Shown one piece after another: positions 1 through 28,001 of a stretch of DNA of 28,001 nt. The stretch is taken from contig JAJFLL010000230.1 in NCBI GenBank assembly GCA_021772695.1, forward strand, positions 1 to 28,001, written 5' to 3'. The position numbers were made by a program, and so were the translations under genes. This stretch comes from Deltaproteobacteria bacterium. Its GTDB lineage: Bacteria > UBA10199 > DSSB01. The stretch's first letter is position 1; every line of letters starts with the position of its first letter. The notes below the pieces were generated by a model that saw only the letters and a list, made by a program, of their open reading frames with translations, was not told where the DNA came from and ran no database searches.

Positions 1-788
1 GGTCTGACCAAATCGACGGCCAGTTCCCAAGTTTCGGGTAATCCCACGGCTTCAATCACGATGTCGGCACCCCTACCTTCATTCAATAGAGATTTCGTCA
101 TGGCCTTTGGGTCGGGATCTTCAGTCAAACTCACCACCTCAGTGGCCCCAAGCTGTTTTAGATTCAATAATTTTTTCTTGTCGCGGGCCAATGCGACCAA
201 GGGGGTGCCGAATATTTTGGCGAGTTGAACGAATAATACCCCCATGGGGCCGGCGCCAATCAGTAAAACCGATTCACCCGGTTGCGGACTCACCCGCTCG
301 AAGGCGTGAAGCACGCAGGCCAAGGGTTCGCTCAATGCGGCAGTGGCAAAGGAAAGGTTGTCGGGAATCTTGTGCAGGTTCACTTCTACGATGGGCTCTG
401 GTACCAAAATAAAATCTGCGTAGGCCCCGTTTAAAAATAATAAATTTTCACAGAGGCTGAAATCGTTTTTTTGACAGTAAAAACATTTTTGACAGGGCGC
501 GGAGTTTCCCACGACCACCCGTTGGCCCACCTGGAATTTTTCTACGTTTTCTCCGACGGCGGCAATTGTGCCGGCCATTTCATGACCGAAAGGCGCAGGG
601 ACGCTCTTAATGAGGCGAGGATGCCCACGGCGAAAGGTTTTAAAATCGGTGCCACAGGTGGTGGCAGCGCCAATCTTGACCAGCACCTCACCCGCCGCCG
701 GGATAGGCAGGGGAACCTCGTCGAGACGAATTTTCTCGGGAGCATACCACCTTAATGACCGCATGGTTTTTGGTAGATTTGGCGTCAT
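1..788 (-). CDS. Zn-dependent medium-chain alcohol/polyol dehydrogenase (threonine/sorbitol DH-like), 3' end runs off the window
   Basis: Not in ORF track; translated by hand. MTPNLPKTMRSLRWYAPEKIRLDEVPLP... contains TTCGTD, FGHEMAG (catalytic Zn), structural-Zn PCQKCFYC...C, EPLAC and Rossmann IGAGPMG. AAGGA precedes the ATG at 788; alternative ATG at 764. Confidence 0.9.
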   Translation of the reverse strand, partial: MTPNLPKTMRSLRWYAPEKIRLDEVPLPIPAAGEVLVKIGAATTCGTDFKTFRRGHPRLIKSVPAPFGHEMAGTIAAVGENVEKFQVGQRVVVGNSAPCQKCFYCQKNDFSLCENLLFLNGAYADFILVPEPIVEVNLHKIPDNLSFATAALSEPLACVLHAFERVSPQPGESVLLIGAGPMGVLFVQLAKIFGTPLVALARDKKKLLNLKQLGATEVVSLTEDPDPKAMTKSLLNEGRGADIVIEAVGLPETWELAVDLVR

Positions 789-820
789 CGGGGAATCCTT
801 AGGAGCTATGGGAGCACCTG

Positions 821-2059
821 TCAATGGGACAAGACGTCGATCAGTTCTTTGCGTTGTTTTTGTGCGTCTTGGTAGCCAAGTTCAAATAAATCTCGAATGT
901 AACGAGGGGCAAAAATGAGGTAGCTTAAAAGGTCGCTACCAGTGGTGGGGTCGATATCTAGGACCCGAACCAACATTTTTTCCAAGGCCGAAAATTTAAA
1001 AACCTTTTCGTCCCGATTGAACCATTCTAAAAAGATTTTATTGATAAATTCCGAAGGTTGAATTTCAACGGCTTTGATTTTGCGCAGCCCCCGTTGGGCA
1101 ATATCCAATTGGGAACCGTTCTTTTTCATTTTTTTATTGAGGCGGGTTAAGTAGTCTTTTCCGTAAATTTTCTCACTGGTTTCGACAATGGTATTGATGC
1201 GATCCAATTGTTCCATGTCGAATTCAATACGGTCTAAAAATAGTCCGTTCAACACTCGTCCCAACTGTTCCGGAATGGTGGGGGTGGAAGTGTCGTTTCG
1301 GCTTCTCCCCAAATATGGAGAGTTGGGGGCGTGGCGTTTTCTCAGGCCGATGACCACCAGTCGGTCGGCGCCCAATTGAATGGCTGGTGACATGGGGGTA
1401 AACAATCTGAGACCGCCGTCGGCGTAATAACTGCGTCCGATTTTTTCCGGGGGAAAGATAATGGGAATCGCTGCAGAGGCCATGATGTGTTCCACTTTGA
1501 TGGATTGAAGGTGGCAAATATAGTTTCCCCGGTAGGGGAGTCCCTTCCTTTTGCTCAAAAATAATTCATTGCGGCCGTTGGTTAGGTTGGTGACGTTGAT
1601 GGCCACGGCATCGATGGTGCCTTTTTTGATGTTTTTTTCCATCTGGGCCCAAGGGATGTTTTTCGCCAAAAACTTTTTCAAGGGGGAAGTGTCGAGAAAG
1701 GATTCAAAATGAGGCCCCCGTTTGGGGATGTGAAAGGGATTAAAAGTGAGAAAATTTCTAAGAAAGCCACCGACCGTGGATCCCAAAAAATGAGTGGTGG
1801 CCGTCATGTCGCGACGATAAATATCTTCTTGCCGCAGCTGGAACCACATGGATTTCAATCGTTCCCCTTGCTGCACGGGGTCATGGGCCATGGCCGCCAA
1901 TCCCACGGTGTTGATGGCGCCTACGCTGGTTCCTGAATAGATATCAAAATTTTGATGGGCATAGGCCTTGGGCAGAGCGGTGCGCATGTAATGAATCACC
2001 CCCGCTTCGTAAGCCCCTCTTGCTCCCCCCGCAGAAAGCACTAAGCCTAATTTGCTCAT
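821..2059 (-). CDS. Patatin-like phospholipase family protein
   Basis: Gly-rich SAGGARGAYEAGV, nucleophile GTSVG, catalytic DGG (YYADGGLR), ASAAIP motif. Confidence 0.9.
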   Translation of the reverse strand: MSKLGLVLSAGGARGAYEAGVIHYMRTALPKAYAHQNFDIYSGTSVGAINTVGLAAMAHDPVQQGERLKSMWFQLRQEDIYRRDMTATTHFLGSTVGGFLRNFLTFNPFHIPKRGPHFESFLDTSPLKKFLAKNIPWAQMEKNIKKGTIDAVAINVTNLTNGRNELFLSKRKGLPYRGNYICHLQSIKVEHIMASAAIPIIFPPEKIGRSYYADGGLRLFTPMSPAIQLGADRLVVIGLRKRHAPNSPYLGRSRNDTSTPTIPEQLGRVLNGLFLDRIEFDMEQLDRINTIVETSEKIYGKDYLTRLNKKMKKNGSQLDIAQRGLRKIKAVEIQPSEFINKIFLEWFNRDEKVFKFSALEKMLVRVLDIDPTTGSDLLSYLIFAPRYIRDLFELGYQDAQKQRKELIDVLSH

Positions 2060-2074
2060 GGGAATCCCTAAATC

Positions 2075-3370
2075 TTAAAATTGATCTTTGATGTTTTGAA
2101 AACTATCCTTCGCTGCTCGCACCGTTTTGGCGATTTCATTTTCTCCGTGAACGATCGAGACGAACCAGGCCTCAAATGGAGAAGGCGGTAAGTATATACC
2201 TCGCGCCAACATTTCATGAAAGAAAGCCTTATATAAATTTTTACGGGTCTTCATTACGTCGCCCAACCCCGTTACCACCTGATCGGAAAAAAAGAGGGAA
2301 AGCATACCGCAGACATGGGGGATTTGCACAGGTATTCCCGCCTTTCGTGCGGCCTCAGTAAGTCCCAGGGCCAATCTGGAGGTTTTTTGATTCAATTTCA
2401 CATAAAAACTCTTGGTCCCTAACTTCTTCAAGGTGGCTAGGCCTGCTGCCATGGCCAAGGGATTTCCCGAGAGGGTCCCTGCCTGATACACTCCTCCGAC
2501 TGGACTTAGACATTGCATGATTTTTTTTGGGCCACCAAAGGCGCCCACTGGAAGGCCTCCACCGATAATCTTTCCCAATGTGGTCAAGTCAGGTTTGACA
2601 CCATACAGGCCTTGAGCACCGCTGGAGTGTACCCTAAACCCCGTCATGACCTCGTCAAATATCAGCAGTGCCCCGTTTACCCGACAAAGTTTTTTTAATC
2701 CCCGTAAAAATCCAGGTCTCGGTAAAACCACCCCCATGTTTCCGGCAATGGGTTCCACAATGATGGCTGCAAGGTCTTTGCGATGTTTTCGAACGAGGCG
2801 CTCCGTCGCTGCTAAATCATTGTAGGGTGCGATAAGGGTATGTTGTGTGAAGGCGGCGGGAACCCCGAGACTATCGGGAGCACCGTGGGTTAGTGCGCCG
2901 GACCCTGCTTTCACCAAGAGGGCGTCGGAGTGGCCATGGTAGCAGCCTGCGAATTTTAAGATCTTATTTCGTTTCGTGAATCCCCGTGCGACGCGGAGTG
3001 CGGCCATCACGGCTTCGGTACCACTATTGACCAATCTGATTTGTTGCATACTGGGCATGCGGGACAAAACTAATTCGGCCATGTCGACTTCGGCTACGGT
3101 AGGGGCACCGAAGCTACTGGATTTCTCTACGGCATCTTTTAAGGGAGTAACCACATGTGGGTTGGCATGTCCGAGGATCATCGGTCCCCATGAACCCACA
3201 TAATCGATATATTGGTTGGAATCGATGTCTTCTAAATAAGCACCGCGACCGCGGGCCATGAATATGGGATCGCCTCCTACTGAGCCAAAAGCTCTTACGG
3301 GGCTATTGACCCCGCCAGGCATGAATTGACGCGCCTTTGCGAATTGTCGTTTCGAATGGGCCCTTGGCAT
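2075..3370 (-). CDS. hemL: Glutamate-1-semialdehyde 2,1-aminomutase
   Basis: PGGVNSPVRAF, VNSGTEA, GCYHGH, FDEVMTGFR, PLP-lysine LGKIIGGGLP, QAGTLSGNPL. Start trimmed from 3433 to the ATG at 3370 (AGGA 9 nt upstream); the longer start overlaps the divergent promoter. Confidence 0.97.
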   Translation of the reverse strand: MPRAHSKRQFAKARQFMPGGVNSPVRAFGSVGGDPIFMARGRGAYLEDIDSNQYIDYVGSWGPMILGHANPHVVTPLKDAVEKSSSFGAPTVAEVDMAELVLSRMPSMQQIRLVNSGTEAVMAALRVARGFTKRNKILKFAGCYHGHSDALLVKAGSGALTHGAPDSLGVPAAFTQHTLIAPYNDLAATERLVRKHRKDLAAIIVEPIAGNMGVVLPRPGFLRGLKKLCRVNGALLIFDEVMTGFRVHSSGAQGLYGVKPDLTTLGKIIGGGLPVGAFGGPKKIMQCLSPVGGVYQAGTLSGNPLAMAAGLATLKKLGTKSFYVKLNQKTSRLALGLTEAARKAGIPVQIPHVCGMLSLFFSDQVVTGLGDVMKTRKNLYKAFFHEMLARGIYLPPSPFEAWFVSIVHGENEIAKTVRAAKDSFQNIKDQF

Positions 3371-3432
3371 GGGGTGCATTCCTAGCGTCAAGGTCTCAGC
3401 ATTGTCAATTCCAAGGCCAGGACAGCTTTTCA

Positions 3433-3461
3433 TTGACAGTCTAGGTCCCCATCATTAGGAT
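3433..3461 (+). promoter_or_regulatory. Sigma70-type promoter for the 3497-5767 operon
   Basis: TTGACA (3433-3438), 17-nt spacer, TAGGAT (3456-3461); about 35 nt upstream of an AAGGAGG-preceded TTG start. Confidence 0.6.
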
Positions 3462-3496
3462 CCACCGCCGAACGAGTTTTTTATAAGGAGGCGCCC

Positions 3497-3910
3497 TTGC
3501 AAGCCCGCGTCATAGGTTTTTTATTTTTAATTGCCCTGCTTCCCTTCACCTTTGGACCATCCTGTGCTGGTGACGATGTTCCGCTGATCGCTGTGGAACT
3601 GAACCCGCTATGTGTTCAAGATTATTCACCGGGACAACAACAACAGTTTAATGCCTGCATTTTCATCAACGGGGTGAAACAACCCGGTTTTGAAAATAGT
3701 TCGGTAACTTGGTCGATTTTGGATGGCGACGTGAATGGTAGCATTACCCAAGGCGGCCTCTATACGGCTCCCAATACGACTCCTCCGCCAGCGCCGCAAA
3801 TCACCATCATTGCTACTAGCAAAGAAGATTCCCAAAAACAGGGACAAGCCACGGTGATTTTTACGGGTGAAGGCACCTGTGAGACCACCCAAACCGCCGA
3901 ATGCCTATAG
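3497..3910 (+). CDS. Exported protein (possible lipoprotein) with a bacterial Ig-like domain
   Basis: AAGGAGG RBS, hydrophobic N-terminus ending FGPSC, and SVTWSI...GSITQGGLYTAP...ITIIATS pattern typical of Ig-like repeats. Confidence 0.65.
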   Translation: MQARVIGFLFLIALLPFTFGPSCAGDDVPLIAVELNPLCVQDYSPGQQQQFNACIFINGVKQPGFENSSVTWSILDGDVNGSITQGGLYTAPNTTPPPAPQITIIATSKEDSQKQGQATVIFTGEGTCETTQTAECL

Positions 3911-4668
3911 ATCCCCTCTGGGCCGTAGTATTGGCCCTGCCCCATGAAGCCAAGGCCCTGTTGCCTGATTTAAAGATCCAGGCAGAAACTCGTTATCACG
4001 CCAGTAAACTCTACGAAGGTCGGTACCAAGATAAACCCCTATTGTTGCTACAAACGGGGATGGGACCCAAAAACGCCAGGCGTGCGGTCGAATTTCTATT
4101 AGCGCACCACCCGGTCACTCACGTGGTGATCACGGGATATTGTGGTGGCTTGGTACCTGGGCTCAAAACCGGAAGCGCCATTTGGGCCACCAAACTAATT
4201 TCCCAGAAATCCGGTCTTGACCCCATCGAACCCCATATTAATGGTGAGGATACCTTGCAGTCCGGGCTTCGCGACCAAGGCCTCGACCTTCATTTAGGAC
4301 CCCTGGTGGAAGTCGCAAAACCGGTTTTAGACTTGGAGGGAAAACAGGGACTCTTCCGCCAATTTGGCGCTGTAGGGGTAGATATGGAGAGTTTTTCCGT
4401 ACTTAATGCCCTGAAAGAGCAAAAAAATATTGCTTCGCTCATCCTGCGTTTTGTCGTAGACCCCTTGGAGGAGAATCTGGTGGATACGGAGGCCTTTATG
4501 GATGAACAGAGTGGCCTTCGACCTTGGAAGCTGCTTAAGGAGACCTTCCGCAACCCCAAACTTTTGATTGATCTACCCCAACTGGACCGCTTAGCCAAAG
4601 GGGCGAGGCGACAGTTAAAAAAAGCCCTGAGATTTGTCTTAACGCAAAATCCGGGGCCTGGGGCTTAA
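3901..4668 (+). CDS. Nucleoside phosphorylase/nucleosidase superfamily protein (MTAN/HpnG-like)
   Basis: LLQTGMGPKNA, VITGYCGGL, GVDMES motifs; overlaps the upstream gene by 10 nt. Confidence 0.8.
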   Translation: MPIDPLWAVVLALPHEAKALLPDLKIQAETRYHASKLYEGRYQDKPLLLLQTGMGPKNARRAVEFLLAHHPVTHVVITGYCGGLVPGLKTGSAIWATKLISQKSGLDPIEPHINGEDTLQSGLRDQGLDLHLGPLVEVAKPVLDLEGKQGLFRQFGAVGVDMESFSVLNALKEQKNIASLILRFVVDPLEENLVDTEAFMDEQSGLRPWKLLKETFRNPKLLIDLPQLDRLAKGARRQLKKALRFVLTQNPGPGA

Positions 4669-4687
4669 CCCTTTGGAGGCAATAGAT

Positions 4688-5767
4688 ATGCTTAGAAAAT
4701 TCCCAACCCATACATTTCGAATGGTAGGGATGGCACTGGCCGTCACTTTCCTTTTGGCCGGCTGTGGCAAAGGCTGCGGTAAAGAAGGGGGAGCCCCTTC
4801 GGCAAAATCTTCCACATTAGCCTTGATTCCGGCAGGCAATAATATCCTGGTGGGGATCAATCTGAAAAAACTTCAAGCGTCTTCCCTGGGAGCAAAAATT
4901 AAAGATAAGATTCCGCCTGAGATGGCCCCCTTTGTCGATAGTATCGAAGGGATCACTATTGCATTGTCGGTTAAGGGCATGGGGCAAGAGCCGGAAGGCG
5001 CCGTTGCCATTGTGGAAGGCAAGCTCGATCCCGCTAAACTTCTTGCTCAAATGACCGAACAGGCAAAAAAAGACGGCGGTGATGTTAGTAATGAAGAATA
5101 CGAGGGCGTGAAGATTTATTCTGGCCCCAAAGATCCAGATGTTGGCATGGCCTTTGTTGAAGACGTCGCCGTTGTTGGAAAGAAACCTACGGTAAAGCAG
5201 GTCATTGATCTGAGTAAGAAAAAAGGATCTTCCATTGAAAGCAATACTAATTTGATGGGTCTGTTAAAAGGTGTCGACAGTTCAAAAATGCTGTGGGCGG
5301 TAGCCATCGTACCTGAAGGTGCGATCCCCGGTGGCAGTGGTGGCCCGGGTAATCCCATGGGAGCCCTTTCGAATATCAAGGCCATCGATCTAGCCATGGA
5401 TATGTCAGAAAAGTTGACTTTAGATCTGGGTGTCATCGCAGGTACAGCCGAAGATGCCAAACAAATGGAGAACATGGCCAACTCCTATAAGACCCTTTTT
5501 GGTGCTTCCTTGGCACAAAAAGAACCCAAATTGGGTGAGGTGCTAAGCAACCTGAAGGTCTCTTCCAACGGAGAACGGGTGGCCTTGGCCATTGAAGTTG
5601 ATCAAAGTACGGTAGATGAGCTTACCCAGAAAGCTGCAGGCGGTGCCATGGCACCCCCGGGTCCAGATACTGAGGACGGCGCACCTATGGAAGGTAGTGG
5701 CGATGAATTGCCTCATGCCATGGACCATGGTGAAGACCATGCAGAGCCAGAGACTGCGACTCCCTAA
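4688..5767 (+). CDS. Lipoprotein of unknown function with acidic/His-rich tail
   Basis: GGAGG at 4675-4679 then ATG 4688; lipobox FLLAGC followed by GKGCG; long open frame; C-terminus ...ELPHAMDHGEDHAEPETATP. Confidence 0.75.
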   Translation: MLRKFPTHTFRMVGMALAVTFLLAGCGKGCGKEGGAPSAKSSTLALIPAGNNILVGINLKKLQASSLGAKIKDKIPPEMAPFVDSIEGITIALSVKGMGQEPEGAVAIVEGKLDPAKLLAQMTEQAKKDGGDVSNEEYEGVKIYSGPKDPDVGMAFVEDVAVVGKKPTVKQVIDLSKKKGSSIESNTNLMGLLKGVDSSKMLWAVAIVPEGAIPGGSGGPGNPMGALSNIKAIDLAMDMSEKLTLDLGVIAGTAEDAKQMENMANSYKTLFGASLAQKEPKLGEVLSNLKVSSNGERVALAIEVDQSTVDELTQKAAGGAMAPPGPDTEDGAPMEGSGDELPHAMDHGEDHAEPETATP

Positions 5768-5791
5768 GCGTTGCAAAAGCAAATACTTTTG

Positions 5792-5821
5792 AAAGGCCCC
5801 CTTAAGGGGCCTTTTTTTTTA
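5792..5821 (+). terminator. Rho-independent terminator
   Basis: AAAGGCCCC-CTTAA-GGGGCCTTT stem-loop with a T-run (5812-5820), 25 nt after the 5767 stop. Confidence 0.9.
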
Positions 5822-5937
5822 CTTGTTTCGTGACCTGATCTTGCAGAAACTTCTGCCGTGTATGGTGCCAAAAGGGCATTTTGCACAAGCAAGGTCTATG
5901 CTATGAAAATAGGAATTGGTTCAAAGGAGAATTCACC

Positions 5938-6837
5938 ATGGGCAAACGCGTTTTTTTGTTTCTAGGGGTCAATATCTTGGTGGTCATCACCATTTCTTTG
6001 ATCATGAGTGCCTTTGGCATTCGTCCCTACCTCACTCAGTATGGACTCGATTACAAATCCCTGGCGATTTTTTGCCTGCTTTGGGGAATGGGTGGGGCGT
6101 TTATTTCGCTAGGGCTCTCCCGAATCATGGCCAAGTTCGCCATGAAGGTTCAAGTGATTGACCCTCAGACCCGTGATCCCCAATTGCAATCTTTGGTCAA
6201 TACCATTTCCCGTTTGGCACGAGGGGCCCAGATCCCCATGCCCCAAGTGGGCATCTATCAATCTCCCGAATTAAACGCCTTCGCCACCGGACCGACCAAG
6301 AAACGATCTTTGGTGGCCGTCTCTACCGGCCTATTGCAAAAAATGAAAACCGAAGAGGTAGAAGGGGTGCTGGGTCACGAAATCACCCACATCGCCAATG
6401 GTGACATGGTGACCATGACCTTATTACAAGGAGTCGTGAATGCCTTTGTCATGTTTTTGAGTCGGGTCATCGCCTATGCCATCGCCTCTGCCCTGCGAGA
6501 TTCCGATCGAGGTGGCCGAGGCATTTCTTACGGTATTTATTTTTTGGTATCGATTGTTTTAGAAATTGTCTTCATGATTTTTGGCTCCATGGTAGTGGCA
6601 TGGTTCAGTCGTTATCGAGAATACCGTGCCGATGCCGGTGGAGCTCGCTTGGCGGGGCGGGGTTCCATGATCGGAGCCCTACAAGCCTTGCAACGTAATT
6701 ATGAGATTGAAGATCCTCGTTCCCAACCTGCCTTTCAAAATTTAAAGATTTCCAGTCATCCCAAAGGTTGGAAGCGTCTCTTTGCCTCCCATCCTCCACT
6801 AGGTGAACGCATCGCTCGCTTGCAGAGTTTTTCTTAG
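5938..6837 (+). CDS. htpX: Protease HtpX (M48 Zn metalloprotease)
   Basis: NAFATG, HEITH (HExxH), NGDMVTMTLLQG, FSRYREYRAD, HPPL. AAGGAG RBS before ATG 5938. Confidence 0.96.
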   Translation: MGKRVFLFLGVNILVVITISLIMSAFGIRPYLTQYGLDYKSLAIFCLLWGMGGAFISLGLSRIMAKFAMKVQVIDPQTRDPQLQSLVNTISRLARGAQIPMPQVGIYQSPELNAFATGPTKKRSLVAVSTGLLQKMKTEEVEGVLGHEITHIANGDMVTMTLLQGVVNAFVMFLSRVIAYAIASALRDSDRGGRGISYGIYFLVSIVLEIVFMIFGSMVVAWFSRYREYRADAGGARLAGRGSMIGALQALQRNYEIEDPRSQPAFQNLKISSHPKGWKRLFASHPPLGERIARLQSFS

Positions 6838-6851
6838 AGCAGGTGGGTTTA

Positions 6852-7505
6852 TTAAGAACCAAATTTTTTTAATTCGCCCCAGATTTTTTTGAAGAAGGAA
6901 TCACGGCCAGAATTCTGGTGGTACATCTTATACCTCAGGGGATTTTTTCGAAAATAGCTTTGGTGGTAGTCTTCGGCAGGGTAAAAATTCTTATAGGGTT
7001 GAATGGGGGTGAGGATAGCTTGTTGAAAACGTCCGCTTTTTTCCAGGGCTGCTTTGGATTTTTCAGCGACCGACCTTTGAGAGGCGTCATGGTAATAGAT
7101 GATGGCCTGGTATTGGGGACCACGATCCACGAATTGGCCCCCGGCATCGGTAGGATTGATTTGCCGCCAATAAACTTCAAGCAAGTCATCGAAGCTGATT
7201 CGTTTGTTATCAAAAACGATCCTCACCGTCTCCACATAACCTGAGTTTCCTGATGCCACTTCTTCGTATTTGGGATTGGGTTTATCTCCACCGGCGTATC
7301 CCGAAGTGACTGATACCACCCCTGGCAATTCCTTAAAGGCGGCTTCAATGCACCAAAAACACCCACCGGCGAGGGTGGCGGTATCTTGAGTCGATGGGGG
7401 CGCTACTGGTGCAGCTTCCCTATCATTTTGGCTCCATAAATAAGATGCGGTGCCAAGGGTTCCCACTAGAATTAATACGACGGTGAAATAGCGAAATATT
7501 TTCAT
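6852..7505 (-). CDS. msrA: Peptide-methionine (S)-S-oxide reductase MsrA with N-terminal export/anchor sequence
   Basis: AGGCFWC, SGYAGG, QFVDRGPQY, AEDYHQSY. Hydrophobic N-terminus MKIFRYFTVVLILVGTLGTASYLW; start taken as ATG 7505. Confidence 0.93.
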   Translation of the reverse strand: MKIFRYFTVVLILVGTLGTASYLWSQNDREAAPVAPPSTQDTATLAGGCFWCIEAAFKELPGVVSVTSGYAGGDKPNPKYEEVASGNSGYVETVRIVFDNKRISFDDLLEVYWRQINPTDAGGQFVDRGPQYQAIIYYHDASQRSVAEKSKAALEKSGRFQQAILTPIQPYKNFYPAEDYHQSYFRKNPLRYKMYHQNSGRDSFFKKIWGELKKFGS

Positions 7506-7524
7506 GAGACTCGTCCTCATAGCT

Positions 7525-7773
7525 TCATACGGCTGAGGAAGAATTTTGGATGACTTTAACCCACTTATGCTGACTTGTTTCGCCGCTGATCAATTGAATA
7601 GAGGTCCTTTTGACCTGAAAGTAGTCCGCAAGTAGAGCGATCAGGGCCTGGTTGGCTTTGCCATCAACGGGTGGTGCCGTAAGTTTCACCTTCAATTCAT
7701 TTTTTCCTAAGACCTGAACTTCATTTTTAGAAGCCCTGGGTATGACTTTGATACGATATTTCATAATAGTCAT
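7525..7773 (-). CDS. yggU: DUF167/YggU (UPF0235) family protein
   Basis: IKVIPRASK...LKVKLTAPPVDGKANQALIALLA...LISGETSQHK pattern. Confidence 0.9.
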   Translation of the reverse strand: MTIMKYRIKVIPRASKNEVQVLGKNELKVKLTAPPVDGKANQALIALLADYFQVKRTSIQLISGETSQHKWVKVIQNSSSAV

Positions 7774-7788
7774 GATCGTGGATGGTAT

Positions 7789-7838
7789 AAAAATTCCCCC
7801 ATTCTACCTGACTATAGAAAGAAAGGAAAATGGGGGAA
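7789..7838 (-). terminator. Probable terminator downstream of the csbD/DUF1328 genes
   Basis: Perfect 10-bp inverted repeat TTCCCCCATT (7794-7803) / AATGGGGGAA (7829-7838), followed by TTTTT on the minus strand. The loop is long (25 nt). Confidence 0.5.
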
Positions 7839-7875
7839 AAGGAAAATCTGAATCAAACTAGGGATATTGCCAATC

Positions 7876-8046
7876 CTAGGGAGACTTGCCTCTTATGGCA
7901 CGACTAATGGCAGCAATAATGATCAATACCAAAAAGACAAAGAACAAGATTTTGGCAATGGATGCAAAGCCTGCGGCAACTCCGGTGAAGCCTAGTACAC
8001 CGAACACAATGGCAAGCACGACAAAGGTTAAAACCCATCCAAGCAT
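7876..8046 (-). CDS. DUF1328 (UPF0391/YtjA-like) small membrane protein, 56 aa
   Basis: Below the ORF-track cutoff. MLGWVLTFVVLAIVFGVLGFTGVAAGFASIAKILFFVFLVLIIIAAISRAIRGKSP; AGGAGG RBS; characteristic LGFxG-A...IAKILF pattern. Confidence 0.92.
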   Translation of the reverse strand: MLGWVLTFVVLAIVFGVLGFTGVAAGFASIAKILFFVFLVLIIIAAISRAIRGKSP

Positions 8047-8105
8047 GTTACCTCCTAGGTTAGAAAGATAGTCTCAGATCCCTAGAGACTTAGGCAATTA
8101 AGCCC

Positions 8106-8309
8106 TTAACCTTTTAGGCCTTTGGTAAAATCGTCCAATTCCTTTTCGACCTGGTCTTTGGCTTTGCCGTATTTTGTTTGGAGCACCCCAGCCAATTCTT
8201 CACGGTGGCCTTTAACTCGATCCATGTCGTCATCGGTCAATTTGCCCCATTTCTGTTGGAATTTTCCTTTGAGTTGTTTCCATTCGCCTTCGATTTTGTC
8301 CCAGTTCAT
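8106..8309 (-). CDS. csbD: CsbD/YjbJ (UPF0337) general stress protein
   Basis: MNWDKIEGEWKQLKGKFQQKWGKLTDDD...G.LQ.KYG.AKD signature; AAGGAG RBS. Confidence 0.93.
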   Translation of the reverse strand: MNWDKIEGEWKQLKGKFQQKWGKLTDDDMDRVKGHREELAGVLQTKYGKAKDQVEKELDDFTKGLKG

Positions 8310-8562
8310 ATGCGTTCTCCTTTAAAAAGGGTTTTTGTTTTCGTCCTGTGTGGACCTTTTGGTATAGGTAGACAATATGATCAAATATGGTTTTTGTCTA
8401 TAATAAAAACAAAAAAATTTTTTACTGTCTATATTTATATGAGAACGATTAATATTTTGTCTAATATAAAATAAAATTTAATAGACGAAACAATCACTTA
8501 AGCTTACCGTACTTAGGTCCCGTAATAATTCAAAAGCCTTCTCAAGGAGTGAATTCCACCCC

Positions 8563-9360
8563 ATGCCTGAAAATAATCAACCCCAGCCAGCACCGCAGGG
8601 CGAAAAAAAAACTTCTTATTGGGTCCTCATCTTGGGGGTTCTGATTGGAGGTGCCTTAATTACCTATTTTGTCTCTAAGAGCATGACACCTGAAGAACTT
8701 CCTCAATTCAAAGAGACTCAAAAGGTTTACAGCGATGGCGAAGTAGTTTTCTACGAAGGTGTCTTGAAGTCTGTAGAAAAAATTGCAGAGGCCAAGGAAT
8801 ATTTGTTTCAGGGAAATAATCTCTATAAAAACCCAAATTACCAGCCTGCCGAATCGGGGTCAGGTGCTTCAGGGCTTCCACAAGCAGAAACCGCGCCTTC
8901 AGATAAAAATGGATATTTAAAAGCTTCTGAAAAATATGCCTTGGCTCTGGAATATTTTAAAACAGCCAGGCAACTGCTCGATCAGTCGATGGTTTCGGGA
9001 TTGGGTCCCATTCATGAATCTTGCAGTGGTCAAATTAAAATGGTGATAGATAATTATATAAGTTCTACATCTCTATTTTTCGACGATGCCAATAATATGT
9101 ATTCGGGTGAAAAGATTGAAGACGATAATCAGGTGATTACTCAAGCTCGAGCCAAATACCTTTCAGCTGAAGACAATATGAGAGACACCCTGAAGGGAAA
9201 TTGTGGTAACAATCTGTTCATTTTCTGGAATGAATCGGAAAATGGGCAGCAAGAGCGTGCTGCCGCGATCATTAAAAAAATGTATGGGCAGCAGCCTGAA
9301 GTTCTCAAGGAATTGCTTGGCCTGCTATCCCAGCCGAAACCCGAAGGTCCGCAAAAATAG
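8563..9360 (+). CDS. Hypothetical single-pass membrane protein with a helical soluble domain
   Basis: 265-aa ORF, AAGGAG upstream, one TM segment (YWVLILGVLIGGALITYFV); no family recognised. Confidence 0.7.
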   Translation: MPENNQPQPAPQGEKKTSYWVLILGVLIGGALITYFVSKSMTPEELPQFKETQKVYSDGEVVFYEGVLKSVEKIAEAKEYLFQGNNLYKNPNYQPAESGSGASGLPQAETAPSDKNGYLKASEKYALALEYFKTARQLLDQSMVSGLGPIHESCSGQIKMVIDNYISSTSLFFDDANNMYSGEKIEDDNQVITQARAKYLSAEDNMRDTLKGNCGNNLFIFWNESENGQQERAAAIIKKMYGQQPEVLKELLGLLSQPKPEGPQK

Positions 9361-9515
9361 GTGGAATGTCTGATAAAATCGTAAAAGTTTTAAATACAGT
9401 TTGTGTGATTAAAAATAAAACCCTGCAGAAATTATCAAAGTTGGGAGCGTCTCAGCCACTGGGCCCATGGATTTCAACAGCTGTAGAGATGGGGGTTTTC
9501 ATTAAAGAGTTGGGT

Positions 9516-9689
9516 CTATTGCGGCACACATACGCCTTGCTGGTAGGGTGGGCTTAGGCATTTACAACCAGCATAACAGTCTGCATTTGAGAAACAGGGA
9601 GTCCCCCCTTGGCAATAAACACAGAATCCCGATTGAATGGGCACCAACAAAACTCCAAAAAAAATCACGATAAGAATAAAAGCCTTCAT
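9516..9689 (-). CDS. Small secreted cysteine-rich peptide (knottin-like), 57 aa
   Basis: Not in ORF track. MKAFILIVIFFGVLLVPIQSGFC-VYCQGGTPCFSNADCYAGCKCLSPPYQQGVCVPQ: signal peptide-like N-terminus followed by six regularly spaced Cys. RBS is weak. Confidence 0.72.
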   Translation of the reverse strand: MKAFILIVIFFGVLLVPIQSGFCVYCQGGTPCFSNADCYAGCKCLSPPYQQGVCVPQ

Positions 9690-9919
9690 TTTCTTAACCC
9701 TATAATCTTCATTCTCTAGGAAAAGGCACCTGGGGTCAAGGTACCCGTTAACTGAAAACCGCTTCGGTATATTTACCAGGATAATATTTTACAATTCTTT
9801 CGGGAGTATGCTAGCTGCAGCTCGGCGGAAAATTTCTAAGGTGCGTTGAAAGACGATTGAATTGGGTCCTCTGGGGGTAAAGGAAACCATCATTTTAAAA
9901 GAGATAGACGGAGATTCAT

Positions 9920-10429
9920 ATGAATTTATTCACTAAACTATTAAAAATCAGCCTCCCCGCACTTTTATTAGTATTGGGCTGTGTGACATCTGCCCAAGCC
10001 TCGACCCAAAGTCGACAGTTTCAATTGAATGGTGGCGTTGGTGTCTTTGTCGGTACAGAAGGTTTAGGTGCCGCCTTTGATTTTTCTCTGGAACCGGAAT
10101 TCTTTTTTACCGAGCACAATACCTTATCAGTTCGCATGGATTTTACCGCCGGTAACACCGACTCTTTTCATATCGGTGCACGCTGGCGCTACTACTTCGA
10201 TCTTCCCAGTGAAAAGATCAATCTCTTCGTAGGTGTCGGAATTGGTGGCGTCGTCAATTTTAACGGTGGAAATTTCGGTGATGCCGCCTTGCCTGTCTTT
10301 GGTTGGCAGTACGATCTCGGCCAACACCTAAAGATTGGGTCGGATATTTCTTTCGATATTATCTTCAACGGCAATAATGTGGCCTTCGCCGCGCGTCTGA
10401 TGCCCGTAGTCTTAAAGTGGGCGTTTTAG
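9920..10429 (+). CDS. Small outer-membrane beta-barrel protein
   Basis: Signal peptide (...SAQA), alternating Gly/aromatic beta-strands, C-terminal aromatic ...LKWAF; GGAG RBS. Confidence 0.75.
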   Translation: MNLFTKLLKISLPALLLVLGCVTSAQASTQSRQFQLNGGVGVFVGTEGLGAAFDFSLEPEFFFTEHNTLSVRMDFTAGNTDSFHIGARWRYYFDLPSEKINLFVGVGIGGVVNFNGGNFGDAALPVFGWQYDLGQHLKIGSDISFDIIFNGNNVAFAARLMPVVLKWAF

Positions 10430-10554
10430 TCTAAAAGACTAAATGTTTCAGTCGTTTATCTGTATTTAACTTTTCTTTTATCTGGGCGGTCCCAATCCTA
10501 AGGAAGAAAACCGCCCATATAGGCTGGGGTTTGGACCCCGTCAGGAGAGAAGTT

Positions 10555-10953
10555 ATGAAGTCCTTAAAAACCAAAATACTGATGTCGCTTTTTACTTTAG
10601 GTATAGCGTTTAGCTTTGCCTGGGGTGGAGGACTGGCTTACGCGGATCCGCCCCAATGGGCACCGGCCCATGGCTACCACGGCAAGAAATATAAAAAGTA
10701 TAAAAAGCACAAACACAAACATCATAAACATAAAAAATATTCTTATGTTTATTACCCCAATAACCAGGTCTACTACAGCCCGGTACGCCGCGGGTATTAT
10801 TATCCCTATCGGGGGAATTGGGTCTTTAATGTAAATCTTCCCAATTCCATCCGCCTAGGTCGAGCCGTGTCAATTGAACTGGGTGGTCCGACCCCTTATG
10901 CCTACCATCCCACGGTGATTAACCAATATCCCGTAGTGGTTGTTAACGATTAA
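10555..10953 (+). CDS. Secreted protein with PPxWAPAHGY motif and Lys/His/Tyr-rich tract
   Basis: AGGAG RBS then ATG 10555; signal peptide ending AYA; PPQWAPAHGYHGKKYKKYKKHKHKHHKHKKY. Confidence 0.75.
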   Translation: MKSLKTKILMSLFTLGIAFSFAWGGGLAYADPPQWAPAHGYHGKKYKKYKKHKHKHHKHKKYSYVYYPNNQVYYSPVRRGYYYPYRGNWVFNVNLPNSIRLGRAVSIELGGPTPYAYHPTVINQYPVVVVND

Positions 10954-10984
10954 TTGTTTATTAAAAAAATAAAAATAATTTTTT

Positions 10985-11029
10985 AATCTCCAGTCGACTC
11001 AATCTAGGTCGACTGGAGATTTTATTTTT
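10985..11029. terminator. Strong hairpin between convergent genes, probably a bidirectional terminator
   Basis: Perfect 14-bp inverted repeat AATCTCCAGTCGAC (10985-10998) / GTCGACTGGAGATT (11008-11021), 9-nt loop, T-rich 3' side and A-rich 5' side. Confidence 0.8.
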
Positions 11030-11060
11030 AGACTAGATCAAGTGCTGTGACCCACCCAAC

Positions 11061-12881
11061 TTACGACTGTTTTTTTTCTAATTCGGCCCAGCGAGCATAG
11101 TGCCCGTTCATTTTGCTTTCAAGCTCAGTGATAGATTCTGATAGTTCCAACAATCGTTTGGCATCGGTAACCACCTCTGGCTTTTCACTCTCTTTGCGTA
11201 GTGCTAAGACCTGGTCTTCGAGTTCCTGAATTTTGGCCTCCATGCCGTCAAATTCCCTTTGTTCTAGGTACCCCAATTTTTTTTTGCCTTTAGACTTTTC
11301 TGTAACCGCCGCCGAAGCATTTTCGGAATTGGCGGCAGGCTCCAACCGGCGGTGCCAAGTTTCCCATTGGTCTAGGGAGGCGAACGTGGTGATACTGCCG
11401 GCTTCGTTGCTGCCTTGGGGCCCAAAGGCGAGGATTTGTGTGGCCACCTCGTTTAAGAAAAATCGATCATGAGTGACTAATAATACCGCCCCAGGAAAAT
11501 CCGTCAGGCAATCCCGCAAAAGATCGAGGGTGCTGATGTCGAGATCATTGGTAGGTTCATCCAATACCAAAATATTAGCGGGCCTTAACATCAATTGTGC
11601 CAGTCTGAGGCGACTTTGTTCTCCGCCACTGAGCCGCCCCACGGGCATTTCTATTTGAGCGGGATTGAATAAAAATCGATCGAGGTAACTTCTAATGTGA
11701 ATGGGCTGGTCTCGGTAGTGGACGTGATCCCCTGAGGGGCACAGGGTTTTAAGTAAAGAGATTTCGGGATTTAAGGATTCGCGGTTTTGCTCAAAAAAGG
11801 AAAAATTAAGATTGTCGGCATGTTTGACCGAACCCGAATCGGGGGCTTCCAATCCCAATAAAATTCGCAGCAGGGTGGATTTGCCACAGCCATTTTCACC
11901 GAGCAACCCGACACAGGTCTTTGGCGTGATGGTGAGGTCGAGTTTTGTAAACAGCGGTTTGCCGTCGATGGATTTAGAAATTCCCTTGGCTGCAATCATC
12001 TTTTTTGGACGGCGTTCCTCGGCGGCGAAGTTGAGCCCCATTTCTCGGTTTCGGGTACGGTCTTGAATTTGGCCAAGTTCATCACTCAAGGCCTCAGCTC
12101 TTTGAATACGTGCCTGCTGCTTGGTACTTCTAGCCTTGGGGCCCCGGCGCAACCATTCTGTTTCCCTGCGAAGCGTATTTTTCATGGCGGCTTGGCGCTG
12201 ATCTTCGACCCTGAGCAAATTTTCTTTTGACTCAAGGTAATCGGCGTAGGTGCCAGAAACCGAGAGGATACCGTCTGGCAGGCGACGGTCAATTTCAAAG
12301 ATTCGGTTGCTGATTCGCTGCAGAAAAAGGCGGTCATGGGTGACGCACAAAACTGCGAATGGTGCTCGGGCCAAAAATTGTTCCAGCCAAAGTATACTTT
12401 CGACATCAAGGTGATTGGTCGGTTCATCGAGGAGTAGCAGGTCAGGGCGCTTGGCCAATTCTCTGGCTAGGGCCACCCGTTTTTTCCAACCCCCGGAAAG
12501 TTGTTCGATGGGCGTTTGGGGCAACACCCCGCGCGAGCCATCGAGGGAGAGTTTAGAAAGGTATTCTTGTACCGTGGCTTGAAATTCCCAGTCATGGGTG
12601 TCGGGATTCGAGGCCATGACTGCTGATTCTACGGTAGCCGCCGCGGTGAATTGAGGTACTTGTTCTAAGAAGCCCACCCGCAAACCCCGTCGAGGTGCGA
12701 GGTTGCCCGAATCCGCTTGGCTTTGTCCCGATAAAATTCTCAACAGGGTACTTTTTCCCGCCCCGTTGGGGCCGATCAAGCCTACCCGTTCGCCGTCGCT
12801 CAAGGTGAAGCTCAAATCTCGAAATAGATTTTGTGCCCCGTAATTTTTGGAGATCTCTTGAATGCTGATGATGATTCCCAT
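11061..12881 (-). CDS. uup: ABC-F family ATPase, Uup-type
   Basis: Two ABC domains (GPNGAGKS/LSGGW/LLDEPTNHLD and GENGCGKS/LSGGE/VLDEPTNDLD), linker E..WLRRGPKARSTKQQARI, C-terminal coiled coil, no TM segments. Confidence 0.88.
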   Translation of the reverse strand: MGIIISIQEISKNYGAQNLFRDLSFTLSDGERVGLIGPNGAGKSTLLRILSGQSQADSGNLAPRRGLRVGFLEQVPQFTAAATVESAVMASNPDTHDWEFQATVQEYLSKLSLDGSRGVLPQTPIEQLSGGWKKRVALARELAKRPDLLLLDEPTNHLDVESILWLEQFLARAPFAVLCVTHDRLFLQRISNRIFEIDRRLPDGILSVSGTYADYLESKENLLRVEDQRQAAMKNTLRRETEWLRRGPKARSTKQQARIQRAEALSDELGQIQDRTRNREMGLNFAAEERRPKKMIAAKGISKSIDGKPLFTKLDLTITPKTCVGLLGENGCGKSTLLRILLGLEAPDSGSVKHADNLNFSFFEQNRESLNPEISLLKTLCPSGDHVHYRDQPIHIRSYLDRFLFNPAQIEMPVGRLSGGEQSRLRLAQLMLRPANILVLDEPTNDLDISTLDLLRDCLTDFPGAVLLVTHDRFFLNEVATQILAFGPQGSNEAGSITTFASLDQWETWHRRLEPAANSENASAAVTEKSKGKKKLGYLEQREFDGMEAKIQELEDQVLALRKESEKPEVVTDAKRLLELSESITELESKMNGHYARWAELEKKQS

Positions 12882-13478
12882 GGTTTACCTTATGCAGGAC
12901 AATCTTGATTTGGGTTATACCCTATACAAACGCATGACCTAGGCGCCATTAACACTTCTATCCTATATTGGGTAAGGATTCGTTGGTCTGGGAGACCCTT
13001 AAAATTTGTGTTTTATCTACTGACGGTTCATTTGTCCGGTCCACCAATGGTCAGATGAAAACCCTAGTGCCTTCAATAGGCGCGTGCCCGGGCCTGTAAT
13101 TCAGCCGATCGCAAATGTATCGCAGCTATTCTCTACAATTTAGGTGGTGAATCCATATTCATTAATACGGAATCATTCTCGGCAAACCCTGGCTTTTACC
13201 TTGCTAAAAATTACTGAGAGTTCATAATTTACCTCACCGATTCCTGGGGAGGATTCTAGCTTAAAAAAGCAGGGGGTCGGGGGAGTTCTGGGGCACGAAC
13301 TTTTTGCGAATCTCCCGTAGGAAACGAAAATAAAAATATAAAATCTATCGAGGTAGGACGATGAGTAGGCGAGTTCTGCACGTCAAGCTTCGCACGCATC
13401 TTATTTGGCTTGGAAAATACCGGGTAACAAAGAGGCTGCTGTGGAGAGACTCGCTCGCCTAGGGAGGAGCTTCAACTG

Positions 13479-14531
13479 ATGTCTAATATCAGCTCTATCA
13501 AACAAGCAAATGCCCCGGAAGATCACGAAGGGTTGTGGCAAGAGATTCTGCGTAATCCTCAAGTGATGATTTGGATGAGTAACCCCCAGATGCAGTTTGT
13601 GAATGCGACTCAGCCTGGTTTGGAATTTTACGGAATTTCCTTGGAAGAGTTATGGGTCGCTGATTGGAAAAATTACATTCATCCTGAAGACTTAGGGCAG
13701 GTGCAACAATATTATGCCCTAGCCTTAATGGAACATCCGGTCATCAAACAGGAATATCGTGCCAAAAAGCATACTGGAGAATACGCCTGGTTATTGGATA
13801 TCAGTTATCCGCGTTTCGCTCCCAGTGGAGAATTTACCGGCTATGTGGGCTCTATTGTCGATATTACCGAGCAAATAATTCGGGAAAAAAGTTTAAAGGA
13901 AGAAATCGCCAAGATTAGCGAGTGGGAACAAAACCGAATTGGGGAAGACCTGCACGATGGCCTGGCGCAGGTGGTGTTGGGAATATCGCTTAAAGCCATG
14001 ATCATGGAAAATAAGCTGAAAAGGCGCGATCTTCCTGAGTTTTTGGTGGCGCAGGAAATTGCCAATGAGTCCAGTCGGGTTCTCGGTAGTTTGCGAAAAT
14101 TATCTCAAGCGCTTTTTCCAGCGGAGCTTTCCCAGCAGGAATTTTGCGGCTCCCTGCGCAATCTGGTGGAAAGCCATTCTCAAGAGCATGGAATCAAAAT
14201 GACCTTAAATGTGGATCCCGCTGCGGTGCCACCGGTTCCCGAACAGGCATTGCTCCTGTTTCGAATCGCGCAAGAAGCTGTGACCAACGCCGTTCGCCAC
14301 GGCAGGGCCAACCGAATCCATGTGTCGTTAAGAATCGGGTATCCCGGAAGTAATGTTTTGGAAGTTGCAGACGATGGAATCGGAATTTCCGGGGATCCCC
14401 GTGCCGCCGGCGGGCTCGGTTTACGGCTTATCGACTATCGGGCTGGCATACTCGGGGCCGAAATCGAAATTGGGAGAAGCCGAAAGGGCGGCACCGTCCT
14501 CAAGTGTTATTTCCGGTCGCAGGACCAATGA
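13479..14531 (+). CDS. Soluble PAS/PAC sensor histidine kinase (HisKA_3, NarX/UhpB class)
   Basis: PAS (IHPED...GEYAW...GYVGSIVDIT), H-box RIGEDLHDGLAQ, N-box QEAVTNAVRHG, G-boxes DDGIG and GLGL; no TM segment. Confidence 0.92.
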   Translation: MSNISSIKQANAPEDHEGLWQEILRNPQVMIWMSNPQMQFVNATQPGLEFYGISLEELWVADWKNYIHPEDLGQVQQYYALALMEHPVIKQEYRAKKHTGEYAWLLDISYPRFAPSGEFTGYVGSIVDITEQIIREKSLKEEIAKISEWEQNRIGEDLHDGLAQVVLGISLKAMIMENKLKRRDLPEFLVAQEIANESSRVLGSLRKLSQALFPAELSQQEFCGSLRNLVESHSQEHGIKMTLNVDPAAVPPVPEQALLLFRIAQEAVTNAVRHGRANRIHVSLRIGYPGSNVLEVADDGIGISGDPRAAGGLGLRLIDYRAGILGAEIEIGRSRKGGTVLKCYFRSQDQ

Positions 14532-15199
14532 ATACTAAAACACTGAAAAAGAAATACCGTATCGCATTAGTAGATGACCATCCGGTTGTGCTTAAGGGTT
14601 TGGCCGATCTGTTATCCGAAACCGAGGATCTTCAGGTTTGCGGAAAGGCCGAAGACGTGGAAGAGGCCCTGCAATTAGTCGCAGCTTCCGAACCCGATTT
14701 GGTCATCGTCGACCTTATCCTGAAGGGAATCCTTGGCATCGAACTCATCAAGGAACTACGCCAAAAATACCCACCCCTGCGAATTCTGGTTTTTTCGGTG
14801 AAACGGGAGGCTTGTTTCGCCGAGCGTGTCTTTAAGGCAGGGGCCGACGGCTACGTGGTGAAAGAAGATGCCCCGTTTGAAATTTTGCGCGCCGCCCACA
14901 CCTTGCTCAAAGGGGGTGTTTATGTGAGCAAAAAAATCCGCGAAGAAATGGTATTCGAGCCGGGAGTTCCGTTAGGCCAGGGAGGGAGGACCCTGATTCA
15001 GAAACTAAGCGACCGGGAATTGCAGGTGTTCAAATTATTGGGCCAAGGCTCCAATCCCCGCCAAATTGCCGATCAAGTGGGCGCAGGCGTCAAAACGGTC
15101 GAAACCTATTGTTTGAGAATTCGCAAAAAGCTGCACCTGCAAACCGGCTACGACTTGCTTCGTCTAGCCATCCAGCAGCACCCTGAAATATGGGATTAA
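14528..15199 (+). CDS. NarL/LuxR-family response regulator
   Basis: LVDDHP, phospho-Asp in IVDL, conserved Lys (YVVKE), HTH LSDRELQVFKLLGQG...KTVETY. ATGA start/stop overlap with the kinase. Confidence 0.93.
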   Translation: MNTKTLKKKYRIALVDDHPVVLKGLADLLSETEDLQVCGKAEDVEEALQLVAASEPDLVIVDLILKGILGIELIKELRQKYPPLRILVFSVKREACFAERVFKAGADGYVVKEDAPFEILRAAHTLLKGGVYVSKKIREEMVFEPGVPLGQGGRTLIQKLSDRELQVFKLLGQGSNPRQIADQVGAGVKTVETYCLRIRKKLHLQTGYDLLRLAIQQHPEIWD

Positions 15200-15576
15200 T
15201 ATGGGCTCAACCCATGCAATCTTGCCAATCCTTCCGATATTTTGTCAGGAAATCCCTGACTCACAATGATTGCGAACCCTGGCGACAAGTTTTTCATGGG
15301 TATGGTAAAGGTTTTATAGAATAGGGTGACCCTATTTGTGTAAGGATTTATCCGACTAGACATTACCCATACCCCTTCCCAAAATAACAAAACTTAATGA
15401 CAAACTAAAATTCCGGGTTAGTCGATTTTACGAAAAAAATTTGGATTATTTCGTGAATATTTTTTTCGCTCGATCAACCTACCCGCAATTTATTTTTTCT
15501 TTGATAGCAGGTGGCTCATGTTGAGATGCCTGAGTGTCGAAATGTGATTATTTTAAATTTCCAGGGAGGTGCTCGT

Positions 15577-16728
15577 ATGAAACGAATATTATTGTTTATT
15601 TTAATGGGGATCCTGGCCGGTTGCGGCTCGGCTGCAGATTTCAATGGACCCGCTGAGCTTTCCGAATTGGAAGGTAGGATCCATGCCGCCGAAGCCGTTG
15701 TCTTATCGGAGAACGATCCAGCCTCTGCTCAGAAAAATTTCGGGCTATCGGGACTATTTGACGGCCTCGTCTTGGAGGATGGCTTGGTGGGCGTGTCGCT
15801 TCACCTACCGACATCTCAAGGGACCATCGCCGCAAATTTATGGTTGTCGCCGGAATGTCTCTTGAAGCGGGATCGTCGCTTGGTGGCCTTGGTTCCCGGT
15901 ACTTTAGCCAACGGTGCGGAATATTACGAAGTGAGTCTTCCGGGACGGGAAGGTTTCAACACAGTCCGTGTTTTGGCCAAATCGGGCTATTGCGCTCTGA
16001 CAGTGGATCTGCCGGGAACCGGTGAGTCGGTGCATCCGGAGGACGGCATGAACTTGCGCAGTGCCGACAACGCCCAAGCGGTCGTGTCTGTCGCCCGGCC
16101 GGTGGCCACCATTCTGGGAATTCGCAAATGGGATGTTTACAGCGAAACGGGGACGGGTTCGACTGCTGCTTTGTTGCTGGCTCAACGTCGCGACCTGCGG
16201 TCCATGGTGCTCGCTTCCCCATGTTATACGCGCTACGGACCGGCATCGGCCCAGGCCTTTGATCCCGCCTTCCGCGCCTTTGCGGCGGTAACGCCCTATC
16301 TGCCCCTTGATCCGGGTTTGCTGCCCTTGTTTTTCGGTGCGGCATATCCCGATGTGGTGGAAGCGGCGGTGATCGGCCTGCTCGGGCCCGCACCGCAGGC
16401 CATTCCGACAGGCGTTGCCTTCAATGAAATTGCCGAAATCCCTTTCACCTTCGACGGAGTGACCGGTGAGTTTGTGCTCGCCGAGCCCATTGTCGCGGCG
16501 GCACCCGCCAAAGCGGATGCCCTATTCTTCCAGGGCACGCCCGATTTCGTTTGTAGTGTAGGAGGTGCTTCCGAAATGACCGCTGAATATGGCGTCACGG
16601 GCGGTGGCAACGCCTCGCTGCTTACCGTTCCGGGGGCTTCCCACCTGATGCGCTTTGATGCGCCCTTCAGCGACGGAGCCGACAGCGAATTTTGGTCGCC
16701 GATTTTGGTATTTCTGGCGGATCACTAA
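15577..16728 (+). CDS. Alpha/beta-hydrolase-fold lipoprotein with atypical nucleophile elbow
   Basis: GGAGGT RBS then ATG 15577; lipobox ILAGC; LVPGT, GYCALTVDLPGTGES, QGTPDFV (acid), PGASHL (His). Elbow region reads DVYSETGTG. Confidence 0.8.
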   Translation: MKRILLFILMGILAGCGSAADFNGPAELSELEGRIHAAEAVVLSENDPASAQKNFGLSGLFDGLVLEDGLVGVSLHLPTSQGTIAANLWLSPECLLKRDRRLVALVPGTLANGAEYYEVSLPGREGFNTVRVLAKSGYCALTVDLPGTGESVHPEDGMNLRSADNAQAVVSVARPVATILGIRKWDVYSETGTGSTAALLLAQRRDLRSMVLASPCYTRYGPASAQAFDPAFRAFAAVTPYLPLDPGLLPLFFGAAYPDVVEAAVIGLLGPAPQAIPTGVAFNEIAEIPFTFDGVTGEFVLAEPIVAAAPAKADALFFQGTPDFVCSVGGASEMTAEYGVTGGGNASLLTVPGASHLMRFDAPFSDGADSEFWSPILVFLADH

Positions 16729-16764
16729 GGGGTGTTTCGATATCAATTTAGGGAGGACAGACTC

Positions 16765-18432
16765 ATGTATAGCAAAACAAAACAATCAAGTTTCTTACGC
16801 ATATTGGCAATAATGGGTGTCATTGCTTTTATGGGTTGCGGTGCCGGAGTGGAGGGGCTCGAGGGCGACTCCGTTTCTGAAAGCAGCGTCACACCCAAGG
16901 AGCTGTTCAATTTTGGAGGCGGGGTTACCGAAAACCCACTCCTGCAATCGGCCGATTGGCCTTCGGCGGGGCATGACTGGGCCCATACGGGGCACAATCC
17001 CGCCGAAACCGCTCTCAGTGTGGAAACCGTCGGGGATGTGGCCGAAGTGTGGCGCCACGAATTTTCCCCGGCCCCTGGTGTGCAAGTGCCGGTCCTATCG
17101 ACGGCGGTGATCGCTGGCGATGTGGTTTATATCGCCGATATGGGTGGATTCGTTCACGCTAGAAGCGCTACTGACGGCACTTTGCTCTGGACCCAGCTGA
17201 CGAGTTTTTCCGAGCCGGATCCGGTGTTCTTTTCGGTGTTCCATGCGGCGCCGGTAGTGACCGATCACGACCTCTTCGTGGGAGACAGCGGATCGATCAT
17301 CCATAAGTTGGACCGAGACACGGGTGTTACGGAATGGTCTACCCAGGTGGAAGCCCACCCCGATTCGTTGATTCAGGGCGACTTGGCCACCGTAGGGCCC
17401 TATGTCATCTTCGGGGTGTCTTCTTTTGAAAACACCACCGTTAACGACCTGACCATGCGCGGCAGTATCGGAGCGCTAAAAAAATGGAACGGTGAGTTGG
17501 CATGGAAAACCTACACCACCTCAGATCAGAGTCTGACAGATCCCAGATGGGGAGCAGGGGTGGCGGTTTGGTCTTCCCCGGCCATCGACCCATTGCGAGG
17601 CATTTATATCGGCACCGGTCAGTACTATAATCCGGGTTCAGAAAATCCCGATCCGGAGTCGGCGAATGATCCGGATTACAGCGATTCCTTATTGCGACTC
17701 TCTTGGCTCAATGGCGACGTTCGTAACAACCATCAGTTTACTGAGGGTGATATTTTCGGTCTGGAGTATCCCATTGGACCAGACGCCGATTTGGGTACGC
17801 CGCCCAATTTGTTCCCCGTTCACGGGCACTTCGGTTTACCCAAACCGGCCGTGGGCGTGGGTGACAAGACCGGCCATTATTATGTCATGGACCGCCGCAA
17901 TCTAAATGTCTTGTGGAGCCGCAAGATCGTCGAGGGAGGTGTTCTCGGTGGCTTTCAAGCTACCGCGGCCTATGCCGACGGCATTGTTTACGTGGCCGCC
18001 CACGAACGCATCGACGGGGCCTCTATCAATGACTCTATGCCACCCGACCTAGACTCTCGATTCATCCAAACTCCCGAAGGCACCGCTTTGATTCAAAAGG
18101 GCTCGCGCACCCGTATCATGGCCCTCGATGCCGACACGGGCGACGTGGTTTGGGAAAAATACGTGAACGGCGCCATTAGCTTCGCCCCGCTCGTGGTGGC
18201 CAACGGCGTGTTGTACCATGCCAACGCCAATGGCCACTTGCACGCCATGGATGCCGGCAACGGTGATGAACTCTTTAGCACCCAGATCGGCGGCTTCCCC
18301 GACGGAGCCGGCGGATACGTCTTCGGTAACATCATTACCGCACTGTCGCTGTCACGCGGCAGGGTCTATGTGTCGTCGATCCCACTGGTACCCGGTGCGC
18401 CAACCGGAGTGTTGGTTTACGGGTTGCCTTAA
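16765..18432 (+). CDS. PQQ-type beta-propeller lipoprotein, polyvinyl-alcohol-dehydrogenase-like
   Basis: GGAGG RBS then ATG 16765; lipobox-like FMGC; WPSAGHD, repeated A.D..TG...W docking motifs, VWSSPAID, GPDADLGTPP, GDKTG; no CxxCH. Confidence 0.85.
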   Translation: MYSKTKQSSFLRILAIMGVIAFMGCGAGVEGLEGDSVSESSVTPKELFNFGGGVTENPLLQSADWPSAGHDWAHTGHNPAETALSVETVGDVAEVWRHEFSPAPGVQVPVLSTAVIAGDVVYIADMGGFVHARSATDGTLLWTQLTSFSEPDPVFFSVFHAAPVVTDHDLFVGDSGSIIHKLDRDTGVTEWSTQVEAHPDSLIQGDLATVGPYVIFGVSSFENTTVNDLTMRGSIGALKKWNGELAWKTYTTSDQSLTDPRWGAGVAVWSSPAIDPLRGIYIGTGQYYNPGSENPDPESANDPDYSDSLLRLSWLNGDVRNNHQFTEGDIFGLEYPIGPDADLGTPPNLFPVHGHFGLPKPAVGVGDKTGHYYVMDRRNLNVLWSRKIVEGGVLGGFQATAAYADGIVYVAAHERIDGASINDSMPPDLDSRFIQTPEGTALIQKGSRTRIMALDADTGDVVWEKYVNGAISFAPLVVANGVLYHANANGHLHAMDAGNGDELFSTQIGGFPDGAGGYVFGNIITALSLSRGRVYVSSIPLVPGAPTGVLVYGLP

Positions 18433-18478
18433 AGTGAGCGGCGTTTTTAGGCGCTAAAGTATTGTGGGAAATATTATC

Positions 18479-18515
18479 AGGTTGGCTTTGCGTTGTGAGG
18501 CCGACCTTTTTTTTT
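18479..18515 (+). terminator. Rho-independent terminator
   Basis: AGGTTGGCTT / AGGCCGACCT stem (with G-U pairs), 9-nt loop, T-run 18507-18515. Confidence 0.75.
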
Positions 18516-18608
18516 GGTAATACGGGATTGGGCTTTTGAATTCATGGCGGCATCTGGTGGAAGGGTTTAGCAATTAGCAGGGGAATTACTGTTTTTTAAA
18601 AGGCGGCC

Positions 18609-19601
18609 TTAAAAATTTGATATGCGTTGAATGACCCAAAACATAGCCATGGAACCGATGGCATAGGGGGAGATCCACTTAGCCCAAGAGGGCAGAACCA
18701 AGCGAAGGCGCCGGAGCAAGGCAATCGCCACCAAGATTATGGCAATAAAAATCAGCTGACCCAACTCGACCCCCAGGTTGAACATCAATAGGGCGAGGGG
18801 AATTTCTCTCTGGGGTAGACCGATTTCGAATAGGGCGCCTGCGAATCCGAGGCCATGCAGCAGCCCAAAGCTGAAGGCGACGATCCAGGGCCGCGATTCG
18901 GTTAGACTTATTTTTCCCTGCCACGCATGGATGATTTCCGCGGCGACAAACGCGATACTCAGCGCAATAACCGCCTCTACAGGGGCTTGAGGAATGTGAG
19001 CGAAACCCAGGGTTGCCATGGCTAGGGTGAGGCTATGGGCGAGGGTGAAGGCGGTCACCGTTCCGATGAGCCTGCGTTTTCCTTTGATCAGGATCAAGAG
19101 GGCCAAGAGGAATAACAGGTGATCGAAACCCATGAGGATGTGTTCCGATCCAAGGGTCAGGTAGGTCTTGGCGATTTGGATCCCCTTGGGATCCGTGTCG
19201 ACCACAAAATATGGATGTAAAGGCGTAAGGCGCTGCACCTGTGAGGCTATATCCAGCCGCTCGATGCGGACCAAGACATCGGTCATCGTGGCTGCCAGGC
19301 CGTCCACTTCAATTCGTTTTCCCGCCAACCCCCCCTGACATCGCGCTGTCCAGCGTTCGATTCGAGCGCCTTCAATGGCGAGGGCTGATTTGGAATCGGA
19401 TACGCAGGATGCGGGGAGGAGGACATGGAGGGAGAGACGCCACTCACCCTTCGCCGGGACCTTCCAAAGAATTTTGAAGGTCTCGGAATCGATTTGGCGA
19501 AACTCGAGGTATGCGGGTCGCATTTCGTGCGCGGTTGCGGGCCGAAGAGAGGAGAAAAGAATCAGAAGGATTACGGAAAGAACTCCAATTCGCCCAAACA
19601 T
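18609..19601 (-). CDS. HupE/UreJ family membrane protein with an N-terminal periplasmic domain
   Basis: Signal peptide then A-HEMRPAYL; GSEHILMGFDHLLF, FTLAHSLTL, EAVIALSI, FGLLHGLGFA, FNLGVELGQ. Start 19601 (alternative 19625). Confidence 0.9.
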   Translation of the reverse strand: MFGRIGVLSVILLILFSSLRPATAHEMRPAYLEFRQIDSETFKILWKVPAKGEWRLSLHVLLPASCVSDSKSALAIEGARIERWTARCQGGLAGKRIEVDGLAATMTDVLVRIERLDIASQVQRLTPLHPYFVVDTDPKGIQIAKTYLTLGSEHILMGFDHLLFLLALLILIKGKRRLIGTVTAFTLAHSLTLAMATLGFAHIPQAPVEAVIALSIAFVAAEIIHAWQGKISLTESRPWIVAFSFGLLHGLGFAGALFEIGLPQREIPLALLMFNLGVELGQLIFIAIILVAIALLRRLRLVLPSWAKWISPYAIGSMAMFWVIQRISNF

Positions 19602-19614
19602 ACATTTACCCTTT

Positions 19615-20460
19615 TTACCGGGCATGGGCCCATCCCGGGAACTGCACTTCGATGGAATATTTTTTACTCAGACCTTGCAGGAATTCTGCCTTGAATTCCC
19701 GTCGTTGTTCAGCCAACCATTCCCGTTTTACCCAATCCTTGATTTGGGAAAATTCAGGCACTTTTCCCTCCTCCTTCCCGGTGACCTTTACCAAATGCAT
19801 GCCCAGGCCCGATTCAATGGGTCCCTTCCAGACACCAGGTTCGATTTCAAACAGGGATTTTGAAAAGTCCGGTCCGAATTGTTGTTTGGTTTCTGTCGAA
19901 GAGATATTTGAAAATTGTGAAGGTAGTGCCATGGTGTCGCCCAGGGCCGAAGCTTCGACATCACGATTGCTACTGTTCAAGGTGGACAAGAGACGGGCCG
20001 CGTCCCCATTTAAATCGCTGCGTCCTTCTGGATTCAGGTAGACCTGGGTAAAACTGATGTTGGGATCGCTGGTGAATATTTTAGAATTTTTTTGAAAAAA
20101 TTCCTGAAGCTCCTTCTCACTAGCTTGCCTTTGTTCGGATAGATCCTCGGTAAGAAACTCCATCTTTTGCCGCAGGCGGCGGCGGACGATGGGGTCGTCC
20201 TGGTCGAGGCCCAGTTTTAAGGCTTCCTGGTAAAGGATCTCCTCTTGAACGGCATCGTGAATCAATCCATCCAGTTCATCTTGGGTAGGCGGCCGGTGCC
20301 AGGTTCGCTTCCAACCTTCCGCCAGCCATTCGATTTGCGGGGAACTGATCACAATTTTTTCTGGCGAGAGCGAGGTACGGTTTCCAAGGAAAAAATATAA
20401 TAGGAAAATCGCGCCGCCGATGATTAAAAAATGAAAAAGGGGTTCGCGGAACAGTTTCAT
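19615..20460 (-). CDS. Membrane-anchored parvulin/PpiC-like peptidyl-prolyl isomerase or chaperone
   Basis: REPLFHFLIIG anchor, EEILYQEAL.LGLD..D..VRRRL.QKM helical domain, W.GPIESGLGMHLV rotamase motif. Confidence 0.88.
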   Translation of the reverse strand: MKLFREPLFHFLIIGGAIFLLYFFLGNRTSLSPEKIVISSPQIEWLAEGWKRTWHRPPTQDELDGLIHDAVQEEILYQEALKLGLDQDDPIVRRRLRQKMEFLTEDLSEQRQASEKELQEFFQKNSKIFTSDPNISFTQVYLNPEGRSDLNGDAARLLSTLNSSNRDVEASALGDTMALPSQFSNISSTETKQQFGPDFSKSLFEIEPGVWKGPIESGLGMHLVKVTGKEEGKVPEFSQIKDWVKREWLAEQRREFKAEFLQGLSKKYSIEVQFPGWAHAR

Positions 20461-20485
20461 TGATTAGAATTCCCAGTTAGCGGCT

Positions 20486-22384
20486 TTATGAACTCGGGTT
20501 ATACCAGATGGGCGAACTATATCCTCGCTCCTGAAGGGATACGGGAATTTTCGGATCCAGTTTGACCCCGAATCTTTTTGCATCATAGGTTGTCCAGCGA
20601 GGTGTGGGGATTTGCAAGACCCGAACATAATAAAAGGACTTCAGCTTTGGGTCGAAGTCCGGGTCTTTCCATACGGTCGTCAGGGCTGGCCCTCCGATGC
20701 TGTTGGTGTAGCTGGCCTGGGCGGCGTTCACAGTATTGCCCACCGTTGGGACCTTCCCGTCGGGACTTTTTTTGCGATTGCCGGACCAGGCGACGTCATA
20801 AATTTTTTCTTGCACCTGACCGTCTTTATCTAACCAGCCCTTGATCACTTGCACCCGGTCCAAGTTGGCGCCGATGGGATCCTTGAGGGCCGAGACCAAA
20901 AACGTGGGAGTTTTTCCTTCGGCCGCCTGGTTTAGGTCCCCCCCCATGGGAACGCCCTTGGCGTAACCCACGGCCGCAAGGTCGGGAGTTTTTGCATCAG
21001 TAGGTTCATAGTCCCAACCCCCGAAAAAGCGGAGGGTGATTCGCGGCCCGGTGGTGGCATACACTTCCTTTCGCTCCATAGCGTCGAACAGGGCCTCCCG
21101 CGTGTTCGCATGGGCCCAAATGCCGGCGTAACCGGAGGCCGTCTGCTCCCAATCCATGATGGTGGCCACCGGTGTCTTTATAAAATCGGCCGTCAAGCGA
21201 TGGGCGCTGGGCTCGGACGAGGAGACCTTTCCAAAAAAATTGTTGCTGTCGGCAGTTGCCAAACCCGTATGGGAATCGGTCGAACCGATCATCCCAAATT
21301 TATAAGGATTGACGCCAAGTTGGGCTTCGGCTTTCAGGCCGTTCTTCAGGGCGGACCGGGCATATTCATATTCAAGCATTTCCTGCTTTTTGGATTCGCT
21401 CAGGTCCAGGTTGCCCTTGTCCCAACGCTCGAAATCGGCGAATTCGTCGTTAGGATAAAGAAAGGGATGGGTTTCTCCATCCCCCTTGATCTGCGTGACC
21501 TCGTAAATGCGCTCCCATTCGGCCCGAGCTTTGGCGTAGGTCTTGTCGATGGGCTTACCGTTGAAGGACTCGATGAGGGGAAACATGCGCCCGTTGCTCA
21601 GATTGCCGTTATGGGGGATGGCTAAAACATTGCCCTTGGTCTTTTTTTCATATTCGCTCAACCACTTCCACAAGTCTCGCGGGTTGTCGCTGCCGAGGGG
21701 TTTTTGGGTGGTGTAAGGTTCCATTTGCGCTGCCTTGGTGCCGTTGTCCCGATATATCACATTGCGATGCAAGTTATTGCCGCCCGTGTTCGAGGTCCAT
21801 TCATAGCCGATAAAGGCGGTAAAGCGCCCCGGATCGTTGGCTCCTTCCGCGGCCTTGATGGTTTCGTCCCATGCGGTCCGGTAGGCCTTGCTTCCAGGCA
21901 GGGAGGCCAATGCTTTGGGAAATCTATTCTCACTGAAGGCTTGAATGATCTCGAAGGCCGCCTCCATATTTTTTCCACTTTGAATCATGTCGTACCAGCG
22001 TTTGCCCGTCGGATCGGCCAGCATGGCGGGATCACCGGCGATCAGTTGGGGGAAGAAACCCATATTGTCTGAGTGGTCCGTGACTACAAGAAAGTCTAGT
22101 GGTCGAGCCAGCTTGGCCGGCTGTCCGCTGGAAGCCATGACCTGTTCACCCTTTGCAAAACGGTAGGCATCTGCCGGCGATAATCGACAGCCGGCGGCGC
22201 CGGCGTCCATGGAAAAGGAGGTATGGAGGTGGGTGTCGCCCCAATAGACCCGGGTGGCCTTTGGGGACGAGGAGCTCTGGTTCGCGGCAGTTTTCCCGGT
22301 GGGTTTTTCTTTGGCAAGTGTGGGACTGCTGATCAATAATCCTGCAAAAATCAGGGCAAAACCATAATATTGAGTGCGTTTCAT
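20486..22384 (-). CDS. DUF3604 family exported PHP-like metallohydrolase
   Basis: Signal peptide; YWGDTHLHT, VTDHSD, GYEWT, HRNV, IPHNGN, EVTQIKG, GSTDSHTG, EVYATTG, QERGYSSPIWY; GAGGAGG RBS. Confidence 0.9.
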   Translation of the reverse strand: MKRTQYYGFALIFAGLLISSPTLAKEKPTGKTAANQSSSSPKATRVYWGDTHLHTSFSMDAGAAGCRLSPADAYRFAKGEQVMASSGQPAKLARPLDFLVVTDHSDNMGFFPQLIAGDPAMLADPTGKRWYDMIQSGKNMEAAFEIIQAFSENRFPKALASLPGSKAYRTAWDETIKAAEGANDPGRFTAFIGYEWTSNTGGNNLHRNVIYRDNGTKAAQMEPYTTQKPLGSDNPRDLWKWLSEYEKKTKGNVLAIPHNGNLSNGRMFPLIESFNGKPIDKTYAKARAEWERIYEVTQIKGDGETHPFLYPNDEFADFERWDKGNLDLSESKKQEMLEYEYARSALKNGLKAEAQLGVNPYKFGMIGSTDSHTGLATADSNNFFGKVSSSEPSAHRLTADFIKTPVATIMDWEQTASGYAGIWAHANTREALFDAMERKEVYATTGPRITLRFFGGWDYEPTDAKTPDLAAVGYAKGVPMGGDLNQAAEGKTPTFLVSALKDPIGANLDRVQVIKGWLDKDGQVQEKIYDVAWSGNRKKSPDGKVPTVGNTVNAAQASYTNSIGGPALTTVWKDPDFDPKLKSFYYVRVLQIPTPRWTTYDAKRFGVKLDPKIPVSLQERGYSSPIWYNPSS

Positions 22385-22815
22385 TTGAGGCCTCCTCGGG
22401 GCTGAAAAAATTTAAATATCACCACTTTTTATAAAGTGAGCAAAGGACCAAGACGACACAGGCGTTTTATTAAAACTCGGTTTTTAGGTATTGACGGCCT
22501 CTTCCTTTGAAAATTTCTGGGGGGGTGTTGCTTGTTCTTGATTATATTTACCTATTTTCGGGACTTATCTGGGGGAATATCCCTAGTCTCAGCATTATCC
22601 AGTATTTAAATATATTTATCATCTAATTTTATGGGAATTGCCTGAGCGTAGATATGATGGCTTGCCCAGTTGTGTTGTTTGAGATGTTTGGCCATCCGAA
22701 AAAATCCAAAAGCATTCGGGCCCCGGCTTGGCAGACTTGCTATTTCAGTTTTTATTTGCCGAGAAATAATCTGGTATTTTCGAGAATTTAAATTAAGCCC
22801 CGCTTCGGTCTATTC

Positions 22816-25518
22816 TCAGCGGGGGTTTTTATAGCGTAGGTTCCAGGTCCACTTGTGGAGTTCCATGACCAGCAAGACCGTAAGGGCTAGTGCGAATAAC
22901 AGTGCTCCCGTTTCGAGGTTCACCGCCTGCGTCGAGAGCAGTTTTTGGCCGAAGGGAAGATACATAAAGGCCAGGTGCACCGAAAACGCGAGCAAAGCAC
23001 CAACGACGAGAAAGGGGCTTCTCAAAGGAGAGAGGGTGAAGGCCGAGCGGGTTTCGGAACGGCAATTGCCCAAATGCACGTTTTCAAAGAGGACCATGAG
23101 CAAGAGTATTCCGTTGCGTGCGGTCTCTTCGGGCCAACCGGCCTCTAGCATCCAATAAAAAGTAGCGATGCTCACCCCGCCCATGACCACAGCTCCCACC
23201 AAAACCCGTTCCACCATCAAACGATTGAAGATCCTTTCCTTGGGAGGGCGGGGAGGTTGTTCCAATTCGTTGCCCAGTCCGGGCTCGAAGGCCAGGGCCA
23301 CGTCTTGAATGCCGTTAGTCACCAGATTCAACCAAAGCAATTGCACGGGAAGCAGGGGAAGGGGCAGGCCCATGGCGATGGATAAGGCCACCATGATGAC
23401 CTCGGCGGCGCCCGTAGAGATGAGCAGGTAAATAACGTTTCTAACGTTGTTGTAAGCGATGCGGCCTTCTTCCACTCCCGAGACGATGGTGGAAAAGTTA
23501 TCGTCGCTGATCACAATGTCGGATGCGTCACGCGCCACATCGGTCCCCGCCTTGCCCATGGCGACTCCGATGTTGGCGGTGCGCAGTGCGGGGGCGTCAT
23601 TGACGCCGTCCCCGGTCATGGCCACGAAATGCTTGTTGTGTTTGCAGGCGTCGACGATGCGGAGTTTTTCGCGGGGGGCCACCCGGGAATAGACTTTGAT
23701 ATGATGCGCTAATTCCCGCAATGCTTCGTCGTCTACCTGCTGCAATTGGGGACCGGTGAGGACTTGATCCAATGAATCGGCCAGCCCCAACTGGCGGGCG
23801 ATGGCCAAGGCGGTCAGCGGATGGTCCCCGGTGATCATGGCAACCTGGATTCCGGCCCGGTGGCAGGCGTCGATGGCCTCGGGTACTCCGGACCGCAGAG
23901 GATCGATCATGCCGACCAGGCCTAAAAACTTTAATCGTGAGGGAGCGATGGGTACCGTGTCGGGATCGATTGGCTCGTGATTCCGCTTTTCCGCCAAGGC
24001 AATGACGCGATAACCCCGTTCGGCGAGATTTTGCGCCTGTTGCAGGGCCGAATTTTGGGATTCCTCCGAATCGGTAAAATCGCACATGGACAATACTTTT
24101 TCCGGCGCTCCCTTGACCACGCTTAGGTATTCGGCTCCCACCCGGTGAAAGGAGGCGGAAAATTGATTTTCCGGTTCAAAGGGGATGCTATTCACTTGTG
24201 GGAATTGATTCCAGGATGGATCCCGGGTGACCCCGCCCTTTCGGGCCATGGTCAATAGGGCGATGTCGGTAGGATCACCCCGAAAGACCCATTGGTCGTC
24301 CCGCCGGCGGAGGTCCCCTTCGTTACACAATACGGCGGTTTGTAACAAAGGTGAGAGGGAAGGGAACTGATCGGACTTAACCTCCGATTCTTCGTATTGG
24401 ATTTTGCCGTTGGGTTCAAAGCCTTGTCCTGAAACCTTGAGACATGTGCCGCCGGATAAATAAATTTCCTGAACCGTAAGTTCATTGCAAGTCAGGGTAC
24501 CGGTCTTATCGCTTCCGATGAAAGTGCAACTGCCCAAGCCTTCTACCGCGGCGAGCTTTCTGACGATGACGCCCTTAGCGGCCATACGATTGGTGGCGAT
24601 GGCCAGGGCCACGGTCACCGCCACGGGCAGGCCTTCAGGAATGGCAGAGACCGCCAGGGCAACCGCGAAAAAGAACATCTCCTTTAACCCGTAGGCCTTG
24701 AGAAATCCTATTCCCGCCACGGCAAAGGCGGCCACCAATACGGCGAAGCCCACGATTTTGGTAAAACGTTCCAGGCGTTGCAACAGGGGTGCCTTGCCCG
24801 CCTTCGTGCCGATGACATCCATGGCCAATTGACCAATCAGCGTTTGGGTACCGGTGGTCACGACGATCCCTTCGCCGCGACCCCGCACCACGGTGGTTCC
24901 CGCAAAGACCATATTGTGCCGGTCACCTACGGGAACCATTTCAGTGCTCAGCCAATGAGGATTTTTTAATACAGACAAGGATTCTCCAGTCAGGGGAGAT
25001 TCATCGATCTCTAACCCCTTGGCCTTTAGTAAGCGAATATCTGCTGGGATCCGGTCGCCCGGTTCCAACCAGACGCGATCTCCCGGCACCACGTGTTCGG
25101 CGGAAATCTGCCGGGGTTCTTGATCCCGGCTCACCAAGGCTTCAATCTGCAAGAGTTTCTCCAAGGCCCGGCTGCTGCGATCGGCCCGCCATTCTTCGTA
25201 CCCTCCAATGATCGCGTTGATGAGCAGCACGGCCGCGATAAAGGCGGCATCGATATGTTCACCGATGAATAGCGAGACCAAGGCGGCGACCCCTAAAATA
25301 TAAATGAGGGGGCTTTGAAATTGTCTAAAGAAAATTAGAAATAGGTTGGGTGGTGCTTCACGGGGCAAGATATTGGGCCCGAATTGTTCCAGTCGGGATT
25401 GCGCCTCGGCTTCACTTAATCCGGTATCTTGGGTGTTTAGTTTGTTTAATAGTTCGGCGGGCTGAAGGCTGAACCATTGGGGACTCGGAATGCGGCCGCG
25501 GCCTGGAGCGGTTGCCAT
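22816..25518 (-). CDS. Type II cation-transporting P-type ATPase
   Basis: LTGES, IPEGLP, DKTGTLT, GDPTD, KGAPE, DPLR, MITGD, GDGVNDAP; about 10 TM segments. Confidence 0.95.
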   Translation of the reverse strand: MATAPGRGRIPSPQWFSLQPAELLNKLNTQDTGLSEAEAQSRLEQFGPNILPREAPPNLFLIFFRQFQSPLIYILGVAALVSLFIGEHIDAAFIAAVLLINAIIGGYEEWRADRSSRALEKLLQIEALVSRDQEPRQISAEHVVPGDRVWLEPGDRIPADIRLLKAKGLEIDESPLTGESLSVLKNPHWLSTEMVPVGDRHNMVFAGTTVVRGRGEGIVVTTGTQTLIGQLAMDVIGTKAGKAPLLQRLERFTKIVGFAVLVAAFAVAGIGFLKAYGLKEMFFFAVALAVSAIPEGLPVAVTVALAIATNRMAAKGVIVRKLAAVEGLGSCTFIGSDKTGTLTCNELTVQEIYLSGGTCLKVSGQGFEPNGKIQYEESEVKSDQFPSLSPLLQTAVLCNEGDLRRRDDQWVFRGDPTDIALLTMARKGGVTRDPSWNQFPQVNSIPFEPENQFSASFHRVGAEYLSVVKGAPEKVLSMCDFTDSEESQNSALQQAQNLAERGYRVIALAEKRNHEPIDPDTVPIAPSRLKFLGLVGMIDPLRSGVPEAIDACHRAGIQVAMITGDHPLTALAIARQLGLADSLDQVLTGPQLQQVDDEALRELAHHIKVYSRVAPREKLRIVDACKHNKHFVAMTGDGVNDAPALRTANIGVAMGKAGTDVARDASDIVISDDNFSTIVSGVEEGRIAYNNVRNVIYLLISTGAAEVIMVALSIAMGLPLPLLPVQLLWLNLVTNGIQDVALAFEPGLGNELEQPPRPPKERIFNRLMVERVLVGAVVMGGVSIATFYWMLEAGWPEETARNGILLLMVLFENVHLGNCRSETRSAFTLSPLRSPFLVVGALLAFSVHLAFMYLPFGQKLLSTQAVNLETGALLFALALTVLLVMELHKWTWNLRYKNPR

Positions 25519-25858
25519 GGTTTGATTTTAAAAAGGCAGCGGCGCCAAGGCCAGAAATATCGAGAAAAATCGACGGGGCACTTTTTAATTTTTGAAAAAC
25601 TAGGGTCGATATACAAGTCCCTGCAAGGGGCGATAAACGGCTTAACTTGTTGAATCCCTTCGGCTTAAATCAATCCGTTGGCGAATCGACAAGTCCTTGG
25701 AGAAAGGATCGGCGAGTAGGAAAGAATACGGGAGTCTTCCCAGTAATATTGGCCGGTAGAGCATTAATAATTATTTTCAGGACTAGGCGGGTTGAATGTT
25801 GGAAACCGCTGCGGAATACGGATGCGATTCAACAACTTTGCCACCATTGGGGGCTTTT

Positions 25859-26344
25859 TTATTTTCTTCGCGCAACGGCCGCCTCCAGTGCCGCGATGTC
25901 GATTTTCTTCATCGTCATCATCGCCTCGAAGGCGCGCTTCGCCTCGTCTGGGTCGGAACTCGTCGTCAATTCAAGCAACCGCCTTGGCGTGATCTGCCAG
26001 GAATAGCCCCAACGATCCTTGCACCATCCACAGGCGCTTTCCTCACCGCCATTACCGATGATGGCGTTCCAATAGCGATCCGTTTCCTCTTGGCTATCCG
26101 TAACGACCATAAAACTGACCGACTCGTTCGGTTTGAAATTCGGTCCGCCGTTCAGGCCAATAAATTTATGTCCGAGCACAGTAAACTCAACCGTTAGTTC
26201 GCTGCCTTCTTTGCCTCCTGGAAAGTCGCCAGGCGCTGCATTCATTCGCCCAACACTACTATTGGGAAACGTGGCTGCATAAAAGGCCGCCGCTTTATTC
26301 GCTTCGCCATGATCAAACCAAACGCAGGTAACAATCTCGGTCAT
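25859..26344 (-). CDS. VOC/PhnB-like protein (3-demethylubiquinone-9 3-methyltransferase-like family)
   Basis: TCVWFD..A..AA.FY...F, LNGGP.F, S.SF.V...[21 protein letters not shown]; GGAG RBS. Confidence 0.9.
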
Positions 26345-26538
26345 AAGTCTTCTCCTTGCTTTGTTCGTTTAGTGGATGGTCAATAATAATGTAGTGCCAA
26401 GAAATTTGTGAGTCAGAAACCAAGTGTTAAAAAAAAATGACTCCATTAAGCACCAAATAAGACGGAGGTCTTTCCCACTCCTTTTAATTTATATCAATCG
26501 GAACCTTGACTTGCATATTTTGTAAATGAGGGGCCATA

Positions 26539-28001
26539 ATGCGCCTTATGCAATTTATTTTACGCCTCAGTGTATTGTTGGTTATCTTTGGTGGTTTCAC
26601 CGTCCCTGCTTCGGCCAGGGCGGCTATTTATACGGTGGACACCGTCGCAGACGATCCAGCTCTTACCACCTGTGACCCCGTGGCTCCCGACGATTGTTCC
26701 CTTCGGGGTGCCATCATTAATTCTAATACCTCAGGGACCTTCGATGACGTGGTCCTTCCGGCTGGGGTCTTTACCTTGGCGCTGCCGGGCACCGATGATC
26801 TTGCGGCGGTGGGGGATTTGGATGTTTATCAAAGCGTCAATATTATCGGCCAAGGCTCTAATAATACCCTCATTAATACCGCAGCCAATATGAATGATCG
26901 AATTTTTCACATTTATAGAATGGGCAAAAACTCCATCCCCCTGGTGGTATTGGATGGCCTCACCCTGTCAGGGGGTAGTGAAGAGTTAGGGGGCGGTGTT
27001 TACATTGCAGAGGGTAAGGTGACTTTTTATAAGGTGGAGGTTAGCGATAATACGGCATCCCTAAGTGGTGGTGGCGTATATAATCAATCGGGCACAGTGT
27101 TATTTCAATCCAGTCGGGTGCTGAATAATACGGCGCCGGCGGTGTTTCCCGATACGGAGTGCGGGGCAGGGATCTACAATTCGAATGGCGAGGTGGTCCT
27201 TGATAGTTCGGAGGTAAAAAACAACATCGCGGGAGCCAATGGGGGCGGCATTTACAATGACAGTGGGACGATGACCATCACCCATTCCAGTCTTATTAAT
27301 AGTAATGAAAGCACCACTCGATTTGGCGGCGGAATTTATAACGAGTCCGGCACACTGATCCTCAATGAAAATAGTCGCGTGAATTACAATACGGCTTTGG
27401 CTAACTTATTGGGCGATGGCGGGGGCATTTACAACAACGGCGGCCAAGTGGAAATAGATAACGCCAAGGTGAATTTTAACGAGGCCCAGGTCCACGGGGG
27501 TGGTGTAATAAATCGAAAGGGCATCGTGACGATCGCCAATTCCCAGATTCGAAAGAACACGGCCAATCACGGCGCCGGGCTTAGCAATTGGGCTAATTCG
27601 GGAGAATCCGCGGAAATGAGGATTTCCGGGTCCCTCATCAAGGATAATATAGCCCATTTTACGGGCGCGGGGATTCATCAATCCGCCTTGGGCGATGCCA
27701 CCGCCATTTTAAGCGTCGAAGATTCCCAAGTGATAAGAAATTCCTTCTCGGGGACTTGTGGGTTTTGCACCGAGACTGGGGGTGGGATTTTCACGGAAAG
27801 GGTCAATTTAACCTCCACGGTCGAAGTACACCTAAGCGGTTCAACCCTTAAATTTAATAAGGCCACGAAGGGCGGGGGAATTTTTAATGTGGGTTCTTTC
27901 CTGACCGTGGATTCCAGTACCCTCGCCCGAAACACGGCCATTCTGGACGGTGGCGGTATCTTCAACGATGCGCAAGTTTCAGATAATACCTTGGCGATCA
28001 T
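26539..28001 (+). CDS. CSLREA-domain / GGGI-repeat beta-helix exported protein, 3' end runs off the window
   Basis: Not in ORF track; frame open from ATG 26539 (GAGGGG RBS) to the window end. Signal peptide ...ASARA, YTVDTVADD...C...DCSLRGAI, GDLDV, DRIFHI, then repeats. Confidence 0.9.
   Translation, partial: MRLMQFILRLSVLLVIFGGFTVPASARAAIYTVDTVADDPALTTCDPVAPDDCSLRGAIINSNTSGTFDDVVLPAGVFTLALPGTDDLAAVGDLDVYQSVNIIGQGSNNTLINTAANMNDRIFHIYRMGKNSIPLVVLDGLTLSGGSEELGGGVYIAEGKVTFYKVEVSDNTASLSGGGVYNQSGTVLFQSSRVLNNTAPAVFPDTECGAGIYNSNGEVVLDSSEVKNNIAGANGGGIYNDSGTMTITHSSLINSNESTTRFGGGIYNESGTLILNENSRVNYNTALANLLGDGGGIYNNGGQVEIDNAKVNFNEAQVHGGGVINRKGIVTIANSQIRKNTANHGAGLSNWANSGESAEMRISGSLIKDNIAHFTGAGIHQSALGDATAILSVEDSQVIRNSFSGTCGFCTETGGGIFTERVNLTSTVEVHLSGSTLKFNKATKGGGIFNVGSFLTVDSSTLARNTAILDGGGIFNDAQVSDNTLAI
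26989..27966 (+). repeat. Twelve degenerate G(G/A)G(I/V/L)x(N) protein repeats of about 24-36 aa
   Basis: GGGVY, GGGVYN, GAGIYN, GGGIYN x3, GGGVIN, GAGLSN, GAGIH, GGGIF, GGGIFN x2. Most are preceded by an S/N-x-V/I-x-x-N-x-A strand pattern. Repeats are at protein level; the DNA is diverged. Confidence 0.85.

Follow-up and report, generated by a model that had tools for sequence, protein, structure and literature searches.

Knottins are ultra-stable scaffolds for drugs and binders, and the literature describes them from plants, animals, fungi and some viruses. The locus described here raises the question of whether a bacterium can encode such a peptide among its own secreted proteins. It lies in a stretch of 28,001 nucleotides (hereafter the window; contig JAJFLL010000230.1 of assembly GCA_021772695.1) from an uncultured biofilm deltaproteobacterium placed in candidate phylum UBA10199, where a preliminary description had noticed a short cysteine-rich open reading frame reminiscent of the squash inhibitors. 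We find that this frame, whose product we call P0001, is a real and conserved gene with a narrow distribution (a single family of UBA10199), and we lean towards the reading that it specifies a Sec-exported, three-disulfide, knottin-like binder or inhibitor. The interpretation first put forward is, as a whole, partly supported.

The complete coding sequence (57 codons plus TAG) occupies positions 9516..9689 on the minus strand and translates as MKAFILIVIFFGVLLVPIQSGFCVYCQGGTPCFSNADCYAGCKCLSPPYQQGVCVPQ, the start being the first in-frame ATG after a stop. This translation is identical to that of the unannotated 57-aa frame originally reported, and the exact protein is absent from a collection of 15 billion proteins. 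The sequence AGGG, 8 nt 5' of the ATG (9698..9701, minus strand), reads as a weak Shine-Dalgarno-like element, and homologues carry a stronger GGGGG or GGAGG at the same position. A sigma-70-like promoter match, TTGACC-17-GAGAAT (9711..9739, minus strand), is a consensus match alone and provides no evidence of function, as one promoter-type match was found where 1.3 were expected in shuffled sequences. The gene is monocistronic and stand-alone, with a convergent gene for a 265-aa protein on one side (8563-9360, plus strand) and a divergent outer-membrane beta-barrel gene on the other (9920-10429, plus strand; Pfam OMP_b-brl). No terminator was found 3' of the gene, where RNA folding gave a z-score of 0.66, and an Rfam scan of the whole window returned zero RNA families. 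The sequencing runs listed as containing the locus are biofilm-metagenome DNA runs only, with no RNA run among them. A contaminant or eukaryotic contig is ruled out by the bacterial character of the flanking genes and by conservation of the peptide gene in seven bacterial genomes. Further along the window (10531-10953, plus strand) is a 140-aa protein that has a signal-like N-terminus followed by a Lys/His/Tyr-rich tract (KKYKKYKKHKHKHHKHKKY) and a Tyr/Pro-rich region, and that belongs to no Pfam family.

In a six-frame search of 60 relatives, six genomes belonging to the same family yielded seven more copies, all full-length and free of stops, with 50-63% identity. When 93 genomes of phylum UBA10199 were searched with a profile, the gene was present in 7 of the 14 genomes of that one family, with homologues of 57-61 aa, and was found in none of the 79 genomes outside it. 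Among 5.8 billion protein clusters only 13 match, all of them small proteins of 57-73 aa, and a deeper profile returned the same 13; a single-sequence word-index search with P0001 gave no match. A database entry for one homologue lists it as a hypothetical protein from 'Deltaproteobacteria bacterium PRO3'. Across the 35-codon Cys-rich block, pN is 0.06-0.36 while pS ranges from 0.25 to saturation, and one pair of copies (L008/L010) shows 0 non-synonymous changes in this block against a pS of 0.25. Homologues that keep their cysteines under purifying selection, which the preliminary description had named as the thing to look for, are therefore present, with non-synonymous change far below synonymous. 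At each of the seven Cys positions the homologues use both TGT and TGC. Mean column identity is 75% in the Cys-rich mature part and much lower in the leader, and the loops of the peptide (xGG[TG]P, [FY]S[ND]x[DE] and QAPP[YF]xQGV) are conserved as strongly as the cysteines themselves.

Seven cysteines are invariant in the family (C23, C26, C32, C38, C42, C44 and C54, in 16-17 distinct sequences). The last six, at residues 26-54, have the spacing C-x5-C-x5-C-x3-C-x1-C-x9-C, exactly as first described and invariant in 16 sequences. The count of six knot cysteines stands, as all six are conserved, but it does not hold as a total for the family, in which C23 is as conserved as the other six. How C23 is to be understood depends on the leader. 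P0001 begins with M-K (n-region), followed by a hydrophobic core of 14 residues and the c-region PIQSGFC, which together form a predicted Sec signal peptide of residues 1-23 (9621..9689, minus strand) ending at C23 in position -1. Leaders of the homologues likewise have one or two basic residues, then in most a hydrophobic run of 13-15 residues, then Pro; this arrangement is signal-peptide-like and short for a membrane anchor. We compared four candidate cleavage positions in 16 homologues using the (-3,-1) rule, which yields a rule-based prediction. C23|V24 satisfies this rule in 16/16 homologues (-3 = V, G or S; -1 = C) and the other positions in just 0-3/16. By the same kind of rule, the family has the n-h-c organization, with small residues at -3 and -1, of substrates of Sec and signal peptidase I (SPase I). 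The SPase I site originally placed after C23 is the only one that obeys the rule throughout, and a cut there, the best available reading, is most likely. It would release a 34-aa mature peptide, V24-Q57 (9519..9620, minus strand), with the six invariant cysteines 26, 32, 38, 42, 44 and 54 and a predicted knottin-like core. The net charge of this peptide is 0, and that of the family 0 to -3.

Cysteine is uncommon at -1 of SPase I sites, and the reason for an obligatory one in this family is unexplained, which keeps alive a reading in which C23 is part of the functional peptide. In that reading cleavage falls one to three residues before this site, or does not occur, and C23 either forms an intermolecular disulfide (in a homodimer or with a covalent partner) or completes a CxxC redox or metal site (C23-V-Y-C26); the product would not be a classical six-Cys knottin. 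We consider this unlikely, though a contender to be taken seriously. C23 is invariant, with its codons toggling, while leader positions 19-22 vary freely among homologues, and the confidence of the AlphaFold2 (AF2) model described below is lowest precisely at the segment around C23. Neighboring genes with a bearing on thiols could also fit: a gene for MsrA (PMSR, with an N-terminal hydrophobic anchor; 6852-7520, minus strand) lies ~2 kb downstream of the P0001 gene on the same strand, and at the locus of a distant homologue (L033) an msrA gene (6841-7557, plus strand), whose product is 45% identical, has the same relative arrangement. There, a DsbA-like gene that abuts the peptide gene, an SRPBCC gene and a DoxX gene intervene between the peptide gene and msrA. 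This recurrence of msrA may be a remnant of ancestral synteny, or it may connect the peptide weakly to thiol and oxidative-stress functions. Retention of C23 is opposed by the failure of the alternative cleavage sites to follow the (-3,-1) rule, by a hydrophobic core that is short for a permanent anchor, and by alignments to six-Cys knottins that span V24-Q57 without C23.

We modeled residues 22-57 with AF2 from the 16-sequence alignment and obtained a mean pLDDT of 76.5 (62 for the first ten residues and about 82 for the remainder). In this model N35-D37 forms a short helix and C42-L45 and G52-P56 form strands; a model of the full-length protein has a further helix near its N-terminus (residues 2-15). 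The six cysteines and short loop 4 of C-x5-C-x5-C-x3-C-x1-C-x9-C are compatible with knottin/inhibitor cystine knot (ICK) spacing. A VIA structure search, which is independent of Foldseek, ranked true knottins first and aligned them over the whole peptide V24-Q57. Foldseek against the PDB returned as top matches Dickkopf CRD2 domains, with Dkk1 CRD2 first, and the ICK toxins lambda-MeuKTx-1, psalmotoxin, Magi4 and robustoxin (TM 0.5-0.64, all at E of at least 0.35). The top 30 matches among Swiss-Prot models were ICK toxins, Dickkopf and prokineticin proteins and two fungal UPF0499 proteins, mostly with TM 0.57-0.73 and at E of at least 0.14. The best matches in shape are animal ICK toxins (lambda-MeuKTx-1, delta-hexatoxins, psalmotoxin, Magi4) and Dickkopf/colipase-fold domains, with TM by query of 0.6-0.73 and rmsd of 1.4-3 A. 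Neither group has a sequence relationship to P0001: the toxins are basic with hypervariable loops, whereas the P0001 family is neutral to acidic with conserved loops, and the Dickkopf/colipase domains have five disulfides and are not knotted.

The squash inhibitors, with which the peptide was compared at the outset, resemble it closely in pattern and in predicted shape. EETI-II and MCoTI (C-x6-C-x5-C-x3-C-x1-C-x5-C) have nearly the same spacing, the core [ST]-x-x-D-C-x-A-G-C-x-C and a 3-10 turn before Cys III, and EETI-II superposes on the AF2 model at an rmsd of 2.2 A over 30/31 residues. They differ from P0001 in a last loop of 5 rather than 9 residues, and the host of P0001 and its signal-peptide leader are bacterial. 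The resemblance does not extend to demonstrable homology. With the Squash HMM PF00299 the window peptide has no match at E<=10, and the best family member, P0008, reaches 15.3 bits (E 0.021) against a cut-off of 22. Loop 1 reads [QASP]-G-G-[TG]-P in all 16 sequences and offers no Arg, Lys or Leu as the P1 residue of a squash reactive site, so that canonical inhibition of trypsin or chymotrypsin is not expected; for trypsin, this extends to the family what had been anticipated from P0001 itself.

Another close framework is provided by MCh-1, an inhibitor cystine knot peptide from seeds of Momordica charantia (PDB 2M2Q), which is identical in spacing from Cys III on (C-x3-C-x1-C-x9-C) and has AGC-x-CL ... 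GVCV in common with P0001. Each is a single domain of some 32-34 aa that lacks a basic residue at P1, but loops 1 and 2 have 4 and 7 residues in MCh-1 and 5 and 5 in P0001, and MCh-1 comes from a plant. BLASTP aligns the two with 10/18 ungapped identities and structure-based alignment gives 43% identity over 30 residues, a similarity that is not significant once corrected for database search; common ancestry is unproven and no more likely than convergence. MCh-1 has no trypsin-inhibitory activity, and its I-IV/II-V/III-VI disulfide map is chemically proven (PMC3792974) where that of P0001 is predicted. The 30% and 43% identities in the structure-based alignments with EETI-II and MCh-1, respectively, are the values obtained with all six cysteines aligned, which suggests that the model places C26 through C54 like knottin Cys I-VI. 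From these identity counts, and not from S-S pairs in the model, we infer the pairing C26-C42, C32-C44 and C38-C54 (I-IV, II-V, III-VI). The fold of the mature peptide is knottin-like by prediction only.

The plant defensin-like family PF25052 (AtDEF-like) is a borderline match to the full pre-peptide, at 25.3 bits against a cut-off of 25, and all 8 members match at E<=1; ~10 of these bits come from the signal peptide, the Cys-rich part alone scoring 13-15 bits (E 0.03-0.1), and no Arabidopsis DEFL is among the top 30 Swiss-Prot structure matches. A CSalpha-beta defensin is excluded because the CxxxC and CxC of P0001 share one Cys and the defensin motif requires separate ones. A fungal CBM1-like cellulose-binding peptide (YxxCGG...PYYxQC) was rejected, with no Pfam CBM_1 match and no CBM1 among the fold matches. 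Sequence searches of the PDB gave nothing significant, EETI-derived peptides appearing at E 0.3-0.8, and a match to the alphavirus E2 N-terminus ('fCpYC..tPCfs') is attributable to chance (E 0.1).

The preliminary description had also raised the possibility of a relationship to CxSxxDC Cys-rich repeats of larger bacterial proteins, and three lines of evidence support this. First, the only non-family match among 1.8 billion representative proteins is P0003 (966 aa; L038, 3001-5901; E 6e-7), which has four cohesin-like repeats, each with a Cys-rich insert 'C-R-x-G-G-S-P-C-x-T-D-x-D-C-x-G-x-C-K' whose C-x5-C-x5-C-x3-C spacing and GG[ST]PC motif are those of the N-terminal half of P0001. Second, the genome that carries P0001 encodes three small proteins that resemble lipoproteins, contain 9-13 Cys in CxxDxDC-type repeats and are locally similar to P0001 (L024-L026; contigs C54:457-678, plus strand; C166:4557-4886, minus strand; C331:1718-1978, plus strand). 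DUF7107 matches two of the three, in one case above the cut-off, and that same protein also matches EB and, weakly, Squash. Third, the shape neighbors of P0001 in the ESM Atlas are multi-domain Myxococcota and Bdellovibrionota proteins and Dickkopf. The bacterial surface-protein modules share C-x-x-G-G-[ST]-P-C-x-[ST]-[DN]-x-D-C-x-x-G-C with P0001, and belong to organisms of a similar kind, but are parts of 73-966-aa proteins and are without its CxC and its final nine-residue loop and Cys. Taken together, the three lines suggest that P0001 derives from a bacterial disulfide module and stands on its own. The P0003 gene itself adjoins genes for an SRCR-domain protein and a Ser/Thr kinase.

These likenesses also permit a reading in which the peptide is not knotted at all. 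P0001 would then be a free-standing 'C-x-[ST]-x-x-D-C-x-x-G-x-C' module of the EB, DUF7107 or Dickkopf type, such as occurs in repeats and inserts of Myxococcota-like surface proteins, with laddered disulfides and a structural or adhesive role rather than that of an inhibitor. The four inserts of P0003, with the same spacing and QGG[ST]PC, the DUF7107/EB-like lipoproteins, the ESM Atlas neighbors and the first rank of Dkk1 CRD2 in Foldseek are all compatible with it. We nevertheless judge it improbable: the VIA search places true knottins first over the full peptide, the CxC element and long last loop fit the squash and MCh-1 knottins and not a four-Cys EB repeat, and P0001 is a single domain without an anchor.

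Two further readings can be set aside. A cysteine that never varies and comes immediately after a signal-like hydrophobic stretch might be the lipidated +1 residue of a lipoprotein whose lipobox is non-canonical, and would then hold the Cys-rich domain at a membrane, but we reject this as highly improbable, because the residue before C23 is F or L in 16/16 homologues and that at -3 is P, S, R or Q, which do not form a lipobox ([LVI][ASTVI][GAS]-C), and because lipoprotein-like N-termini of the same genome use A, G or S at -1 (49/67), their F/L cases looking like transmembrane helices. Least credible of all, and likewise rejected, is a RiPP precursor (SCIFF- or ranthipeptide-like, for example) or a cytoplasmic metal-binding peptide in place of a Sec-exported disulfide protein, as might be imagined for a short Cys-rich frame with a CxxC, given that about 12 loci hold no adjoining radical-SAM or other maturase, cyclase, protease or transporter gene, that no NCBIfam or Pfam model of SCIFF or metallothionein families matches, and that the N-terminus is a classical hydrophobic signal and not a RiPP leader.

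Returning to the Sec-exported, knottin-like peptide, the producing genome has machinery that could oxidize it. It encodes two VKOR-DsbA fusion proteins of 387 and 395 aa (L022 and L023; C68:1978-3141, plus strand, and C180:2191-3378, minus strand), each with a VKOR domain and a DsbA-like thioredoxin domain, and no match to DsbB was found in this MAG, which is 83% complete. A VKOR-DsbA fusion is the usual substitute for DsbB in many bacteria. We propose that the Sec pathway would carry the pre-peptide to the periplasm or medium, that signal peptidase I would remove the leader after C23, and that the VKOR-DsbA system of the envelope would oxidize the uncharged 34-residue peptide to form three disulfides. 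The resulting topology would be that of a knottin, or inhibitor cystine knot, in which N35-D37 would form a 3-10 turn and C42-L45 / G52-P56 a C-terminal beta-hairpin. Outside the cytoplasm, the mature peptide might be a rigid binder that withstands proteases and recognizes a single conserved target. The most plausible targets would be a hydrolase or protease, which it would inhibit, or else an envelope or matrix ligand. Given loops that are conserved to the same degree as the cysteines, and a net charge of 0 to -3, we tentatively favor a stable binder or inhibitor acting outside the cytoplasm over an antimicrobial or arms-race toxin. A membrane-disrupting cationic antimicrobial, disfavored by this charge in all homologues, or a fast-evolving toxin is less likely.

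A peptide class of this kind is barely documented in bacteria: exact phrases such as 'bacterial knottin', 'prokaryotic knottin' and 'bacterial cystine knot' have no occurrence in the roughly 8.4 million papers and preprints searched. The P0001 family is best described as a new sequence family of a known, predicted fold class in an unusual host. Since the ESM Atlas holds bacterial clusters of the same shape, it is one more family and not a unique oddity. A bolder hypothesis, which we hold only tentatively and think doubtful as a whole, is that P0001 is a true bacterial knottin, knotted in fact and secreted in free form, that has a conserved target, endogenous or environmental, and an ancestry in common with the Cys-rich inserts of bacterial surface proteins. 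If true, the knottin scaffold would be no eukaryotic invention, and a plain Sec and VKOR-DsbA pathway would suffice to make one. A bacterial family of this kind, conserved, encoded on its own and exported by Sec, would widen the range of taxa in which the scaffold occurs and would provide a natural bacterial production route, with its own signal peptide and VKOR-DsbA oxidation. The main value of P0001 would be as an experimentally easy test case.

No neighbor is conserved across the whole peptide family among the loci compared (about 12), and the flanks instead vary by clade: Lhr helicase and DAGAT acyltransferase genes in genus g7; KefB, Mut7-C and a 75-aa ORF in a g3-like clade; and a sulfate permease in g4. 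Elsewhere in the family an ammonium transporter gene adjoins the peptide gene. Near msrA in the window (7525-8309, minus strand) is a run of three small genes for a DUF167/YggU protein (7525-7773), a DUF1328 membrane protein (7876-8046) and a CsbD-like protein (8106-8309), which, from the CsbD family, suggests a small stress-response cluster. At L033 an RVT_1 reverse-transcriptase gene (8558-9976), which may belong to a group II intron or retron, lies a few kb from the homologue P0010. One genome (G012) has two paralogous peptide genes 10 kb apart on a single contig (C9:23917-24093 and 34065-34241; L021/L015 and L016/L013), one of which adjoins an Lhr helicase gene while the other is near genes for a YacP-like NYN-domain protein, an ammonium transporter and a HipA kinase.

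Follow-up and report, generated by a model that had tools for sequence, protein, structure and literature searches.

How do enzymes that cross a membrane unfolded acquire the right metal in the periplasm? This is a long-standing open question with few known answers: either the enzyme folds before it is exported via Tat, or it is served by one of a small number of copper chaperones. It is raised again by three adjacent genes in a 28,001-nucleotide stretch of DNA from a Deltaproteobacteria bacterium (GCA_021772695.1, JAJFLL010000230.1:1-28001; hereafter, the window), which encode a DUF3604 protein (D), a parvulin-like membrane protein (P), and a HupE_UreJ_2 protein (H). A preliminary description of the window noted that this gene order recurs in many bacteria and proposed that an enzyme, a private foldase, and a membrane protein for metal delivery or product uptake make up an uncharacterized periplasmic hydrolase system.

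The three genes are co-oriented on the minus strand, with open reading frames at positions 20486-22384 (D, 632 aa), 19615-20460 (P, 281 aa), and 18609-19625 (H). The gap between D and P is 25 nt. H likely starts at the ATG at 19601, which is preceded by an AAAGGG ribosome-binding site and leaves a gap of 13 nt after P; a start at 19625 would instead make P and H overlap by 11 nt. These coordinates reproduce the spacing that was first described, and the upstream gap and convergent downstream gene of that description are both present. All three open reading frames are intact, with full-length family matches, and their identities to the nearest relatives (80% for D, 58% for P, and 65% for H) are consistent with purifying selection on each of them.

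The upstream gap of 431 bp (22385-22815, minus strand) separates D from a P-type ATPase gene ending at 22816. By sequence reading and a consensus scan, we found in it a terminator-like hairpin just past the ATPase gene, weak sigma-70-like sites, and a ribosome-binding site (GAGGAGG, 22397-22391) ahead of D, and this region is probably the promoter region of a three-gene operon. At the other end, a GC-rich, terminator-like hairpin of 13 pairs with a T-run (18479-18507, assigned to neither strand) lies between H and the convergent PQQ-propeller gene, which ends at 18432, and it likely marks the end of the transcript. The only sequencing runs in which the stretch was present were DNA runs of a biofilm metagenome. 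An Rfam search of the window returned no riboswitch or other RNA family, an alignment of the window's upstream region with those of two relatives revealed no common motif, and a crude scan of 54 upstream regions found no PhoB, Zur, Fur, NikR, or Irr consensus box. We also considered the window's neighboring genes (P-type ATPase, PQQ propeller, histidine kinase, and response regulator) as members of the unit, and we rejected them because they do not recur next to D elsewhere.

Conservation of the gene unit across genomes

The gene unit, its conservation, its phyletic coupling, and the localization signals of its products are direct observations. Neighborhood analysis across genomes, which had been suggested as a check, found that D, P, and H are linked far beyond chance and that they form one conserved gene unit with near-perfect co-occurrence at the genome level. 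P and H were present at 44 of the 54 D loci that had enough flanking sequence, from more than 10 phyla, and the recurrence of this gene order in many bacteria, as noted in the preliminary description, is borne out. P always lay directly upstream of H in the surveyed loci, with a 4-bp overlap at 29 of the 54. Within the window's own phylum, for which we surveyed 93 genomes, D was found in 7. At thresholds of E <= 1e-49 for P and E <= 1e-100 for full-length H, exactly these 7 genomes carried a strong P and a full-length H, always adjoining D, versus 0 of the other 86. H-like paralogs without D do occur in the phylum (G000 C257 and 11 other genomes).

The linkage has also been kept through extensive rearrangement. 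The D tree is scrambled relative to taxonomy, and the order of the genes (DPH or PHD) has switched at least eight times on well-supported branches of this tree, with the linkage maintained throughout. The patchy distribution, together with identities of about 60 to 80% between D proteins from different phyla, shows that the D-P-H block has been transferred horizontally. At least 573 loci of the module were confirmed, matches were found to more than 8000 clusters of D proteins, and clustering of the P subfamily at 50% identity leaves about 1640 representatives. The module is carried by cultured strains of Rhizobium, Mesorhizobium, Ensifer, Halomonas, and Variovorax. In line with the preliminary description, we found neither a description nor a function of the D-P-H module in the published literature.

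Nine of the 54 well-flanked D loci had no P and H nearby. In addition, all five of the tested genomes with "orphan" copies of D contained a strong P elsewhere, which stood beside another D paralog in two of them and was unlinked to any D in the other three, and a single P-H pair apparently serves several D paralogs. We counted the nine loci and the three unlinked P genes against the mechanism that we propose below. Two seeming fusions were set aside. The 611-aa P-H "fusion" protein P0224, considered as Rosetta-stone evidence, retains the signal peptide of H and has a truncated P part, so it is probably a frameshift or a gene-calling merger, and P0144, a D fragment joined to P, is an artifact of the same kind.

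The proposal of a periplasmic hydrolase system thus stands as far as one conserved unit with all of its products in the envelope is concerned, although within this unit P looks to be tied more tightly to H than to D, since it is always adjacent to H and the Mantel distance correlation is 0.70 for P-H compared to about 0.35 for P-D or H-D. We also ran structure prediction and P-H co-folding, as had been suggested. The co-fold gave an ipSAE of 0.36 (runs of 0.33, 0.36, and 0.40; best control, 0.01), a value classed as "weak support"; by the tool's calibration, predictions with such a score are mostly wrong unless there was already a high prior. In the predicted interface, the conserved anchor of P (residues 6-22) faces H helices 205-227 and 305-329, which weakly suggests that this transmembrane (TM) anchor packs against them.

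Genes found around the unit vary. D occurred in sulfatase/FGE clusters at about 12 of 80 loci (~15%), and extra canonical HupE genes lay inside the operon at about 6 loci. A small outer-membrane barrel was added at about 20 loci and a FadL-type channel at 4.

Predicted features of the three proteins

The claim that all three products are exported or membrane-bound agrees with our predictions, which give D a Sec signal peptide, P one TM helix, and H a signal peptide followed by six TM helices. D matches DUF3604 (PF12228) over profile positions 3-591 of 591 (E 2e-251, 835.9 bits, cut-off 20.4). Its signal peptide covers about residues 1-24, and we read D from its sequence as a Sec-exported protein; a Tat-like pattern appeared in 3 of 75 homologs, only one of them plausible, and the N termini that we examined look Sec-type. 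A barrel-like catalytic domain is followed by C-terminal Ig-like beta-sandwich domains. Nine candidate metal ligands (H52, H54, D60, H104, E195, H206, H258, D370, and H372) are invariant in 75 homologs, as are the motifs H52-L-H54, D103-H104, E195, H206, H258, and D370-S-H372, and in the AF2 model of D (pLDDT 89.3) these candidate ligands sit at or after predicted strand ends.

The PHP-type ligand set that was first pointed out in D (HLH, TDH, E, H, H, DSH) is thus present in full, and the nine candidate ligands fit the pattern of the PHP trinuclear set (HxH, H/D, H, E, H, H, DxH). The best PDB fold match of D is the PHP phosphoesterase 3e0f, a weak match (Foldseek E 3.6e-3, probability 0.94, TM 0.18/0.35), and the PHP enzyme 9etk ranks 46th. 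Profile comparison did not favor a PHP fold: hhalign found no match between D and a PolX PHP-domain profile built from relatives (probability 0.25%), and Pfam PHP did not match D at E <= 10. PDB sequence and profile searches with D returned no matches, and a protein-atlas search returned only its own family. Pfam searches at E <= 10 with the separate D domains, the N-domain of H, and the helical domain of P added nothing. Together, the invariant pattern and the fold match weakly suggest that D is of PHP type. The weakness of this assignment, in Foldseek, hhalign, and PDB sequence searches alike, was also counted against our mechanism.

P appears to be a membrane-anchored parvulin protein of the SurA/PrsA/HP0175 kind. 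It matches Rotamase_2 (PF13145; E 2e-13, 51.6 bits, cut-off 27) and PF00639 (26.3 bits, cut-off 21.7), and its best PDB match, over residues 62-254, is HP0175 (5ez1; E 4.7e-5), followed by weaker matches to PrsA, PEB4-like proteins, and SurA. Helical segments flank the parvulin domain, as they do in SurA/PrsA/HP0175-type chaperones. Hydropathy predicts one N-terminal TM helix, with an anchor, EPLxHF..G...F, that is conserved in sequence, and a helical block, LGLDxDDxIRRRLxQKxxF, is invariant. We did not find the dual-histidine parvulin active-site motif in P. At the position of the first His, which we assigned by alignment to HP0175, P has Q139; among 50 homologs, 34 have Q and 16 have H here. 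The second His of the motif, H222, is invariant. Given that Gln takes the place of the first His, a chaperone role seems more likely for P than isomerase catalysis.

H matches HupE_UreJ_2 (PF13795; E 1.5e-46, 158.3 bits, cut-off 24.5) and stays below the cut-off for PF04955 (19.7 bits, cut-off 23). Both of the features first remarked upon in H, a His directly after the predicted cleavage site (A-HEM) and His-containing TM motifs, are present. The signal peptide is predicted to end between ATA and HEM, which makes His the first mature residue, and at least 95% of the 58 homologs share this His1. The AF2 model (pLDDT 91.8) has strands at residues 30-133, forming a putative periplasmic N-terminal beta-sandwich domain, and then the TM helices, of which six are predicted. 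The TM1 motif reads H-I-L-M-G-F-D-H; its H, G, D, and H are invariant, and this HxxxGxDH resembles the HupE signature HPXXGXDH (PMC7689651). The best fold match of the N-domain is ZrgA (8ezw; E 2.7e-4). Searches of PDB sequences with H, by phmmer and by profile at E <= 10, returned no matches, and thus none between the N-domain and the anglerase structure 9GCE, which was also not among the best 50 Foldseek matches, from a fold library that may not contain it. In architecture, H resembles an anglerase-like His1-domain permease with an N-domain that is not Ang-1.

A possible system for folding and metal loading outside the cytoplasm

We propose that the trio makes up a single operon serving a periplasmic metalloenzyme, in which a membrane unit of P and H folds and metal-loads exported D, and we give this reading an even chance of being right. 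D would be exported unfolded via Sec, and both its folding and the loading of its multi-metal site (probably trinuclear and PHP-like) would have to take place outside the cytoplasm. In the inner membrane, P and H would act as one unit in which the sequence-conserved TM helix of P packs against H, and the periplasmic SurA/PrsA-like domain of P would hold or fold newly exported D. H, whose ZrgA-like beta-sandwich bears the N-terminal His and whose TM path is lined by His, Asp, and Glu, would supply or buffer metal beside the folding D. Mature D could then hydrolyze an anionic ester in the periplasm, whether a phospho-ester or a sulfo-ester or sulfamate. What we infer here, rather than show, is that P touches H (for which model support is weak), that P acts as a chaperone, that metal is handed off and in which direction, and on what class of substrate D acts.

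HupE-type importers take metal into the cytoplasm, and import alone does not load a periplasmic enzyme, a point we likewise counted against this mechanism. It is central to another explanation, which we consider unlikely: that H, with P as its assembly or gating partner, brings a metal in short supply (Ni, Co, Cu, or Zn) into the cytoplasm, and that D is only co-regulated, for example as a metal-sparing or metal-dependent scavenging enzyme, with neither metal nor polypeptide being handed over. Import by HupE/UreJ proteins is documented (PMC7689651), anglerase permeases have been proposed to pass captured metal inward (PMC12537917), and both the H-like paralogs without D and the tighter coupling of P to H would suit such a system. 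However, the restriction of the P subfamily and full-length H, within the phylum, to genomes with D (7/7 versus 0/86) is unexpected for a general uptake system, the linkage to D outlived at least eight changes of gene order, and the crude scan of 54 upstream regions found no Zur, Fur, or NikR boxes.

We regard it as less probable still that D cleaves a periplasmic compound that bears a metal or is cationic (a metal-ester or chelate complex, for example), with the His1 domain capturing the released cation, H taking it up, and P serving as a scaffold that tethers D to the permease rather than as a foldase. Product uptake was named as an alternative in the preliminary description, the outer-membrane barrel and FadL-type channel at some loci suggest that a substrate enters from outside, and the Gln in 34 of 50 P homologs fits a noncatalytic scaffold. 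Yet we know of no PHP-type enzyme that releases a metal as its product, and the sulfatase/FGE neighbors point to anionic ester nutrients, and the sulfate and phosphate that their cleavage yields are not HupE substrates. That the adjacency is functionless here, as a hitchhiking remnant of horizontal transfer or as open reading frames that are not real genes, is hardly credible: the patchy distribution and the level of D identity across phyla might suggest it, but the three intact reading frames with full-length family matches, the identities to nearest relatives that are consistent with purifying selection, and co-occurrence statistics that exclude chance all contradict it.

Returning to the P-H unit that would mature D, a bolder version, possible but in our view doubtful, is that the two proteins constitute a "metallation station" dedicated to D. 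As a chaperone-permease complex in the inner membrane, this station would hold the Sec-exported, multi-metal D during folding and feed it the correct metal against the Cu/Zn bias of the periplasm, and D would represent a new class of formylglycine-independent hydrolases for sulfated or phosphorylated compounds. If true, the station would have no described precedent among systems for Sec-exported hydrolases.

Significance and comparison with known systems

Since the trio stays together across many phyla, it probably folds and metal-loads D outside the cytoplasm. The D-P-H module is a testable case, as it is widespread, consists of three genes, is found in cultured strains, and shows unusually clean phyletic coupling. 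Solving it would provide a function for DUF3604 and for a branch of the HupE/UreJ-2 "anglerase" permeases, and it might reveal a previously unrecognized kind of ester hydrolase associated with sulfatases. New here are the co-evolution of P and H, tighter than that of either with D, the weakly predicted packing of the P anchor against H, the predicted Sec export of D, and the sulfatase/FGE context of some of its loci.

Private maturation factors of single periplasmic enzymes are known, including the lipase-specific foldase Lif/LipB and NosL/NosDFY for N2O reductase. In these systems, too, an exported enzyme is encoded beside a membrane-anchored helper that no other protein requires, an analogy that involves no homology to D-P-H. 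To our knowledge, no known example joins a foldase-like protein with a HupE-type permease. As in PrsA, PpiD, SurA, Helicobacter pylori HP0175, and Campylobacter jejuni PEB4, the parvulin domain of P is flanked by helical chaperone segments and is predicted to lie on the extracytoplasmic side, and P shares its N-terminal TM anchor with PpiD. Whereas PrsA/PpiD/SurA-type proteins are general housekeeping foldases, the P subfamily was found only with D and H among the 93 genomes of the window's phylum, and it differs in its sequence-conserved TM anchor and in a first catalytic His that is usually Gln.

H is most like the anglerase-HupE/UreJ-2 permeases RbAng-1a (PDB 9GCE) and MmAng-2a (Franco Cairo et al., Nat Commun 2025; PMC12537917), which also carry the first mature His on a periplasmic beta-sandwich fused to PF13795, although we detected no sequence similarity between the H N-domain and 9GCE. 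The neighbors named for anglerases are DUF4198, indigoidine-A-like, and PfkB proteins, and that study mentions neither DUF3604 nor a parvulin partner (PMC12537917).

For D, a possible parallel is offered by BT4655 of the Bacteroides thetaiotaomicron heparin PUL, a candidate formylglycine-independent N-sulfatase (PMC10154612). BT4655 is an uncharacterized non-S1 enzyme genetically tied to sulfate removal, and it is found among sulfatases, as D is at some of its loci. We rejected it as a DUF3604 member because PF12228 had no match in the B. thetaiotaomicron control genome. D can also be compared with the trinuclear PHP phosphoesterases of the TrpH/YciV type, such as BAD_1165 (3e0f), Vibrio cholerae RNase AM (9etk), and Sb-PDE/No-PDE (PMC11656708). 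The candidate ligands of D follow the PHP order (HxH, D, DH, E, H, H, DxH) and are predicted to lie at the ends of strands, and the best fold matches of its catalytic domain, weak as they are, are PHP enzymes. D is nonetheless about twice as large as these phosphoesterases, with long insertions and C-terminal Ig-like domains, and while the known enzymes are cytoplasmic, D appears to be exported via Sec.

The conserved unit and its recurrence

The module consists of three minus-strand open reading frames spanning positions 18609-22384 of the window. The first, D (20486-22384, minus strand, 632 amino acids), matches the full length of the DUF3604 profile (E 2e-251); P (19615-20460, minus strand, 281 amino acids) scores above the cut-offs of two parvulin families, Rotamase_2 and Rotamase; and H (18609-19625, minus strand, 338 amino acids) matches HupE_UreJ_2 (E 1.5e-46). 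D and P are spaced 25 nt apart, and the most likely start of H, judged from the sequence, is the ATG at 19601, which lies 13 nt past the P stop and is preceded by an AAAGGG ribosome-binding site. A 431-bp gap separates the trio from an upstream type-II P-type cation ATPase gene, at the end of which a hairpin is followed by a T-rich run, and a PQQ-type propeller gene converges on H from downstream, with a strong hairpin between the two. The preliminary description had this layout (co-orientation, spacing, 431-bp gap, and convergent neighbor) correct in every detail. Apart from the trio, no gene of the window is found again next to D in the loci we compared, and the closest relative of the window's D (80% identity) has flanks unlike those of the window, which argues that the conserved unit is the trio alone.

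Two further features of the window can be recorded. G+C is about 0.40 to 0.41 at 8001-10000, versus about 0.50 in the remainder. At 13479-15199, 3.4 kb from the module, the window encodes a histidine kinase of the PAS type together with a response regulator of the NarL/LuxR type. Among the comparison loci, a similar pair (L074:3-4262) stands at the head of a co-directional cluster that comprises unknown genes, a sulfatase, and D-P-H; L016, L020, and L021 contain LuxR-type regulators as well. It is possible that such regulators control the module.

Scanning one genome per species yielded at least 573 confirmed D loci, of which we kept the best 80 and counted linkage in the 54 that had 2.5 kb or more of flank to either side of D. 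P and H both lie near D in 44 of these 54 loci, P alone in one, and neither in nine, bearing out the recurrence of this gene order that the preliminary description had put forward. Wherever both are present, P and H are co-oriented and adjacent, with P first, and they overlap by 4 bp in 29 of the 54 loci. The pair is downstream of D in 31 loci and upstream in 23; on a maximum-likelihood tree of D, in which phyla are thoroughly mixed, well-supported branches force at least eight order switches, indicating that the linkage between D and P-H has been kept or re-made repeatedly. D is strongly conserved, with a mean pairwise identity of 70%; the figure is 49% in H and 38% in P.

We also examined 93 genomes of the window's own phylum, seven of which contain full D. 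Strong P matches (E <= 1e-49) occur in exactly those seven, each beside D, while the other nine P matches are generic parvulin domains at about 1e-17. Full-length H matches (E <= 1e-100) occur in the same seven genomes, each directly after P; HupE_UreJ_2 paralogues covering the transmembrane part only are found in 11 further genomes, and the window's own genome holds one full-length, lower-scoring H paralogue elsewhere, without P or D. Five genomes whose compared D locus lacks P-H all carry a strong P elsewhere, which in two of them adjoins other D paralogues, and these five hold roughly 2 to 8 D copies each; thus, one P-H pair seems to serve several D enzymes. The window's trio is thus one more typical representative of a system that is widespread yet undescribed.

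Two database proteins that could be taken for fusions, P0224 (611 amino acids, P plus H) and P0144 (449 amino acids, a D fragment plus P), were rejected as true fusions: because the portion from H still has a signal peptide of its own, they look like frameshift or gene-calling mergers.

The proposed chaperone-permease pair

The signal peptide of H is cleaved at ATA/H, so that residue 1 of the mature protein is a histidine; at least 95% of homologues retain this residue, to which the preliminary description had drawn attention, inside a conserved H-E-x-R-P-x-Y motif. In the AF2 model of H (pLDDT 91.8), chain residues 30-133 form a beta-sandwich, after which comes a helical membrane domain. The first transmembrane helix reads H-I-L-M-G-F-D-H, which, apart from the proline, agrees with the HupE signature HPXXGXDH (PMC7689651). 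The only significant fold matches were to Vibrio cholerae ZrgA, both apo (8ezw) and zinc bound (8f1b). The full-length H paralogue in the window's own genome, on contig C257 (L003:918-1937, minus strand, 339 amino acids), shares the transmembrane motifs and is cleaved at QA/H; on this contig of about 3 kb, its gene is adjoined not by P or D but by a gene of HAD or trehalose-phosphatase-like type.

P has a single N-terminal transmembrane helix, and its residues 62-254 align with Helicobacter pylori HP0175; its matches to PrsA, SurA, and a PEB4-like protein are weaker. On these grounds we class it as a putative chaperone of the SurA/PrsA type in which a parvulin domain is embedded. The first catalytic histidine position of that domain is Gln in the window and in 34 of 50 homologues. 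Conservation instead peaks outside the parvulin domain, in the membrane anchor (E6, P7, L8, F11, G15, and F19, each kept in at least 90% of homologues) and in a helical block centered on R93-R94-R95, Q98, and K99. Conservation of this signal anchor suggests a specific helix-helix partner.

Pairwise distances of P and H are correlated at r = 0.70, versus about 0.35 for both D-P and D-H (all Mantel p <= 0.001). Co-folding of H with P gave an ipSAE of 0.36 (runs of 0.33, 0.36, and 0.40), versus 0.01 for the best of three controls. This was rated "weak support." In the calibration, 58 of 80 solved complexes attained the mark, as did 2 of 110 mismatched pairs, but only 7 of the 80 solved complexes fell at 0.60 or under. 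The predicted interface sets the conserved P anchor (residues 6-22) against H helices at chain residues 217-225 and 312-328, which carry the conserved E222, W322, and R326. As we read them, these results lend modest but coherent support to a P-H membrane complex.

The DUF3604 protein and its neighbors

D carries a Sec-type signal peptide; a Tat-like pattern appears in 3 of 75 homologues and is plausible in one. Its nine candidate metal ligands (H52, H54, D60, H104, E195, H206, H258, D370, and H372) are invariant across these 75 homologues from more than 10 phyla, as are many Arg, Lys, and Asn residues. A confident AF2 model (pLDDT 89.3) consists of a strand-helix barrel, in which the ligands sit at the ends of strands, and of beta-sandwich domains after it. 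The earlier assignment of D to the PHP type is backed by the invariant ligands and by Foldseek, which ranked the PHP phosphoesterase 3e0f first, if weakly (E 3.6e-3, TM 0.18/0.35), with RNase AM (9etk) also among the matches; profile comparison with PolX PHP domains and sequence searches of the PDB returned no match to D. A PHP-like multinuclear metallohydrolase is thus a reasonable reading of D, as a candidate rather than an established assignment. A 2026 preprint lists DUF3604 as a TIM-barrel family whose metal site is predicted but unreported. Immediately ahead of the first HxH strand, most D homologues have a conserved N-terminal segment (consensus ...PYSPYAGRNFP); a short Ser/Lys-rich linker replaces it in the window's D (residues 25-47) and in its closest relative, L004.

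Among the best 80 of at least 573 loci, S1 sulfatases, mostly on D's strand, occur in about 12, from five phyla, and a formylglycine-generating enzyme occurs in about 5. Sulfatase-bearing loci (L016, L020, L021, L033, L036, L044, L065, L066, L074, L075, and L080), often with the formylglycine-generating enzyme too, come from Verrucomicrobiota, Nitrospirota, Thermodesulfobacteriota, and Alpha- and Betaproteobacteria. The genome of L033 has four sulfatase genes, three of them inside the D locus or a little past it. In five genomes, 10 of the 26 sulfatase genes are no more than about 15 kb from D, a number biased because these genomes were picked for showing this. About 20 of the 80 loci, though not the window, encode a small outer-membrane beta-barrel-like protein of an unnamed family (about 260 to 320 amino acids; e.g., L073:11865-12833, L016:7035-7814, and L031:12349-13116) whose atlas structure resembles DUF481, YfaZ, and OMP_b-brl; FadL occurs in four. 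About six loci (L039:11824-12447, L041, L043, L056, L057, and L075) have an extra canonical short HupE/UreJ (PF04955, E 9e-57), either within the operon or attached to it, such that these operons carry two HupE-type permeases.

Since known PHP enzymes are phosphoesterases (PMC11656708), we propose by analogy, with low confidence, that the substrate of D may be an anionic ester, phospho- or sulfo-. BT4655 is a genetically implicated, formylglycine-independent N-sulfatase candidate (PMC10154612); PF12228 had no match in the Bacteroides thetaiotaomicron control genome, and BT4655 is therefore at most a distant analogue of D.

Readings of the module and known systems

The best-supported reading is that D is a periplasmic enzyme served by a dedicated membrane chaperone-permease pair: D would leave via Sec, and P-H would then fold it and load its metal. 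We consider this about evenly balanced between right and wrong. Its main weakness is the direction of metal movement: HupE proteins are known as importers, which counts against a metal hand-off from H to D. Were H a plain importer, the three genes might share only their regulation, an account we find rather unlikely; that the trio is a unit for substrate processing and cation uptake seems more doubtful still. With P and H beside D in most well-flanked loci, the idea that their adjacency is meaningless deserves next to no credence.

Full-text searches brought up DUF3604 in two papers, neither of them on its function, and no paper linking it with a parvulin and HupE/UreJ-2. What is new here is the exact phyletic coupling of D, P, and H in one phylum, the repeated switches in D/P-H order, the tighter P-H co-evolution with its conserved-anchor interface, the sharing of a single P-H pair among D paralogues, and the negative tests of H against Ang-1 and of D against PHP profiles. 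Among the closest known systems are the recently named anglerases, whose Ang domains, fused to HupE/UreJ-2 permeases, bind Cu via His1, with Ang-1 also binding Ni (PMC12537917). The N-terminal domain of H is not similar in sequence to 9GCE, the Ang-1 structure that has been solved and that is also absent from its top fold matches, and H would therefore not be an Ang-1 member; however, H has the same architecture as the anglerase-HupE/UreJ-2 proteins, and its sequence and model suggest that it works like an anglerase permease.
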